Shown: positions 1 through 64,000, numbered from the stretch's first letter. The stretch: 64,000 nt of DNA from an uncultured Acidobacteriota bacterium (GCA_963805975.1 CAWDVR010000002.1:384001-448000); one strand, 5' to 3'. Notes: a model not told the origin generated them from the letters alone. Translations and numbers: made by a program.

Positions 1-1015
1 CTGCACGAGTGGTTGCCGGTCGAGCGGTCCCAGCCGGCCCAGTGATGGTTGTAGGCGGTGACCGGCGGGTCGTCCAGCTCCACGAGAGTCACGTCGGAGG
101 GAGAGTGCGCGGCGCGGAAGAACGAGCCGGTGTGGAACTGAGAGAGCGAGCCGTCGCCGGCCTGCCCGCTCTGGGCGCTGCCGGGCGCCCGGCAGAAGGA
201 GTTCTGATAGTTCCAGTAGACCACCAGCGAGGCCGCGTTGCCCGAGTTGATCGAGCAATGGTTGGCGGTGATGAAGTACATCTTGCGGTCGCCGGCCGTG
301 TCGTTGACGCAGCGATCCGGTGCAGAACGTCGAGCCGCCGGTCGAGATCACGCCCACGGCCCGCATCTCGTCGCGCCAGGTATCGCCGGCAGGCAGGCAC
401 TCGACGTCCAGATTGCAGCTCCCGGACTTTTCGTAGGCGCCGGCCGGGGTGGTACCGAAGCCGCGGTAGCCCTGGTTGATCCAGCCGAGCTCGAGCTCCA
501 CCGCCCGCGCCTCGCGCTTCGGCACGGTGAGCTCCACGATCAGGTCGTCGGTGGTGACGACCGGCGTCCACAGCTCGCCGTGCTTCTCGTTGTCCGCCGA
601 CGGTGAAGGGCCGCGAGACCTGGGTGCCGTCCGTCGCGTAGAGCAGCAGGCGTGCCCCTTCCGGCAACCGGAAGCGGGTGAAGCCGAGGTTCAGGGACGT
701 GGCGCCCTCGCGGCCCAGGACGCGCAGCCGCCAGAGCATCTGGCCGTTGCCGAGGTCTTCCCAGGTGCCGTCGAGCGCGGGGGTGATCGACACCCGCTCC
801 GGCACGGCGAAGCGCGGCGGCAGCCCGATCCGGTCCCGCTCCAGATCCTCTTCCCCGAGCCTCGCCAGATCCATCTGGGTGGCGACGAAGGAACCCAACT
901 GGTTCACGTCGCGCAGCGCGAAGCCGGCGGCCGTGGGTACGGCGGCGTCCGAGGCGGCATGGGCCACGCCGCCGAAGGCGAGCAACATTAGCCAAGCGAG
1001 CTTACGGCTCATCAT
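1..1015 (-). CDS. Secreted lysyl endopeptidase-like (Achromobacter protease I family) serine protease, N-terminal part; two apparent +1 frameshifts (~601, ~310); runs off the left edge
   Basis: Signal peptide MMSRKLAWLMLLAFGGVAHA; propeptide WRLRV..GATSLNLGFTRFRLPEGARL. After frame correction it reads SADNEKHGELWTP, KSGSCNLDVEC, FCTGSLVND, YFITANHC (catalytic His) and SDVTLVEL (Asp). Confidence 0.85.
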
Positions 1016-1172
1016 TCTTCTCCTCCGGTTGGAAAGCTTCGAATCGCGTCAGGACTGACGCACTTAGAGGGGGGTGCTGCTCGGGGACTGCCAGGGGACA
1101 TCCGGCAACGACAGGAGAAGCTTCGCTTCGCGGTAGAGTAGCGGCAATCCTCACCTTGGCGAGCGAGCAGCG

Positions 1173-4127
1173 ATGAACCCCGAGGGCCACGCTCCGGGCA
1201 CCACCCGTGGCGACCGCACCGACTTCGGCGACTGGCTGCGCGGCGTGCCGAAGGCGTCGCCTGGCGGCCTCGCGCCCGGCCCCGGCATGGCCTGGGGCCG
1301 CTATCGGCTCGAGGGCCTGCTGGGCGAGGGCGGCATGGGCCGGGTTTTCGCCGCCTTCGACCCCCGTCTCGAGCGCCGCGTGGCCCTGAAGCTGCTGCGC
1401 GGCGACGACCCGGTGCTCGCCCTCCGCTTCCTGGCCGAGGCACGAGCCCAGGCGCGGGTCGAGCACGAGCACGTATGCCGGGTGTACGAGGTCGGCGAGG
1501 TCGAGGGGCACCCGTACATCGCCATGCAGCTCGTCGAGGGGCCGACGCTGCGCGAGGTGCCCCCTGGCATGTCGCTCACCGAGCGCACCGAGGTGATGCG
1601 GCGGGTGGCGGAGGCGGTCCACGCCGCGCACCGCACGGGCCTGATCCACCGCGACGTCAAGCCGGGCAACATCCTGCTCGAGGCCACCGAGGCCGGCGCC
1701 TGGCGGCCCTACGTGGCGGATTTCGGCATCGCCCGCGCGGTGGACGCGGCGGGCCTCACGCGGCCCGGCGCGGTGGTCGGAACCCTCGAGTACATGGCGC
1801 CGGAGCAGGCTTTCGCCGAGGGGACGGAGCCGGACCGCCGAGTGGACGTCTACGGCCTCGGGGCGACGCTCTACGAGCTGCTCTGCGGCCAGCCGCCGGT
1901 CTCCGGCGCGAGCGAGGGCGAGGTGCTGATGAGGCTCCTGACCGGCGAGCCGGAGCGGCTGTCGAAACGCCGGCCGGGCCTGCCCGTCGATCTCGAGACC
2001 ATCGTCATGAAGTGCCTGGAGCGGGATCCGAAGCGGCGCTACGAGTCGGCCCGGGCTCTCGCCGAGGACCTCGCCCGCTTCCTCGACGGCGAGCCCATCC
2101 TCGCCCGCCCCACCTCCTGGACCTACCGCCTGGCCAAGCGCGTGCAGAAGAACCGCGGTATCGCCGCCCTGCTCGCCGCCGCGGCCCTGGGGATCCTCGT
2201 TTCGGCGGGGCTCTGGCTGCACACGCGGTGGCAGGCAGGCAGGCAGGCGGCGCTCGCCCAGCGCTTCGGCGAAGAGGTGCAGGCGATCGAGAGCCAGTTG
2301 AAAATCGCCCAGCTCCTGCCGCTCCACGACACGGCCCCGGAGCGGGCCGCGGTGCGGCGGCGCATGGCAGCCCTCGAAGAGCAGGCGAAGCACGGCGGCA
2401 GGCCGGCGCTCGGGCCGGGCTCCTATGCCCTGGGCCGCGGTCACTTGGCGCTCGCCGAGCCGGAAGCCGCCCGCGCCGCGCTCGAACGCGCCCAGGACGC
2501 GGGCTACCGCACGCCGGACGTTTCCTACGCGCTCGGGCTGGCGCTCGGCGGCCTGTACCAGAAGGCGCTCGAGCGCGCGGACTCGCTGGCGGACCGGCGG
2601 CAGCGGGATCTCGAGCGGGCACGGGCCGAGCGCGGTCTGCGCGACCCGGCCCTCGCCTACCTGCGGGCCGCGGGCAGCGCCCGCCACGACCCGGCCTACG
2701 TCGAGGGGCTGATCGCACTCTACGACCGCCGCTTCGACGAGGCCCTGGCCAAGGCGCGCCAGGCGTTTGCCGCCGCGCCGGCGCTCTACGAGGCGCGGCA
2801 GCTCGAAGGGGAGGTGTTGATGGCCGAGGGCACGCGGCTCGCCGAACGGGGCGCCTACGACGCGGCCCTCGCGCGCTACCACGAGGCGGAGGATGCCTTC
2901 GCCGGCGCGCTCGCGATCGGCCGCAGCGACGCCATGCTGCTGCGTAGCGAGTGCCTGCGGCGCCTCAAGGTGCTGGAGATCGACATCGTGCGCGGCGGCA
3001 GGGCCGAAGGCAGCTTCGCCGCCACGCGCCAGGCTTGCGAGACCGCGCTCGCCGCCAACTCCGAGCTCGGCCCTGCCTACGACCTGCTCTCCTCCGCCCA
3101 CTGGCACTATGGCGACTTCTTGATGGACCGCGGCGGAGATCCGCGGGCGATCCTCACGCGCGCCGAGGAGCTGGCCGCCAAGGCCCTGGAGCTGTCCCCC
3201 GCCAACGCCGCAGCGGCCTCGCACGCCGGCACCGCGGCGGTGCTCGCCGCCGAGCACGAGACCGACGCCGGGCTCGATCCGCGCGCCTCCCTGGAGCGCG
3301 CCATCGCGAGCTTCGACCGTGCCCTGGCCCTCGACCCCGACCTCGTCCTGGCCTACAACGAGAAGGGCCTCGCGCACTTCGCCCGCGGGCGCTACGAGAT
3401 GCTGGCCGGGCTCGACGCGCGCGCCAGCTTCGCGCGCGCCGTGGAGGCGTACGAAGCGGCCATCGCGCGCGACCCGGAGTACGCCAACGCCATCCACAAC
3501 CTCGGCCTGGCGCTCGACAACGCCGCCGACTACGAAGCCGCCACCGGCAACGACCCGAAGCCTTTTCGGCAGCGGTCGATCGAGAGCTATCGCCGCGCCA
3601 TCGTGCTCAACCCCCACCGCGCGCTCTTCCTCTCCAACCTGGGAGGCGGCTACGTCAAGCTCGGCGACTGGGAGATGTCGCAGGGGGTTGTACCGGACGC
3701 CGCCCTGGCCGGCGCGATCGAGGCGCTGGATGCGGCGCGCGCCGCCGACCCCGGCCTGGCGATCGCGACCACCAACCTCTCGAACGCCTACCTGCTGCGG
3801 GCGGAGCACCAGCGCAAGACCGGCGGCGACCCGCGGGCGGCGATCGAGCGCTGCATCGCCTTGAACGCCGAGGTGCTCGCCCTCCAACCGGGCAACGCCC
3901 TCGCCCTCGGCACCCAGGGGCAGGCTTGGGTGTCGCGTGCCCACTACGAGCTCGACTCGGGGCTCGACGCGTCCCGCTCCATCGCGCGCGCCGAGCAGGC
4001 GCTGGCCGAGACCCTGCGTGCCAATCCGCTGTTCGAAAACGCCCTCGCGCCGACGCGGGCCGATCTCGCGGCCTTGCGGGCGCGGCAGGCGGAGCGCTCC
4101 CGGCCGGCCTCCCGTTCTACGAGATAG
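1173..4127 (+). CDS. Hanks-type Ser/Thr protein kinase with one TM helix and a C-terminal TPR-like helical region
   Basis: LGEGGMGRV, VALK, HRDVKPGN, DFGIAR, YMAPE and DVYGLG motifs; hydrophobic GIAALLAAAALGILVSAGLWL; Ala-rich TPR-like repeats. Confidence 0.92.
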   Translation: MNPEGHAPGTTRGDRTDFGDWLRGVPKASPGGLAPGPGMAWGRYRLEGLLGEGGMGRVFAAFDPRLERRVALKLLRGDDPVLALRFLAEARAQARVEHEHVCRVYEVGEVEGHPYIAMQLVEGPTLREVPPGMSLTERTEVMRRVAEAVHAAHRTGLIHRDVKPGNILLEATEAGAWRPYVADFGIARAVDAAGLTRPGAVVGTLEYMAPEQAFAEGTEPDRRVDVYGLGATLYELLCGQPPVSGASEGEVLMRLLTGEPERLSKRRPGLPVDLETIVMKCLERDPKRRYESARALAEDLARFLDGEPILARPTSWTYRLAKRVQKNRGIAALLAAAALGILVSAGLWLHTRWQAGRQAALAQRFGEEVQAIESQLKIAQLLPLHDTAPERAAVRRRMAALEEQAKHGGRPALGPGSYALGRGHLALAEPEAARAALERAQDAGYRTPDVSYALGLALGGLYQKALERADSLADRRQRDLERARAERGLRDPALAYLRAAGSARHDPAYVEGLIALYDRRFDEALAKARQAFAAAPALYEARQLEGEVLMAEGTRLAERGAYDAALARYHEAEDAFAGALAIGRSDAMLLRSECLRRLKVLEIDIVRGGRAEGSFAATRQACETALAANSELGPAYDLLSSAHWHYGDFLMDRGGDPRAILTRAEELAAKALELSPANAAAASHAGTAAVLAAEHETDAGLDPRASLERAIASFDRALALDPDLVLAYNEKGLAHFARGRYEMLAGLDARASFARAVEAYEAAIARDPEYANAIHNLGLALDNAADYEAATGNDPKPFRQRSIESYRRAIVLNPHRALFLSNLGGGYVKLGDWEMSQGVVPDAALAGAIEALDAARAADPGLAIATTNLSNAYLLRAEHQRKTGGDPRAAIERCIALNAEVLALQPGNALALGTQGQAWVSRAHYELDSGLDASRSIARAEQALAETLRANPLFENALAPTRADLAALRARQAERSRPASRSTR

Positions 4128-5310
4128 CCTGGAGCACGCCGAGGACGCGCGAGCGTGCCAGCTCCGCGGCCGGCACGGGCTTCGAGAAGTAGAAGCCCTG
4201 GGCGTAGTCGATCCCCAGCTCGCGGAGCATCTGCGCGTCCTCGGCCGTCTCCACCGCTTCCATGATGGTGGCGGTGGCGGCGCGCTGTGCCATCTCGGCC
4301 GTCGAGCGGACGATGATCTGCCGCAGCGGGTCGGCAGCCAGGTTGCGGCTGAAGGTGCCGGAGATCTTCAGGAACTCGGGGCGCAGGTCCTTGAACAGGT
4401 TGAGGTTGGAGGAGCCTTCGCCGTAGTCGTCGAGGGCGACGCGGAAGCCCCGCTCGCGCACCGCGCCGAGGGTGGCCGCGAAGGCGCGCGGGTTGACGAT
4501 GGTCTGCTGCTCGGTGAGCTCGAGCACGATGCAGGAGGTGTCGAGCGCCGAGGCGGCCACCGCCTCGAGCAGGCGCGAGGTGAACTCCGGGTTGGTCATC
4601 GACCGCGGCTGCACGTTGACGAACGCCGTGACCTCGCCACCCAGCTCCTCGACCTCGCGGAGCGCGGAACGGATGCAGATCATGTCGGCCTCGAAGAGCA
4701 GCTCTTTGCGCGCCGCGTAGCCGAGGAAGATCGACGGGTCGCCCAGGAGCGTGGTGTGCGGGCCGCGCGCCAGGCACTCGACGCCGAAGAACGAGTACGG
4801 TGCGTCGCCCTGCTCGAGCTTGATCACCGGTTGCAGCAGCGAGCGCACGGTGCCCGCGGCCAGGAACTCCTCGAGCAGCTCGACCTGCTCCACCGGACCA
4901 TCCGGTTCGCTCGCCGGATCGGCTCCGGCTTCGTCACGGGCGAGGGCGTCCCGCCGCGCGAGCAGCAGGCGCCGGAGCTCGGTCAGTCCCGCCGGTTTCT
5001 CCAGCACGCGAGCGGCACCGAGGACCCCGGCCAGCGCCCGCACCTCGTTGTCGACGTGGCCGGAAAGGATGAACACCATGGTGTCCGGGAAATGCGTGGC
5101 CACGAAGCGCACCAGCCTCATTCCCTCGAGCCCGCCGAGGCGGGAGAGCGAGAGATCGGTCACCAGAACGTCGAACGGGAACGCGGCCAGCAGCACCTCC
5201 GCGGCCTCGATCTCGCGACAGGTGGTGAGATGGATGCCCGGCGCGCGAAGACACAGCGCCAGCGTCTCCAGCACCAGTGGCTCGTCGTCAAGCAGCAGGG
5301 CTCGCAGCAC
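4117..5310 (-). CDS. Response regulator receiver + EAL domain protein (putative c-di-GMP phosphodiesterase)
   Basis: REC: LLDDE, VTDLSL, ILSG, LEKP. EAL: LQPVI, VECLAR (EAL variant), FVNV, LELTE, LDDYGEG, LKIS, EAVET, QGFYFSKP. Confidence 0.9.
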   Translation of the reverse strand: MLRALLLDDEPLVLETLALCLRAPGIHLTTCREIEAAEVLLAAFPFDVLVTDLSLSRLGGLEGMRLVRFVATHFPDTMVFILSGHVDNEVRALAGVLGAARVLEKPAGLTELRRLLLARRDALARDEAGADPASEPDGPVEQVELLEEFLAAGTVRSLLQPVIKLEQGDAPYSFFGVECLARGPHTTLLGDPSIFLGYAARKELLFEADMICIRSALREVEELGGEVTAFVNVQPRSMTNPEFTSRLLEAVAASALDTSCIVLELTEQQTIVNPRAFAATLGAVRERGFRVALDDYGEGSSNLNLFKDLRPEFLKISGTFSRNLAADPLRQIIVRSTAEMAQRAATATIMEAVETAEDAQMLRELGIDYAQGFYFSKPVPAAELARSRVLGVLQAIS

Positions 5311-5447
5311 GATGGGCGCAGTATAGCGAACGCGGTGTCGAGGCTGGAATTGTCGTGCGATTGAGCTAGCAAAAGCGTTTGCAAAGGGCGCTACCAGGAG
5401 TTAAAAAAGCCAGTTCCTCGCTGTCGGATTGAAAGCTGCCTTACGTC

Positions 5448-5477
5448 TTGACGCACGTACGACCACTCCTGTAGCTT
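5448..5477 (+). promoter_or_regulatory. Possible sigma70-type promoter for the small ORF at 5579
   Basis: TTGACG (5448-5453), 18-nt spacer, TAGCTT (5472-5477), in a relatively AT-rich divergent intergenic region. Confidence 0.3.
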
Positions 5478-5578
5478 GCCGGCCTTGGTCGCTCCGGCGC
5501 AGGTTTCTGCGCCGGTCTTCTGGCAACAATCCATTTTTTGAGAGGCGGCAGCAGAGCCTGCCGGCCGAGGGAGGCAGC

Positions 5579-5794
5579 ATGAAGGTTGGAAGTGTGAGCG
5601 GCATCACGGAGTTCCACGCGCGGTTGTTCTCGACGACGGAGCAGGACGGTCTGTTTGCCGCCCTGCGCAAGCTCGCCCAGCTCGAGAGCCCGCGGCGGTT
5701 CTCCGAGCTCGAGGAGCCCATGGACGGCTGGTACGCCTGGTACGACGACCGCGAAGAGAGCATGGCTCTCGCCCTTGCCCCCCAGCCGGTCTGA
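5579..5794 (+). CDS. 71-aa small protein with a WYAWY motif; candidate signalling-peptide precursor
   Basis: GAGGGAGG Shine-Dalgarno just upstream of ATG 5579; GC3-rich codons; MKVGSVSGITEFHARLF...PMDGWYAWYDDREESMALALAPQPV. Confidence 0.7.
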   Translation: MKVGSVSGITEFHARLFSTTEQDGLFAALRKLAQLESPRRFSELEEPMDGWYAWYDDREESMALALAPQPV

Positions 5795-5842
5795 GAAGCT
5801 CCGGCACGCCGCGGCAACAAACTCCCCCGTCAGACGTACTCC

Positions 5843-5870
5843 AGTTTCGCCACCGTAGTTTCGCCACCGT
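5843..5870. repeat. Perfect 14-bp tandem direct repeat AGTTTCGCCACCGT x2
   Basis: Copies at 5843-5856 and 5857-5870, intergenic. Confidence 0.85.
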
Positions 5871-5972
5871 GCGCCGGTGCCTTCATGGCCGCGCACGGCG
5901 GCCCCATGTCCAGAGGCCGCGTTTCCTCTGCCGGTAAGACGCCGGCGCGGCATGGACCGCGCACCATCCTTC

Positions 5973-5981
5973 TGCTATAAC
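5973..5981 (+). promoter_or_regulatory. Possible extended -10 element upstream of the prenyltransferase gene
   Basis: TGCTATAAC resembles TGnTATAAT and lies about 37 nt before ATG 6018. Confidence 0.4.
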
Positions 5982-6017
5982 GGAGATCAATCCGCGTCCC
6001 GGCCTCACCTTGAGAGC

Positions 6018-6971
6018 ATGCATCTCGCGCTGATCCAACAGCGGCTGCTTACCCTGCCGGAGGTCGCCCAGTGGGCGGACCTTCGCGCTCTCCTCGAGCG
6101 GCCGGCCCGGCAGCGGGCAACCTCCGTGTGGGAGTACCCGGCTCTCGCCTGCCAGGCGGTGGGCGGCGCGCCGGAGGCCGCCCTCCCCGCGGTGACCGCC
6201 GTGTACACCTCGCTGCTCGCCATCCATCTCGTGGACGACCTGCTCGACGACGATCCGCGCGGCCTCTATCGCCGGCTGGGCGCCGGCACCGCCGCCAACC
6301 TCGCGCTGGCGCTCCAGGCCGCCGGCCATCGCGAGCTGGATCGGGTGCCCGCCACGGCCGAGACGCGTGCCCTCCTGCACGGCAGCCTGGCGCGCATGTC
6401 TTTCGCGACCGCCTACGGCCAGAGCCTGGACAGCCACCAGGTCACGAACGAAGAGGAGTACTGGCGGGTGGTCGGCGCCAAGACGCCGCCGCTTTTCGGC
6501 GCGGCTTTTTTTCTCGGCGCGGTGCTCGGCGGCGCGGGCGCGGACCTGGCGGAGAGCCTCGAGCAGGTGGGCGGCGTCCTGGGTCGGCTGGTCCAGGTCA
6601 GCGACGACCTGGGCGATGCGATGCAGGAGCCGGCCGGCGCCGACTGGCAGCGCCCCGGTAACAATCTCGCCCTGCTCTACGCCCTGGTGAGCGACCATGA
6701 CGAGCGCGAGGCTTTCCGCCGTGCGGCAGGTGCCGCCCACGAGCCCGCCTGCCTCTCGGAGGCGCAGCAGATCCTGCTCCGCTCTGGCGCGGTCAGCTAC
6801 TGCGCCTACCGGCTGCTCGAGCTGGCCCATCAGGCGAGGAGCCTCCTCTCGCGCCTCTCACTGGCCGATCCGCTGCCTCTCTCGAGGCTCGTCGACGAGC
6901 ATCTGCGGCCGCTGTCCCAGCTTCTGCGTACCGTCGGCGCCGAGCTACCGGAACCCGTGGTCGCGAGCTAG
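6018..6971 (+). CDS. Class 1 isoprenoid synthase-fold protein, ComQ-like (candidate peptide Trp prenyltransferase)
   Basis: FARM HLVDDLLDDD, GQSLD, KT motif (GAKTPPLF) and SARM QVSDDLGD. It lacks GKRxRP and the post-FARM RRG of chain-elongating synthases. 317 aa. Confidence 0.8.
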   Translation: MHLALIQQRLLTLPEVAQWADLRALLERPARQRATSVWEYPALACQAVGGAPEAALPAVTAVYTSLLAIHLVDDLLDDDPRGLYRRLGAGTAANLALALQAAGHRELDRVPATAETRALLHGSLARMSFATAYGQSLDSHQVTNEEEYWRVVGAKTPPLFGAAFFLGAVLGGAGADLAESLEQVGGVLGRLVQVSDDLGDAMQEPAGADWQRPGNNLALLYALVSDHDEREAFRRAAGAAHEPACLSEAQQILLRSGAVSYCAYRLLELAHQARSLLSRLSLADPLPLSRLVDEHLRPLSQLLRTVGAELPEPVVAS

Positions 6972-6977
6972 CCGGCC

Positions 6978-9803
6978 ATGGTGAGCGAGCATCCGTTTGC
7001 GCTGCGCCGGGCCGATCTGATCTGGCTCGTCGCCTCGGTGCTCGCCCTCGTCCCCTGCCTCTACTACCCCTATCGCTCGGTCGTCCCCCATCTCGGCTTC
7101 ACGCTGGCTCACGACTGGTCGGTGCGCGGCACGGAGCCCTGCCCGGCCGGGGAGAGCTGCCTCCAGGTGGGAGACCGCGTGCTCTCGATCGGCAGCGTGA
7201 GCCTCGAGCAGTTCTCGGCGAGCCGCACCCTGAGCCCGTTCGGCGCCTTCGAGAAGCCGGGCACGGTCGAGGTCCGGGTGCTGCGCGACGGCCGCGAGCA
7301 GGACCTCGAGCTCAAGACCCACCCCAGCCTGGCCGGCCTGCAGCGCATCGACGCCCTGATCGTGCTCTTCCCGTTCGTCTTCTGGCTGATGGGCACGGTG
7401 GTGATCATCTTCCTGCGGCCGAGGGACGAGCGCTGGCTGGTGCTGATGCTCTTCCACTACGTGACGGCGGTGTGGTTCGCCGCCGGGCTCGCGTCGTCCC
7501 GCCAGCTCGGCGGGGCCGGCCTCGTCTTCCACCTCTTCGTCTGGTTCTTTCCGCCGCTCGCCGTCCACCTGCACCTGATCCTGCCCGCGCCCCTGGTCTG
7601 GAGCCGCCGCTGGCGGGTGCTGGCGCCGCTCTACGCGGCGTCCGTGGTCTTCGCCGCGCTCGACCTGCTGCAGCTCCTGGGCGAGCTGCGCTACCTCTAC
7701 GTGCTGTGGTTCCTGGCCGGGCTGACGCTCGCCTTCGGCCTGCTCGTGGCACGCCTCTTCGTGCCCGCCTCGCCGGCGGCGCGCACCGCCACCCGCATCA
7801 TGCTCTACGGCGTGGCCGTCGGCTTCGGCCCGGTGCTCGTGTTCCTGATCCCCGCGACCCTGGCGCCGGACCTCCTGGCGGCGCGGCCGGACCTGGCCTC
7901 GGTCTGGCCTCTGTCGCTCGCCATCTCGCTGGTCGCGATCCCCATCCTGCCGCTGTCGTACTTCTACGCCATCTACAAGCACCATCTCGGCGCGCTCGAG
8001 TTCCGGGCCAACCGTCTGCTCGGTGTCTACAGCTTCTTCTCGCTCTACATCGCCTTCTACGTGGTGGCCCTGTTCCTGGCCCTCCGGAACTGGGGAGCGG
8101 TCGACAGCCGCGCGCTGGGCGCGACCCTCGCCATCTCGCTGGTCTTCGTGTCCGTGGCGCCCTTCCTGCGCAACCGCTTCCAGGCCCTGGTGGACCGCCA
8201 CGTGTTCGGCATCCGTCACAGCCCGGAGGAGGTGGTGCGGCTGGTGGCCTCGAAGATCCCCACCGCGTTCAACCGCGCGGTCCTGGCGCAGGTGGTGGTC
8301 GAGGAGATTCTGCCCACGCTCCTCATTCGGCAGTCGGCCCTCCATCTGTTCACCGACGACGACACCGAGACCCTCTACGAGCAGGGGCTGGCGGAGGAGA
8401 CGAGACGACCTACGCCGGAGGAGCTGCGGCTGCTGCTCCACCGGGCGGGCCGCTACCTGCCGCCGGCGCAGGCCGTGGCCTCCCAGCCCTGGGCGCGGCT
8501 CGCGATCCCACTCGGCATCCAGGCCGAGGCGATCGGCGTCTGGCTCTTCGGGCGGCGCGACCCGGACGACCACTACCCGGCGGCCGACATCCAGCTCCTC
8601 TCGACCGTCGCCAACCAGATCGCGCCCATGCTCGAAAACATCCGGCTCTACGAGCGGGCGCAGCAGGAGATCGCCCAGCGGCGAGCCGCCGAGGAGGAGA
8701 TCCGGGCGAGCCGCGAGCGCTACCGCAACCTCTTCGAGGCCACGCTCGAGGGCATCGCCATCGTCAAGAACGGAGTCATCCTGGAGGTCAACCAGGCGCT
8801 GCTCGGGATCTTCGGCTACGCCCCCTACGACCTCACCGGGCGGGCGCTCTCGACGCTGCTGGCGACCGACGAGGCGACCCTCACCGCCGAGCCCAGGGAG
8901 GGCACCGGGGAGAAGCGGGACGGCAGCTCGGTGACGCTCGAGATCGCGGCCCAGAAGTACGTCTTCCAGGGCGAGGACGTGACCGTGGTGGCGGTGCGCG
9001 ACATCGAGCGCCGCAAGCGCAACGAGGAAGAGAACCGCCACCTCCAGCGCCAGCTCCTCCACTCGCAGAAGATGGAGGCCATCGGCCGGCTGTCGGCGGG
9101 GGTCGCCCACGACTTCAACAACTGCCTGCTCGCCATCTTTGGCTTCAGCGATTTCCTGCTGGCGCGCGCCGGCAACGACGAGCTCCTGCTGCGCGGCCTC
9201 TCCGGCATCCGCGAGGCGGGCGAGAAGGCCGCGGCGCTCACCAAGCAGCTCCTGGTCTTCACCCGCCAGCAGCCCATGGAGCCGCAGGTGATGAGCTTGA
9301 ACGCCGTGGTCTCCGGCGTCGAGAAGATGGTGCGTGGCGTGCTGGGCGAGAAGGTGGACCTCGTCACCCGCCTGGCCCCGGACCTGCCCGACGTGCGCAT
9401 CGACCCGGTGCAGGTCGAGCAGGTGATCCTCAACCTGGCCGTCAACGCCCACGACGCCATGCCGCGCGGCGGCCGGCTGACCGTCGAGACCGAGCCGGTG
9501 GACCTGGCGGCCGGCACCACGCCCCACCCGGACCTCGCTCCCGGCCGCTACGCCCAGCTCACGGTTGCCGACACCGGAGAGGGGATGGACTTCGACATCC
9601 AGGGCCGGGTCTTCGAGCCTTTCTTCAGCACCAAGAAGCTGGGGGAGGGAACGGGCCTGGGGCTCTCGACCGCCTACGGCATCGTGCACCAGAGCGGCGG
9701 CCACATCACCGTGGCGAGCGCCCCGGGGCGGGGCGCCACGTTCACCATCTACCTGCCGGCGGCGGGCGGCGGGCTCATCCCAGCGCCAGCCGTGGCCCGG
9801 TGA
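6978..9803 (+). CDS. Sensor histidine kinase: TM, PDZ-like loop, multiple TM helices, GAF-like, PAS, HisKA, HATPase
   Basis: PDZ-like LQVGDRVLSIG..VEVRVLRDG; about 8-9 further hydrophobic segments; H-box GVAHDFNN; N-box QVILNLAVNA; G1 DTGEGM; F EPFFSTK; G2 GTGLGL. No C-terminal REC domain. Confidence 0.92.
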   Translation: MVSEHPFALRRADLIWLVASVLALVPCLYYPYRSVVPHLGFTLAHDWSVRGTEPCPAGESCLQVGDRVLSIGSVSLEQFSASRTLSPFGAFEKPGTVEVRVLRDGREQDLELKTHPSLAGLQRIDALIVLFPFVFWLMGTVVIIFLRPRDERWLVLMLFHYVTAVWFAAGLASSRQLGGAGLVFHLFVWFFPPLAVHLHLILPAPLVWSRRWRVLAPLYAASVVFAALDLLQLLGELRYLYVLWFLAGLTLAFGLLVARLFVPASPAARTATRIMLYGVAVGFGPVLVFLIPATLAPDLLAARPDLASVWPLSLAISLVAIPILPLSYFYAIYKHHLGALEFRANRLLGVYSFFSLYIAFYVVALFLALRNWGAVDSRALGATLAISLVFVSVAPFLRNRFQALVDRHVFGIRHSPEEVVRLVASKIPTAFNRAVLAQVVVEEILPTLLIRQSALHLFTDDDTETLYEQGLAEETRRPTPEELRLLLHRAGRYLPPAQAVASQPWARLAIPLGIQAEAIGVWLFGRRDPDDHYPAADIQLLSTVANQIAPMLENIRLYERAQQEIAQRRAAEEEIRASRERYRNLFEATLEGIAIVKNGVILEVNQALLGIFGYAPYDLTGRALSTLLATDEATLTAEPREGTGEKRDGSSVTLEIAAQKYVFQGEDVTVVAVRDIERRKRNEEENRHLQRQLLHSQKMEAIGRLSAGVAHDFNNCLLAIFGFSDFLLARAGNDELLLRGLSGIREAGEKAAALTKQLLVFTRQQPMEPQVMSLNAVVSGVEKMVRGVLGEKVDLVTRLAPDLPDVRIDPVQVEQVILNLAVNAHDAMPRGGRLTVETEPVDLAAGTTPHPDLAPGRYAQLTVADTGEGMDFDIQGRVFEPFFSTKKLGEGTGLGLSTAYGIVHQSGGHITVASAPGRGATFTIYLPAAGGGLIPAPAVAR

Positions 9804-10077
9804 TCCGCTCGCTCCGGCACTCGGGGCAGCGGCTCGGCGGGTGCAGGTGACGGGCCGCGCGCTCGCGAAACACGAAGCCGCACTCGGCGCACGCCGCGGG
9901 CTCGACCGTGAGCTTCCTGCCACTGCCCCGCGCGCTCTTCTCGAGGTGCCGCAGGTCCTCCGCCAGGAGCCCCACCGGCACCGCCAGCTCCCGCCGCAGC
10001 TCCTCGAACCCCCACAAGCCCATGGCGAGCATCTCGGCAATCTGCTGCCGGCGGGTGGAGGAGTCGGAGGTGGGCAT
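9775..10077 (-). CDS. Small HTH + Zn-ribbon protein (COG3357-like putative transcriptional regulator)
   Basis: TRRQQIAEML, EDLRHLEKSA, CAECGFVF and PSRCPECRSERI (two CxxC). Confidence 0.8.
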   Translation of the reverse strand: MPTSDSSTRRQQIAEMLAMGLWGFEELRRELAVPVGLLAEDLRHLEKSARGSGRKLTVEPAACAECGFVFRERAARHLHPPSRCPECRSERITGPRLALG

Positions 10078-10100
10078 GACGTGCAGCAGGAGAAGAGTGG

Positions 10101-10514
10101 CTAAACGCTTCCCCGTTCGACCACCCATTCCACAGGTTGGCGAGTGACCGAGGCGATGAGGTCGAAATCGCGGTCGTAGTGCAGGACGGTCAGGGCAGCC
10201 TGCTCACCGGCCGCCGCAATCAGCAGATCGTTGATCGGGACTCGGTGGTGGCCCGTCTTCGCGAGCTCCCGTTGGACCGAGAGTGCCCGCTCGAAGGTGC
10301 CCTCAGTCAAGGGGACCGACCTGTAGGCGAACTTCCGCCTCTGGCGGATGGCGTCGTAGTCGGCCAGGTTTCGGGCGCTGAAGAGAACCTCCAGGTCGAT
10401 CACCGCGCAGGTCGCCACCTGGCCGGTCTCGATCAGCGGTGCCAACCGCGCTTCGACCGCCGGAATCGTCATCCGCGCCAGGGCGCTCTTGTCCAGCAGG
10501 TACCTGGCGGTCAT
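10101..10514 (-). CDS. vapC: VapC-family PIN-domain toxin
   Basis: YLLDKSAL, LEVLFSAR, DLLIAAA, VLHYDRDFD; ATGA overlap with the upstream antitoxin. Confidence 0.9.
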   Translation of the reverse strand: MTARYLLDKSALARMTIPAVEARLAPLIETGQVATCAVIDLEVLFSARNLADYDAIRQRRKFAYRSVPLTEGTFERALSVQRELAKTGHHRVPINDLLIAAAGEQAALTVLHYDRDFDLIASVTRQPVEWVVERGSV

Positions 10515-10726
10515 CGCCGCCAGGCACCAGCCATCACCTCGGGGTCCGCGAGGTCCATGCCTCGCATCTCCTTGAGCGCTTCCACCTCGGCACGCCGGGC
10601 TTCCTGCCTCACCACCGCCAGGAAGGCCTCGTTGATCGTGTCTTTGATGCTTCCCGTGGTGAGGATTCGTTGAGCCTCGGCTAGCAGGTTCTCGTCGATC
10701 TCTACACTGGTCTTGCGAATGGCCAT
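10511..10726 (-). CDS. vapB: VapB-family antitoxin
   Basis: RKTSVEIDENLLAEAQRIL..IKDTINEAF; 71 aa, coupled to the PIN gene. Confidence 0.85.
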   Translation of the reverse strand: MAIRKTSVEIDENLLAEAQRILTTGSIKDTINEAFLAVVRQEARRAEVEALKEMRGMDLADPEVMAGAWRR

Positions 10727-10822
10727 AGCGTCTCCGTTCCAGCGCCAGGATATCGCAGATCGTCACGCCGAGATATCGAGAGTGGCCGGATAGCGGCAAA
10801 GCCTCAGAGCACCGACTCTCTC

Positions 10823-13270
10823 CTACTCGCTCTTCAACGTAACCGCCGGGTCGACTCTCGTCGCCCGGTGGGCCGGAATGAAGCAGGCGACGAAGGCCAC
10901 GGCGAGGAGGAGACCGGCCACCGCGGCGTAGGTCGCCGGGTCGGTGGGGGCGACCTCGAAGAGCACTGTCCCGATGAGCTTCCTCGCCGCGAACGCGCCG
11001 GCGAGGCCCAGGGCCAGGCCGCAGGCAACGAGCGCGAGCCCCCGCGAGATGACCAGCTTGAAAACGCCGCCGGGCCGCGAGCCGAGTGCCATGCGCACCC
11101 CCACCTCGTGCCGGCGCTCTTCGACGGAGTAGGACAGCACACCGTAGGTGCCCACCGCCGCGAGGAGCAGGGCCACGGCGCCGAAGACGGCGACCAGGAG
11201 GGTCAGCAGGCGCGGATCGGAGACCGAGTCGGCTACCGCGTTCTCGAGCGTTTGCAGGTCCGCCACCGGGAGGGTCGGGTCGAGCTTCGCCACCTCAGCG
11301 CGCGCCGCGGCGGCGAGCTGCAACGGGTCACCCTGGGTGCGCACCACCACGTTGCGCGTGCGAAGAGAGAAACCGACCAGAGCCTGGGACTGCTCAGCAG
11401 AGAGATAGATCTCGGTTCCCGCCGGCCGCTGGATACCACCCTGCTTGACGTCGGCCACCACGCCGACCACCGTGAACCAGGGCGTATCGTCGCTGAACTC
11501 CGGCTGCAGCCGCTTGCCGAGCGGGTTCTCCCCCGGCCAGAAGACCTGCGCCAGGCGCTGGTTGACTACCACCACGGGGGTCGTCGACTGCGCGTCCTGG
11601 CGCTCCAGCACGCGGCCGGAGAGCAGGCGGATCTTCATCGTCTCGAAGTATTGCTGCGAGGCGAACTGGTAGTAGTCCACGTTCTGGATCGGGCCGTCCG
11701 GCGGGCCGGGCACGCCCTCGAAATTGGTGTCGTTGGCGTCCATGTCGCGCACCGGCGGCAGGCCGCTCATCGCCGCCGCCGCTTCCACCCCCGGCAGCGC
11801 CCGCAGGTTCTCGAGCAGCCGGTCGTAGAAGGCACGGGTGGCCACGCCATCGGCGTAAGACGATTGCGGCAGCGAGAGCTGGAAGGTGAGTGCCCCCTTG
11901 GGCTCGAAACCCGGATCGACCTGCTGCAAGGTCCAGAAGCTCTTGAGCAGCAGGCCGGCGCCGATCACCAGCACGAAGGCGAGCGCCACTTCCGCCACCA
12001 CCAGCCCGGCGCGGAACAGGCGCCGGCCGCGGCCGGCGGTCGAGCGCGTGCCTGCCTTCAGGCTGACGAAAAAAGTCCGCGCCCGCGCGTGGAGGGCCGG
12101 GGCCAGGCCGAAGAGCAGGCCGGTCGCGATCGCCACCGCCAGGGTGTAGGCGAGGAGCGGCAGGTCGAGGCCGACCGAGCTCACCCGCACCACGCTGCCG
12201 GGGTTGCCGGCCAGCACGGCGTTGACGCCCCACACGGCGACCACCACGCCGAGCGCCCCGCCGGCGAGCGAGAGCAGCACGCTCTCGGTCAGGAACTGCC
12301 GCGCCAGGCGCCCGCGGCCGGCGCCGAGCGCGGTGCGCACGGCCACCTCGCGCTGGCGCGCCTCGGCGCGGGCGAGGAGCAGGTTCGCCACGTTGGCGCA
12401 GGCGATCAGCAGCACCAGGCAGACGGCTCCCGCGAGGAGCAGCATCTTCGGCCGCGCGGCGCCGACCAGGTCCTCCTTGAGCGGCTGGAGGACCAGCGGA
12501 TGGTTCTCGGGGCTCGGCACGTGGGTGTCCGGCAAGTCGTCCCGCCAGCGCCGGACCAGACCGGCCAGCTCCTCTTTCGCCTGCGCCACCGAGACTCCCG
12601 GCCGCAGGCGGCCGATCAGGTAGAGGTAATGACTGCCGCGCCCGCCGGGGTTGGCCGGGTCGAGGGCGAGCGGCACCCAGGCTTCGACCCGTGCGTCCTC
12701 GACGTCGAAGCTCGCCGGCATGATGCCGACCACCGTGCGCGCCGTGCCGTCCACCTCGACCGTGCGGCCCACGAGGCCGGGGTCGGCGGCGAAGGACCGG
12801 CGCCACAGGTTCTCGCCGAGCACCACCACCGGCGGCGCGTTCGGTAGATCCTCCTCGGCGTTGTAGGGCCGGCCGGCCACGGGCTTGGCGCCCAGCGCCG
12901 TGAAGAGGCTCGCGGAGGCGATCGCGGAGCGCACCCGCAACGGCTCCTCGCGGGCGCCGATGTTGGCGGCGCCGGTGCGGTAGGCGCCGATCTCGAGGAA
13001 GGACTTGTTCCAGCGCCGGAGCTCGTCGTACTCCGGCGGCGAGATCCAGAAGTGAGTGAACTTCATGGTCGGGAACTGGCTGAAGATCGCCACCAGGCGC
13101 TCCGGCTGCGGGTAGGGTAAGGGCCGCAGCAGCACGGCGTGGACGACGCTGGCGATGGCGGCGTTGGCGCCCACCCCGATCGCCAGGGTGAGCACGATCA
13201 GCAGCGCCACGCCCGGGCGCCGAGCCCAGTGACGGAGGGCATAACGGACGTCTTGCAGCAGGTCGTTCAT
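10823..13270 (-). CDS. ABC transporter permease, ADOP-type (duplicated MacB_PCD/FtsX)
   Basis: LQDVRYALR, VLLRPLPYPQPERLV, LLIACANVANLLLARA, EVGVRMALG, PAHRATRVDP. Confidence 0.92.
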   Translation of the reverse strand: MNDLLQDVRYALRHWARRPGVALLIVLTLAIGVGANAAIASVVHAVLLRPLPYPQPERLVAIFSQFPTMKFTHFWISPPEYDELRRWNKSFLEIGAYRTGAANIGAREEPLRVRSAIASASLFTALGAKPVAGRPYNAEEDLPNAPPVVVLGENLWRRSFAADPGLVGRTVEVDGTARTVVGIMPASFDVEDARVEAWVPLALDPANPGGRGSHYLYLIGRLRPGVSVAQAKEELAGLVRRWRDDLPDTHVPSPENHPLVLQPLKEDLVGAARPKMLLLAGAVCLVLLIACANVANLLLARAEARQREVAVRTALGAGRGRLARQFLTESVLLSLAGGALGVVVAVWGVNAVLAGNPGSVVRVSSVGLDLPLLAYTLAVAIATGLLFGLAPALHARARTFFVSLKAGTRSTAGRGRRLFRAGLVVAEVALAFVLVIGAGLLLKSFWTLQQVDPGFEPKGALTFQLSLPQSSYADGVATRAFYDRLLENLRALPGVEAAAAMSGLPPVRDMDANDTNFEGVPGPPDGPIQNVDYYQFASQQYFETMKIRLLSGRVLERQDAQSTTPVVVVNQRLAQVFWPGENPLGKRLQPEFSDDTPWFTVVGVVADVKQGGIQRPAGTEIYLSAEQSQALVGFSLRTRNVVVRTQGDPLQLAAAARAEVAKLDPTLPVADLQTLENAVADSVSDPRLLTLLVAVFGAVALLLAAVGTYGVLSYSVEERRHEVGVRMALGSRPGGVFKLVISRGLALVACGLALGLAGAFAARKLIGTVLFEVAPTDPATYAAVAGLLLAVAFVACFIPAHRATRVDPAVTLKSE

Positions 13271-13342
13271 CGGTCTCCGCTCCTGGGCGCCCACGGCGCG
13301 AGGGACTGTTTACCTCTTCAACGAATCAGGTAGTCGAAGGTT

Positions 13343-15814
13343 TCAACCCTCGCGCAGCGCCGCCAGCGGGTCCAGCCGAGCCGCGCGGCGGGCCGGCACC
13401 AGGTTGGCGACGAAGGCCACCGCGGCGAGCAGGGCCGCCGCTCCCAGGTACACCTGCGCTTCCACGGCGCCGAGGCCGAAGAAGACCTTCGACAGGGCCA
13501 TGGTGGCGCCCACCGCGGCCAGGAGGCCGATCCCCAGGCCGATGGCCACCAGCTTCAGGCCCTGGCCGAGCACCATGCGCACGAGGTCCGCGGGGCGGGC
13601 CCCCATCGCCTGCCGGATGCCGATCTCGCGCGTGCGGCGGCCCACGGCATAGGAGACCACCCCGTAGAGGCCCAGCGCCGCGAGCAGCAGGGCGAGCGCG
13701 CCGAAGCTGCCAAAGAGCACCGAGCCGAGGCGGGCCGGCGTCACCGTGTGGGCGATCGACCCCTCCATGCTCTGCGACTCCAGGATCAAGAGCTGCGGCT
13801 CGACCGCCAGCACCGCCTTGCGCAGGGTGGCGGCCAGCGTCAGGCCGTCGCCCCGGCCGCGCGCCACCAGGCTCGCCGAGGGCGTGTAGCGGCGGTCGCG
13901 CACGAAGTGGACGAAGGGCCGCGGCGGCTCCCCCACCGTGCGCACCTTGTGGTTGGCGGCGACCCCCACCACCTCGTAGAAGGGGCCCGCGGGCCCGAGG
14001 GTGGAGAAGCGCTTGCCGAGCGCCTCCTCGCCGGGCCAGAACTTCTCGGCGAAGGTCTGGTTCACCACGACTACCCGCTGGTCCTCGGCCACGATGTCGC
14101 GGCCGTAGAGGAGCGGCACGCCCAGGGTCTCGAAGTAGCCGGGGCTGACGTTGGTCACGTCGACGGAGACCCCGTCATCGTCGGGACCGGACGACTGGCC
14201 CTCGATGAACACTGCGGTCATGTGGTTGTTGAAGGTGAACGGCAGGCGCTCGGAGTAGGAAGCCGCCTCGACCTCGGGCAACGCCCGCACGCGCTCGATC
14301 AGGGTGCGGTAGAAGGCCTTGCCCTGCTCCTCGGTGTAGCGCACCGAGCCGAGGTCGAAGGTGACGAAGGCCAGCTTCTCCGGGCGGAAGCCCAAGTCGG
14401 CCGCGAGCGAGCGGCCCATGCTCCGGAGCAGCAGGCCCGCGAGCACGAGCAGGAACAGCGTCACCGCCACCTGCCCCACCACCAGCGCGTCGCGCAGCGC
14501 GAACCTGCGGCCCGCCTCGGCGGCGGCGCCCTCGGACTTGAGGCTCGCCACCAGGTTGGGCCGCGTGGCGCGGAGCGCCGGCGCCAGGCCGAAGAGCACC
14601 GCCGCCACGGCCGAGACCCCGAGCGTGAATAGGAACGCGGAAAGATCGAGCTGAAGGTCCAGCGCCAGCTTCACCGGGACCGGCGGCTGCCAGGCGCCGA
14701 GCGCCTCGTTCGCCCAGTAGGCCGCGAGCAGGGCGACCGCTCCCGCCGCCAGGGAGAGCAGCAGGCTCTCGGTCAGGAGCTGGCGCACCAGACGGCTGCG
14801 CGAGGCGCCGATCGCCAGCCTCACGCCGATCTCCTTGCGCCGCGCCGTGGCGCGCGCCAGGAGCATGTTGGCGACGTTGGCACACGCCACCAGCAGCACC
14901 AGCGCCACCACGGCCATCAGCACCGCGCCGGCCGGGCCGAGGCTCGAGTCCAGGGCGGGATGGATGCGCACTTTGTTGGTGGGGATCACGCTCACCCGGC
15001 GGCCCTCGTTGGTGGCCGGGTGCTCGCGTTCGAGGCGCGCCATCACCAGTCCGAGGTTGGCCCGCGCCTCCTCTGCCGTCACCCCGGGCTCGAGGCGGCC
15101 GGTGAGGAACATCCAGCGCCGGCCGCGCTGTTCGCGGCGGGTCTTGCCGGGCTCCGCCCCGGTCACGTCCTGCATGCCCACCGGCTCGACCTCCTCCACC
15201 ATCGCGCTCGGCACCCAGAGGTCGGGAGCGGCGCCGGCGGTCATGCCGTGGAAGCCTCGCGGAGCGACGCCCACGATGGTGAAGTCCATGCCGCGCAGGC
15301 GGAGCGCCTTGCCCACCGCGGCCGGGTCCGCGCCGTAGCGCCGGGTCCAGAAGCCGTGGGAGAGGATCACCACCGGCCGCTCCTTCTCGACCGTGTCCTC
15401 CTCCGCCAGGAAGGCGCGGCCCAGCACCGGCCGCACCCCCAGCACGTCGAAGTAGTTGGCCGTCACCACCTCGCCGAAGGCGAGCTCCGAGGCGTCGTCG
15501 CGCGACAGCGCCGCGAACATCAGGCTGTGGCCGGCCAGGCCCCGGAGCACGCCGTTGCCGGCCTGGAGGTCCAGGTAGTCGAGGTAGGAGGTGGTGGAGT
15601 AGGCGCTGCTCTGGCCGTCGTTGGTGTAGATCGATACCAGCTCGTTCGGCTTCTCGACCGGCAGCGGCCGCAGGAGCACGGAGTTGACCAGGCCGAAGAT
15701 CACCGTGTTGAGGCCGATGCCGAGCACCAGAGACGCCACGGCCGCGGCGGTGAAGCCCGGCCGATCCCGAAAGCCCCGCAGGGCATACCGCAAGTCCTTG
15801 AGCAGGGTCTCCAT
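13343..15814 (-). CDS. ABC transporter permease, ADOP-type (duplicated MacB_PCD/FtsX)
   Basis: LKDLRYALR, VLLRPLPV, LLVACANVANMLLARA, REIGIRQAMGA, PARRAARLDP. Confidence 0.92.
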   Translation of the reverse strand: METLLKDLRYALRGFRDRPGFTAAAVASLVLGIGLNTVIFGLVNSVLLRPLPVEKPNELVSIYTNDGQSSAYSTTSYLDYLDLQAGNGVLRGLAGHSLMFAALSRDDASELAFGEVVTANYFDVLGVRPVLGRAFLAEEDTVEKERPVVILSHGFWTRRYGADPAAVGKALRLRGMDFTIVGVAPRGFHGMTAGAAPDLWVPSAMVEEVEPVGMQDVTGAEPGKTRREQRGRRWMFLTGRLEPGVTAEEARANLGLVMARLEREHPATNEGRRVSVIPTNKVRIHPALDSSLGPAGAVLMAVVALVLLVACANVANMLLARATARRKEIGVRLAIGASRSRLVRQLLTESLLLSLAAGAVALLAAYWANEALGAWQPPVPVKLALDLQLDLSAFLFTLGVSAVAAVLFGLAPALRATRPNLVASLKSEGAAAEAGRRFALRDALVVGQVAVTLFLLVLAGLLLRSMGRSLAADLGFRPEKLAFVTFDLGSVRYTEEQGKAFYRTLIERVRALPEVEAASYSERLPFTFNNHMTAVFIEGQSSGPDDDGVSVDVTNVSPGYFETLGVPLLYGRDIVAEDQRVVVVNQTFAEKFWPGEEALGKRFSTLGPAGPFYEVVGVAANHKVRTVGEPPRPFVHFVRDRRYTPSASLVARGRGDGLTLAATLRKAVLAVEPQLLILESQSMEGSIAHTVTPARLGSVLFGSFGALALLLAALGLYGVVSYAVGRRTREIGIRQAMGARPADLVRMVLGQGLKLVAIGLGIGLLAAVGATMALSKVFFGLGAVEAQVYLGAAALLAAVAFVANLVPARRAARLDPLAALREG

Positions 15815-15878
15815 GTCCTCGCCGCCTTTCGAGTCGTTGCCCGCCCTACGGCGGCGGGGGGCGGCGGGTTTCAGGCGG

Positions 15879-16481
15879 CTACGGCGGCGAGCCCAGGTCG
15901 ATCTCTTTCAAGGCCTGCAAAGCCCGCTGCAAGCGCTCGATCTCGGCGAGCTTGGCGGCGAGGTCCTTGGAGAGGGTGGCGACCCGCGAGCGCAGGCTGG
16001 CGAGCTCGAGGGTGAGCTTCTCGCCGTTGGTGTCCGCGGTCTCGGCCTTTTCGCCCGCGGTGGCGATCCGCTGCTCGAGCTCGGCCAGGGCGCGCTCGCG
16101 GTCGGCCGCCGTGCCGCGTGCCGATTCGAGCTCGGCTTCGAGCCCGGTGAGCTCGGTTTCGTGCTCGAGGAGCACCCGGGCCGGCACGGCGTAGGGGCTC
16201 CGGGGAAAGCCCCAGAGCAGACGCTCGAGATAGCGCCGGGCCGCGGCCCGATCCTCGATGCCGGAGCCGGTGAGCGAGCGGCAGGCGGCGAGCCGGAAGA
16301 GCACGGCGTCGAGGTCCGGGACGCGCTTCACCTCTTGCAGCAACCGCTCGTAGGCGGCGACCGCGGACTTGCAGTCGCCCGCGGCGAGCGCCTGGTCCCC
16401 CTGCCGCGAGAGGGGGGTCGAAGCGCAGGCCAGGGCGCCGAAGGACAGGACCATGAGCACGGCCTGCGCGGCCGCCCTCAC
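15879..16481 (-). CDS. Putative lipoprotein with TPR-like helices and C-terminal coiled coil (QseG/YfhG-like position)
   Basis: GTG start overlaps the kinase TGA; lipobox-like GALAC; coiled-coil tail IERLQRALQALKEIDL. Confidence 0.7.
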   Translation of the reverse strand: MRAAAQAVLMVLSFGALACASTPLSRQGDQALAAGDCKSAVAAYERLLQEVKRVPDLDAVLFRLAACRSLTGSGIEDRAAARRYLERLLWGFPRSPYAVPARVLLEHETELTGLEAELESARGTAADRERALAELEQRIATAGEKAETADTNGEKLTLELASLRSRVATLSKDLAAKLAEIERLQRALQALKEIDLGSPP

Positions 16482-18034
16482 GCCCTGGCCTCGCCCAGGG
16501 CGCGCAAGCGCTCGGGCCCCTTTGCGGCCTCGGCCGCGGGCACCGGCAATGCCACGGAGAACACGCTGCCCCCTCCCGGACGGTCCGTCACCCAGATCGC
16601 TCCGTCGTGGGCTTCGACGAGCTCGCGGCAGATCGCGAGCCCCAGTCCCACCCCGCCGCCGTTGGTCCGCGGATTGTGCCCCACCTGGTGGAACTTGCGG
16701 AAGATGGCTTCCTTCTGCTCGTCGGGGACGCCCGGCCCGCGATCGGCCACCGACAGCCACGCGAAACGCCTGCCGCCTCCCCCGAGCTTCTCGGCCACCC
16801 GCCGCGGCGGGCGGGGGGGCAGCGGCCCGGCGGGCCGCACCCCGACCTCGATGGCCGATCCCTTGGGCGAGAACTTGAGCGCGTTGTCGACCAGGTTCTC
16901 GAGCACCTGGATCAGCCGGTCCCGGTCGGCCGGGGCGACTACCGGAGGCGGCTCCGAGGGCAGCTCGAGGACCAGGCCGATCTTGCGCTCGGCGGCCCGG
17001 GCCTCGTACTCGGAGACGGCGAAGCGGGCGATCTCCGAGAGATCCTCCGGCTTGAACTCGTAGCTCATGGCCCCGGCCTCGAGGCTCGACAGATCGAGCA
17101 GGTTCGAGAGCATGGCCGACAGGCGCCGGCCGCTCTCGATGTTGAGCTCGAGGAGGCGCTGCTGCTTGTCGTTGAGCGGCCCGGCGAGCTCGTCGACCAG
17201 GAGCTGGTTGGTCTCCTGCATGGCGACCAGGGGGTTCTTGAGCTCGTGGGAGACGTGGGCGACGAAGTCCTTCTTCATCTGGTCGAGCTCGGAGAGGCGC
17301 CGGACCATGGCGTTGAAGGAGGCGGCGAGGCGCGAGAACTCCTCGTCCTTGCCGAGGTCGAGCCGGTAGTCGAACTGCCCGCCAGCCACCGCACGCGTGC
17401 CCTCCACCAGCCGCCGCAGCGGCACGTTGATCGAGCGCACGGTCCAGGTGACGATCAGCGCGCAGAGCGCCAGGGCGACGAGGAGCGCCCTACCGGACAG
17501 CTTCTCCACGTCCTCTTTCGAGATCGACGATTTCTGCACCTGGGTCTCGGCCTCGATCTGGGCCGCGTCGAGCATGACCGAGGCCTTGGCACGCACCTCC
17601 GCGAGCTTGTCGAACACCGGGGACCAGGTCCTGAGGTCCCATGCCCCGCCGCTCGATGCCTGGCTCTCGACGGCGTCGAAGGTCCGGCCGAGCTCGGCCG
17701 CGAGCTCGGAGAGGAGCGCCACCTGCTGGCGGTGCTCCTGCGTGGTGCCCAGGCCGGCGAGCTTCGCCAGGCCCTGCTCCAAGCTGGCCTGCTGCTCGCG
17801 GACGCTTCGCGCATAGTTCGGGTCCTGCACGACGAGCAGGCGCCGGGTCCGGTCCCTCAGCGTGTCGAGAGTGGCGAGCTGGGCGGCGAGCTCGGACGCC
17901 ACCGGGACCTTGTTCGAGAGATCACGGTTGAGCGGCTCGTTCTGCCGGCCGAGGTTGACGTAATAGGCCAGCACGCCGGCGAAGAGCAGCACCACCAGGC
18001 CCAGGCCGGTCGAGATCTTGGTGGCGACGCGCAT
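16478..18034 (-). CDS. HAMP-domain sensor histidine kinase
   Basis: Two TM helices around a periplasmic helical domain; HAMP PLRRL..EEFSRLAASFN; VSHELKNPL; NLVDNALKF; DRGPG; GVGLGL. Confidence 0.93.
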   Translation of the reverse strand: MRVATKISTGLGLVVLLFAGVLAYYVNLGRQNEPLNRDLSNKVPVASELAAQLATLDTLRDRTRRLLVVQDPNYARSVREQQASLEQGLAKLAGLGTTQEHRQQVALLSELAAELGRTFDAVESQASSGGAWDLRTWSPVFDKLAEVRAKASVMLDAAQIEAETQVQKSSISKEDVEKLSGRALLVALALCALIVTWTVRSINVPLRRLVEGTRAVAGGQFDYRLDLGKDEEFSRLAASFNAMVRRLSELDQMKKDFVAHVSHELKNPLVAMQETNQLLVDELAGPLNDKQQRLLELNIESGRRLSAMLSNLLDLSSLEAGAMSYEFKPEDLSEIARFAVSEYEARAAERKIGLVLELPSEPPPVVAPADRDRLIQVLENLVDNALKFSPKGSAIEVGVRPAGPLPPRPPRRVAEKLGGGGRRFAWLSVADRGPGVPDEQKEAIFRKFHQVGHNPRTNGGGVGLGLAICRELVEAHDGAIWVTDRPGGGSVFSVALPVPAAEAAKGPERLRALGEARA

Positions 18035-18046
18035 CGCCCCGCCACT

Positions 18047-19411
<1,365 letters not shown>

Positions 19412-19478
19412 GCCGAGATGGCCCACCAGGGGCACCGTCCACCGACGCACCCTCTCCCCAAGCTTAACTTGCATGGGC

Positions 19479-20567
19479 TCAGTGGACCGAGAGCGTGGCC
19501 GGCCAGGGGAACCTGGGCCCGACCTCGCCCTCGTCCCCACCCCCGCTCGGGGCCGGCGCCAGGTCGAAGGTGCCACCCCGGCCGCCGGCCAGGTGCCGCG
19601 CCAACCGCTGCTCCAGCTCCCAGCGCGGCAGGCGCTGGAAGAGGAGCACGGGCGCCTCGCCCGCCGGGGAGCCGGCGAGCTCCTCGCAGAGCACGCGCGC
19701 GCCCGCGGGCCCGGCGAAGATCAACCGCTGCTCCGCCCCGGGCTCGCCGCTCGCCGTCAGCTCCTGGCGCTCGATCTCGAGCACGTGGTCCGACCACACG
19801 AGATCGAGCCAGCGGGCGAGCGGCGGCGCCAGGAAGTAGGCCGCGCCACGCGGCTCGAGAAGCTCGGCCGCGACCATCGCCGTGAGCAGTGAGCGGCTCT
19901 CGTCGCAGCCATCTGCAAGGCCGCCCAGGAGGTTGATCAACCGTTCCTCGGTGAGCGGCTCACCGACGGCGCGGCCCTGCTTCTTCCACAGCGCGGTCAG
20001 CAGCTCGAAGACCTCGGGCAGGAGCGCCAGGGCCTCGAGCTGCGGCGCGATGTGCGAGGCGTCGAGCTGGTCGGCCAGCGCGCTCCGCAGCGCCGGGAGA
20101 CGGAGCGGCTCGGAGAGACGGAAGCCCTCGGGGTCGCTCTCGCCGGCGACCGCGAGCCGGCCGCGCAGGAAGAGCTGAAGAACCTTGGGCGGACGATAAG
20201 GCTCGGCGATCGCGATGCGCAGCCGCGCCTCAGGGCGCTCGAGCACCGCCAGGGCCTGACCGAGCGGCGACAGGCGCAGGCGCTGGGCCACCAGGCGCGC
20301 GCCGGAGCGGAAAGGATCGCTCGCCAAGAGGCGAGCGCCGGCCCGCTGCCGCTCGGCGGCCGAGCACCAGGGCTCGGGGCCGGAGAAGGGGGCGAGCGGC
20401 GAGCTCTCGCCAGGCCGGAAGTAGCCGCCATCGGCGAGCCAGGCGAGGCTGGCGGTGGAAAGCAGGCGGGTGCGTAGCCTCAGGAGGTCGACGGCGGCGG
20501 GGCGGGACTCGGGAGCGGAGAGAACCTTTGCCGATTCGTGCAGGGAGCCCAGACCATGTTCGGTCAC
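19479..20567 (-). CDS. Hypothetical protein
   Basis: 362-aa ORF with a GGAG SD-like sequence and protein-like Leu/Ala/Glu composition; no family recognised. Confidence 0.55.
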   Translation of the reverse strand: MTEHGLGSLHESAKVLSAPESRPAAVDLLRLRTRLLSTASLAWLADGGYFRPGESSPLAPFSGPEPWCSAAERQRAGARLLASDPFRSGARLVAQRLRLSPLGQALAVLERPEARLRIAIAEPYRPPKVLQLFLRGRLAVAGESDPEGFRLSEPLRLPALRSALADQLDASHIAPQLEALALLPEVFELLTALWKKQGRAVGEPLTEERLINLLGGLADGCDESRSLLTAMVAAELLEPRGAAYFLAPPLARWLDLVWSDHVLEIERQELTASGEPGAEQRLIFAGPAGARVLCEELAGSPAGEAPVLLFQRLPRWELEQRLARHLAGGRGGTFDLAPAPSGGGDEGEVGPRFPWPATLSVH

Positions 20568-20914
20568 AGATGTGTCTCCTCGGGTGAAAGCCTCGGTTGT
20601 GTCGGCAAGGCGGAGAAGGCTCCGCCCGCCCTATCGAGCAGCAACCTCCATACCACTCCCGGCCTGCGCCCATATCCTCAATCCCATCTTCGCTTTAGGT
20701 CCAACGAACTGACTACCGACCGAAACGACGACACTGGCATTCCGGGAAAAAATTCCCGACACCCCAGCATCCGGTGCGATTCGAGGATATGGAACGGGGG
20801 AGGCCAACGCCGCTCCGGCGACGTGACAAGAGCACTTTCCGTTGTTCTTCGGAGCAGCGGCCCAAAGCCGCCAGGCAATCGGGGAGCAAACTCTGTCGAT
20901 GGTCAGACGCTGGA

Positions 20915-21175
20915 TCACGCCAGCGGCGCGATCTTGCCCGGCGCCTGCTGGTTCCTGGCCTTCTGCCAGCAAGCTCGGAGCTCGGTCTGGTGGAGTGCGG
21001 CCCACTCCATGACGAGACCCAGCGCCCGCGCGGGGAGGCTGCCTGCGATGAGTGCCAGGCTGTCGATCTCGATCACTACCCGGTCGGCGCCGTACTCGGC
21101 GTGAAAATGCGGTGGGTTGTGGTCATCGAAATACATTCTGATGACGATGCCGAAGAAGCGGCTGAGCTCAGGCAA
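20915..21175 (-). CDS. DUF4160 family protein (putative toxin)
   Basis: PELSRFFGIVIRMYFDDHNPPHFHAEY..VMEWAALHQTEL; TTG start overlapping the upstream gene. Confidence 0.88.
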   Translation of the reverse strand: MPELSRFFGIVIRMYFDDHNPPHFHAEYGADRVVIEIDSLALIAGSLPARALGLVMEWAALHQTELRACWQKARNQQAPGKIAPLA

Positions 21176-21452
21176 GCACCTGCCTCCGTGCAAGAGCAGG
21201 GAACAACTGTTCCGGGCTCTCCCCGGTGAGCCTCAGGTACACGCTGTCCGGGCAGAGCTCCACCTCGTCGGACCACGCGATGGCTCCGCCGGGTCCGAGA
21301 TGCACTTTCCGAAACGCGCTCTCGTCGTTCCACAACGAGAACACCCCACGGCCTGCGAGGTCGGAAAGATCCACCTCGCCTTGCGTTCCGTCAGAGTAGC
21401 GGAGCCAGATCTTGTAGCCGGCGAGCGCCTTGACTTCGAGCGGCGTGAGCAT
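21168..21452 (-). CDS. DUF2442 family protein (putative antitoxin)
   Basis: VKALAGYKIWLRYSDGTQGEVDL..IAWSDEVELCPDSVY. Confidence 0.88.
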   Translation of the reverse strand: MLTPLEVKALAGYKIWLRYSDGTQGEVDLSDLAGRGVFSLWNDESAFRKVHLGPGGAIAWSDEVELCPDSVYLRLTGESPEQLFPALARRQVLA

Positions 21453-21475
21453 CGACGTTCGTTCCTCGCGACCTG

Positions 21476-21515
21476 GCACCGCGGGACCGGGCTTACCTCC
21501 CGGGTCCCGCGGTGC
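21476..21515. terminator. GC-rich stem-loop downstream of the TonB receptor gene
   Basis: GCACCGCGGGACCGGG / CCCGGGTCCCGCGGTGC inverted repeat with one bulge; no clear U-tract. Confidence 0.45.
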
Positions 21516-21541
21516 TCTCAGTCATCCTACTATCGCGCCTC

Positions 21542-24500
21542 CTACCAGGTCACACGCAGACCGAGCTGGAACTGGCGCGGGTCGCCGGCGCCGCTCCTCA
21601 CCGTGCCGTCGAAGTTGTTGGCGAGGTTGGTCACCTGCGGGCGGACGAAGTTGTCCGAGTCGAGCAGGTTGAAGACCTCGAAGCTCGGCTGGAGGGTGAG
21701 GTTGCCGACCGCGAAGTCCTTCGACAGCCGGAGGTCGAGGGAGCTGTACTTGTTGTCCTTGCGGCCCAGGTTGCGGCGTGTCACCGAGCCATCCGGGTTG
21801 ATGCGGTCGGCCGGAGTGGCGGCGTCCGTGCCGTCGGCCTTGATCGACTTCGGCTGCGCCGAGCGGTAGGAGTAGCGCGTGTTCAGGTCCAGCTCCCAGG
21901 GCAGGCGGAAGAGGGCCCAGGCGTTGATGCGATGGCGCTGGTCGCGGTCCGAGTAGCTGAACTCGCGGTCGAGCTGAGTGATGTCGGCGTAGCGGAAGGT
22001 GAAGGGGTCGCGCTCGTTGTCGTCGTCCGACTCGTCCTTCGACCAGGTGTAGTAGACCTGGTACTCGTAATTCTTGGCCCAGCGCTTGTTGATCCCCAGC
22101 GTCACGCCCTGGTAGCGGCTCTTGGCCGTGGACTCGACGGTGGTGAGCGTGGTGATGCCGTTGCCTCCTCCGGGCGGCAGCCCCGCCGACCAGGGCGAGC
22201 CCAGGCGCGGGTCATTGCGGTTGACGAAGCGGGTGATGTGGTCGGTCTTGGCGTAGTTGAGCTTCAGCAGCACCGCGTGGTCGACGATCACCTCGCGCTC
22301 GTACGACAGGCTGTAGGAGTAGGTGCGCGGGGTCCGCCAGTCCTCGTCGTAGACGAAGACGTCGGGAAAGAAGACCGGCAGTCCCTGGGTGTTGATCAGC
22401 GTACGGTAGTCGGGCGGCGGCGGCAGGATGCCGATCGAGCCCAGGAAGCTGTTGCGGAAAAGGGTCTGGGCGAGGGTGCCGTTGGTCGAGCGCGTGGAGG
22501 CGAGGTTCAAGGCCGGCAGCCGGGCGTGGAAGATGCCGGCCGTGCCGCGCACCACAGACTTCTCCTCCGGTACCCAGGAGATGCCCAGCCGCGGCTGCCA
22601 CATCTCGTAGTCGTCCGGGATGTCGCCGTCGGATGGGAAGGTCTGGGGTCCGGCGGCGGTGGTCACCGTCTGGCCGATGAACGGTGCGAAGAACACTTCG
22701 CTGGGCGGTGTGCGCACGTCCGGGTTGTCGAGCGCCTCCCAGCGCAGGCCGTACTGCACGGTCAGGTTGGCGGTGGGCCGCCACTCGTCCTGCAGGAAGA
22801 TCGCCGGCTCCCGCTGCTTGATGGTCTGGGTGCCGGCCTCCTCGGCCGTGGTGTTGCCCGCGCCCGCCTGCTGCAGGTAGAGCAGCACCGGCCCCACCAC
22901 CGAGGTGCCGCCAGGGCAGAGGCCGGTCTGCGAGCCGATGATCGGCGCTCCGGGGCCGGCCTGGCACTCCACGTAATTGGGGTTGTTGTAAAAGTTGATG
23001 AAGCCGTCGACGCTCGAGAAGATGAACCGCCCGTTGGCGAAGCCGACGAAGGTCTGGGACGAGGCGACCTCGTTGTACTCCACGCCCGCCTTGAACGAGT
23101 GATCGCCGCGCAGCCACGACAGGTTGTCGGTGAGCTGGATGCGGTCGTCGTCGTACTGCACGGGCAGAAAGAACGGCATGCCGAAGCGGTTGCCGTTGGA
23201 GTTGATGGCGGTGTCGGGGAAGGCACGGTCCTGGCCCGGGATGTCGGGGCCGTCGTAGGGGCGCGGGCGCCACTCCTTGGCGTACTGGGCGCGGAGCTCG
23301 TTCAGCAGGTTGGGAGAGAGGGTGCTGATCCAGGTCGCGGTGCCGGCGCTCGAGTAGTCGCGCTCGATGCCGTTGGCGGAGGCGCCCCACGGGTCGACGT
23401 CGAAGGTGCCGTTCTCCTGCTCGGAGTTGGTGTACGAGTAGCGCAGCGTCAGCACGTTCTTGTCCGAAGCGTGCCAGTCGAGCTTGACCAGGGCGACCTC
23501 GGCGTCGTCGCTCCTGGTGATCGGCGCGTTGTCGTTCGGGATGCCGATCGAGTCGAGGAAGGCCACGAGCTGCGGGTCCATGCGGCCCGGGTCGGTCTGC
23601 TTGGTGCGCTCGCCGCGCTGCAGATCGGCGGCGAGGAAGTAGAAGAGCCGGTCCTGCCGCAGGGGGCCGCCCAGGGTGAACCCGGCCTGGGTCTGGTCGA
23701 AGTTCCCTTCCTCGGCCGAGCTGCCGTCCGGGTTCTTGGGCGTGCCGGAGAGGCTGTCGTCCTTGTAGAAGGCGTGCGCGCTGCCGTGCATCTCGTTGGT
23801 GCCGGACTTGGTGACCACGTTGACGAAGCCGCCGGCCGAGCGGCCGAACTCGGCCGGTGCGCCGTCGGCCACCACCACCACCTCCTGAACCGCGTCGAGG
23901 TTGAAGGTGAAGGGCGGGCGCTGGCCGCCGCGCTGCTCGCCGAAGAACGGGTTGTTGAAGTCCGCGCCGTCGACCGAGATGTTGTTGGCGATGCCCTTCT
24001 GGCCGTTGATCGACAGCTCGTCGCCGTCCGGGCCCTGGACGATGGTGACGCCCGGCGTGAGCTTGGTGTAGTCGAGGAAGTTGCGGCCGTTGTTGGGCAA
24101 CCCTTCGATGGCGGCCTGGTCGATGCGCGTCGCGCCCTCGGTGCGGCTGGCCTCGATGAGCGGCGCCTCCTCCGTCACCGTGATCTCCTGGGCGATCGCC
24201 GACACCGACATGCCGAGGGTGAGCGACACCGTCTGGCCGAGGGCGAGCTCGATCCCCTCGCGCACCAGGGTCGAGAAACCCTCGAGGCTCGCCGTCACGC
24301 GGTAGGGGCCCAGCGGCAGCAGGGCGCCGCGGAAGCGGCCCCGGCTGTCGGTGGTCAGCGTTTGCTCGAAGTTGGTGGCCGTGTTGCGGATCACCACCGT
24401 CACTCCCGGCAGCACCCCACCGGTCTCGTCCACCGCCGTGCCCTCGATGACGCCGGTGGTGGCCTGGGACTGGGCGTCGAGGGCGGCGGGGGCCGCGAGG

Positions 24501-24580
24501 AAGAAGGCAAGGCAGAGAAACGGCAGTGCGAGACTCAAGCCCGACATCGTGGCGCCTGACATCCTGGGATGTCGCAGCAT
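21542..24580 (-). CDS. TonB-dependent receptor, Oar-like, with N-terminal carboxypeptidase-regulatory-like domain
   Basis: GAAGGAG SD; signal peptide; GVIEGTAVDETGGVLPGVTV; LPNNGRNFLDY; AEFGRSAGGFVNVVTKSGTN; C-terminal PRQFQLGLRVTW. Confidence 0.93.
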   Translation of the reverse strand: MLRHPRMSGATMSGLSLALPFLCLAFFLAAPAALDAQSQATTGVIEGTAVDETGGVLPGVTVVIRNTATNFEQTLTTDSRGRFRGALLPLGPYRVTASLEGFSTLVREGIELALGQTVSLTLGMSVSAIAQEITVTEEAPLIEASRTEGATRIDQAAIEGLPNNGRNFLDYTKLTPGVTIVQGPDGDELSINGQKGIANNISVDGADFNNPFFGEQRGGQRPPFTFNLDAVQEVVVVADGAPAEFGRSAGGFVNVVTKSGTNEMHGSAHAFYKDDSLSGTPKNPDGSSAEEGNFDQTQAGFTLGGPLRQDRLFYFLAADLQRGERTKQTDPGRMDPQLVAFLDSIGIPNDNAPITRSDDAEVALVKLDWHASDKNVLTLRYSYTNSEQENGTFDVDPWGASANGIERDYSSAGTATWISTLSPNLLNELRAQYAKEWRPRPYDGPDIPGQDRAFPDTAINSNGNRFGMPFFLPVQYDDDRIQLTDNLSWLRGDHSFKAGVEYNEVASSQTFVGFANGRFIFSSVDGFINFYNNPNYVECQAGPGAPIIGSQTGLCPGGTSVVGPVLLYLQQAGAGNTTAEEAGTQTIKQREPAIFLQDEWRPTANLTVQYGLRWEALDNPDVRTPPSEVFFAPFIGQTVTTAAGPQTFPSDGDIPDDYEMWQPRLGISWVPEEKSVVRGTAGIFHARLPALNLASTRSTNGTLAQTLFRNSFLGSIGILPPPPDYRTLINTQGLPVFFPDVFVYDEDWRTPRTYSYSLSYEREVIVDHAVLLKLNYAKTDHITRFVNRNDPRLGSPWSAGLPPGGGNGITTLTTVESTAKSRYQGVTLGINKRWAKNYEYQVYYTWSKDESDDDNERDPFTFRYADITQLDREFSYSDRDQRHRINAWALFRLPWELDLNTRYSYRSAQPKSIKADGTDAATPADRINPDGSVTRRNLGRKDNKYSSLDLRLSKDFAVGNLTLQPSFEVFNLLDSDNFVRPQVTNLANNFDGTVRSGAGDPRQFQLGLRVTW

Positions 24581-24765
24581 CTTCGATCTCCTTCATCGCC
24601 CCGGCTCGAGGCGGTATGTGGCAGTGAATGCGCTGTTGGGATCTTACAGAGGCGGGGCCGTCTCAGCTAGAGCCTGGGACCGGAGAGGCGTCACGGCATC
24701 GGCAGCCTCCCGTAGTACCCTATTCCGGCTTGCTCGCATCCAATCTTGCACGCAGGATCTGAACC

Positions 24766-25302
24766 TTGGAGATCCAGACCCCGTATCCGGACGAGGAGCT
24801 GGCGAGGCTGCGCTCCGCCCTGGCCCGGGCGGTGGTCCGGGTCTGCCCCCGCTGGCTGGCCGACCAGGCGGACGACCTGGTGCAGGTTGCCATGCTGCGC
24901 CTGCTGGAAATCCGGCGCCGCGCTGAGGGAAAGGTCGAGTTCAAGTCGTTCTATTTGCGCAAGGTGGCCTACTCGGCCCTGATCGACGAGATCCGGCGGC
25001 GCCGGCGGCGGCACGAGGTGGCGCTGCCGGAGGGTGAGTGGACGATCGAGCCGCAGACCACGGCCGCGAGCTCGAATCCCGAGCGCAACCGCGCGGCGAG
25101 CGAGATCGGCCGCGCCATCCGCGACTGCCTGGGCCGGCTGATCCGGCCGCGGCGGTTGGCCGCCACATTGCACTTGCAAGGGCACAGCGTGCCCGAGGTG
25201 AGCCAGCTCATGGGCTGGACCGTGAAAAAGGCCGAGAACCTGGTCTATCGCGGTCTGGCGGACTTGCGCGAGTGCCTGGTGGAAAACGGGGTGACACCAT
25301 GA
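24766..25302 (+). CDS. ECF RNA polymerase sigma factor
   Basis: Region 2 ADDLVQVAMLRL..YLRKVAYSALIDEIRR; region 4 GHSVPEVSQLMGWTVKKAENLVYRG. Confidence 0.9.
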   Translation: MEIQTPYPDEELARLRSALARAVVRVCPRWLADQADDLVQVAMLRLLEIRRRAEGKVEFKSFYLRKVAYSALIDEIRRRRRRHEVALPEGEWTIEPQTTAASSNPERNRAASEIGRAIRDCLGRLIRPRRLAATLHLQGHSVPEVSQLMGWTVKKAENLVYRGLADLRECLVENGVTP

Positions 25303-25961
25303 AGAGCGATACCGGCGACCTTGCTGCTCTGCGGGCGGGCTTTCAGGCCGTAGGCGAGCCGGCCGCGAACAACGAGAGCTGCCCGCAGGCGGAGGCGATC
25401 CTGCAGGCGGTCGAGGGCGAACTCTCGCCTACCGAGCTCCGCACCGTGGTCGAGCACACCGCGAGCTGCGCCGCCTGCGCCGAGGACTGGCGGATCGCCG
25501 CCGCCTACGTTCGCGAGCTGGGTGCGCAAACAGCAGCTCCACGGGCGGCGACCTCGGGCTGGCGGCGCTGGGCCCTGCCTGCCGCGGCGGCCGTGGCGCT
25601 GGTCGCGGTCGGTCTCGCCTGGTTCGACGGCCCCCACCCGGCCGATCGCGACCCGGTCTATCGCGACCAGCGCCCCGCCGTCCTCCGCTCCCTGGTGGCG
25701 GAAGGTACGACCCTGCCCGCCGACGCCTTCGTCCTGCGCTGGGAAGCGGTGCCGGGCGCCACCGCCTACGAGGTGCAGATCCTGACCGAGGCGCTCGACC
25801 CGGTGACCTCGGCGAAGGAGCTGGCGGCTCCCGAGCTCCGGATCCCCGCCTCCTCCCTGGCCGCACTGCCCTCCGGCAGCCTGCTCTACTGGCAGGTCAC
25901 CGCCCGGCAGGGCGACGGCAGCCGCCTCGTCTCTCCCACCTTCGCGGTCCGTTTGCGCTAG
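25299..25961 (+). CDS. Putative ZAS-type anti-sigma factor with TM helix and extracytoplasmic beta-rich domain
   Basis: ATGA overlap with the sigma gene; HTASCAAC (HxxxCxxC); TM WALPAAAAVALVAVGLAW; Fn3-like LRWEAVPGATAYEV..YWQVTA. Confidence 0.8.
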   Translation: MKSDTGDLAALRAGFQAVGEPAANNESCPQAEAILQAVEGELSPTELRTVVEHTASCAACAEDWRIAAAYVRELGAQTAAPRAATSGWRRWALPAAAAVALVAVGLAWFDGPHPADRDPVYRDQRPAVLRSLVAEGTTLPADAFVLRWEAVPGATAYEVQILTEALDPVTSAKELAAPELRIPASSLAALPSGSLLYWQVTARQGDGSRLVSPTFAVRLR

Positions 25962-26073
25962 CTAGCCGGTTTTCCCACCGGTTGCGCTTAACCCTCCGAC
26001 AGACTGGCCGTGGCGGGGCTTCTCCCGCCGGCCGAGCAAGCGGCTTCGGTCATCCGAAGCGGGAGGCGATCTC

Positions 26074-26253
26074 ATGATCTCTCGACGTTCTACAGCCAAG
26101 CGCAAGCCCAGCTCCACCCTTCGCAAGCCAGCGCGCAACCGGACCGCAAAGCTCGGGGTCAAGCCCGCGAAGCACGGGCGGAAGCTCTCGAGCGGCATGC
26201 GCCTCAAGAGCAACACGCCCGAGGTGACGAACCCCGATCCGCCGCGTCCCTAG
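26074..26253 (+). CDS. 59-aa Lys/Arg-rich small protein with Pro-rich C-terminus (not in the ORF track)
   Basis: GGGAGG SD at 26061-26066, ATG 26074, TAG 26251-26253; MISRRSTAKRKPSSTLRKPARNRTAKLGVKPAKHGRKLSSGMRLKSNTPEVTNPDPPRP. Confidence 0.6.
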   Translation: MISRRSTAKRKPSSTLRKPARNRTAKLGVKPAKHGRKLSSGMRLKSNTPEVTNPDPPRP

Positions 26254-26342
26254 CCAGATGACTCGGGGGGTCGCTCGCAGCCGGGCGGCAGCGGCAGCGC
26301 CGCCCGGCGACGAGCGCGGGCTTATGATCCGGTCACGGTCTC

Positions 26343-28928
26343 ATGAGCCCAGCCACCGGAGCGATCATCCTGCGTCTGCTCCTGGCGCTCCCGGCAGCCA
26401 GCGTCGGGGCCGAGGACGACGGCCTCCTCGGTTGCGAGGCTCTGCTCCGGCAAGCGCCGGATGCGGAGGCCGGGCCGAAGTGCCTCTTCGAGCTGGCGGT
26501 GAGCCAGGAGCCGGGCTCGCGGTCCGCAGCCCAACGTCTTTCGGATCTGCAGCGGCGGCAGCCGGAGAACCCGTGGCCTAGCCTCTATCTCGGCCGCTGG
26601 CGTTGGAACCAGCGCTCGCCCGACGTCGAAAGGATCTTCCGCCAGGCAGCCGAGGCCGCCGCGCGCCGGCACGAGGCACGGGTAGAAGTTCCGGCGCGGG
26701 AGGGGCTCGTCCGCCTGCTCCGCGGCCAGGGCCGCGTCGCCGAGGCAGGCCGCGAGCGGGCGCTCGCCCGGGCTGCAGCTCAGCGGAGCGGCGACCCCGC
26801 GCTCCTCGCCCGCGCTGCGATGCTCGACGCGCAGGAGTCCCTCGACGCCGGGAGGGACCTCGAGCGGGCCTGGCAGTCCTTGGTGCGCCTGGACGATAGG
26901 GCCCTCACCGAGCCGGCCGCCTGGCGCGAGTGCCAGCGCCTCCGGGCGCACCTCGCCTACCAGACCGGGAGGTACGACGAGGGTCGGAAGGTGCTCCGCG
27001 AGCTCGCGGAGCAGGCGGCGGCCGAGGGCAACAGCGGCTGGGCCGCGGCCGCGCTCCTCTTGAAAGCGAACTTCTTCCTCGACGAGCAGCGGGAGCTGCC
27101 GACGGCGGGCGGCCGGGAGGAGCTCCTGTCCCAGGCCAGGGAGGCGGCTGCGGCCGCGGCGCTGGCCCAGCGGCCCGAGACCGAGGCCGGGGCCCTCTGG
27201 CTGGCCGGGTCGGCGGCAGGCGGTGAGGCGGGCCGGCCCTCTCTCGAGCGCTGCCTGGAGCTGACCCGCACGGACTCGTTGAGGAGCTCCTGCGCTTCCG
27301 CCCTGGCGCTGGCGCTGGCCGAATCCGATCCCGCCCGAGCCACGGCCGAGCTCGACGAGGCAATGGCTCGGGCAGCGCGCTCGGGTCAGGTGTTGCCGCG
27401 GATCAGCGCCTGGCTGGCGCGCATGCACGTCTCCTGGGCCATCTCCCCCCGCGAGCGAGCGCTCGCCGACTCGCGAGCCGCCCTGGACGAGATCGAGGCC
27501 CTGCGCGACCGGCAGGCGGGCACCGCGAGCCAGCCGGGCCTCTTCTCCACCTGGACCGAGGACTACTACTGGCTCTCCGGCCACCTGCTCGAAGGAGAGC
27601 ATCCCGAGGCGCTGGAGCAGGGCTTCGCGGTCCTCGAGCGCATGCGCTCCCGCACCCTGATGGACGCGCTCGGGCTCGCCCGCTCCGGAGCGGACACCGA
27701 CTTCGTTTCGCTCGCAGAGCTCCGCCGGGAGCTCGCTTCCGACGAAGCTCTGCTCTCGTTCCAGGTGGCACCCTGGCGGGACTGGACCGGCGATTTCGGC
27801 GGTGGCACTTGGCTCGTCGCGTCTACGCAGGAGGGGACTCGACGCTACCGCCTGACGGGAGATCGTACGTGGCTGCGGCCGGCAGCCAGCACCTTCGCGG
27901 GTCTGGTCGCGAAGCGCGACGGCGCGGAGGCCGGCGCCGCCGGCGTCCTCTATCAGAAGCTCCTCGCTGGAGCCCTGGCCGATCTGCCGCCCGGTGTCGA
28001 GCGGCTGACGCTGATCCCGGACGACGCTCTCCACCGGCTGCCGTTTGCCGCACTCTCCAACGAGGGCCAGCCGCTCGCCGCCCGCTACCGGCTGACTCTG
28101 GTGCCCTCCGCCACCCTCTGGTTGCGGCTGCGCCGGGCGCCGGAACGGCCGGCCGCCGTTCGCGCCCTGGCGCTGGCGGACCCTGCTCTCGTCATGGAAA
28201 GCTCTCAACCCGGCGAGTCGCGCCCGTTGCCGGAGCTGCCCTTCGCCCGCCGGGAAGCCAGATCGGTGGTTCGGCTGCTGGGCGGCGGCAGCGTGCTCGG
28301 GCTCGATGAGGAGGCTTCCGAGGCCCTGGTGAAGGCGGCGCCCGCCGGCCGCTACGGCCTGCTCCACTTCGCCACCCACGCGGTGGTCGACGCCGTGGAG
28401 CCCGAGCGCTCGTACGTGCTGCTCGCTCCCGGCGGCCCCGCCGAGGACGGGCGGCTCACGGTGCGGGAGATCGTCGATCTCGACCTCGCGGGCCGCGTGG
28501 TGGTCCTCTCTTCGTGCTCGACCGCCGCCGGCGCCGTGCTCCGGGGCGAAGGCGTGATGAGCCTCGCCCGCGCCTTCTTCCAGGCCGGCGCCACGACCGT
28601 TGTGGCGACCCTCTGGCCGCTGCGCGACGACGACGGCGCCGCCCTCTTCGAGCGCTTCTACGCCCACCTGGCGCGCGGCGAGACCGTGGCCGGCGCCCTC
28701 CAGGCGGCGCAGCGCGACCGCATCGCGGACGGCGCCCCGGCCGAGGCCTGGGCCGGCGCCGTGGTGCTGGGCCACGGCGACGTCGTGCCGCTTCCGGGCG
28801 GGCGGCCCTGGTGGGTGCGTCACGGCCGCGGGCTGCTGCTCGGCCTCGCCGGTCTGCTCGCGCTCCTGGGGCTGGTGGCTACAGCGCGAAGTGCCAGCCG
28901 AGGGCCCGCGACAGCTCGGCCAGGATGA
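26343..28928 (+). CDS. TPR-like + CHAT (caspase-like) domain protein with N-terminal signal-like peptide and C-terminal TM helix
   Basis: LIPDDALHRLPFAAL, LPFARREA, LLHFATHA (His), VVLSSCST (Cys), GVMSLARAFFQAGA, VATLWPLRDD; hydrophobic N- and C-termini. Confidence 0.9.
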   Translation: MSPATGAIILRLLLALPAASVGAEDDGLLGCEALLRQAPDAEAGPKCLFELAVSQEPGSRSAAQRLSDLQRRQPENPWPSLYLGRWRWNQRSPDVERIFRQAAEAAARRHEARVEVPAREGLVRLLRGQGRVAEAGRERALARAAAQRSGDPALLARAAMLDAQESLDAGRDLERAWQSLVRLDDRALTEPAAWRECQRLRAHLAYQTGRYDEGRKVLRELAEQAAAEGNSGWAAAALLLKANFFLDEQRELPTAGGREELLSQAREAAAAAALAQRPETEAGALWLAGSAAGGEAGRPSLERCLELTRTDSLRSSCASALALALAESDPARATAELDEAMARAARSGQVLPRISAWLARMHVSWAISPRERALADSRAALDEIEALRDRQAGTASQPGLFSTWTEDYYWLSGHLLEGEHPEALEQGFAVLERMRSRTLMDALGLARSGADTDFVSLAELRRELASDEALLSFQVAPWRDWTGDFGGGTWLVASTQEGTRRYRLTGDRTWLRPAASTFAGLVAKRDGAEAGAAGVLYQKLLAGALADLPPGVERLTLIPDDALHRLPFAALSNEGQPLAARYRLTLVPSATLWLRLRRAPERPAAVRALALADPALVMESSQPGESRPLPELPFARREARSVVRLLGGGSVLGLDEEASEALVKAAPAGRYGLLHFATHAVVDAVEPERSYVLLAPGGPAEDGRLTVREIVDLDLAGRVVVLSSCSTAAGAVLRGEGVMSLARAFFQAGATTVVATLWPLRDDDGAALFERFYAHLARGETVAGALQAAQRDRIADGAPAEAWAGAVVLGHGDVVPLPGGRPWWVRHGRGLLLGLAGLLALLGLVATARSASRGPATARPG

Positions 28929-29829
28929 GATGGCCGCGGACGCTGCCGCCCTTGGCGTTGACCCGCGGCGAGGAGACGGCAAGGCCGGCGCGGCCGGTGG
29001 CCACGGCCACGATCACCCCGGACACCCCGCTCTTGGCCGGCAGGCCGGTCGCCAGGAGATGCGAGCCGGATTCGTCGTACATGCCGCAGGTGGCCATCAG
29101 GGACACGACACAGCTCGCCGTTCGCGGGGAGAGCAGCGCCTCGCCCGTGCCCGGCGCGACGCCGCCGGTGGCGAGCACCGCCGCCAGGCGCGAGGCGGCG
29201 CCAGCCCCGGCCTCGAACGAACAGAGGGAGAAATAGGTCTCGAGCGTCTCCGGCACCTCGGAGAGCAGGCTGCCCAGGCTCTTCAAGTACCAGGCGATGG
29301 CGCGGTTGCGGTCGCCGGTGCGCCGTTCCGAGTCGAGCACCCGCTGGTTGATCGCCAGCCGCTCGCCGTAGAGCCGCTCCATCCACCGCCCAAGCCAGGC
29401 GAGCTTGGCTTCGAGGTCGCCGGGGACCAGCGAGGAGAGAGCGATGGCGCCGGCGTTGACCAGCGGGTTCGCCGGCTGCGGGCCGTGGGTCTCGAGGCGC
29501 GCGATCGAGGAGAACGAGGCCCCGGAGGGCTCGGCGCCGACGCGGGAGAACACGCGCTCCTCGCCCTGCTCTTCGAGCAGGCCGGCCAAGAGCACCAGCT
29601 TGGCCGAGCTCTGGAGGGTGAACCGGTGGCGCGCCGCATCGCCGGCCTCGATCCGGGTGCCGTCCGCGAGCGTGACGGCGGCGCTCGTCTGCTCCAGGTC
29701 GATGTTGGCGAGCTCCGGGATGTAGGCCGCGGGTGCCCCGGAAGCGTCTCGGCGCGCTCCTTCCACCGCCGCCTCGAGAACGGCGGCGACGCGGGCGGGG
29801 TCGGGCGGATGCGATGAGAGCTGGCTCAA
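28879..29829 (-). CDS. glsA: Glutaminase A
   Basis: AYIPEL, FTLQSSAK (SxxK), NPLVNAGAI, TCGMYDESG, PAKSGVSG; TTG start overlapping the upstream stop. Confidence 0.92.
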   Translation of the reverse strand: MSQLSSHPPDPARVAAVLEAAVEGARRDASGAPAAYIPELANIDLEQTSAAVTLADGTRIEAGDAARHRFTLQSSAKLVLLAGLLEEQGEERVFSRVGAEPSGASFSSIARLETHGPQPANPLVNAGAIALSSLVPGDLEAKLAWLGRWMERLYGERLAINQRVLDSERRTGDRNRAIAWYLKSLGSLLSEVPETLETYFSLCSFEAGAGAASRLAAVLATGGVAPGTGEALLSPRTASCVVSLMATCGMYDESGSHLLATGLPAKSGVSGVIVAVATGRAGLAVSSPRVNAKGGSVRGHLILAELSRALGWHFAL

Positions 29830-31049
29830 ATCACTTTCCACCAGGGCGCAGCGAGCACCCCGTCTGCGATCCACTCGATCTCCTCTCCGGTGTGGAGGAG
29901 CAGGCCCGCGCGAGCTCCTTGCTCCCGGAGAAAGAGGGCCAGCGACTTGGCCTGCTGGATCGACGGCCGGGGCGTGGACTTGATCTCCACGGGCAGGATC
30001 TCGCCCTTCCACTCGACGACCAGGTCCACCTCGTCGCCCGTCGCGGTGCGCCAATGGTAGACCTCGGGCCGGCGGACCTCGCTCGACTGCCAGGCCAGCA
30101 GGTCGGCGAGAATCAAATTCTCGAGATGCTCACCTCGAGGCTGGCTCTCTCCCGAGAGAAAGAGTGCCAGACCGGTGTCCACCCAATAGATCTTCGGCGC
30201 CTTGATCAGCCGCTTGGTTCGGTTGGCGAAGTAGGCCGGTACGCGAACGAGCTGATAGGAGGTTTCGAGCAGCGACAGGTGGCGCCCCACGGTCGGTTGG
30301 GTGATGCCGAGATCGCGGGCCATCTCCGTCTGGTTGGCGAACGTCCCCAGCCGCAGGCAGGCAGCCCGCATGAGCTGCCGGAACTCGACCAGGGAGGTCA
30401 CTGAGGAGAGGTCTCTCAAGTCGCGCTCGAGGTAGGTCTGGGTATAACCGGCGAACCACAGCTCGCGCTCTTCGTCCGTTCGCAGGTGATGCGCCGGCAC
30501 GGGATAGCCGCCGCGGACCGCCAGCGCGCGCCAGTCCGCTTTCGCCTCCGGCCGGTTCCGCAGCACCTCCGGCCAGCTCTCCTCCGGAGTGGCGAACAGC
30601 TCCCGCCACGCTCCCGGCCGCGCTGCGCCAGCCAGCTCGCCGCGGGTCATGGGCCCGAGCGTGAGGTAGACGGCCCGGCCGGCCAGGCTGTCGGCGATCC
30701 GCTTCATGAGCAGCAGGTTGGCGGAGCCGGTCAGCAGATAGCGGCCGGCGACGCGCCCGTCGTCCACCGCGCGCTTGACCGCCAGCAGGAGATCTGGCGA
30801 GCGCTGGACCTCGTCGAAGGTCAGACGGCCCCCGCTCCGCACCAGCGCGTCGGGCTCACGCCGCGCACGCTCCAGAACCTCGAGGTCGTCCAGGCTGTAG
30901 TAAGTCCGATCGCCGTCCTCTACGAGCCGGCGAGCCAGCGTGCTCTTGCCGGTCTGGCGCGCGCCCGTGACCACGACCACAGGAAAGGAAGCCAGGGCGC
31001 GTTCTACGGCTGGTTCCAGCAAACGGGCGACAGGGTGGGGCTCAGCCAT
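29826..31049 (-). CDS. AAA ATPase with DUF4143 domain (COG1373-like)
   Basis: GARQTGKSTL, FDEVQR, LLTGSA, GGYP, YLERDLRD, KAPKIYWVDTGL, EVDLVVE..PVEIK. Confidence 0.92.
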   Translation of the reverse strand: MAEPHPVARLLEPAVERALASFPVVVVTGARQTGKSTLARRLVEDGDRTYYSLDDLEVLERARREPDALVRSGGRLTFDEVQRSPDLLLAVKRAVDDGRVAGRYLLTGSANLLLMKRIADSLAGRAVYLTLGPMTRGELAGAARPGAWRELFATPEESWPEVLRNRPEAKADWRALAVRGGYPVPAHHLRTDEERELWFAGYTQTYLERDLRDLSSVTSLVEFRQLMRAACLRLGTFANQTEMARDLGITQPTVGRHLSLLETSYQLVRVPAYFANRTKRLIKAPKIYWVDTGLALFLSGESQPRGEHLENLILADLLAWQSSEVRRPEVYHWRTATGDEVDLVVEWKGEILPVEIKSTPRPSIQQAKSLALFLREQGARAGLLLHTGEEIEWIADGVLAAPWWKVI

Positions 31050-31065
31050 TCGGATAGCTCGCTCT

Positions 31066-31118
31066 CGATGCATTCCATGCATCGGATGCATGATTATCAT
31101 GCGTGACGCGCATGATTT
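31066..31118. promoter_or_regulatory. Cluster of ATGCAT/GCATGAT palindromes in the divergent intergenic region
   Basis: CGATGCAT-TCC-ATGCATCG (31066-31084), GCATGAT-T-ATCATGC (31088-31102), then another GCATGAT half-site. Confidence 0.5.
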
Positions 31119-31168
31119 GCAAACAGGGCGGGCGCAGGTACACAGCGGGAGAAACATAAGATCCCCTC

Positions 31169-32098
31169 ATGTCCCCCGTCTCCGCCGCGCGTCTGTCGCT
31201 CCTCGTGGGCATCGCGGTGCTGGGGCTCAAGTGGCTGGCCTGGTGGCTCACCGGGTCGGTAGCGCTCTATTCCGATGCCCTCGAGTCGGTGGTCAACGTG
31301 GTGGCCGCCGGCGTGGCGCTCGCCGCTGTCACCGTCGCGCGCCGGCCGGCCGATGCCACGCACGCCTTCGGCCACACCAAGGCGGAGTACTTCTCGGCGG
31401 TGCTCGAGGGCGTGCTGATCGTGCTGGCGGCGCTCGCCATCGGCCGCGAGGCCTGGCACGGCCTCGCCGACCCGCGGCCGGTCGCGGGACTGGACCGTGG
31501 CCTCGCCGTGTCGCTCGCCGCCTCGGTGGCGAACGGCGCCCTGGCCTGGTACCTGGTGCGGCTCGGCAGGCGGCAGCACTCCCCGGCCCTGCGGGCGGAC
31601 GGCATCCATCTGGCCACCGACGTGGTGACCTCGGTGGGCGTCGTGGCCGGCATCGGTCTCGCCGCCGCCACCGGCTACTGGGTGCTCGACCCGCTGCTGG
31701 CGCTGGTGGTGGCGCTCAATATTCTCTGGGCCGCGTGGAGGCTGATGCAGGAGTCCCTCTCGGGCCTGATGGACGCAGCCCTGCCGCCGGCCGAGCTCGC
31801 TCGCCTCACCAGCCTGCTCGGCCAGGCACCGCCCGGCGTGCTCGAGGTCCACGACGTGAAGACCCGGCGTGCAGGCCACGCCACCTTCGTGCAGTTCCAC
31901 CTGGTGGTCGCCGGCACGATGGCGGTGGACGAGGCCCACCGGATCTGCGATCGCCTCGAAAGCGAGGTCCACCAGCTCGTTCCCGGCGCGCAGGTGGTGA
32001 TCCACGTCGAGCCCGAGTCGGAGGCCCATGGCGTGGGTCCGGGCGACGGCACCCACCACGCGGGGTTTCGGCTCGGCACCGACACGCGGCCGGGATGA
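31169..32098 (+). CDS. Cation diffusion facilitator family transporter (FieF-like)
   Basis: GSVALYSDALES, PADATHAFGHTKAEY, ADGIHLATD, HDVKTR, IHVEP. Confidence 0.92.
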   Translation: MSPVSAARLSLLVGIAVLGLKWLAWWLTGSVALYSDALESVVNVVAAGVALAAVTVARRPADATHAFGHTKAEYFSAVLEGVLIVLAALAIGREAWHGLADPRPVAGLDRGLAVSLAASVANGALAWYLVRLGRRQHSPALRADGIHLATDVVTSVGVVAGIGLAAATGYWVLDPLLALVVALNILWAAWRLMQESLSGLMDAALPPAELARLTSLLGQAPPGVLEVHDVKTRRAGHATFVQFHLVVAGTMAVDEAHRICDRLESEVHQLVPGAQVVIHVEPESEAHGVGPGDGTHHAGFRLGTDTRPG

Positions 32099-33106
32099 GA
32101 CGCTCGAACGACCGCCCACCCCGCGGGCGCTACGCGCCCACTCCCTCGGGCCTGCTGCACGTGGGCAACGCGCGCACGGCGCTCGCCGCCTGGCTCTCGG
32201 TGCGCAGCCGCGGCGGAGCCTTCGTCTGGCGGCTGGAGGATCTCGACGGGCCGCGCACCGTGCCGGGCGCGGCGGAGGCGGCGACCGAGGACCTCGCCTG
32301 GCTGGGGCTCGACTGGGACGAGGGCGGGGGGCGGGGCGGCCCGTACGCACCCTACGACCAGTCGCTCCGCGGCGAGCACTACGAAGCGGCGCTCGCCAGG
32401 CTCCACGGCGCCGGCCGCCTCTTCCCGTGCAAGCTGTCGCGCGCCGACCTCGCGGATATGGCCAGGGCACCGCATGGGGCCACGGCGCCGCACGGCCGCG
32501 AGGGCCTGCCTCCCTACCCCGCCGCGCTCCGGCCGCGCAGCCTTCCACCGCAGTGGTTCGAGGACCTCCGCGACTCTCCCGCACCCGACGCCGCCCTGCG
32601 CTTCCGCGTCGAGAGCGAGCCCGTCACCTTCGTCGACCGGGTGCTACGGCACCGTGAGCGAACGGGTGGACGAGACCGTGGGCGACTTCGTGCTCAAGCG
32701 CCGCGACGGCCTCTACGCCTACCAGCTCGCCGTGGTGGTGGACGACCTCGCGATGGAGATCGACGAGGTGGTGCGCGGCCGGGACCTGCTCGACTCCACG
32801 GCGCGGCAGATCCAGCTCGCCGCGGCGTTGGGCGGTACGCCACCGGCCTACGCTCACCTGCCGCTGGTAGTCAACAGGGAGGGCGAGAAGCTCTCGAAGC
32901 GCGACCAGGGTCTCACTCTCCGTGAGCTGCGCGCGGCGGGGGTCGCGCCCGAGGTGCTGGCCGGCTACCTCGCGTACACGCTGGGCCTCCTCGACCGTTC
33001 CATACCTCGCGCGCCGCGCGACCTCGTGCCGCTCTTCGCCTGGGAGCGCATCCGCCGCGAGGACTGGCGGCTGCCGGCGGACCTCGGCGCCGAGCTCAGG
33101 CCCTGA
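32095..33106 (+). CDS. gluQ: tRNA glutamyl-Q(34) synthetase GluQRS; apparent +1 frameshift at ~32646
   Basis: GRYAPTPSGLLHVGN and RLEDLD in one frame; GDFVLKRRDG, YQLAVVVDD, VRGRDLL and KLSKR in the next; no anticodon-binding domain. Confidence 0.88.
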
Positions 33107-33117
33107 GGGAGGCTCGG

Positions 33118-33429
33118 CTACTGCGCCGAGGTCGCGCCGGCGAGCACCATCTCCAGGCGCCGGGGCGGGCCCGCGAAGTGTTCCGCGACCACGCCGCCGA
33201 ACGCCCGGTAGTGAGGCGTGCCGCGGTGGTCTTCGAGATGGGCCGCGCTCTCCCAGATCTCGTAGACCACGAAGCGGCCGGGCGCCGAGAGGGAGCGCAG
33301 CATGGTGTACTCCCGGCAGCCCTCCTCGGCGCGGCTCGCCGCCTCCATGGCTCGCAGCTCGGAGAGCACCGCATCCTCGTGGCCCGGCCTGGCCGCGAGC
33401 TCGACGATCAGCAACACGGGACCGCTCAT
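33118..33429 (-). CDS. ABM-domain protein (putative quinol monooxygenase)
   Basis: ARPGHEDAV..SRAEEGCREY..FVVYEIWES..HRGTPHY. Confidence 0.88.
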   Translation of the reverse strand: MSGPVLLIVELAARPGHEDAVLSELRAMEAASRAEEGCREYTMLRSLSAPGRFVVYEIWESAAHLEDHRGTPHYRAFGGVVAEHFAGPPRRLEMVLAGATSAQ

Positions 33430-33460
33430 CGGAACCTCCCTCTCGAATGCTCGTTGGATC

Positions 33461-34267
33461 TCAGGGTTTGCGCGCCACCACGAAGTCCTGGAAGCTGGGC
33501 CGTTCCCGGTCGTCGGGGCTCCCGCACCAGGTGCCGAAGTGGATCGGCTCCTCGATCACGAGCCCCGCCGCTGCCATGAGCTCGCGTACCAGGCTCTCCT
33601 CGAGCCCGATCGCCGCGGCCGGGTTGGCGGCGTTCCGCAGGCGGTGGCGCCCGCGATCGACCGGCAGCTCGTACCCCGGGGCGGGAGCGCCGTGGACGAA
33701 CCGCTCCCCCAGCAATAGGAACGAGGCCACCAAGCGTCCGCCCGGCTTCAGCACGCGGGCCGTCTCGTGGAGATAGCGGGTCGTCTCCTCGACCGCGAGG
33801 TGGGTGAAGACCGAGGTGGCGAAGGCGAGATCGAAGTCGGCGTCCGGGAACGGGAAACGGTAGCCGGCGCCTGGCACGCCGCGGCGGTTGTACTCGGAGT
33901 TGAACACGGCGGCGCGCGTGAAGCGGAAGCGCGGGAAACGGCGGGTGACGTGCCGGCGGCACCAGCGGATGCTGCCGGCGACCACGTCGAAGCCCTCGTA
34001 GGAACCCTGCGCTCCCAGGAGCCCGGTGAGCGGGATCGCCACCCGGCCGATGCCGCAACCGATGTCCAGCACCCGGTGGTGCGGCTCGATCCGGCCGAGC
34101 CGCGCCACCAGCTCGGCCAGGTGGCGGCCGGTGGCGCGGAAGTCCCCGGCGCCGACGAACGACTTGCGCAGCGGCGGCAGCTCCGGCTCCGCCTTGCCGG
34201 CGAGGAAGATCCGCAGATCGACGTAGGCGTGGGAGAGGTAACGCGCGAGGCGGGTGCCGCGCGTCAT
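33461..34267 (-). CDS. Class I SAM-dependent methyltransferase
   Basis: VLDIGCGIGR, YEGFDV, FPFPDADFDLAFATSVFTHL, RVLKPGG. Confidence 0.9.
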   Translation of the reverse strand: MTRGTRLARYLSHAYVDLRIFLAGKAEPELPPLRKSFVGAGDFRATGRHLAELVARLGRIEPHHRVLDIGCGIGRVAIPLTGLLGAQGSYEGFDVVAGSIRWCRRHVTRRFPRFRFTRAAVFNSEYNRRGVPGAGYRFPFPDADFDLAFATSVFTHLAVEETTRYLHETARVLKPGGRLVASFLLLGERFVHGAPAPGYELPVDRGRHRLRNAANPAAAIGLEESLVRELMAAAGLVIEEPIHFGTWCGSPDDRERPSFQDFVVARKP

Positions 34268-34335
34268 CGTCGGGCCAGGAGATGTCCCGCCCACACGAGG
34301 AGCGCCTGTCGCATGACGGGCGGTATTCTAGCCGC

Positions 34336-35696
34336 ATGACCTCGCCGCCCTCCGGCCAGCCCGAGCCGCGCGCCGCTCCCCCTGCCGGCTTCTGGAAGTG
34401 GCTGGCGCTCGCCATGACGCTCGTGGCGCTCGGCACCAGCGCGATCGCCGTCGAGCTCTGGCTGCGAGTTGGATCGCCGGCGCCGGCTGCTCCTCCCGCG
34501 GTGGACGCTCCGCCGGCCGAGCCGCCGCCCCCGCCTCCCGATCGCCTCGACCTGGCGCCGGCCGGCTTCGCCGACCTCCCCGGTTGGCAGGGCGGACGGC
34601 GCGGCGGAGGCCCTGCCGGCCCTGGCGCGCTCCTGCCGCGTGTTCGCGGCCATGTCCCCGGCTCGCCCGGTCGGCCCTGCCGGCCGCGCCGGCACGGCCG
34701 CGGCCTGGCAGGCGGCCTGCCGCGCCGCCGCGACCGTGCCGAGGGGCGACCACGCCGCGGCGCGCCGCTTCTTCGAGGCGCTACTTCGCGCCCTGGGCGG
34801 CGAGCAACCACGAAGCGACGAGCGGCCTCTTCACCGGCTACTACGAGCCCACGCTCCGCGGCAGCCGGCGGCGTGCCGGGCGCTACCAGGTGCCGCTCTA
34901 CCTGCGCCCGCGCGACCTGGTGACGGTGGACCTGGGCCTCTTCCGCGACGACCTCGAGGGCCGGCGCCTCGCCGGGCGGCTCGACGGCGGCGCGCTCCTG
35001 CCCTACCACGACCGCAAGGCGATCGAGCGCGGCGCTCTCGCCGGCCGCGGCCTCGAGGTGGTGTGGGTGGACGACCCGGTGGACGCCTTCTTCCTCCAGA
35101 TCCAGGGCTCCGGGCGGGTGGAGATGGCCGAGGGCGGCGTCCTGCGGCTGGGCTACGCCGGCGGCAACGGGCACCCCTACTTCGCGATCGGCAAGGCGCT
35201 CGTCGAGCGCGGCGCCCTCACGAGCGAGGAGGTCTCCATGCAGTCCATCCGCCGCTGGCTCGCCGGGCATCCCGCGGAGGCGCCGGCCGTGATGGACAGG
35301 AACGCCTCCTACGTGTTCTTCCGCCGGCTCGAAGGCGAGGGGCCGCTCGGCGCGCTCGGCGTGCCGCTCACCCCCGGCCGCTCGCTGGCCGTGGACTCCC
35401 AGTTCCTCCCCCTGGGTGCCCCGGTCTTCCTCGACGCCGCGGCGCCGGCGGCCGACGCCCTGCAACCCGACCGTCCCCTCCAACGCCTGCTCCTGGCCCA
35501 GGACACCGGCGGCGCCATCACCGGCCCCTTGCGCGGCGACGTCTTCTGGGGCCCGGGCCCCGAGGCCGCCGAGATCGCCGGCCGGATGAAGCATCGGGGG
35601 AGGTTGTGGGTGCTGCTGCCGAAGGGCGTGGCGCCTGCAGGTGCGGCTGGCCGCGAGGATGAAACTAGGCCGCGGCCTCCAGCCTCTCGACCCTAG
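34336..35696 (+). CDS. mltA: Membrane-bound lytic murein transglycosylase A; two apparent +1 frameshifts (~34591, ~34778)
   Basis: N-terminal TM; FADLPGW; GLFTGYYEP; FFLQIQGSG; NASYVFF; RSLAVD; AQDTGGAITG..DVFWG..AGRMK (3D domain). Confidence 0.9.
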
Positions 35697-35964
35697 CCCT
35701 CAGCTCAACCAGGGCGCCTTCGAGCCCGTGCAGGCGCCGGTCGAGCTCGGAGTAGGAGAGCCGGATCATCGACCTTGCCTCGCTGAAACCATCGACCACT
35801 TCTCGCCGCAACTCTCGTTCGACACGATCGAGCTTCGCATCCAGACCGCTCAGGCCTTCGGCGAGGAGACGCTGGTTGGACTCGAATCTCTCCGCCGCGA
35901 CGTCGAAGTGGCGACGAGTCTCGGCGAACTGCTCCATCATCTGCTCGACGACGTTGGGCTCCAT
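35665..35964 (-). CDS. Small coiled-coil hypothetical protein
   Basis: ETRRHFDVAAERFES..LLAEGL..MIRLSYSELDRRL..LRARVERLE; 99 aa. Confidence 0.7.
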   Translation of the reverse strand: MEPNVVEQMMEQFAETRRHFDVAAERFESNQRLLAEGLSGLDAKLDRVERELRREVVDGFSEARSMIRLSYSELDRRLHGLEGALVELRARVERLEAAA

Positions 35965-36094
35965 GGCGGCAATCCTGGCAGAACTCTCCACTTCTTGGCT
36001 ACCGCTGCCCGCTACCGGGCGGCGTTTCTGTGGCTGGGCGGGGAGACGGCGAAGCTCGGGTTTCCCAGCCAGGACGGCCCGCCCGGCCTTCCTG

Positions 36095-36468
36095 GTGATC
36101 GACCACATCACCAGTGGCGTCGCGCAGGCGGCCGTCGAGACCCTGCGGCCGAGCCGCTTCGCGGGCGCCGCCTTGCGCCGCCGGCGAGCCGCCGCCACCG
36201 CCGGGCTGCAACTGCCAGCCGCCGCTCAAGTGCTCACCCAACGGCGCCTGCGTTTCCGCCTGCCCCGGACGGCTTCGCGCAACCCTGGGAGAACCAGACC
36301 TGCCACCTCGGTACCTGCGTCGACACGGGAGGCGGCGGAGGCTCGGAGCCGCATCCCTGCGACTCCGATCTCGACGGCTCCGTCACCCTCGAGGAGTGCT
36401 ACGACTTCATGTGCATCGGCTCCGGCGGGTATCACCACGACGCTCAGTGCGCCAGCCTGGCTCAGTAG
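36095..36468 (+). pseudogene. Cys-rich protein fragment across three frames, with an EF-hand-like motif
   Basis: After frame correction: CAAGEPPPPPGCNCQPPLKCSPNGACVSACPDGFAQPWENQTCHLGTC...PCDSDLDGSVTLEECYDFMC...QCASLAQ. No clear start or signal peptide. Confidence 0.5.
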
Positions 36469-37871
36469 GCCGGGCGGCGCCACAGCTCTACCGCCACCGC
36501 GGCCAGGGCCCCGGGTAACAGGAGCTCGGCCGCGGCGACGTAGCGCCACTCGGGAGGCTGGAGCAGCAGGAGAAGCCCGATGGCGAGCAGGTAGAAGGAA
36601 CACGCGAAGGCGAGAAATCGGAGGCTGCTCGTCAGGCCGGCGGGAAGCGCGGTGCGACCGCTCGCGGAGCGCCCCCCACGGCGCCGGCGAACCCAGGCCA
36701 CCGTCGCCGCCCCTGCCGCCGCGGCAGCGGTCCCCCAGACCCAGGGGTTCGCAGCCGTCTGCCAGAGCGTCAAGACCCAGGCCCTGCCCAGCCAGACGAG
36801 ATAGAGCCCCGGCCGGGCGCGGAGGACCGCGACCGAAAGCGTGGCGAGGCGCCGGTCCACCCACAGGTCCCGGCCCTGGATCGAGCCGGCCTTGCCGGCC
36901 CCCGGCCCCTCCTCCCAAACCTGGCGCGCCGCCGGGACCGCCGTGCGCCAGGAGTTGGCGATGAACGGTTTCCGCCACGCCTCGACGCCGGAGCTCGCGT
37001 CCACCGCCGGGTGCCCTTTGCGCTGCCTCTCCTCCAGGATGCGCACCGCCAGCTCCCGCTCGCCCTCCGGCAGCTCGGAGATCAGCTCCGGCGTCAGCAT
37101 CGAAGTGGTGAGGCCACTCACGTTGTGGCCGGTGAACGCCACCAGGCCGAAGTGGCCCACGGCCCACCAGCGCACGGCGCAGAAGGCGAGGAGAGGCACG
37201 AAGGCGAGCGCCGCCAGGGCCGCCGCGCGGCGCCGCCCGCTCGCGAGACCCGCGAGCGGCACGAGGGCCACCAGGAAGAGGTACGACGGCCGGAACTGAT
37301 AGGTGAGGAACAGCGCCAGCCCGAGGCCGGCCCAGGCCATTCGCTTCCGCGGCTCGGCCAGTACCACCAGGAGCGACGCGACCGTGGCGAGCGCCAGGCT
37401 CGCCGCCGGGAGGTCGCTCATGATCGACGGCGCCAGGAAGGAAACCAGCGGCGAGTAGAGAGGCGGGGTGGCGGCGGCGAAGGCCGCGCCGTCGGACAGC
37501 CCGAACCTCCTCAGCGCGGCGCACAGACCGACCACGGCCAGGCAGTAGACGCCGAGCTGCACGTGCGGCAGCCAGCCGAGGTCCGGGGAGAGCCAGCCCA
37601 TGCCCCGCAGCGACAGCGGATAACCGAGGGTGCGGATGCTTTCCAGGAGATCGAGGAGCGATGCCCGATCCGCGAGATGCTGGTAGAGCCTGCTGTCGAT
37701 GCGGACGATGGGCTCGAAGCCGGGCGAGAGGAGGTTCGCGACGAAGACGGCACCGGCCTGGAGCGCCATCCAGGTGACGGCGCTGCCAGGCAGGCGCGGC
37801 GCTCGGCCAGCCCGAGCCGCCGCTCCCTCTCTCTCCCGATCTCCCGGCCGCCCTTCCACCATTCTCCGCAT
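36462..37871 (-). CDS. Polytopic membrane protein, possibly a GT-C-fold glycosyltransferase (start uncertain)
   Basis: About 10 hydrophobic segments; DSRLY after TM1, RTLGYP, IMSDLP, FRPSY, EWRY. Confidence 0.65.
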   Translation of the reverse strand: MRRMVEGRPGDREREGAAARAGRAPRLPGSAVTWMALQAGAVFVANLLSPGFEPIVRIDSRLYQHLADRASLLDLLESIRTLGYPLSLRGMGWLSPDLGWLPHVQLGVYCLAVVGLCAALRRFGLSDGAAFAAATPPLYSPLVSFLAPSIMSDLPAASLALATVASLLVVLAEPRKRMAWAGLGLALFLTYQFRPSYLFLVALVPLAGLASGRRRAAALAALAFVPLLAFCAVRWWAVGHFGLVAFTGHNVSGLTTSMLTPELISELPEGERELAVRILEERQRKGHPAVDASSGVEAWRKPFIANSWRTAVPAARQVWEEGPGAGKAGSIQGRDLWVDRRLATLSVAVLRARPGLYLVWLGRAWVLTLWQTAANPWVWGTAAAAAGAATVAWVRRRRGGRSASGRTALPAGLTSSLRFLAFACSFYLLAIGLLLLLQPPEWRYVAAAELLLPGALAAVAVELWRRPAY

Positions 37872-37932
37872 GCTAGCGCTTCCAGCCCTCCCCACCCCTC
37901 CAACGCGCAGGGCGCGGGCTCACCCGGTCCTC

Positions 37933-40630
37933 TCAGGGCACGGCGAGGCTCCAAGCCGACAGGTCCCCGCTCTCGAACCCGTCGGTGAAGAGGCCCTCGA
38001 CCGAGAGCGCGAAGTCGGCTCGGGCCATCGGCCCGTAGACGATCTCCAGCAGCGTGCCGGAGAGCGGGTCACAGAGGCCCGCGTACGCCGACCCGCGGGG
38101 GCAGGCGACGTGCTCGAAGACCTCGTCGATGCCGCCCAGGCCCGCATCCGTCGAAACCAGGTAGGACCCGGAATCGAGAGCAAGGTGGTAGCGGCCCGCA
38201 GCGTCCGTGCTGGTGCTGGCGAAGAGCTGGCCACTCGGCAGCCAGACGTCGATCCCCACTCCGGCGAGCGGTGCGCCACCTCCCTGGGCCGTCACCGTGC
38301 CCTGAATGCCGGGTCCGCGGTCGAGCGCGAGATCGATGCCGGTGGCCGCCGTGTCGAGGCTGACCTGGATCGGCGTACCCGCGGTCGGGTCACAGGAGTC
38401 ATGGGGATAGAAGCAGAGAACGCCGTTGTACAGCTCCCCGAGATGCTCGAAGCTCTGGGCATGGGCGAAGTAGGTCCCCGCTCGAAGGCCCGCGAGCTCG
38501 AAGTTGCCGAGAGAGTCGCTGTAAGTGGCGCCGCCAAAGGCGCCGCCCACATCCCACAGGGACACGTAGGCGCTCAGGGCCGTCCCGCTGGTTGTGTCCG
38601 TGACCCGGCCTCGGATCGACCCCAGCCGGCGCAGGGCGAAGTCGATGCCGGTCGTCTCCACCTCGAAGGCAACGGCGATCGGGTCGCCGGTCGTGGGGTC
38701 GCAAGGCGCATAGTAGGGGCAGGGCAGATCGTCGTACAGCTCGTCGAGCCAGCTCGAGCAGGAGGTCCGGACGAAGTGGGCACCGGGCTCGAGACCCTCG
38801 ATCGTGTAACGGCCCTCGGCGTCGGTATAGCCGCTGCCGTCGTACCAGTCGCCGTTGTAGGCGACCACCGAGCAGCCGGCGACCGGCAGGCCCGTTGCCT
38901 CTGCGATGACCCGGCCGGAGATCGAGCCCAGCTCGGTCAGCGAGAAGTCGACCCCGCTCGATTCGCTGCCGAGCGAGGCCGTCACCGGCGTGCCGGTGGT
39001 CGGGTCGCAGGAGGCTGGGCAGGGCAGGTCCTCGAACAGCTCGCGCTGGTACCCGGCCTCCTCCGCGGTGGCGAAGTAAGTCCCTGCGTCGAGGCCGCTC
39101 AGCGAGTAGCGACCCACTTCGTTCGTGTAGCCATAGCCAGCGTAGTACCCGTCCTGGTGCCAGAGCACGACGTACGCCGAGCCCAGGGGGGTGCCGCTTT
39201 CCTCGGCGCGAACCACGCCGGAGATCCGGGCCAGTCGATCGAGAGCGAAGTCGATCCCGGCCGCCGTGGAGCCGGGCGCCACCGGAACGAGCGTCGCGGA
39301 TTCGTACGGGCAGCCACTCGGCGTGCAGGCGATGTCGTCGTAGTACTCGTTCCGAAAGTCCCCGTAGATGTAGGTGCGCACGCGGTAGCTGCCGGCCCCG
39401 AGGCCCTGGATCCTGTAACGGCCTTCGCTATCGGTGTAGTCGTAGGCCCAGCCGATGCCATCGGGGTGGGTGGCCTCGATCTCGAGGAAAGGCACCGGGT
39501 CGCCGGTCCCGGCGTCGGTCACGATGCCGGTGACCGCACCGAAGGCCCGCAGGCTGAAGTCGATGCCGGCCGTGGTCTGACCGACCGTAGCCGCAACGGG
39601 GTCGCCGTCCCAGGGATCACAGTCGCCGTCGGCGCAGTCGATGCCATCGTAGAGCTGCGAGAGATAGGAGTAGTTGCTCGCCCGGAGGTAGTAGGTGCCG
39701 GATGCCAGGCCCTGGAAGCGGTAGCGGCCGACGTTGTCGGTGCCGGTATAGCCCCTGTAGGACCCGTCCGCATCGTAGAGCGTGATCTCGGCGTCCATCG
39801 CCAGCCCGCTCGCCGCCTCCCGCACCCGGCCGGTGATGATGCCGCCGGCCGCAAGCGCGAAATTGATGCCGGTGGTGACGATGCCTTCCTGCACCGTGAT
39901 CGCCGTGCCGGTGGTCACGTTGCAACCGCCGTCGCAGGGCAGGTTGTCGAAGACCTCATCGAAGTAGCTCTGATCGTTGTAGGTCCGGGCGAAGTAGGTG
40001 CCCGGCGAGAGAAAGTCGAAAGCGTAGTGGCCGGCGGAGTCCGTGGTACGCAACCCGAAGTAGAAGCCTGCGCTGTCGTAGATCTCGACGTAGACGCCAC
40101 CGAGCCCGGCAGTGGACGGCGACGCCGTCACCCGCCCGGCCAAGCCACCCCACCCGCCTCGGGCCCCGCGTGGTGGCTGCTCGCCTGGCACCCGGAGCTC
40201 CGCGGGCGCGGACGGCCTCTCGCCCCGCGCGTAGCGGTCGAGGTTGCCGAGATCGGCCTCCAGTGCCCGCTTCTGGGAGCGGAGCCGTGCGACCTCGGGG
40301 CCTTCCTCCTCGGAATCCAGCCGCGCACCGAGAAAACGCACCAGCCGCCGCAGGTGGAGAGCGTCCTGGGCCAGGCCCGGATCGGGCTGCCGGTCCGCCA
40401 GGACCTGGAGCCGCGTCCTCTCGGCACGAGTGCGGATGGCGTGCTCCGCCTCGGTCAAGCGTCGGGTGATGGCCTCGACCTGGCTCTCCCCCGAATCACT
40501 TCGCCAGGGCTGGCACAGCCCCGGGCTGCGCAACACCGGGCGCCGCTCCCAGCCAGCCGAACCAGCAGGCGCAGAGGCTCAGGCCTTTCGCCCAGTGCTT
40601 CCATCCTCGAGCTCGGACACTCGTTCTCAT
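37933..40630 (-). CDS. Secreted protein with about 7 carboxypeptidase-regulatory-like repeats and C-terminal FTDGFESGD motif; apparent +1 frameshift at ~40500
   Basis: AGGAGAGG SD and ATG 40630 give a signal peptide MRTSVRARGWKHWAKGLSLCACWFGWLGAAPGVAQ; repeats GxIxGRV..TDxxGxY..L.xGxY..ELYDDxxC..CD...G..I...GIDFAL. Confidence 0.85.
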
Positions 40631-40836
40631 GACCTCTCCTCTACCGGAGCTTCGCGCTTTCCCAAGCTCGCAAGAAGCTCCGAGCTTCCGTTCTAAAGTT
40701 CGTCCTTAGAGGGACTTACGCCGACGCGCAGTGCGTTTTCGGCGCCGCCCGGCTATGATGGATGGCGACATCGAAAGCAATTGTCGCAACCCCTACAATG
40801 CGGTTGGATGGCCTTTGCCGGCAGGAGGTTTATCGG

Positions 40837-43800
40837 ATGGTCCGCTTCCGTATCGCGACGGTTCTCGCCCTGGTTCTCGCCGCCTCTCTCTTCGCCTCTC
40901 CCGCCGCCGGCAAGCCGCGCAAGAGCGCCGAGGCCCAGCCGGAGGAGCTGAAGCCCGCGGTCGATCCCGCGCTCTACCAGGCCCTCGCCTGGCGCAACAT
41001 CGGCCCCTCCCGGGGCGGGCGGGTGACCGCCGTCGCCGGGGTGGCGGGCCAGCCCATGACCTTCTACATGGGCTCGACGGGCGGCGGCGTGTGGAAGACG
41101 GCGGACGGCGGCAACACCTGGAGGAACGTCACCGACGGCTTCGTCAAGACCGGGTCGGTGGGCGCGATCACGGTGGCGCCTTCAGACCCCAACGTGGTCT
41201 ACGTGGGCATGGGCGAAGCGCCGGTGCGCGGGGTCGCGAGCTCGCACGGCGACGGCGTCTACCGCTCGACCGATGCCGGCAAGACCTGGCAGCACCTGGG
41301 CCTCGGCAGGACGCGCCAGATCGCGGAGATCGAGGTGCATCCGACGAACCCCGACCTGGTCTACGTGGCGGCGCAAGGCAGCCCGTGGGCCGCCACCCCG
41401 GAGCGCGGCATCTACCGCTCGAGCGACGGCGGCAAGACCTGGCAGCAGGTGCACCGCGTGAGCGACGACGCCGGTGCGACCGACCTGGCGATGGACCCTT
41501 CCAACCCGCGCATCCTCTTCGCCGCCTACTGGCACCACCGGCGCACCCCTTGGAAGATCACGAGCGGCGGGCCCCCGGGCGTCCTGGGCAGCGGCATCTG
41601 GCGGACCCTGGACGGCGGCGACACCTGGCAGCAGATGAGCGAGGGCCTGCCCAAGGAGATGGGCAAGATCGGCGTCGCGATCTCCGGCGCCCGCTCGGAG
41701 CGGGTGTGGGCCATGGTCGAGGCCGAGGAGGGCGGGCTCTTCCGTTCGGACGACGGCGGCAAGAGCTGGCAGCGCGTCAACCAGGAGCGTGTGCTGCGCG
41801 GCCGCGCCTGGTACTACACCCACGTCATCGCCGACCCGCAGGACGCCGACACCGTCTACGTGCTCAACGCGCCGATGATGAAGTCGATCGACGGCGGCAA
41901 GAGCTTCCGGCCGGTGGAGGTGCCGCACGGCGACAACCACGCGCTGTGGATCTCCCCGGTGAACAACGCCTGGATGATCAACGGCAACGACGGCGGCGCC
42001 AACGTCTCCTACAACGGCGGCGAGACCTGGTCGACGCAGGCCAACCAGCCCACCGCCCAGTTCTACCGGGTGAACACCGACCACCTCGACCCCTACACCG
42101 TCTACGGCGGCCAGCAGGACAACACCACGGTCGCCATCAAGAGCGCCGGCGACGACGGCTCGATCGGCCGCGAGGACTGGCGCGCGGTGGGCGGCTGCGA
42201 GAGCGGCTACGTGGCCTTCGACCCGGCGGCGCCGCGCTGGATCTACGCCGGCTGCTACCAGGGCCAGATCAGCGAGTACGACGCCGAGACCGGCCGCTAC
42301 CGCGACGTGATGGCCTACCCGGTGATCGGCCTCGCCGCGACCCCGGCCGAGAGCAAGTACCGCTTCAACTGGAACGCGCCGATCGTCGTCTCACGGCACG
42401 ACCCGAAAGTGATCTACCACGGCGCCAACGTGCTGCTGCGCAGCAACGACCGCGGCGTGACCTGGGAGGAGATCTCGCCGGACCTCACCGGCAACGACCC
42501 GGCCAAGCAGGGCCCCGGCGGGGGACCGATCACCAACGAGGGCGCCGGCGGCGAGGTCTACCAGACGATCTTCTACATCGCCGAGTCGCCGCACGACGCG
42601 GCGACGATCTGGGCCGGCACCGACGACGGCCGCGTCCACCTGACGCGCGACGGCGGTGCCCATTGGACGGAGGTCACTCCGCCGGGGCTGGGCGAAGCGC
42701 AAATCAACGCCATCGAGGTCTCCCCTCACGATCCGGCCACTGCCTGGCTGGCGGTGACGCGCTACAAGTTCAACGACTTCACGCCGCACGTCCTCCGCAC
42801 CACGGACTTCGGCAAGACCTGGAAGCGCACCGTGGCAGGCATCGGCCCCGAGGCCTGGGTGCGGGTGGTGCGCGAGGACACGGCGAGGCGGGGTCTGCTC
42901 TTCGCCGGCACCGAGACCGGCCTCTACGTCTCCTTCGACTCCGGCGAGCGCTGGCAGCCCTTCGAGCTCAACTTCCCGGTGGTGCCGGTGACCGATCTCC
43001 AAGTGCACGGCGACGACCTCGTCGCCTCGACCCAGGGACGCGCGTTCTGGGTCCTCGACGACCTCTCGCCGCTACGCCAGGTCGAGCCGGCGGCAGCGGA
43101 GCTCCGGCTCCTCCAGCCCAAGCCCACGCGCCACGGCCGCGTGGGCGGCTTCTCGTTCGACGGCCCGCCGCCGGGCGTCGGCGCCAACCCGCCCGCGGGC
43201 GCGGTGATCGACTACCTGGTGGGCCGCGAGCTCGATGCCGAGAAGGATGAGCTGCGGCTCGAGATCCTGGACGGCGCGGGCGCTGTGGTGCGCAGCCTCT
43301 CGAGCCGGCCGAAGAAGGAAGAAGGCGGTCCTGGCCCCGGTCCGGGCCCCGGCTCCGGCTCCGGCCCGCCGGGACCGCCCCCGCTTCCCGCCAAGAAAGG
43401 CATGAACCGCTGGGTTTGGGACCTGCGGGGCGAGCCCATGGCGCGAGTACCCGGCCTCATGACCCTGAACCCCGGTGCCGGCAGGCTGGCGCCTGCCGGC
43501 GCGTACCAAGTGCGGCTCACCCTGGGTGAGACTCGGGTGACGCAGCCGCTCGACCTGCGGGAAGACCCGCGGCTCGCCGGCCTCGACCCTGCCGCCGCGG
43601 CCGAGCAGCGCCAGCTCCTGGGCGCGGTGGGCACGGCGATGGACGAGATCTACCGCTCGGTCACTCGCCTGCGCGACGTGCGCGGCCAGGTCGAGGCCCT
43701 GGTGGTCCGCGCCAAGGAACGCGAGGGCGGCGAGGAGATTCGGCTCGCGGGCGAGGCGCTGGTGAAGGACATGACCGCGCTCGAGGACGAGCTGGTGCAG

Positions 43801-44064
43801 CCCAAGAGCCAGAGCTTCCAGGACGTGATCAACTTCGGCAACCGCCTCGACGCCGAGCTCGGCGCGCTGCTCGACTCGGCGGAGACCGGGCCGCCGCTCA
43901 CCGCCGGCCAGCAGCAACGCTGGCGTGACCTCGAGACCCAGTGGCAAGAGAAGAAGGCGAAGCTCGGCGAGCTGCTTGGCACCCGGCTCGACACCTTCAA
44001 CGCCCTGGTGGCCTGGCACGCCGTGCCGGCGATCGTGCTGCCGGCGGAGAAGCCGAAGCCCTGA
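40837..44064 (+). CDS. Secreted VPS10/BNR-repeat beta-propeller protein (glycosyl hydrolase-like)
   Basis: GGAGG SD; signal peptide; WRNIGPSRGGRV; many SxDGGxTW Asp-box repeats; C-terminal helical region. Confidence 0.9.
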   Translation: MVRFRIATVLALVLAASLFASPAAGKPRKSAEAQPEELKPAVDPALYQALAWRNIGPSRGGRVTAVAGVAGQPMTFYMGSTGGGVWKTADGGNTWRNVTDGFVKTGSVGAITVAPSDPNVVYVGMGEAPVRGVASSHGDGVYRSTDAGKTWQHLGLGRTRQIAEIEVHPTNPDLVYVAAQGSPWAATPERGIYRSSDGGKTWQQVHRVSDDAGATDLAMDPSNPRILFAAYWHHRRTPWKITSGGPPGVLGSGIWRTLDGGDTWQQMSEGLPKEMGKIGVAISGARSERVWAMVEAEEGGLFRSDDGGKSWQRVNQERVLRGRAWYYTHVIADPQDADTVYVLNAPMMKSIDGGKSFRPVEVPHGDNHALWISPVNNAWMINGNDGGANVSYNGGETWSTQANQPTAQFYRVNTDHLDPYTVYGGQQDNTTVAIKSAGDDGSIGREDWRAVGGCESGYVAFDPAAPRWIYAGCYQGQISEYDAETGRYRDVMAYPVIGLAATPAESKYRFNWNAPIVVSRHDPKVIYHGANVLLRSNDRGVTWEEISPDLTGNDPAKQGPGGGPITNEGAGGEVYQTIFYIAESPHDAATIWAGTDDGRVHLTRDGGAHWTEVTPPGLGEAQINAIEVSPHDPATAWLAVTRYKFNDFTPHVLRTTDFGKTWKRTVAGIGPEAWVRVVREDTARRGLLFAGTETGLYVSFDSGERWQPFELNFPVVPVTDLQVHGDDLVASTQGRAFWVLDDLSPLRQVEPAAAELRLLQPKPTRHGRVGGFSFDGPPPGVGANPPAGAVIDYLVGRELDAEKDELRLEILDGAGAVVRSLSSRPKKEEGGPGPGPGPGSGSGPPGPPPLPAKKGMNRWVWDLRGEPMARVPGLMTLNPGAGRLAPAGAYQVRLTLGETRVTQPLDLREDPRLAGLDPAAAAEQRQLLGAVGTAMDEIYRSVTRLRDVRGQVEALVVRAKEREGGEEIRLAGEALVKDMTALEDELVQPKSQSFQDVINFGNRLDAELGALLDSAETGPPLTAGQQQRWRDLETQWQEKKAKLGELLGTRLDTFNALVAWHAVPAIVLPAEKPKP

Positions 44065-44078
44065 TCACGGTCCCTTTC

Positions 44079-44166
44079 CCCAGATCCTTCGCTGCGCTCA
44101 GGATGACAGAACTCGTCGTTCCGAGCGCAGCCCGTCTGTCATCCTGAGCGCAGCGAAGGATCTGGG
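44079..44166. repeat. REP-like palindrome with 32-bp perfect arms (GTCATCCTGAGCGCAGCGAAGGATCT type)
   Basis: Arm 44079-44110 CCCAGATCCTTCGCTGCGCTCAGGATGACAGA and its reverse complement at 44135-44166, between convergent genes. Confidence 0.9.
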
Positions 44167-44200
44167 CGGGGCAACTTCTTGGGGGGTGAGGTGAGGCCCC

Positions 44201-45487
44201 CTACCCCGCCCTGGCCCGCAGGTGGGCCACCACCCAGGCCTGGAGCTGCTCGGCCGAGGCGAGAGCGGTCTGCCCGAGCTCGGCCGGCGAGCGGTCCTCG
44301 CCCATCAGCGCCAGGGCGCGGTAGACGAGATAGGTGAAGTTCTCGCGCACCGTGTCGTGGCGGCGGCCGGAGTACATGGCCTTGAGAGCCTCGAGCTGGC
44401 CGGCGAGCGTGTCCTCGGTCATCCCGGTTTCGCTCGGCTCGGCTCGCGCCGCGGAGCGGGCGGGCGCTCTCTTGCGCGAAGCGCCGCGGCGCACCGGCCG
44501 AAACGCCGACTCGAGGGCCTCGAGCTCGCTCGCCACCGGGTCGGGCGCCGGCAGCGGTGCGATCGGCTCGGGGCCGCGGTCGAGCGCGATCGGCACGCCG
44601 CTGGCGTTGGCCGCCGCCACCCGTTCGTCGTAGACCACCCAGCCGAGCTGCGTCAGGCGCAGGCGCGCGGACACGCCCTCGGCCAGGCTCTCGACCAGCG
44701 GCACCACCGCCCCCTCGAAGCTCTCCTCGACGCCGTTGAACATGTTGAGCACGGCGTGCACGCGCAGCTCGGAGAGGAAGTCGCGCAACACTTCGATCAC
44801 CGCGTGCGGCCCCAGCAGGCTCTCGAGCTCGGCGAGGAACGCGTCCGCGTTCGGCACGCCCTCCTCGTAGACGTCCTCGGCCTGGTCGAGGAGCGCGCGG
44901 AGCCGCTCCCCGTGCGCTTCGAGGCTCGCCTGCCGCAGCAGCAGGGACCCCTGGGCGAAGAGGATGCGCAGCGAGCGGAAGACGATCGCCTTCACCAGGT
45001 CCGCCGCGGCGAGCGTGGCGGCCGGGTTGCCGGGCGTGAAGACCAGGATGCCGCTGTTGGTGTAGGGCAGGAGGTCGATCACCGAGTGGTCGAGCCCGGC
45101 CTTGAGGTCCAGCACCACGTACTCGGCGCCGATCGCCGGGATCTCCTGCGCCAGCCGGCGGCGGAACGCATCGCCCAGGACCGTGAGCTCCTCGATGTAG
45201 TGCCGCGGGCCGGCCACGAAACCGAAGCCCCGGAACTGCCCGTCCCGGTCGAGGGCCTCCGGCAGGCGGCTCACGCAGCTCGCCAGCGGTTCGCCCTTCT
45301 TCCAGAAGTGGTAGAGGTCGCGCTCGATCGGCACGCGGAGCGCGGTCCGCACCGAGGAAGTGCCGGTGTCGAGGTCGATCAGGACCGTGGGCGCCACCCG
45401 CGAGAGGGCGAGGGCGAAGTTGACGGCGAAGGTCGTCTTGCCGACGCCGCCTTTGCCGGAGGAGACGGGGAGGATGCGGCGCACCAT
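44201..45487 (-). CDS. MinD/FlhG-like P-loop ATPase with extended C-terminus
   Basis: Deviant Walker A SGKGGVGKTT, LIDLDTG, VVLDLKAG, VLNM; about 428 aa. Confidence 0.85.
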   Translation of the reverse strand: MVRRILPVSSGKGGVGKTTFAVNFALALSRVAPTVLIDLDTGTSSVRTALRVPIERDLYHFWKKGEPLASCVSRLPEALDRDGQFRGFGFVAGPRHYIEELTVLGDAFRRRLAQEIPAIGAEYVVLDLKAGLDHSVIDLLPYTNSGILVFTPGNPAATLAAADLVKAIVFRSLRILFAQGSLLLRQASLEAHGERLRALLDQAEDVYEEGVPNADAFLAELESLLGPHAVIEVLRDFLSELRVHAVLNMFNGVEESFEGAVVPLVESLAEGVSARLRLTQLGWVVYDERVAAANASGVPIALDRGPEPIAPLPAPDPVASELEALESAFRPVRRGASRKRAPARSAARAEPSETGMTEDTLAGQLEALKAMYSGRRHDTVRENFTYLVYRALALMGEDRSPAELGQTALASAEQLQAWVVAHLRARAG

Positions 45488-45640
45488 CGGACGTCTGCCG
45501 GGCGTCAGGCTGCGAGGAGATTCGCCGCGACGCGCGGTCGGGCCTGGATCATCGATTTCTAGAATAGTACTCCAGGAGCCGCAGGCGCGCGCCATCGTCG
45601 GGCAGGTGTGTACGCAACGATGCGATAGGCTCCCGCGCCT

Positions 45641-46483
45641 GTGATCCTGCCGGAGGGCATCGTCGGCGTCGACGCCGGGGCCACGCTCGCCAAGCTGGTC
45701 TTCCAGCCGGCACCGGTGCGGGGCACCCCCGCTCGTGAGCCCGTCGCCCAGGCCCGCCTCCCCTCTTCCGACCCCGAGGCCGTCCGCGCCGCCATCGCGG
45801 CCTGGAGGCCGGCCCGGATCGCCGCCACCGGTGGCGGTGCCGCGGCGCTGGGCCGGGTGATCGCGGGCGTCGAGGTCGAACGCGTAGAGGAGTTCGCGGC
45901 CTGGGCCGCCGGCGCTCCGCGGGTGGCCGCCGCGGCCGGGATCGAGCTGCCCGAGAGCTATCTCCTGGTGAGCGTTGGCACCGGCACCTCGGTGCTCGCC
46001 GTGCGCGAAGGCACGGCGGAACGGGTGGGCGGCAGCGCGCTCGGCGGCGGCACGCTGCTCGGGCTCGGGAAGCTGCTCGTCGGGGCGCCGGGCTTCGAGG
46101 AGATCGCGCGCCTGGCGCACGCCGGGGACCGCCGCCAGGTGGACCTCCTGGTCGGCGACATCTACAGCGAGGGCGGCATCGCGCTGCCGGCCGAGCTCAA
46201 CGCAGCGAGCTTCGGCAAGCTCGCCTCCACTTCCCACGCGGACGTGGCCCACGCCCTCACCGGCCTGATCGGCGAAAATCTGGCTCTGATCGCCACCGCC
46301 CTCGCCCGCGGCGCGGCCGTCGAAGCCATCGTCTACTGCGGCTCCACCCTCGATCTCAACCCGGCGCTCGAAGAGATCCTGAGCCAAACGACTCAGGCCT
46401 ATGGGGCACGGCCCCTGTTCCTCCCCGGCGGCGCGTTCTGCGGGGCGGTGGGGGCGGCAGCGCTGGCGGGTGGCGAGGCCTAG
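45641..46483 (+). CDS. Type II pantothenate kinase (Fumble / CoaW-like)
   Basis: GVDAGATLAK, ATGGGA, VEEFAAW, LVSVGTGTS, RVGGSALGGGTLLGL, GDRRQVDLLVGDIY, AASFGK, GAVGA. Confidence 0.88.
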   Translation: MILPEGIVGVDAGATLAKLVFQPAPVRGTPAREPVAQARLPSSDPEAVRAAIAAWRPARIAATGGGAAALGRVIAGVEVERVEEFAAWAAGAPRVAAAAGIELPESYLLVSVGTGTSVLAVREGTAERVGGSALGGGTLLGLGKLLVGAPGFEEIARLAHAGDRRQVDLLVGDIYSEGGIALPAELNAASFGKLASTSHADVAHALTGLIGENLALIATALARGAAVEAIVYCGSTLDLNPALEEILSQTTQAYGARPLFLPGGAFCGAVGAAALAGGEA

Positions 46484-46875
46484 CCAGCCGGAGCGGATCG
46501 AGCCGGCGGCAGGAGCACTTCAACATCAAGCCGGCGAAAGTCCGCGTCGAGTGTGAGGAGTGGGCACTTCTCTGCCACTGCGAGAGCATAGGCAAAGCAG
46601 TCTCCGAGGTTCAGCGGAAACCGTAGCCGCGCCGCAGCGGCGATGCGCGCCTGTTCGACGTCGGGCGCCACGAAGCGGATACCACTCGTCAGCAGTTGAT
46701 CCTCCAGCCTGGCGAAGAGCTTGGGCTGGCGGTCTTCTAATCGAATCAGAGTCTCCACCAGGTTTACGGTGCTCATCCGCAGCTCGGCGGCGTGCGAGGT
46801 GAGCTGCTCGCTCGACCACTCGGCCCACGACTCGTCGAACAGCACGGCCAGAATGACGGAGGTATCAACGACCAC
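46480..46875 (-). CDS. vapC: VapC-family PIN-domain toxin
   Basis: MVVDTSVILAVL, NLVE, LNLGDCFAYALA, LLTLDADF. Confidence 0.9.
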   Translation of the reverse strand: MVVDTSVILAVLFDESWAEWSSEQLTSHAAELRMSTVNLVETLIRLEDRQPKLFARLEDQLLTSGIRFVAPDVEQARIAAAARLRFPLNLGDCFAYALAVAEKCPLLTLDADFRRLDVEVLLPPARSAPAG

Positions 46876-47116
46876 GCTCCTCCCCCCACACGTCGTCGTC
46901 GGTCTGGAAACGCGGCTTGCGATTGATCGGCGCCTTCAACGCGAGACCAATCCACTGCCCGAAGTCGACGGTAGTCCGCATTCGAGTCTCCCTCTCGACC
47001 GCTTCCTTGACGGCAATGCGCACCGCATCGGACTTGCTGCGCAGGCCCTTGAGGCGAACCAACCGGGCCAGGTTCTCTTCGAGATCGGCATTGAGGTGGA
47101 TGTTGAGTTGAGCCAT
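46865..47116 (-). CDS. RHH-type antitoxin (VapB-like)
   Basis: AQLNIHL..SKSDAVRIAVKE; overlaps the PIN gene start. Confidence 0.8.
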   Translation of the reverse strand: MAQLNIHLNADLEENLARLVRLKGLRSKSDAVRIAVKEAVERETRMRTTVDFGQWIGLALKAPINRKPRFQTDDDVWGEERGR

Positions 47117-47191
47117 GTACAGAGACTATACAGAAGGAGCGGCTCGCCCTGAAATTGCCTCCCCCACCGGCTCGCGATACCGTTGCGGCCC

Positions 47192-48022
<831 letters not shown>

Positions 48023-48043
48023 ACGCCGGATCTTCCTGCCGCC

Positions 48044-49774
48044 ATGGCCAGGCTACGCTTCCGCCGCGCGAGCTCCTCACCCGTGGCCGGACGGGTGATC
48101 TCGTCGATCGTGGCCCTCGCCTTCCTCGGCCTGGGCTCGGCCTTCGCCTATCTCATCGTCCGCAGCTTCTTCCGCGACCTCGCCACCCACACTTGGAGGG
48201 AGGCGGAGTGCGTCATCACCTCGTCGCAGGTGAAGTCGACCGGTGGATCCGAGCCGTTGCACGTCCTCAATGTGCAGTACCGCTACGTCGCGTTCGGGCG
48301 TGAGCTCGAGAGCGACGTGCTGCGGCCGGGCTACGCCGGCTCCTCGGACGTGGCCGAGGCCGAGCGGCTGGCCGCCCGCTACGCAGTCGGAGAGTCGGTG
48401 ACCTGCTACATCGACCCGAAAAAGCCGGAGTCGGCCACCATCGAAAAGGCGAGCCTCCTGAACGGCTTCTGGGTGCTCTTTCCGCTCGTCTTCGTGGGGG
48501 TGGGCCTCTTGGTGCTGGTTCTCACCTGGATGCCATCGCGCTCCGGCGAGGCCACGGCGGCAGGAGGTCTGCGCTCGATCTCGAAGCAGGCGACCGGGCG
48601 CTTCGGCGGCGCCGGCTGCCTGGTGGGGTTCTTCGCGCTGTTCGCTCTCGCCGGCGGCGGCACCGGCCTCTTCTTCCTCCTCCCGGCCGCCCAGGTGGTG
48701 AAGGCACGAGCGTGGCACGCGGTGCGCTGCACCATCGATTCGAGCGAGGTGCGGTCGCACTCCGGGGACGACTCGACGACCTACAGCGTGTCGGTCGCCT
48801 ACCGCTACGAGATCGCCGGAAAGACCTACCGCGGCAACCGCTACCAGTTCCTCGGCGGCTCGTCCTCCGGCCAGGAGGGAAAGCAGCAGGTGGTGGACCG
48901 CTACCCGCCGGGCAGCGAAGCCTCCTGCTTCGTCAACCCCCAGGACCCCTACGACGCCGTGCTCGAGCGCGGCTTCACCACGGGCTACCTCTTCGGCCTG
49001 ATCCCGCTGCTGTTCTTCTCGGTGGGGGTGGGCGGGATGATCTTCGCGCTGCGCAGCGGGAGCGCCGCCCCGGCCCGCGCCGCGTGGCAGCCGACCCAGT
49101 CGCTGTCGGTCGCGCCGGCGGCCGTGGGGCCGGAGGCCGGCTTCCGCTACGCCGGCGACGGGGCGGTGACCCTCGACGCCAAGGGTGGGCCGATCGGCCG
49201 CTTCCTGGGCACCCTCCTGGTCGCCGGCTTCTGGAACGGCATCACCGGCGCCTTCCTCTACCAGGTGGTCTCCGGCTGGCGCTCCGGCGCGGGAGACGGC
49301 TGCGCCACCGCCTTCCTCGTGCCGTTCGTGCTCATCGGCCTCCTGCTGCTGGTGTCCCTGCCACACGCCTTCCTCGCTCTGTTCAACCCGCGGCCGGTGC
49401 TCACGCTGTCGCGCGCCACGCTGCCGCTGGGCGGCACGGTGGACCTCTCCTGGGGCTTCAAGGGCTGGTCGAGCCGCATCTCTCGTCTGGTCGTGACCCT
49501 CGAGGGCCACGAGGAAGCGAGCTACCGCCAGGGCAAGAGCAGCTCGACGGCGAAGTCGGTCTTCGCCCGCGAGGAGGTCGCCGAGACCACGGACCCGCTC
49601 ACCATCGCCTCCGGCCGCGCCACGATCTCGCTGCCGATCGACACCATGCACAGCTTCGAGAGCAGCCACCACAAAGTCGTCTGGACCCTCAAGCTCGTCG
49701 GCACCATCGGCTTCTGGCCGGACGTGGGCGAGGAGATCGTGGTCCCCGTCACACCTCCCGGAGGCGCACGATGA
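48044..49774 (+). CDS. Membrane protein with two DUF3592-like domains
   Basis: Twice: TM, W...C.I.SS.V...V.YRY...Y..G....C(Y/F)(I/V)xP..P, TM. Confidence 0.78.
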   Translation: MARLRFRRASSSPVAGRVISSIVALAFLGLGSAFAYLIVRSFFRDLATHTWREAECVITSSQVKSTGGSEPLHVLNVQYRYVAFGRELESDVLRPGYAGSSDVAEAERLAARYAVGESVTCYIDPKKPESATIEKASLLNGFWVLFPLVFVGVGLLVLVLTWMPSRSGEATAAGGLRSISKQATGRFGGAGCLVGFFALFALAGGGTGLFFLLPAAQVVKARAWHAVRCTIDSSEVRSHSGDDSTTYSVSVAYRYEIAGKTYRGNRYQFLGGSSSGQEGKQQVVDRYPPGSEASCFVNPQDPYDAVLERGFTTGYLFGLIPLLFFSVGVGGMIFALRSGSAAPARAAWQPTQSLSVAPAAVGPEAGFRYAGDGAVTLDAKGGPIGRFLGTLLVAGFWNGITGAFLYQVVSGWRSGAGDGCATAFLVPFVLIGLLLLVSLPHAFLALFNPRPVLTLSRATLPLGGTVDLSWGFKGWSSRISRLVVTLEGHEEASYRQGKSSSTAKSVFAREEVAETTDPLTIASGRATISLPIDTMHSFESSHHKVVWTLKLVGTIGFWPDVGEEIVVPVTPPGGAR

Positions 49775-50232
49775 GCCGGCTCGCGATCGAGACCGCGGCG
49801 AGGAAGCTGGCTTTCGCGCCCGGCGAGGCCTGCGCGGGGCGTGTGAGCTGGGAGCTCGACGAGCCGCCGGAGAGCGTCGAGCTGCGGCTCTTCTGGTTCA
49901 GTGAGGCCAAGGGCGAGCAGGACGCCGAGATCGTCGCCACGGAGAGCTTCCCGCTTTCAGCGCGGGGCGAGGGGAGCTTCCGCTTCGAGATCCCGCCCGG
50001 GCCCCTGTCCTTCACCGGCTCGCTGGTCACGCTCGCCTGGGCGCTCGAGCTGGTGGTCGAGCCCGGCGAAGAGACCGAACGGCTGCCGATCCTGGTCTCG
50101 GCGATCGGCCGCGAGATCCGGCTCGAGGCGCTCGCGCCGCTCACCGAGGAGGAGATCAAAAAGCTCCCCGGCTGGCTGCAGCGCCTCGCCGCGAAGAAAG
50201 CTGCCGAGAAGCGCGGCGAGACCGAAGACTAG
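49771..50232 (+). CDS. Hypothetical beta-sandwich protein, translationally coupled to the DUF3592 gene
   Basis: ATGA overlap; VELRLFWFSE..FRFEIPPGPLSFTGSLVTLAWALE. Confidence 0.72.
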   Translation: MSRLAIETAARKLAFAPGEACAGRVSWELDEPPESVELRLFWFSEAKGEQDAEIVATESFPLSARGEGSFRFEIPPGPLSFTGSLVTLAWALELVVEPGEETERLPILVSAIGREIRLEALAPLTEEEIKKLPGWLQRLAAKKAAEKRGETED

Positions 50233-50271
50233 GGACCCGGGCTCGCGCAGAGTCCGCCGCCGAGGTGTCAC

Positions 50272-50466
50272 ATGACCACGCCTTCACCGCTCATCACGAC
50301 CTCCCCCGACCGGCTCAGTGGAACCCCGGTCTTCGCCGGCACCCGTGTGCCCGTTCAGTCGCTGATCGACTACATCGAGGGTGGGGATTCTCTCGACGCG
50401 TTTCTGGACGACTTCCCCAGCGTCACCCGCGAGCACGCGATCGCCGTGCTGGAGTCCTCCTCCTAG
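50272..50466 (+). CDS. DUF433 family protein
   Basis: GAGGTG SD; PDRLSGTPVFAGTRVPV..FLDDFPSVTREH. Confidence 0.88.
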   Translation: MTTPSPLITTSPDRLSGTPVFAGTRVPVQSLIDYIEGGDSLDAFLDDFPSVTREHAIAVLESSS

Positions 50467-53400
50467 CCGCTCCACACCCTTCCCGACGCCAGGAACCAGA
50501 GCTCGAACCTCGGCCGGTCGCTGAGGCTCAGGGCCTCTTGCACGGCGCGACGGTAGGTTTCGCCCTGGGAGCGGTAGGCTGCGGCGCGCTCGGCGAGGGC
50601 GTCTTCTCCTTCCAGCTCGTCGGTCTTGTAGTCGGCGACGACCAGCTCGCCGCTGTCGCCGTCCTGGTAGACGAGGTCGGCGGCGCCGGTGACGAAGCCC
50701 ACCGGGCCGGACTCGGCGCCGGGCTCCGATCGCAGAAGCACCGGCGGCAGGAGCACCGGCAGCTCGCGGGCGACGATCGCATCTTGGAGCGCGAGGAAGC
50801 GTGGCCAGAGCGGGCCGGTGACGAAGCGATCGACGATCGACGCGAAGCGCCGGCGCGCCGCCTCCCGATCCGCGGCGGAGAGGCCACGCTCGAGGCCCGC
50901 CTCGGCGGAGCGCCGGGCGCAGGCCAGCGCTTCCCCGGGGTCGCCCTCCGGCGTGAGCATTTCGAGCAACCGGTGAACGGCCGTGCCCACGGCCTTGGCC
51001 ACGCTGCGGGGCACGCCGACGCCGTCCGGGTCTTCTTGGGTGAAAAGCTCCTCCAGATCCATGTGCGTGTCTTCCGAGGCGCGGGCGGAGAACGCTCTCG
51101 CCTGCCGGAGCGCGGCGGCAGCGAGCAGCCGCTCGATCTCGGCACGGCTCGCCGCGAGCTCGGCGGCCGAGGGCAGGGCCGGCCGCGCGTCGCCGGGGCG
51201 GTCTCCGCGCTCGCCCGGTTCGGGCTCTCGCCCGACTTCCAGGCCCGGGAAGGCCCACAGCACGCCGTCGGCGTCGCTCTCGCGGGACCGTCCCTCGGCT
51301 TGGAGGCGGCCGAACAGCTCTTCCGTGTCGGGCGGTGCCGGCTGCCGCAACGCCAGCAGCTCGGCGAAGCATCGCGCCTCGCGCGCGCTCGGCGGCGCGG
51401 CATCGCCCCGGGCGCGCTGCCGCAGCGGCATGCCGAGGAGGACCAGCCGGTCCTTGGCCCGGGTGGTCGCCACGTAGAACAGGCGCACCTGCTCCGCCGC
51501 GCGCACCTGGTCGTCGTGCTCCCGGAGCCTCCAGAAGCCGGGGGACGGAGCGCCCAGGAGGAGCAGTTCCCAGCCGCCCTCGCCGGGCAGCTCGCGGGCC
51601 TCGGTCTTGGCCCCGGGAGTGCTCCGTGGCTGCTTGTGGAGCTGCGGCAGGTAGACGTGCCGGAAGTCGAGGCCCTTGGCCTTGTGGATGGTCATCACCG
51701 CGACCGCACCGGCGCCGCCGGCCCGCGGCCGACCCCCAGGAGGCTGACCTGCGGGCGCCTGGCGCGCGTCCGCCTGCCTCTGGCGCAGGAAGCGAGGCAC
51801 GGCCTGCGGGTCGCCGCCCTCGTCCAACCACAGGGCGAGCTGGCGGAAAAAGCGGTCCAGGTTGGCGAGCCTCCAGGGGCCGAGGAAACGCGCCGTCTCG
51901 GTGGCCTCGATCAGCGTCCAGGACCGCAGCTTGTCGACGAAGACGTCCGCCGGATCGGCGGCGAACGAGGCGCGGAGCGCGGCCAGGGTCTCGAGAAAGG
52001 CGACCAGCGAGCGCTCCCACCCGGCGAGCTCGGCGAGGCCGGGGATCTCGGGCGCCAGGGCCGCGACCTCCCGGCCCACGCGCTCGGCCAGGGCTGCGAG
52101 CCGTGCGGAGGTCTCGGCGTCCGGCGCCACGAGATCGGTGGCGAGCCGCGGCAGGCCCTGGTGCCAGAGCCGCGGCAGGGCGGCATCCGGCACACCGACC
52201 CAGGGGGCGCGCAGGCAGGTGACGAGCGCCAGGTGGTCCGCGGGGTCCAGCACCGCGCGCACCAGGGCACCGGCGTCCAGGATCTCGCGGCGCCGGAAGT
52301 AGCTGCGGTCGCTCGTCACCGCGTAGGGGATGCCCGCCTCCTGGAGCTGGCGCAGGAAGACGTCGAGGTCGGTGGTGGTGCGGAGCAGGATCGCCGCGTC
52401 CTCCCAGGGCACGCCGTGCCCGTCGTGGAGCGAGCGCAGATCGCGGGCGATGGCCGCCGCCTCGATCTCCGCGGCCCGGCGCGCCGGCGTGGCCGCGCCC
52501 GACTGCGGGGCCCACGAGATCCAGTGCTCCACCGGCCCGCGGCCGCCGGCCACGAAGCCCGCCTCGCCCCGTCGCGCCGGGCTCGCGGCGAGCGGCTGGA
52601 AAGCCGGCTGCACGCCTTCTTCGCGCTCCATCACCGGCGCCACCAGCCGCTCCACCTCGGCGAGGATCGCCGGCACCGAGCGGAAGTTGACGGACAGGCG
52701 CTCGAGCCTGCCTCCCGCGGCGAGCACCTCGGCCACGAAGCCGTCGTAGGCCGCGAGGTCGGCGCTGCGCCAGCCGTAGATCGACTGCTTGGGGTCGCCC
52801 ACCAGGAAGAGGCCCGGCCGCGCCTCCGGGGGCCCGTCGAGCGCCAGCAGGCGGATCAGGTCGCACTGCACGTGATCGGTGTCCTGGAACTCGTCCACCA
52901 GGAGCTGGTCGAGGCCGCCGCGCACCAGGGCACGCACGTCCCGATGCCGTACGAGAAGCGAGCGCGCCTCGGTGAGCAGGGCCTGGTAGTGGATGGCGCC
53001 CCTTGCCACCAGGCGCGAGCGCACCTCGGCGAGCACCGGTACCAACGCCTGCCGCGCCGCTTCGAAAGTGAGCGGACGGAGAGCGGTGAAGCGGGACAGC
53101 CGCCGGTCGAGCTCGGCGGCGGCCTCGGCCAGGGCAGGGGCGGTCTCGCCCATCTGCTTGCTCTCGCCCACGTTGAGCTCGCCCACGGCCCACTTGCCGA
53201 TGCGCGCCGAGCAGTCGCCGTCCAGCAGCTCGCACGCGCGGCGGATCGCCTGGTCGAGCGCCTGCGCTGCCGATGGCGCCGGCCCCAGGCCGAGCCCGGT
53301 CAACCTCTCGACTCCGTCGAGCGCGTCGTGCGTGATGCTCCGCTTCTTCTCGGAGCGCGAGGTAGCGCGCAATCGGCTCGCCGCGACCGCGAGCAGCCGC

Positions 53401-54167
53401 TCCGCGGCGCGGGGAACCTCAGCCACGAGCCCGGCGGCCAGCTCGGGCGAGAAGTGCTCCCGCGCCAGCTCCTCCTCCGGCACGCCGGAGAGCACCAGCA
53501 CGCGCGCCGCCTCGGCCAGCTCCCGCGGCCCGGCTCCGAGCGCCGCCAGGTCCAGATACACGGCGCCGGCTCCCACCGCGGCCGGCGCCGTGTACGCCTC
53601 GCGCAACCGCTCGTCCAGCACCTCTCGCAGCACCTCGTCGAGCACCTCGCCCTCGGCATCGACCTCGAGGTCCGGGTGCAGGCCCGCGGCGAGCGGGTGC
53701 GCGGCGAGGAGGCGCCGGCAGAAGGCGTGGATGGTGGAGACATGGAGGCGGTCGAGCTGCGCGAGGAGGGCCCGCGCGCGGTGCGCCTGCTCCGGGCTCT
53801 CCACGCCCACGGCTTCGGACGCGAAGCCCACCGGCGCGCGCCCGGCCGCGACCTCGGCCAGCGCCGCCGCCACCTTCTCGGCCATCTCGGCCGCCGCCGC
53901 CTCGGTGAAGGTGATCGCCGCCAGGCCGTCGAGCACCCGCGCCGCCACCGCCTCGGGATCGGCGGCGGCGGTCGCCCGCTCCGCCAGGCGCGCCTCGTTC
54001 CTGGCCCAGCCACGGCCCAGGCACCAGGCGAGCACGCGGGCCACCAGCGTGGCCGTCTTGCCGGTGCCGGCGCCGGCCTCGAGCACGAACGGGCGCTCGA
54101 GCTCCTGCTGGGCGGCGAGCCGCGCCGCCGCATCCAGCGCGGCGAGGTCCGCTGGAGCGGTGCTCAC
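50463..54167 (-). CDS. AddA-like UvrD-family helicase with C-terminal PD-(D/E)XK nuclease
   Basis: EAGAGTGKT, ITFTEAAA, STIHAFC, LVDEFQDTD, VGDPKQSIYGWR, NFRS, MTIHKAKGLDF, FYVATTRA, GAADLV..VADYKT; GTGA overlap with the upstream gene. Confidence 0.92.
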   Translation of the reverse strand: MSTAPADLAALDAAARLAAQQELERPFVLEAGAGTGKTATLVARVLAWCLGRGWARNEARLAERATAAADPEAVAARVLDGLAAITFTEAAAAEMAEKVAAALAEVAAGRAPVGFASEAVGVESPEQAHRARALLAQLDRLHVSTIHAFCRRLLAAHPLAAGLHPDLEVDAEGEVLDEVLREVLDERLREAYTAPAAVGAGAVYLDLAALGAGPRELAEAARVLVLSGVPEEELAREHFSPELAAGLVAEVPRAAERLLAVAASRLRATSRSEKKRSITHDALDGVERLTGLGLGPAPSAAQALDQAIRRACELLDGDCSARIGKWAVGELNVGESKQMGETAPALAEAAAELDRRLSRFTALRPLTFEAARQALVPVLAEVRSRLVARGAIHYQALLTEARSLLVRHRDVRALVRGGLDQLLVDEFQDTDHVQCDLIRLLALDGPPEARPGLFLVGDPKQSIYGWRSADLAAYDGFVAEVLAAGGRLERLSVNFRSVPAILAEVERLVAPVMEREEGVQPAFQPLAASPARRGEAGFVAGGRGPVEHWISWAPQSGAATPARRAAEIEAAAIARDLRSLHDGHGVPWEDAAILLRTTTDLDVFLRQLQEAGIPYAVTSDRSYFRRREILDAGALVRAVLDPADHLALVTCLRAPWVGVPDAALPRLWHQGLPRLATDLVAPDAETSARLAALAERVGREVAALAPEIPGLAELAGWERSLVAFLETLAALRASFAADPADVFVDKLRSWTLIEATETARFLGPWRLANLDRFFRQLALWLDEGGDPQAVPRFLRQRQADARQAPAGQPPGGRPRAGGAGAVAVMTIHKAKGLDFRHVYLPQLHKQPRSTPGAKTEARELPGEGGWELLLLGAPSPGFWRLREHDDQVRAAEQVRLFYVATTRAKDRLVLLGMPLRQRARGDAAPPSAREARCFAELLALRQPAPPDTEELFGRLQAEGRSRESDADGVLWAFPGLEVGREPEPGERGDRPGDARPALPSAAELAASRAEIERLLAAAALRQARAFSARASEDTHMDLEELFTQEDPDGVGVPRSVAKAVGTAVHRLLEMLTPEGDPGEALACARRSAEAGLERGLSAADREAARRRFASIVDRFVTGPLWPRFLALQDAIVARELPVLLPPVLLRSEPGAESGPVGFVTGAADLVYQDGDSGELVVADYKTDELEGEDALAERAAAYRSQGETYRRAVQEALSLSDRPRFELWFLASGRVWSG

Positions 54168-57100
54168 TCTTCGCCTCCGGCCGTTCCCCGCTGCCGCGCG
54201 TGGAGCTGAAAGAGCGCGAACGCCTCGCCACCCGCGATCTCGGCTTCGCCGCCCGCCGTCCTGGCTTCGCCGTCCGGGCGCTCGCGTGCCGCCTCCACCC
54301 AGCGCGCCAGACGCCGCGTGGCGCCGGAGTCGCGCTGCGAGCAGGCCTCGACCATGGCGCAGTAGCGGCAGGCGCTGCCTTCTTCCTCGAGCTTGTCGTC
54401 CAGCAGGCGGGGCAGGAACGTGCCGCGTTCGCGCGCCGCCCACAGCACCCGGACGGCCTCGGAGAACCGCTGCCGGGCTTCGGCGTCGTCCCCCGGCAGG
54501 CCCTGAGCACGCGGCAGGGTCGCGTCCTCCGGCCGGCCGAGGAAGAGGTAACGGCCGGCGATCGCTTGCGGGCCTCCCGCGCCGGACAGCGCATAGGCGG
54601 CGGCCTGCAAACGCCTTCCGCTGCCGACGGCGTCGAGCAGGTGGCGGCGCCGGGTCGCCTCCTGTTTGGCCTCGGAGAGCGGCTTGCCCACCTTGAGGTC
54701 GGTGAGCACCACGCCGTCCGCCACCGCCTGTGCGAGGTCGGCGCGGAAGCGCACCTGGAGCGCCCGGCCGGCCGCGCCGGTCACCGTGACGGTGCCCTCG
54801 ACCTCGGCACCGTAGACCGCGCCCGGGTCTCCCAGCCCAGCCCCGGCCGCGGCGGCCAGGAACACCAAGGCCCGCCGTGCCAGCGGCCGGGCGAGGAGCG
54901 GCACGCCCCGCGCGCGGGCCACCCGCGCCGCGGCCTCCTCTGCCAGGGCTTCGAGCTCGCCCTCCGGCGGCCAGCTCCAGGGAACGGGCGGCACGGCCAG
55001 CGCCTCGCCGAGCAAGCCGCCGATCTGCCCGCCGAGCTGCCGCACGCGGCGCTCGGCCACCGCGTGCACCACCTCTCCCACCAGCAGCCCGTCGAGCGCC
55101 GCCAACGAAGCCAGCGGGTCCGGCGCCGGCTCGATGCGGAGGCGGCGCTCGAGGAGCGTCTGCCAGCCGCAGGCGGACAGGCGCTCGAGCTCGGTGACGA
55201 AGATCTCTTCGACCGCGTCGGGACCCACCCAGCCGAAGAACGGCCCCAGGCGCGCGGCCCGGCGGCGGCCTTCCACGGTCGAGAGGTCGGGGTCCAGCTC
55301 GTCGAGCGCCGCCAGGCGCACGCGGGCCAGCTCCTCCGGGCCAGGCTGCCTGCACGCCGCCAGCGCCTGCGGCAGCGAGCCGCCGCAGACCCTTCGCGGC
55401 CGTGCGCGAGCCCGGCGACCACGGCCTGCTCGTCGGCCGGCAGCGCCAGGGCGGCCGGTGCGAGGCGCGGGTCGTGGGGGTGGGCCGCTGTTCTCTCCTG
55501 CCGCGGCACGTCGGCGAGCCGCAGGCGCTCGAGGAGCGGCGAGGCCGCCTGCGGCTCCCCGTCATCGTCCGTCGCGCGGTAGGACACCGTCACCCGCTCG
55601 GCCGAGGAGAGGAGCTGCGCGAACAGGTAGCGCTCCTCGGCGTGGCCCTCGTCCTTGACCGGCAGGTCCGGCAGCACGGCGCGCAAGGCGCGGCGCAGGG
55701 CGTCGGGCAGCAACGGGTCCTCCACCACCTGGCGTGGGAAGAGGTCGCGGTTGGCGCCCACCAGGAACAGGTGGTCGAAGGTGCGGCCACGGGCCGCCGT
55801 GGCGTCGAGCACCTGCACGCCACCTCCGGCTCCTCCCAGCGGGCGGTGCGCCGTCTGCTCGAGCGCCCGGCGCAGAGCCAGGGGCACCTCGTCGGCGCCG
55901 AGCTGAAAGCCCGGAGGGAGCTCGCCGGCGAGAACCGCGAGCGCCGTGCCCACTCGCTGCCGCGCGGGATCCTCTTCCGGCCAGCCGAGAGCCCCTGCCA
56001 GGAGGGTCCGCAGCCAGGCGAGCTGCGCCTCGACGGCCGCCTCCCGCGGCCGGTTCTCGAGGTGCGAAGCGAGCCGGCTCGCCGCCTCGACCGCGGCCCT
56101 CAGCACCCTACCCGGCAGGTAACGGCGTTCGAGCCTCGGCGCGGCCGGCGACGCCCCTGGCTCCCGGGCACCTTCCTCCCGCGGAGCCTCCGGCTCCTCG
56201 CGCTCCTCGTCGATCTCCTCCGCCCCCAGCCGCATCGGCAAGGGCAAGGCGCCGCGCACGAGGTAGGCGTCCGGTACCAGCTCGGCCACGTCGCCGAGCT
56301 GGGTGGCGCCCACGCTCCGCAGCCCGACCCGCAGGTCGAGAAGGGGGCCCAGGCCGGCTGCCGCCGTGCCTTCGAACGCCCCCAGCCAGCGGTCCACTGG
56401 CACCCGGCGCCCTAGGGCGAGGAGGTCGAGAAGCGCCCCCAGCCGGCGTTCGACCGCGCCCGGCGCCGCCTCGGCCGACGGCGCCGAGAAGGGCACGCCG
56501 AGACGGGAAAGCGCGCGCCGCAGAGGCAGGCGGTACGGCCCCAGATCGCGGGCCACGATGCCGACGGACTCCGGCGCGGTGCCCGCCGCGAGCAGCTCGA
56601 GGATCGCCAGCGCCAGGTCCCGGGCCTCGGCGTGCGCGCCGGGTGCTGCGACCAAGGCCAGGCTCCCCGGCGAGCGGCTGGACGGGTCGGACACGGAAGG
56701 GACGGCCAGGGACTCGAGGTCCACGCCGCCCAGCCGCCAGGCCAGCCGCGCGGCGAAGGGAGCCCCCGCCGGCGCCCCGCCGGCCGAGAGGTCGGGCGGC
56801 AGGTCGAGCACCACCTCGGCGCCGAGCTTCCCGGCCAGCACCCCGAGCAGGTCGAGCGCCAGGCCGGTAGCGTTGGCGTAGCCGTGGATCAGCACGGCAC
56901 GAGCCGGGAGGAGGCCGGGATCGCCGGCCAGGAGATCGGCGGCACGGGCGTAGAGGTCGCCCTGCCGGCCCAGGCCTTCGTTGCGGAGCAGGACCCACGC
57001 GGCCGCGGCCACGCGGGCGATCTCGCGCGCCAGGGCCGTCGGCCCGCGGTAGGCGGGCGCCAGCGCGGCGAGCTGCTCGTCGAGGGCGGGCAGGTGGTCG

Positions 57101-57528
57101 GCGGTGAAGCCCGCGTCCAGCAGGTCGCGTACCGTGGCCACCACCGTGCCGAAGCCGTCGCGGACGGGCCCCAGCGCGGCGGCCAGCAGGCGCTGGCGCT
57201 CGGCCAGCCGGCGCACGAAGATCTCGAGCGCGATCCCACCGCGCGGCGCCGGCTCGCCGGCACGGTCCAGCACCCCGGCGGCCAGACGAAAGAGGGTATG
57301 GATCGAGACCCCGGCCGCGGCCCTCCCCCGCCGCCGCATCCAGGCGGCCGAGAGGTGCTGCGCCAGGCTCGCGGAAGGCACCACCACGAGGACGGGCTGG
57401 CGAAGCAGCCCGGGGGAGCTACGGGCCTCTTCGGCCCAGGCATCGAGCCGATCCAGCACCTCCGCCTCGGCCTGGCGCGCACCGCGGGCGATGATCAAAG
57501 GGTTGCGCTGCAGTGAGGAGGAAGACAT
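54164..57528 (-). CDS. AddB-like inactive helicase / PD-(D/E)XK nuclease with 4-Cys Fe-S motif; frameshift at ~55370-55400
   Basis: ARGRTFDHLFLVG, EERYLFAQLL; after the shift LERLSACGW, FRADL..LTDLKVG, LQAAAY, CRYCAMVEAC. Confidence 0.85.
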
Positions 57529-57609
57529 GGGCCTGGGCGCGAGCCTAGCAAGCCCGCGGTGGTTTCCGATCCGCGATTCTCGCTGGACCGGCGTGCAGCT
57601 CCAGCCGTC

Positions 57610-57694
57610 GGATGGATTCCCGCTTTCGCGGGAATGACGCTGTGCCCTCGCCCCGAGCCACCCTCGTCATTCCCGCGAAAGCGGGGATCCATCC
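57610..57694. repeat. REP-like palindrome (GTCATTCCCGCGAAAGCGGGAATCC type)
   Basis: 30-bp arms at 57610-57639 and 57665-57694 with one mismatch; each arm is itself a small hairpin. Confidence 0.9.
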
Positions 57695-57800
57695 AGCGGC
57701 TTGCACAGTCTGGGCATCAGCCAGGGTCTCCGCCTTGCGCGGTTCCCTGGCCTGGGGGAAGATCCGGCCGCACGGTACCCCGCCTCCGGCTCAGCCCTCC

Positions 57801-59024
57801 ATGCCCTCGTCTCCCGCACCCGGTGAACCCGTAGACCCTGCCGCCGAGCCCGACGAGCCCTCCGTGCCGCTCTGGCGGAGCCTGCTGCTTCCTTCACTCT
57901 TCCTGCTCATCGCGATGCTCAACCTGACGCTGCCGGTCGTCGGGCTGAAGGAGCTCATCCTCGATCGGCTGGGCGGCACCACCGCCGACGCCAGCCTTTT
58001 CTTCACCGTCGAGATGCTGGCCTACATCCTCTTCGCGCCACTCTGGGGCCTGCTCTCCGACCGCTGGGGCAAGCGCAAGCCGCTCGTCGTGCTGGGCTTC
58101 CTGCTCTCGGCGCCGCTCTACGCCTCCTATGCCCATGCGCCCTCGGTGCCGGTCCTCCTCGCGCTCCGCTTCGTGCAGGGAGCCCTCACCATCGCCGCCT
58201 GGTCGACGCTGATGGCCCTGGTGGTCGACCAGGCCGGCGCGAAGAGGCGCGGCCGGGCGATGGGGGTGATGGGAGGCGCGCTCTCGCTCGGCGTCTCCTT
58301 CGGCGTCCCGATCGGCGGCTACCTCTCCCGCGATCACGGCTCCACGGCGCCGGTCCACATCGCCGCCGTGCTCTTCCTGGCGATTGGCCTCGGCAGCCTG
58401 GCCCTCGCCGAGAGCCGCCGTCTGGCCCACCAGCCGACCTGGCGGGAGATCACTACCGCGCTCGCCCGCCAGCCGCGGCTGCTCCTGCCCTACCTCTTCT
58501 ACTTCGTGGACCGCTACACGGTGGGCTTCTTCGTCGTCCTCTTCCCGCTCTACCTGGGCTCGCTCGGCATCGCGGACCCGGCGGTCAAGGGACGCTACCT
58601 CGCCCTTTTCCTGTTGCCGTTCGCTCTGCTCCAGCCCCTGGCCGGACGGCTCGCCGAGCGCACCGGTCCCTGGGCGCTCCTGATCGGCGGTTCGCTCGCC
58701 TACGGCCTGCTGCTCTCCACCGTGGGCTTCGCCGGCCTCTCGACGCTCTGGTGGGTGATGCTGGGGCTCGGCGTGCTCGCGGCGCTCATGTTCACGCCCG
58801 CACTGGTGCTCGCGGCCCAGGCCTCGAGCGCCGAGACCCGGGCCAGCGCCATGGGCGGCTTCAACCTCGCGGGCTCTCTGGGCTTCGCCTTCGGCCCGCT
58901 GGTCGGCGCCTGGGCCTTCCAGGCCCGCGGTTACGGCTTCGCGTTCGTGGTCGCGGGGGGTCTCGAGGTGGCTTGCGCGCTGGTGGGGCTGGTGCTCGCC
59001 CGTCGCTGGGCGCTCATGCGCTGA
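57801..59024 (+). CDS. MFS transporter
   Basis: Motif A GLLSDRWGKRK, LRFVQG, GRLAERTG; about 12 TM segments. Confidence 0.92.
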   Translation: MPSSPAPGEPVDPAAEPDEPSVPLWRSLLLPSLFLLIAMLNLTLPVVGLKELILDRLGGTTADASLFFTVEMLAYILFAPLWGLLSDRWGKRKPLVVLGFLLSAPLYASYAHAPSVPVLLALRFVQGALTIAAWSTLMALVVDQAGAKRRGRAMGVMGGALSLGVSFGVPIGGYLSRDHGSTAPVHIAAVLFLAIGLGSLALAESRRLAHQPTWREITTALARQPRLLLPYLFYFVDRYTVGFFVVLFPLYLGSLGIADPAVKGRYLALFLLPFALLQPLAGRLAERTGPWALLIGGSLAYGLLLSTVGFAGLSTLWWVMLGLGVLAALMFTPALVLAAQASSAETRASAMGGFNLAGSLGFAFGPLVGAWAFQARGYGFAFVVAGGLEVACALVGLVLARRWALMR

Positions 59025-59035
59025 GCGAGAGGACG

Positions 59036-59614
59036 CTACTGGCTGGTGAGCACCTTTTCGATCCGCTTGTCCGGCACCAGCCACATCACGGCCACCAGCA
59101 CGTACAGCGCGCAGGACAGCCGGCGATCGACCAAGGTCAGCAGGATCGCCACGGCGTAGATCACCACCGACACCTTGCCCTTGAAGTCGCTGCCGATGGC
59201 GGCGGCGAGGCGAGAGCTCTTGCCGTGGTGAGCGATCAGCACCTGCGCCAGGATGAAGTAGGCGACGCCCGCCATGAGCAGCACCCCGCCATAGGCCGCC
59301 ACCGGCCAGGGAGCGAAATGGCTCTCCCCCATCCAGCTCGTGGCGAAGGGGACCAGCGACAGCCAGAACAGCAGGTGCAGGTTGGCCCACAGCGTGGGCC
59401 CATTGACGTGGGCGACCGCCTGCAACAGGTGGTGGTGGTTGTTCCAGTAGATGCCGAGGTAGATGAAGCTCAGCACGTAGGAGAGGAAGATCGGGAAGAG
59501 CGGCCGGAGCGCCGCGAGGCTCGCCTCGTGCGGCGCCCTGAGCTCGAGCACCATGATGGTGATGAGGATGGCGATCACGCCATCGCTGAACGCCTCCAAG
59601 CGGCCCTTGCTCAT
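59036..59614 (-). CDS. TMEM175-family (DUF1211) potassium channel
   Basis: RLEAFSDGVIAILITIMVLE, SYVLSFIYLGIYWNNHHH, LVPFATSW. Confidence 0.92.
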   Translation of the reverse strand: MSKGRLEAFSDGVIAILITIMVLELRAPHEASLAALRPLFPIFLSYVLSFIYLGIYWNNHHHLLQAVAHVNGPTLWANLHLLFWLSLVPFATSWMGESHFAPWPVAAYGGVLLMAGVAYFILAQVLIAHHGKSSRLAAAIGSDFKGKVSVVIYAVAILLTLVDRRLSCALYVLVAVMWLVPDKRIEKVLTSQ

Positions 59615-60237
59615 CGGGCGCTCTCCACCCTACCTCCGGCCGTCGCACGCACTGGCCAGAGGGCCGCCAGCAGCAGCCAGAGCGCGACCAGGAGAAGCAG
59701 CGGGAAGAGGAAGCTCGCTTGCAGGATTCCCAAGGCGACGACCAGGGGCGCTGCCGCGCCGTGCGCCACCGCGCCCAGGATCCCGAGCCAGGCGATCCAG
59801 GGCGAGCCCAGGACGCGGTCACGAGCTCCCGCCAGGATCAACCCCACGGTCGTCACCGCGAAGATAGGGTAGAGGACCACCGCCAGCCACAGGTGAATGG
59901 TGAGGATGGGCGTGGCTCTCCCGGCCATCAGGTTGGCGTGATCGACGGACGAGGCGGTGTGGAAGGCCATCTCGACCGCCTGGAGGGCGGTCCCGATCAC
60001 CGCATAGCGGACCCAGGTCCGCGTCCTGTCGGGCAGGGAGCCGGCACGCTCGAAAAGAATCAATCCGACGAGCATCGCCACGAAGCCGGCGAGCAGCAGG
60101 GCATGAGACGGCACCCACTTGGGGTGCGCGAGCATCTCTCCCATCGTCCCTTGCGGATGCTGCGGTCCACCGATCATCATCAGCAGCGCCGAGAGGATGA
60201 AGAACAGGCGCCAGCCGGCAAAGCCAAGCGTTTTCAT
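59611..60237 (-). CDS. Hypothetical membrane protein
   Basis: About 6 hydrophobic segments; ATGA overlap with the TMEM175 gene. Confidence 0.75.
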   Translation of the reverse strand: MKTLGFAGWRLFFILSALLMMIGGPQHPQGTMGEMLAHPKWVPSHALLLAGFVAMLVGLILFERAGSLPDRTRTWVRYAVIGTALQAVEMAFHTASSVDHANLMAGRATPILTIHLWLAVVLYPIFAVTTVGLILAGARDRVLGSPWIAWLGILGAVAHGAAAPLVVALGILQASFLFPLLLLVALWLLLAALWPVRATAGGRVESAR

Positions 60238-60359
60238 AAGCTATCCCCGTGGCCAAAGGCCGGATATCGACCATGGCCGGCCCGAGCCATTCCGCTCTTG
60301 GCCGGCCCCCAGACTGCTCTGACGATTTGTGGCGGGAGTCTACACCGTCGGCGCAGCCT

Positions 60360-60770
60360 TCACTTGCGCTCCACGAGGTCCCACTTGTTGCCGTAGAGGT
60401 CGCGGAACACGACTACGAGGCCGTACGGTTCCTGACGTGGCTCTTCGGTGAGCTCGACGCCGTGCGACTTCAGGTGATGGTAGTCGGCCCAGAAGTCGTC
60501 GGTGTGGAGGAACAGGAACACGCGTCCCCCGGTCTGGTTGCCGACGTGGCTCAGTTGCTCCGGCGTGGCCGCCTTGGCGAGGAGCAGAGAGGCTCCTGGG
60601 GACGCCGCCGGCGCCACCACCACCCAGCGCTTGCCGGCACCGAGGGGGGTGTCTTCCACCAGCGCGAAGCGAAGGGCCTCGGTGAAGAAAGAGATGGCCT
60701 CGTCGTAGTCGCGAACGACGAGCGTGAGACATGCGATCGATCGCGCCACGGACACCTCCCCTTCTCTCAT
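60360..60770 (-). CDS. VOC/glyoxalase family protein
   Basis: LVVRDYDEAISFF, KRWVVVAP, GNQTGGRVFLFLHTDDF, EPYGLVVVFRDLYGNKWDL. Confidence 0.92.
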   Translation of the reverse strand: MREGEVSVARSIACLTLVVRDYDEAISFFTEALRFALVEDTPLGAGKRWVVVAPAASPGASLLLAKAATPEQLSHVGNQTGGRVFLFLHTDDFWADYHHLKSHGVELTEEPRQEPYGLVVVFRDLYGNKWDLVERK

Positions 60771-60861
60771 GCAGGCGTGCTCTCGTTCCAGAGTCTACGC
60801 CGAGGCCGGCGAGCCCACGATCCCCGATACGACGGCCGGAGCACGAGCCGGCGCCGAGATT

Positions 60862-61285
60862 TCAGCCTCGCCGCTTCGTCAGTTCACCGCGAAATCGAAG
60901 CCCTCCGTCGGGTCCCCTGTGACCACGATGTTCGCCACCGGAAAGCGTGTCGAGCAGGCCGAAGGCGAGCGTTGCCATGGAGTCGTGAGCGCTCAGCTCG
61001 TCGGTGAAGACCCCGTTGACGAAGTACACCGTGGCCTTCTTCGGGTTCTCTCCACACACCGCCTTCGCTCTCACCGCACGCTGCCGGACACACGCCGGTC
61101 TGCAGATCCTCGACCGTGATCTCCACCGCCAGGTTGGTGAGGCCGGCGGCGAAGGCCCAGAAGCGGCTGTTGGCGCCGCAGGCGTCGAGCACCTTGATGA
61201 CGAACTCCACGTTGGTGCTCTGGAAGAACCGGAAGTAGCCGGTGTCGTTGGTCAGCTTCACCACGCGCCCGACACCGCTCTGCCC
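60862..61285 (-). pseudogene. Remnant of a secreted-protein domain of the GYFWFF..NVE..KVLDAC type, followed by a second fragment
   Basis: [50 protein letters not shown] with no signal peptide or SD; shifts into VYFVNGVFT..; abuts the aminotransferase stop. Confidence 0.6.
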
Positions 61286-61341
61286 GGTAAGGATGTGTGT
61301 CCTTCAGAGGACAGACGCGACAACGAGTCGTCGATCAGGCC

Positions 61342-64000
61342 TTACGCAAGCTCGCCCAGCACGCGATCGAGCGTCTCGACGAGGAAGCCCGCGTCCCGCT
61401 CCGCGAGGCACATCGGCGGCCGGATCTTGAGGACATTGTGGAGGGGCCCGTCGGTGCCGGCGAGGATGCCGATCTCCCGCAGCCGGTTCACCACGTACGC
61501 GGCCTCCTCGGCCGCCGGCTCGAGGGTGGCGCGGTCCCGCACCAGCTCGAGGCCCAGGAAGAATCCTCGGCCGCGCGCGTCTCCCGCCAGAGCGTGGCGC
61601 TCCACGAGCCCGCGGAGGCCGGCCAGCAGGCGCTCGCCGACCTGCCGGGCGTTCTCCTGCAAGCCTTCCTCTTCGAGCACCTCGAGCACCGCCAGGCCGG
61701 CGGCGCAGGCCACGGGGTTGCCGCCGAAGGTCGCAAACAGCTCCATGCCATTGTCGAACGCGGCGGCGATCTCCGGCGTGGTCACCACCGCCGCCAGCGG
61801 GAAGCCGTTGCCGATCGGCTTGCCCAGGATCACGACATCGGGAACCACGCCCTGCATCTGGAACCCCCAGAAGTGGCTGCCGAGCCGGCCGAAGCCGGTC
61901 TGCACCTCGTCCGCCAGGGCGAGGCCGCCCGCGGCGCGGACGAGACGGTAGGCCGCCGCCAGGTAGCCGGGCGGCGGCACGATCTGCCCACCGACGCTGG
62001 GCAGGGTCTCGGCGAGGAAGCCGGCGAGCCTGCCTCCTTGCGTGGCGATCTCCGCCGCCAGCTCCCCCACGTGCCGCGCGAACTTGGGGCCCGCCTCCGG
62101 GTCGGCGCGCTTGTAGGGGCCGCGGTAGTCGTCCGGGATCGGCGCCACGTTTACCCAGGCCTTGCGGCCGGCGCCGCCGGGGCCCGCGAACTTGTAGGGC
62201 GAGGCGTCGATCAGCGTCGTCGTGTGCCCATGGTAGGCGGCGTCCAGCACGATCAGGTCCTCGCCGCCGGTCGCCGCCCGCGCGAGGCGCAGCGCCAGCT
62301 CGTTCGCCTCGCTGCCCGAGCTGACGAAGAAACAGACGGACAGCGACGCCGGCAGCAGGGTCGTGAGCCGCTCGGCGTAGCGTGCGATGGTGTCGTGCAG
62401 GTAGCGGGTGTTGGTGTTGAGCAGCGCGAGCTGCCGGCTCGCGGCCCCCACCACGCGCGGGTGGCTGTGCCCCACGTGCGGCACGTTGTTGTAGACGTCG
62501 AGAAAGGCGCGGCCGGTGTCGTCGTAGAGGTAGGAGCCGAAACCGCGCACGATCTTCAGCGGCCGGCGGTAGGAGAGCCGTACGCTGCCGCCGATCCGCG
62601 CCCGGCGTGCCGCGAACGTTTCCTCGAATCCCGGCTCGCGGGGCGGGAACCGCTCTGCCGGAACGCCGGCCACGAGGTTCGCGTCGGGCGAGAGCGCCGT
62701 CCACACCGCGCGCTGGCTGGCGTAGGCCACGCCCGGAAAGTCGCGGCCCATCTCCAGCAGATCGAGGATCACCTGGAGGTGGAGGTGCGGCGGCCAGTCG
62801 CCGTTGGCGGGCGGCGAGCCCACGCGGCCGATGACCTCGCCGGCGGCAACGCTCTGGCCCACGGCGAGCTTTCCGAGAGTTCCCTCGTCCAGGTGCCCGT
62901 AGAGCGTGAAGAACGGCTGGCCCTCGTCCGTCGCGTGGCTCAATACGATCAGCGGGCCGTAGTCCTTGGGAGCGGCGTTGTTCGCCAGGCAGACCACGGT
63001 GCCGGGAAGCGGCGCCTTGACCGGCGCGCCGGCCGCGACGAAGAGGTCCAGACCCAGGTGGATGGTGCGGCGCTCTTCGGTGGGGTGCTGATCCGCGCCG
63101 AAAGCGGCGGCGGTGTAGAGCAGCCGCGGCTCGTCGTAGCGGCCGACGGCGAGGGCCGCACCCGCGCGCCGCATCTCGCGCCAGACAATCTCGGTGAGCG
63201 GCGCGGTCTCGACCGCTCGCGGATCGGCGCCGAGGAGCAGGCTCGAGACCGAGAGGTCCACCACCACGCTCGGCGCCGTGCGCGGGTCGGGGTCGATCAC
63301 CGGCGCGAAGGAAGCGGCCTTCTCCCGAAGCCAGGCCACGAAGCGCTCCCCGCCCGGCACCGGCGGCAGGCCGCAAGCGTGGCGCAACGTGTAGTGCGCA
63401 AACCGGGGGTGGATGCCGGCGAGCCTCCGCAAGGCTTCCCAGGCCTGCGGCTCGCTCACCGTGACGTAGGGATCGTCCGGCTTCGCCTCCTTGACCAGCG
63501 CGGAGTTGACCACGCTGACCGCGAGTCGCATGGCGATCAGCGGGAAGAGCACCGCGATCTCCTGCTCACCGAGCGGACGCTCGGCGTGGTAGCCCGCCAC
63601 CACCCGCGCCGCCGTGGCCAGCGGGTCGCTCTCGCCGAACAGAGTGTAGGCGGCGGCCACCGCCGGCTCGGCCACCAGCACGGTCTCGTGCAGGTCGCCG
63701 AAGTCGATCACCGAAGCGACCTGCCGCGGCTCGGTACGGACCTCTGAGATCAGCACGTTGTGGTCGTTGGCGTCGCCATGGATCACGCCTCGCGGCAGCG
63801 CAGGCAGAGCCGGCACCACCTCCGCCTCGTAGAGCGCCAGGAACCGCTCGACGAGCCCGCGCTCCTCGCCCGGCTCGAGCCGCGAGAGATGCTCGCGCAC
63901 CCAGCCGGCACCGGCGAGGTCCCATTTGAAGTGGCGCAACGCGGCAGGATGATGGAAGCTCGCGAGCGCGGATCCCATGCGGCCGAGGAAGCGCCCGAGG
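61342..64000 (-). CDS. Fusion of APH-like kinase, M23 peptidase-like and class III PLP aminotransferase domains (phospho-lyase-like); runs off the right edge
   Basis: IHGDANDHN and IDFGD; HLGLDLF..YGHL..HLHLQ; [38 protein letters not shown]. Confidence 0.9.

Follow-up and report, generated by a model that had tools for sequence, protein, structure and literature searches.

Our analysis of a 64,000-nt stretch of DNA from an uncultured Acidobacteriota bacterium (GCA_963805975.1 CAWDVR010000002.1:384001-448000; hereafter, the window) suggests, with reasonable probability, that a four-gene cassette makes a tryptophan-prenylated peptide, senses it with its own histidine kinase and passes the signal to a REC-EAL protein, with an altered level of c-di-GMP as the output (Table 1). 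Judged from its sequence, the cassette resembles ComQXP in the way it works but falls outside ComQXPA proper. The ComQXP-like reading had been put forward in a first-pass annotation of the same DNA, and it holds by linkage, motifs, sensor layout and order of variability.

Table 1. Features of the candidate signalling cassette in the window
Feature	Position	Strand	Description
REC-EAL protein gene	4117..5310	-	397 aa; PF00072 + PF00563
Divergent intergenic region	5311..5578		between the REC-EAL and peptide genes
Precursor peptide gene	5579..5794	+	71 aa; GGGAGG just 5' of the ORF; Pfam: none
trans-IDS-fold enzyme gene	6018..6971	+	317 aa; PF00348, E 2e-13
Receptor histidine kinase gene	6978..9803	+	941 aa; PDZ_2 (weak, E 0.003), GAF, PAS, HisKA, HATPase_c

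The Trp-containing ORF, the enzyme gene, the kinase gene following the enzyme stop codon after 6 nt and the REC-EAL gene all lie where the first-pass annotation had placed them (4/4), and precursor, enzyme and sensor are each present in a single copy in the genome. Its assignment of the DNA to Acidobacteriota agrees with the relatives, which are mostly Thermoanaerobaculia. Two of its details were amended: the small ORF is real and carries two tryptophans (W51 and W54, in the motif WYAW) rather than one, and the divergent orientation of REC-EAL, although correct for the window, is atypical because 66 of the 70 REC-EAL genes found in related loci lie upstream on the same strand as the enzyme (three are upstream on the opposite strand and one is downstream).

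The precursor, enzyme and receptor genes are linked and co-distributed. The best 80 of 96 relatives in a GTDB genome scan were kept, giving 78 loci, mostly from Thermoanaerobaculia and other Acidobacteriota, together with Plesiocystis pacifica and one unclassified record. The neighbourhood was conserved around these enzyme homologues, so that the absence of linkage which the first-pass annotation had named as refuting its reading did not occur, with a precursor at 77/78 loci (74 by iterated profile, and L043, L069 and L078 added by a six-frame search), a sensor at 71/78 and REC-EAL at 70/78; these counts, and those of co-occurrence that follow, are descriptive because the kin genomes are not independent. 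Six of the seven loci lacking a sensor are contig ends (at most 724 nt downstream), Plesiocystis being the one real miss, and two of the eight lacking REC-EAL are truncated, the other six being real. At the level of whole genomes, 13 of the 61 relatives had strong enzyme matches, exactly these genomes had the sensor, and seven of the 13 had a REC-EAL orthologue, for which reason REC-EAL is called lineage-specific; weaker REC-EAL homologues were present in one genome without enzyme and sensor. The enzyme was found in 5 of 301 genomes of the phylum and, among the Myxococcota sampled, only in Plesiocystis (1/251), where enzyme and precursor are present and a search for the sensor found none. An ordinary housekeeping prenyl synthase was ruled out, the genome having three other synthases and the gene being patchy by the counts just given.

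Among genes of at least 90 aa, only the enzyme, REC-EAL and the kinase were common to differing flanking contexts, and no conserved transporter or protease was found near the cassette in that set. The MacB-like permeases at 10823-15814 flank the cassette in this genus only and were ruled out as its exporter; a Ser/Thr kinase, a PF0610-like gene and vapBC were rejected as members, their neighbourhood not being conserved. Peptide-enzyme pairs are repeated in tandem at four loci, and the database protein P0208 is a peptide-enzyme fusion. Neither enzyme nor sensors matched in a plasmid collection. A search beside the enzyme at four loci (L095, L097, L098 and L100) gave no precursor, and these loci, together with the want of a conserved exporter or protease and of a detected sensor in Plesiocystis, weaken the preferred reading.

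The precursor is organised as a helical leader (approximately residues 8-38), a variable core with W51-Y-A-W54 and a 17-residue tail, and neither it nor any of 77 homologues matched a Pfam family, PF05952 (ComX) included; a genome-wide search for the ComX family gave no match, but its controls gave none either. The consensus of the leader from 129 trimmed homologues is MxIxDFxSKxxSxxExxxLFxALRxLS. A profile made from the leader only, and hence containing no Trp, matched 129 of 863 small ORFs near the enzyme at the 78 loci, and WxxW was present in 126/129 of these matches against 47/733 of the other small ORFs; in a distant, Anaerolineales-type clade (described below) 10 of 4273 small ORFs matched, all ten with WxxW, against a background of 227/4273. 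By these controls in both clades, an artefact or chance ORF was ruled out. The second Trp (W2) is present in 129/129 peptides and the first (W1) is replaced by Met in three; among distant-clade peptides, 6/68 end exactly at W2 and 22/68 have a tail of no more than 3 residues; the core is repeated in four precursors, and the Plesiocystis precursor has three cores. Because the exceptions keep W2, some peptides end there and the core is repeated, W54 would be the acceptor and the tail dispensable. A second precursor profile had matches at 76 loci, with two copies at 57; at the one locus without a precursor, the sequence begins 5 nt before the enzyme.

The REC-EAL protein is predicted to be a phosphorylation-controlled c-di-GMP phosphodiesterase. 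Receiver residues D8, D9, D52, S83 and K105 are invariant in the 64-66 homologues aligned, and E178, R182, N232, E264, E267, D294, D295, K315, E351 and Q371, which we take to be the catalytic (metal- and water-binding) set of the EAL domain, are conserved in 67/67; the same 67/67 have KIS instead of the usual KID (Ser for Asp), and the match to NF052596 (E 3e-24) is far below the cut-off. PvrR and RocR of Pseudomonas aeruginosa share the REC-EAL architecture, and we know of no linkage of either to a peptide-modifying enzyme. By NCBIfam the kinase core resembles that of CckA, with scores under every equivalog cut-off, and the core residues of its H, N, G1, F and G2 boxes are kept in 58/58 homologues. 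Most full-length homologues (55/58) are longer by a C-terminal extension and were called hybrids, with a C-terminal receiver confirmed in one; kinases of the window's genus and of L043 lack the extension, and that of the window has no receiver of its own. The kinase would likely determine whether REC-EAL is phosphorylated, by direct action in this genus and perhaps by way of a relay in hybrid-kinase relatives, direct phosphotransfer being put conditionally because so many of the homologues are hybrids.

A distant, Anaerolineales-type clade, for which 80 of 154 metagenome loci were kept, has a different output. Its precursor was detected at 61 of the 64 loci whose upstream DNA was long enough; it forms one family with that of the window (hhalign 95.5%, E 1.4e-8). 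Its sensor was detected at 44/48 loci of at least 3 kb; the kinase has HisKA_3 in 22/22, a response regulator adjoins in 46/47 (with a LuxR domain in 8 of the 10 scanned), and EAL was found at 0/80 loci. The five named homologues among the 120 matches listed for this kinase were from Chloroflexota or Anaerolineales. In a smaller intermediate clade the sensor is fused to HD-GYP, a second link of the sensor module to c-di-GMP, and in deeper branches of Acidobacteriota the kinase is a hybrid and REC-EAL is lacking. The signal and sensor half is thus constant across the clades and the output (LuxR, HD-GYP or REC-EAL) exchanged, in a tentative direction that rests on a midpoint-rooted tree. The suggestion that a c-di-GMP phosphodiesterase gene had replaced a DNA-binding regulator, made before any of these loci were compared, gains comparative support, since in the distant clade this sensor and peptide go together with a kinase of HisKA_3 type and a regulator of LuxR type.

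It is unlikely, though not negligibly so, that prenylation and sensing are correctly read and REC-EAL is a mere co-regulated neighbour, the kinase signalling by way of its own receiver, of an HPt or of a regulator encoded elsewhere. REC-EAL is indeed absent at six complete loci and from 6/13 of the genomes with enzyme and sensor, and most kinases are hybrids; however, it stays attached across many unrelated flanks and through inversions, it is the most conserved part of the cassette, the neighbourhood has no second conserved response regulator, and the window's kinase lacks a receiver of its own. The preferred reading, in which REC-EAL receives the signal, is weakened by the family f6, where 6/6 sampled genomes have enzyme and sensor without a REC-EAL orthologue, by the one genome with REC-EAL homologues and neither enzyme nor sensor, by the hybrid kinases and by the KIS for KID substitution.

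The kinase had been described as having a PDZ-like loop and many TM helices, and hydropathy located 10 hydrophobic segments, TM1 before the loop and nine after it, in agreement with the AlphaFold model. The loop is beta-rich in the model and its weak PDB matches are nearly all PDZ domains; a Foldseek search with the sensor gave nothing at E 0.001 or better, its weak rows being HtrA/DegS PDZ domains and GPCR bundles. One TM helix, a PDZ domain and nine further TM helices form the characteristic layout of ComP-like kinases according to PMC3353171, and ComP is given 10 TM helices in PMC4008528.

Diversity across 28 loci was 0.07 for REC, 0.10 for EAL, 0.14 for the kinase core, 0.19 for a flanking gene, 0.32 for the enzyme, 0.37 for the TM region, 0.38-0.46 for the leader, 0.52 for PDZ and 0.75 for the peptide core, the last figure being inflated since it is ungapped and excludes Trp. 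Identity to a same-genus genome was 36% for the core, 59% for PDZ, 67% for the leader, 70% for the enzyme and 78% for the TM region, and 87% for EAL, 92% for the kinase core and 95% for REC, with the neighbouring permeases at 83-85%. The order (regulator < kinase < enzyme < peptide, with a variable sensor) matches that of Table 1 in PMC4008528 and, as a ranking of diversity and not a measure of selection, is consistent with signal specificity resembling that of Bacillus pherotypes, although rapid evolution is common in loops and membrane domains in any case. With good probability, the outward PDZ-like loop would read the variable peptide and the prenyl-Trp would enter the TM bundle, so giving strain-specific dialects.

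Before sensing, leader and tail would be trimmed and the lipopeptide would leave the cytoplasm by general machinery; no gene for this step was found, and the step is likewise unexplained for ComX. We regard as improbable a cell-internal circuit in which the prenylated peptide is kept in the producer's membrane and reports on the prenyl-diphosphate pool or growth state. A diderm host group, the absence of linkage to an exporter or protease, and enzyme and receptor genes that are almost contiguous would all suit such a circuit, but a private sensor would need neither a variable core nor a variable PDZ loop, and one f6 genome has three sensors, two of these loci with their own precursors.

The enzyme keeps the FARM aspartates D73/D74/D77 in 172/172 sequences and a second motif of Q193, D197 and D200 (each 172/172) and D196 (171/172), and lacks RRG after FARM (0/172) and, with two exceptions (2/172), the N-terminal GKxxR, in whose place W38-x-x-P41 stands; the genome's three ordinary synthases have RRG in 3/3 and GGKRxRP in 2/3. 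RRG and GKxxR are motifs of chain-elongating synthases with a role in IPP/diphosphate binding, so that the enzyme resembles chain-elongating trans-IDS proteins in its two DDxxD motifs and IDS fold and differs from them in the absence of both. Its model (pLDDT 90) has a long-type trans-IDS fold, with Foldseek agreeing on the family, and structure comparison gave Z 29.7 to polyprenyl synthases vs 25.4 to Ord1 (22% identity); the PDB matches listed included no chain of ComQ, PalQ or StheQ. A family profile search gave 232 clusters (E up to 1e-30, 50% identity) that fall mainly into two clades, and the ESM Atlas only unnamed or AlkB-fragment clusters with low recognition value.

A complex model of enzyme and peptide scored 0.84, the highest of three controls reaching 0.01, with at least 75% of contacts agreeing between runs and a partner pLDDT of 66-69; the mark applied to this score is reached by 116/157 solved pairs and 2/215 mismatched pairs, benchmark counts that hold roughly because our own alignments were used for the enzyme-peptide run. 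Leader residues 9-33 pack on enzyme residues 220-224 and 254-264 (C-terminal helices), peptide residues 40-54 lie at an interface including enzyme residues 66-70, 156-160 and 189-199, and there is no confident contact past W54. The model supports docking of the leader on the enzyme with the Trp-bearing core lining its active site, and the enzyme is a predicted peptide-tryptophan prenyltransferase. Very probably, with the leader held on the C-terminal helices, the WxxW core would reach the Q193/D196 acceptor site and prenyl diphosphate bound at the FARM would alkylate an indole, probably that of W54.

ComQ and StheQ require Asn at the D196 site, and the StheQ variant N215D loses 98% of activity (10.64898/2026.08.29.745113), so that the absence of this pseudo-SARM Asn counts against ComQ membership. 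Indole prenylation stays compatible with D196 because PalQ, which prenylates indole with Asp, keeps D200/D204 (PMC10853753) and Ord1 uses Q216/D219 (PMC12510300); Q193 does not discriminate, as ordinary synthases commonly have this Gln too. The preferred reading is nevertheless weakened by D196 and by a fold nearer to chain-elongating synthases than to Ord1. The intact DDxxD motifs, and top sequence and structure matches that are chain-elongating synthases, would suit an ordinary or divergent isoprenoid synthase making a non-peptide terpenoid ligand with the small protein as its regulatory subunit, which we hold to be very improbable, given the loss of RRG and GKxxR, the anatomy of leader and variable core (the core repeated in four precursors) and the modelled course of the core along the active site. 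Least credible is the reading that the product is secreted as a natural product (an antagonist, for example), with the receptor as a self-sensing or immunity element, for which the three-core precursor and enzyme of Plesiocystis without a detected sensor would speak and against which stand the absence of linked transporter or further tailoring genes and the ComP-like receptor at 71/78 loci. An extended form of the peptide-prenylation reading, in which an independently recruited long-type synthase modifies, with its two intact DDxxD sites, both Trp of WxxW (by double prenylation or a prenyl staple), making new RiPP chemistry a cross-phylum pheromone with its receptor wired twice (EAL, HD-GYP) into c-di-GMP in uncultured soil and sediment bacteria, is decidedly unlikely.

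The likeness to ComQXPA consists of a PF00348 enzyme beside a small Trp precursor (50-75 aa for ComX) and no linked exporter, both as given in PMC4008528, and a kinase of about 10 TM helices with PDZ after TM1, by the layout published in PMC3353171. The cassette differs in its intact second DDxxD without the pseudo-SARM Asn of ComQ (NDxxx), its unrelated leader (PF05952 unmatched), its WxxW followed by the tail where ComX has Trp within the last 5-10 residues, its X-Q-P gene order, its HisKA/CckA-type core with GAF and PAS rather than HisKA_3, and REC-EAL where ComA stands; the HisKA_3 core and LuxR-type regulator of ComQXPA are absent from the window and present in Anaerolineales-type relatives. 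A 2014 census reports no ComQXPA outside Firmicutes (PMC4008528), and the host here is an acidobacterium. PalP-PalX-PalQ of Paenibacillus alvei shares the combination of kinase, precursor and IDS-fold enzyme with SARM aspartates, a Gln ahead of these and leader-assisted binding (by model for the cassette), whereas the leader of PalX is of NHLP type and its Trp strictly C-terminal (PMC10853753) and the Trp pair of the cassette is internal; no NHLP-type Pfam match was found among 77 cassette precursors. StheQ/StheX of Sphaerobacter thermophilus is a case of ComQ-like prenylation outside Firmicutes with a precursor of about 70 aa, an ordered N-terminal part and two Trp, but it has the pseudo-SARM Asn, adjacent Trp near the C-terminus and stheX downstream, and the main text describes no receptor and no c-di-GMP output (10.64898/2026.08.29.745113). 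Ord1 (PDB 9V4G) has the all-helical IDS fold and Q216/D219 spaced as Q193/D196, its substrate being free indole (PMC12510300). No description of the enzyme-peptide family or of this wiring was found in the literature covered, outside which lie the ChrPC paper (Hubrich 2024, PMC11484575), a review (Hubrich 2026, 10.1039/d5np00075k) and supplements that may mention it.

If the preferred reading is right, a pheromone circuit like that of Bacillus, but differing in output, would operate in a Gram-negative lineage, and abundant, mostly uncultured soil Acidobacteriota (Thermoanaerobaculia), together with Anaerolineales, would have a peptide for signalling between cells in strain-specific dialects, of a type characterised as a signal so far mainly in Firmicutes. 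A single receptor module would serve three outputs, of which two are c-di-GMP phosphodiesterases, and the enzymes would form a large and diverse candidate family of peptide prenyltransferases, spread over those 232 clusters, with a short two-helix leader.

No Rfam family came near its gathering score at the locus, and a riboswitch or ncRNA was therefore rejected. A promoter scan of the divergent intergenic region called no full sigma-70 promoter; a TATACT hexamer lies 9 nt 5' of the GTG start of REC-EAL, which has no Shine-Dalgarno sequence and is possibly leaderless.

At three of the loci carrying homologues of the enzyme or the sensor (L169, L178 and L181), the PDZ-9TM-GAF sensor is joined directly to an HD-GYP domain, with a similar arrangement at L175, and these fusion genes adjoin the enzyme gene. 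A precursor gene is present at L175, L178 and L181. The fusion is a receptor and a predicted phosphodiesterase within a single protein.

Genome G058 contains three sensors versus one strong enzyme match, and its sensor loci L187 and L188 each possess their own precursor, which suggests that several peptide-receptor pairs are served by one enzyme. Two enzyme copies per locus were observed elsewhere, either as tandem peptide-enzyme pairs (L047, L052, L056 and L058; enzymes 52–58% identical) or as two enzymes side by side (L176, L177 and L179; 76–80% identical). Among database proteins, P0237 and P0240 are enzymes with two domains in tandem, while P0208 (precursor-enzyme fusion) and P0191 (enzyme-sensor fusion) are possibly sequencing or calling errors.

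A precursor with three WxxW cores, adjoining the enzyme gene, was identified in Plesiocystis pacifica, a cultured strain usable to isolate the product; the sensor was not found in this genome. Atypical cores were FMVYWF at L094, whose host belongs to a separate Acidobacteriota family, and WILWH at L043, from a close relative.

Coordinates of fusions, precursors and neighbouring genes
Feature	Location	Position	Strand	Organism
Sensor-HD-GYP fusion	L169	997-3831		
Sensor-HD-GYP fusion	L178	7393-9873		
Sensor-HD-GYP fusion	L181	7960-10761		
Precursor, three WxxW cores	L087	7721-7990		Plesiocystis pacifica
Precursor, atypical core	L094	7675-8076		
Ser/Thr kinase with TPRs	window	1173-4127	+	
PF0610-like zinc-ribbon gene, then vapBC pair	window	9775-10726	-	

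In the window, the 3' end of the Ser/Thr kinase gene shares 11 nt with the REC-EAL stop, and this kinase showed no conservation next to the cassette; the zinc-ribbon gene overlaps the end of the sensor kinase gene. Cytochrome c554-TPR and FG-GAP/ASPIC-UnbV genes recur beside the cassette, upstream of the enzyme, at L083, L097 and L102. Downstream of the kinase at four Anaerolineales-type loci, a distant clade (L110, L138, L148 and L155), lies a protein of 376–484 aa, with an HTH-like N-terminus in one.
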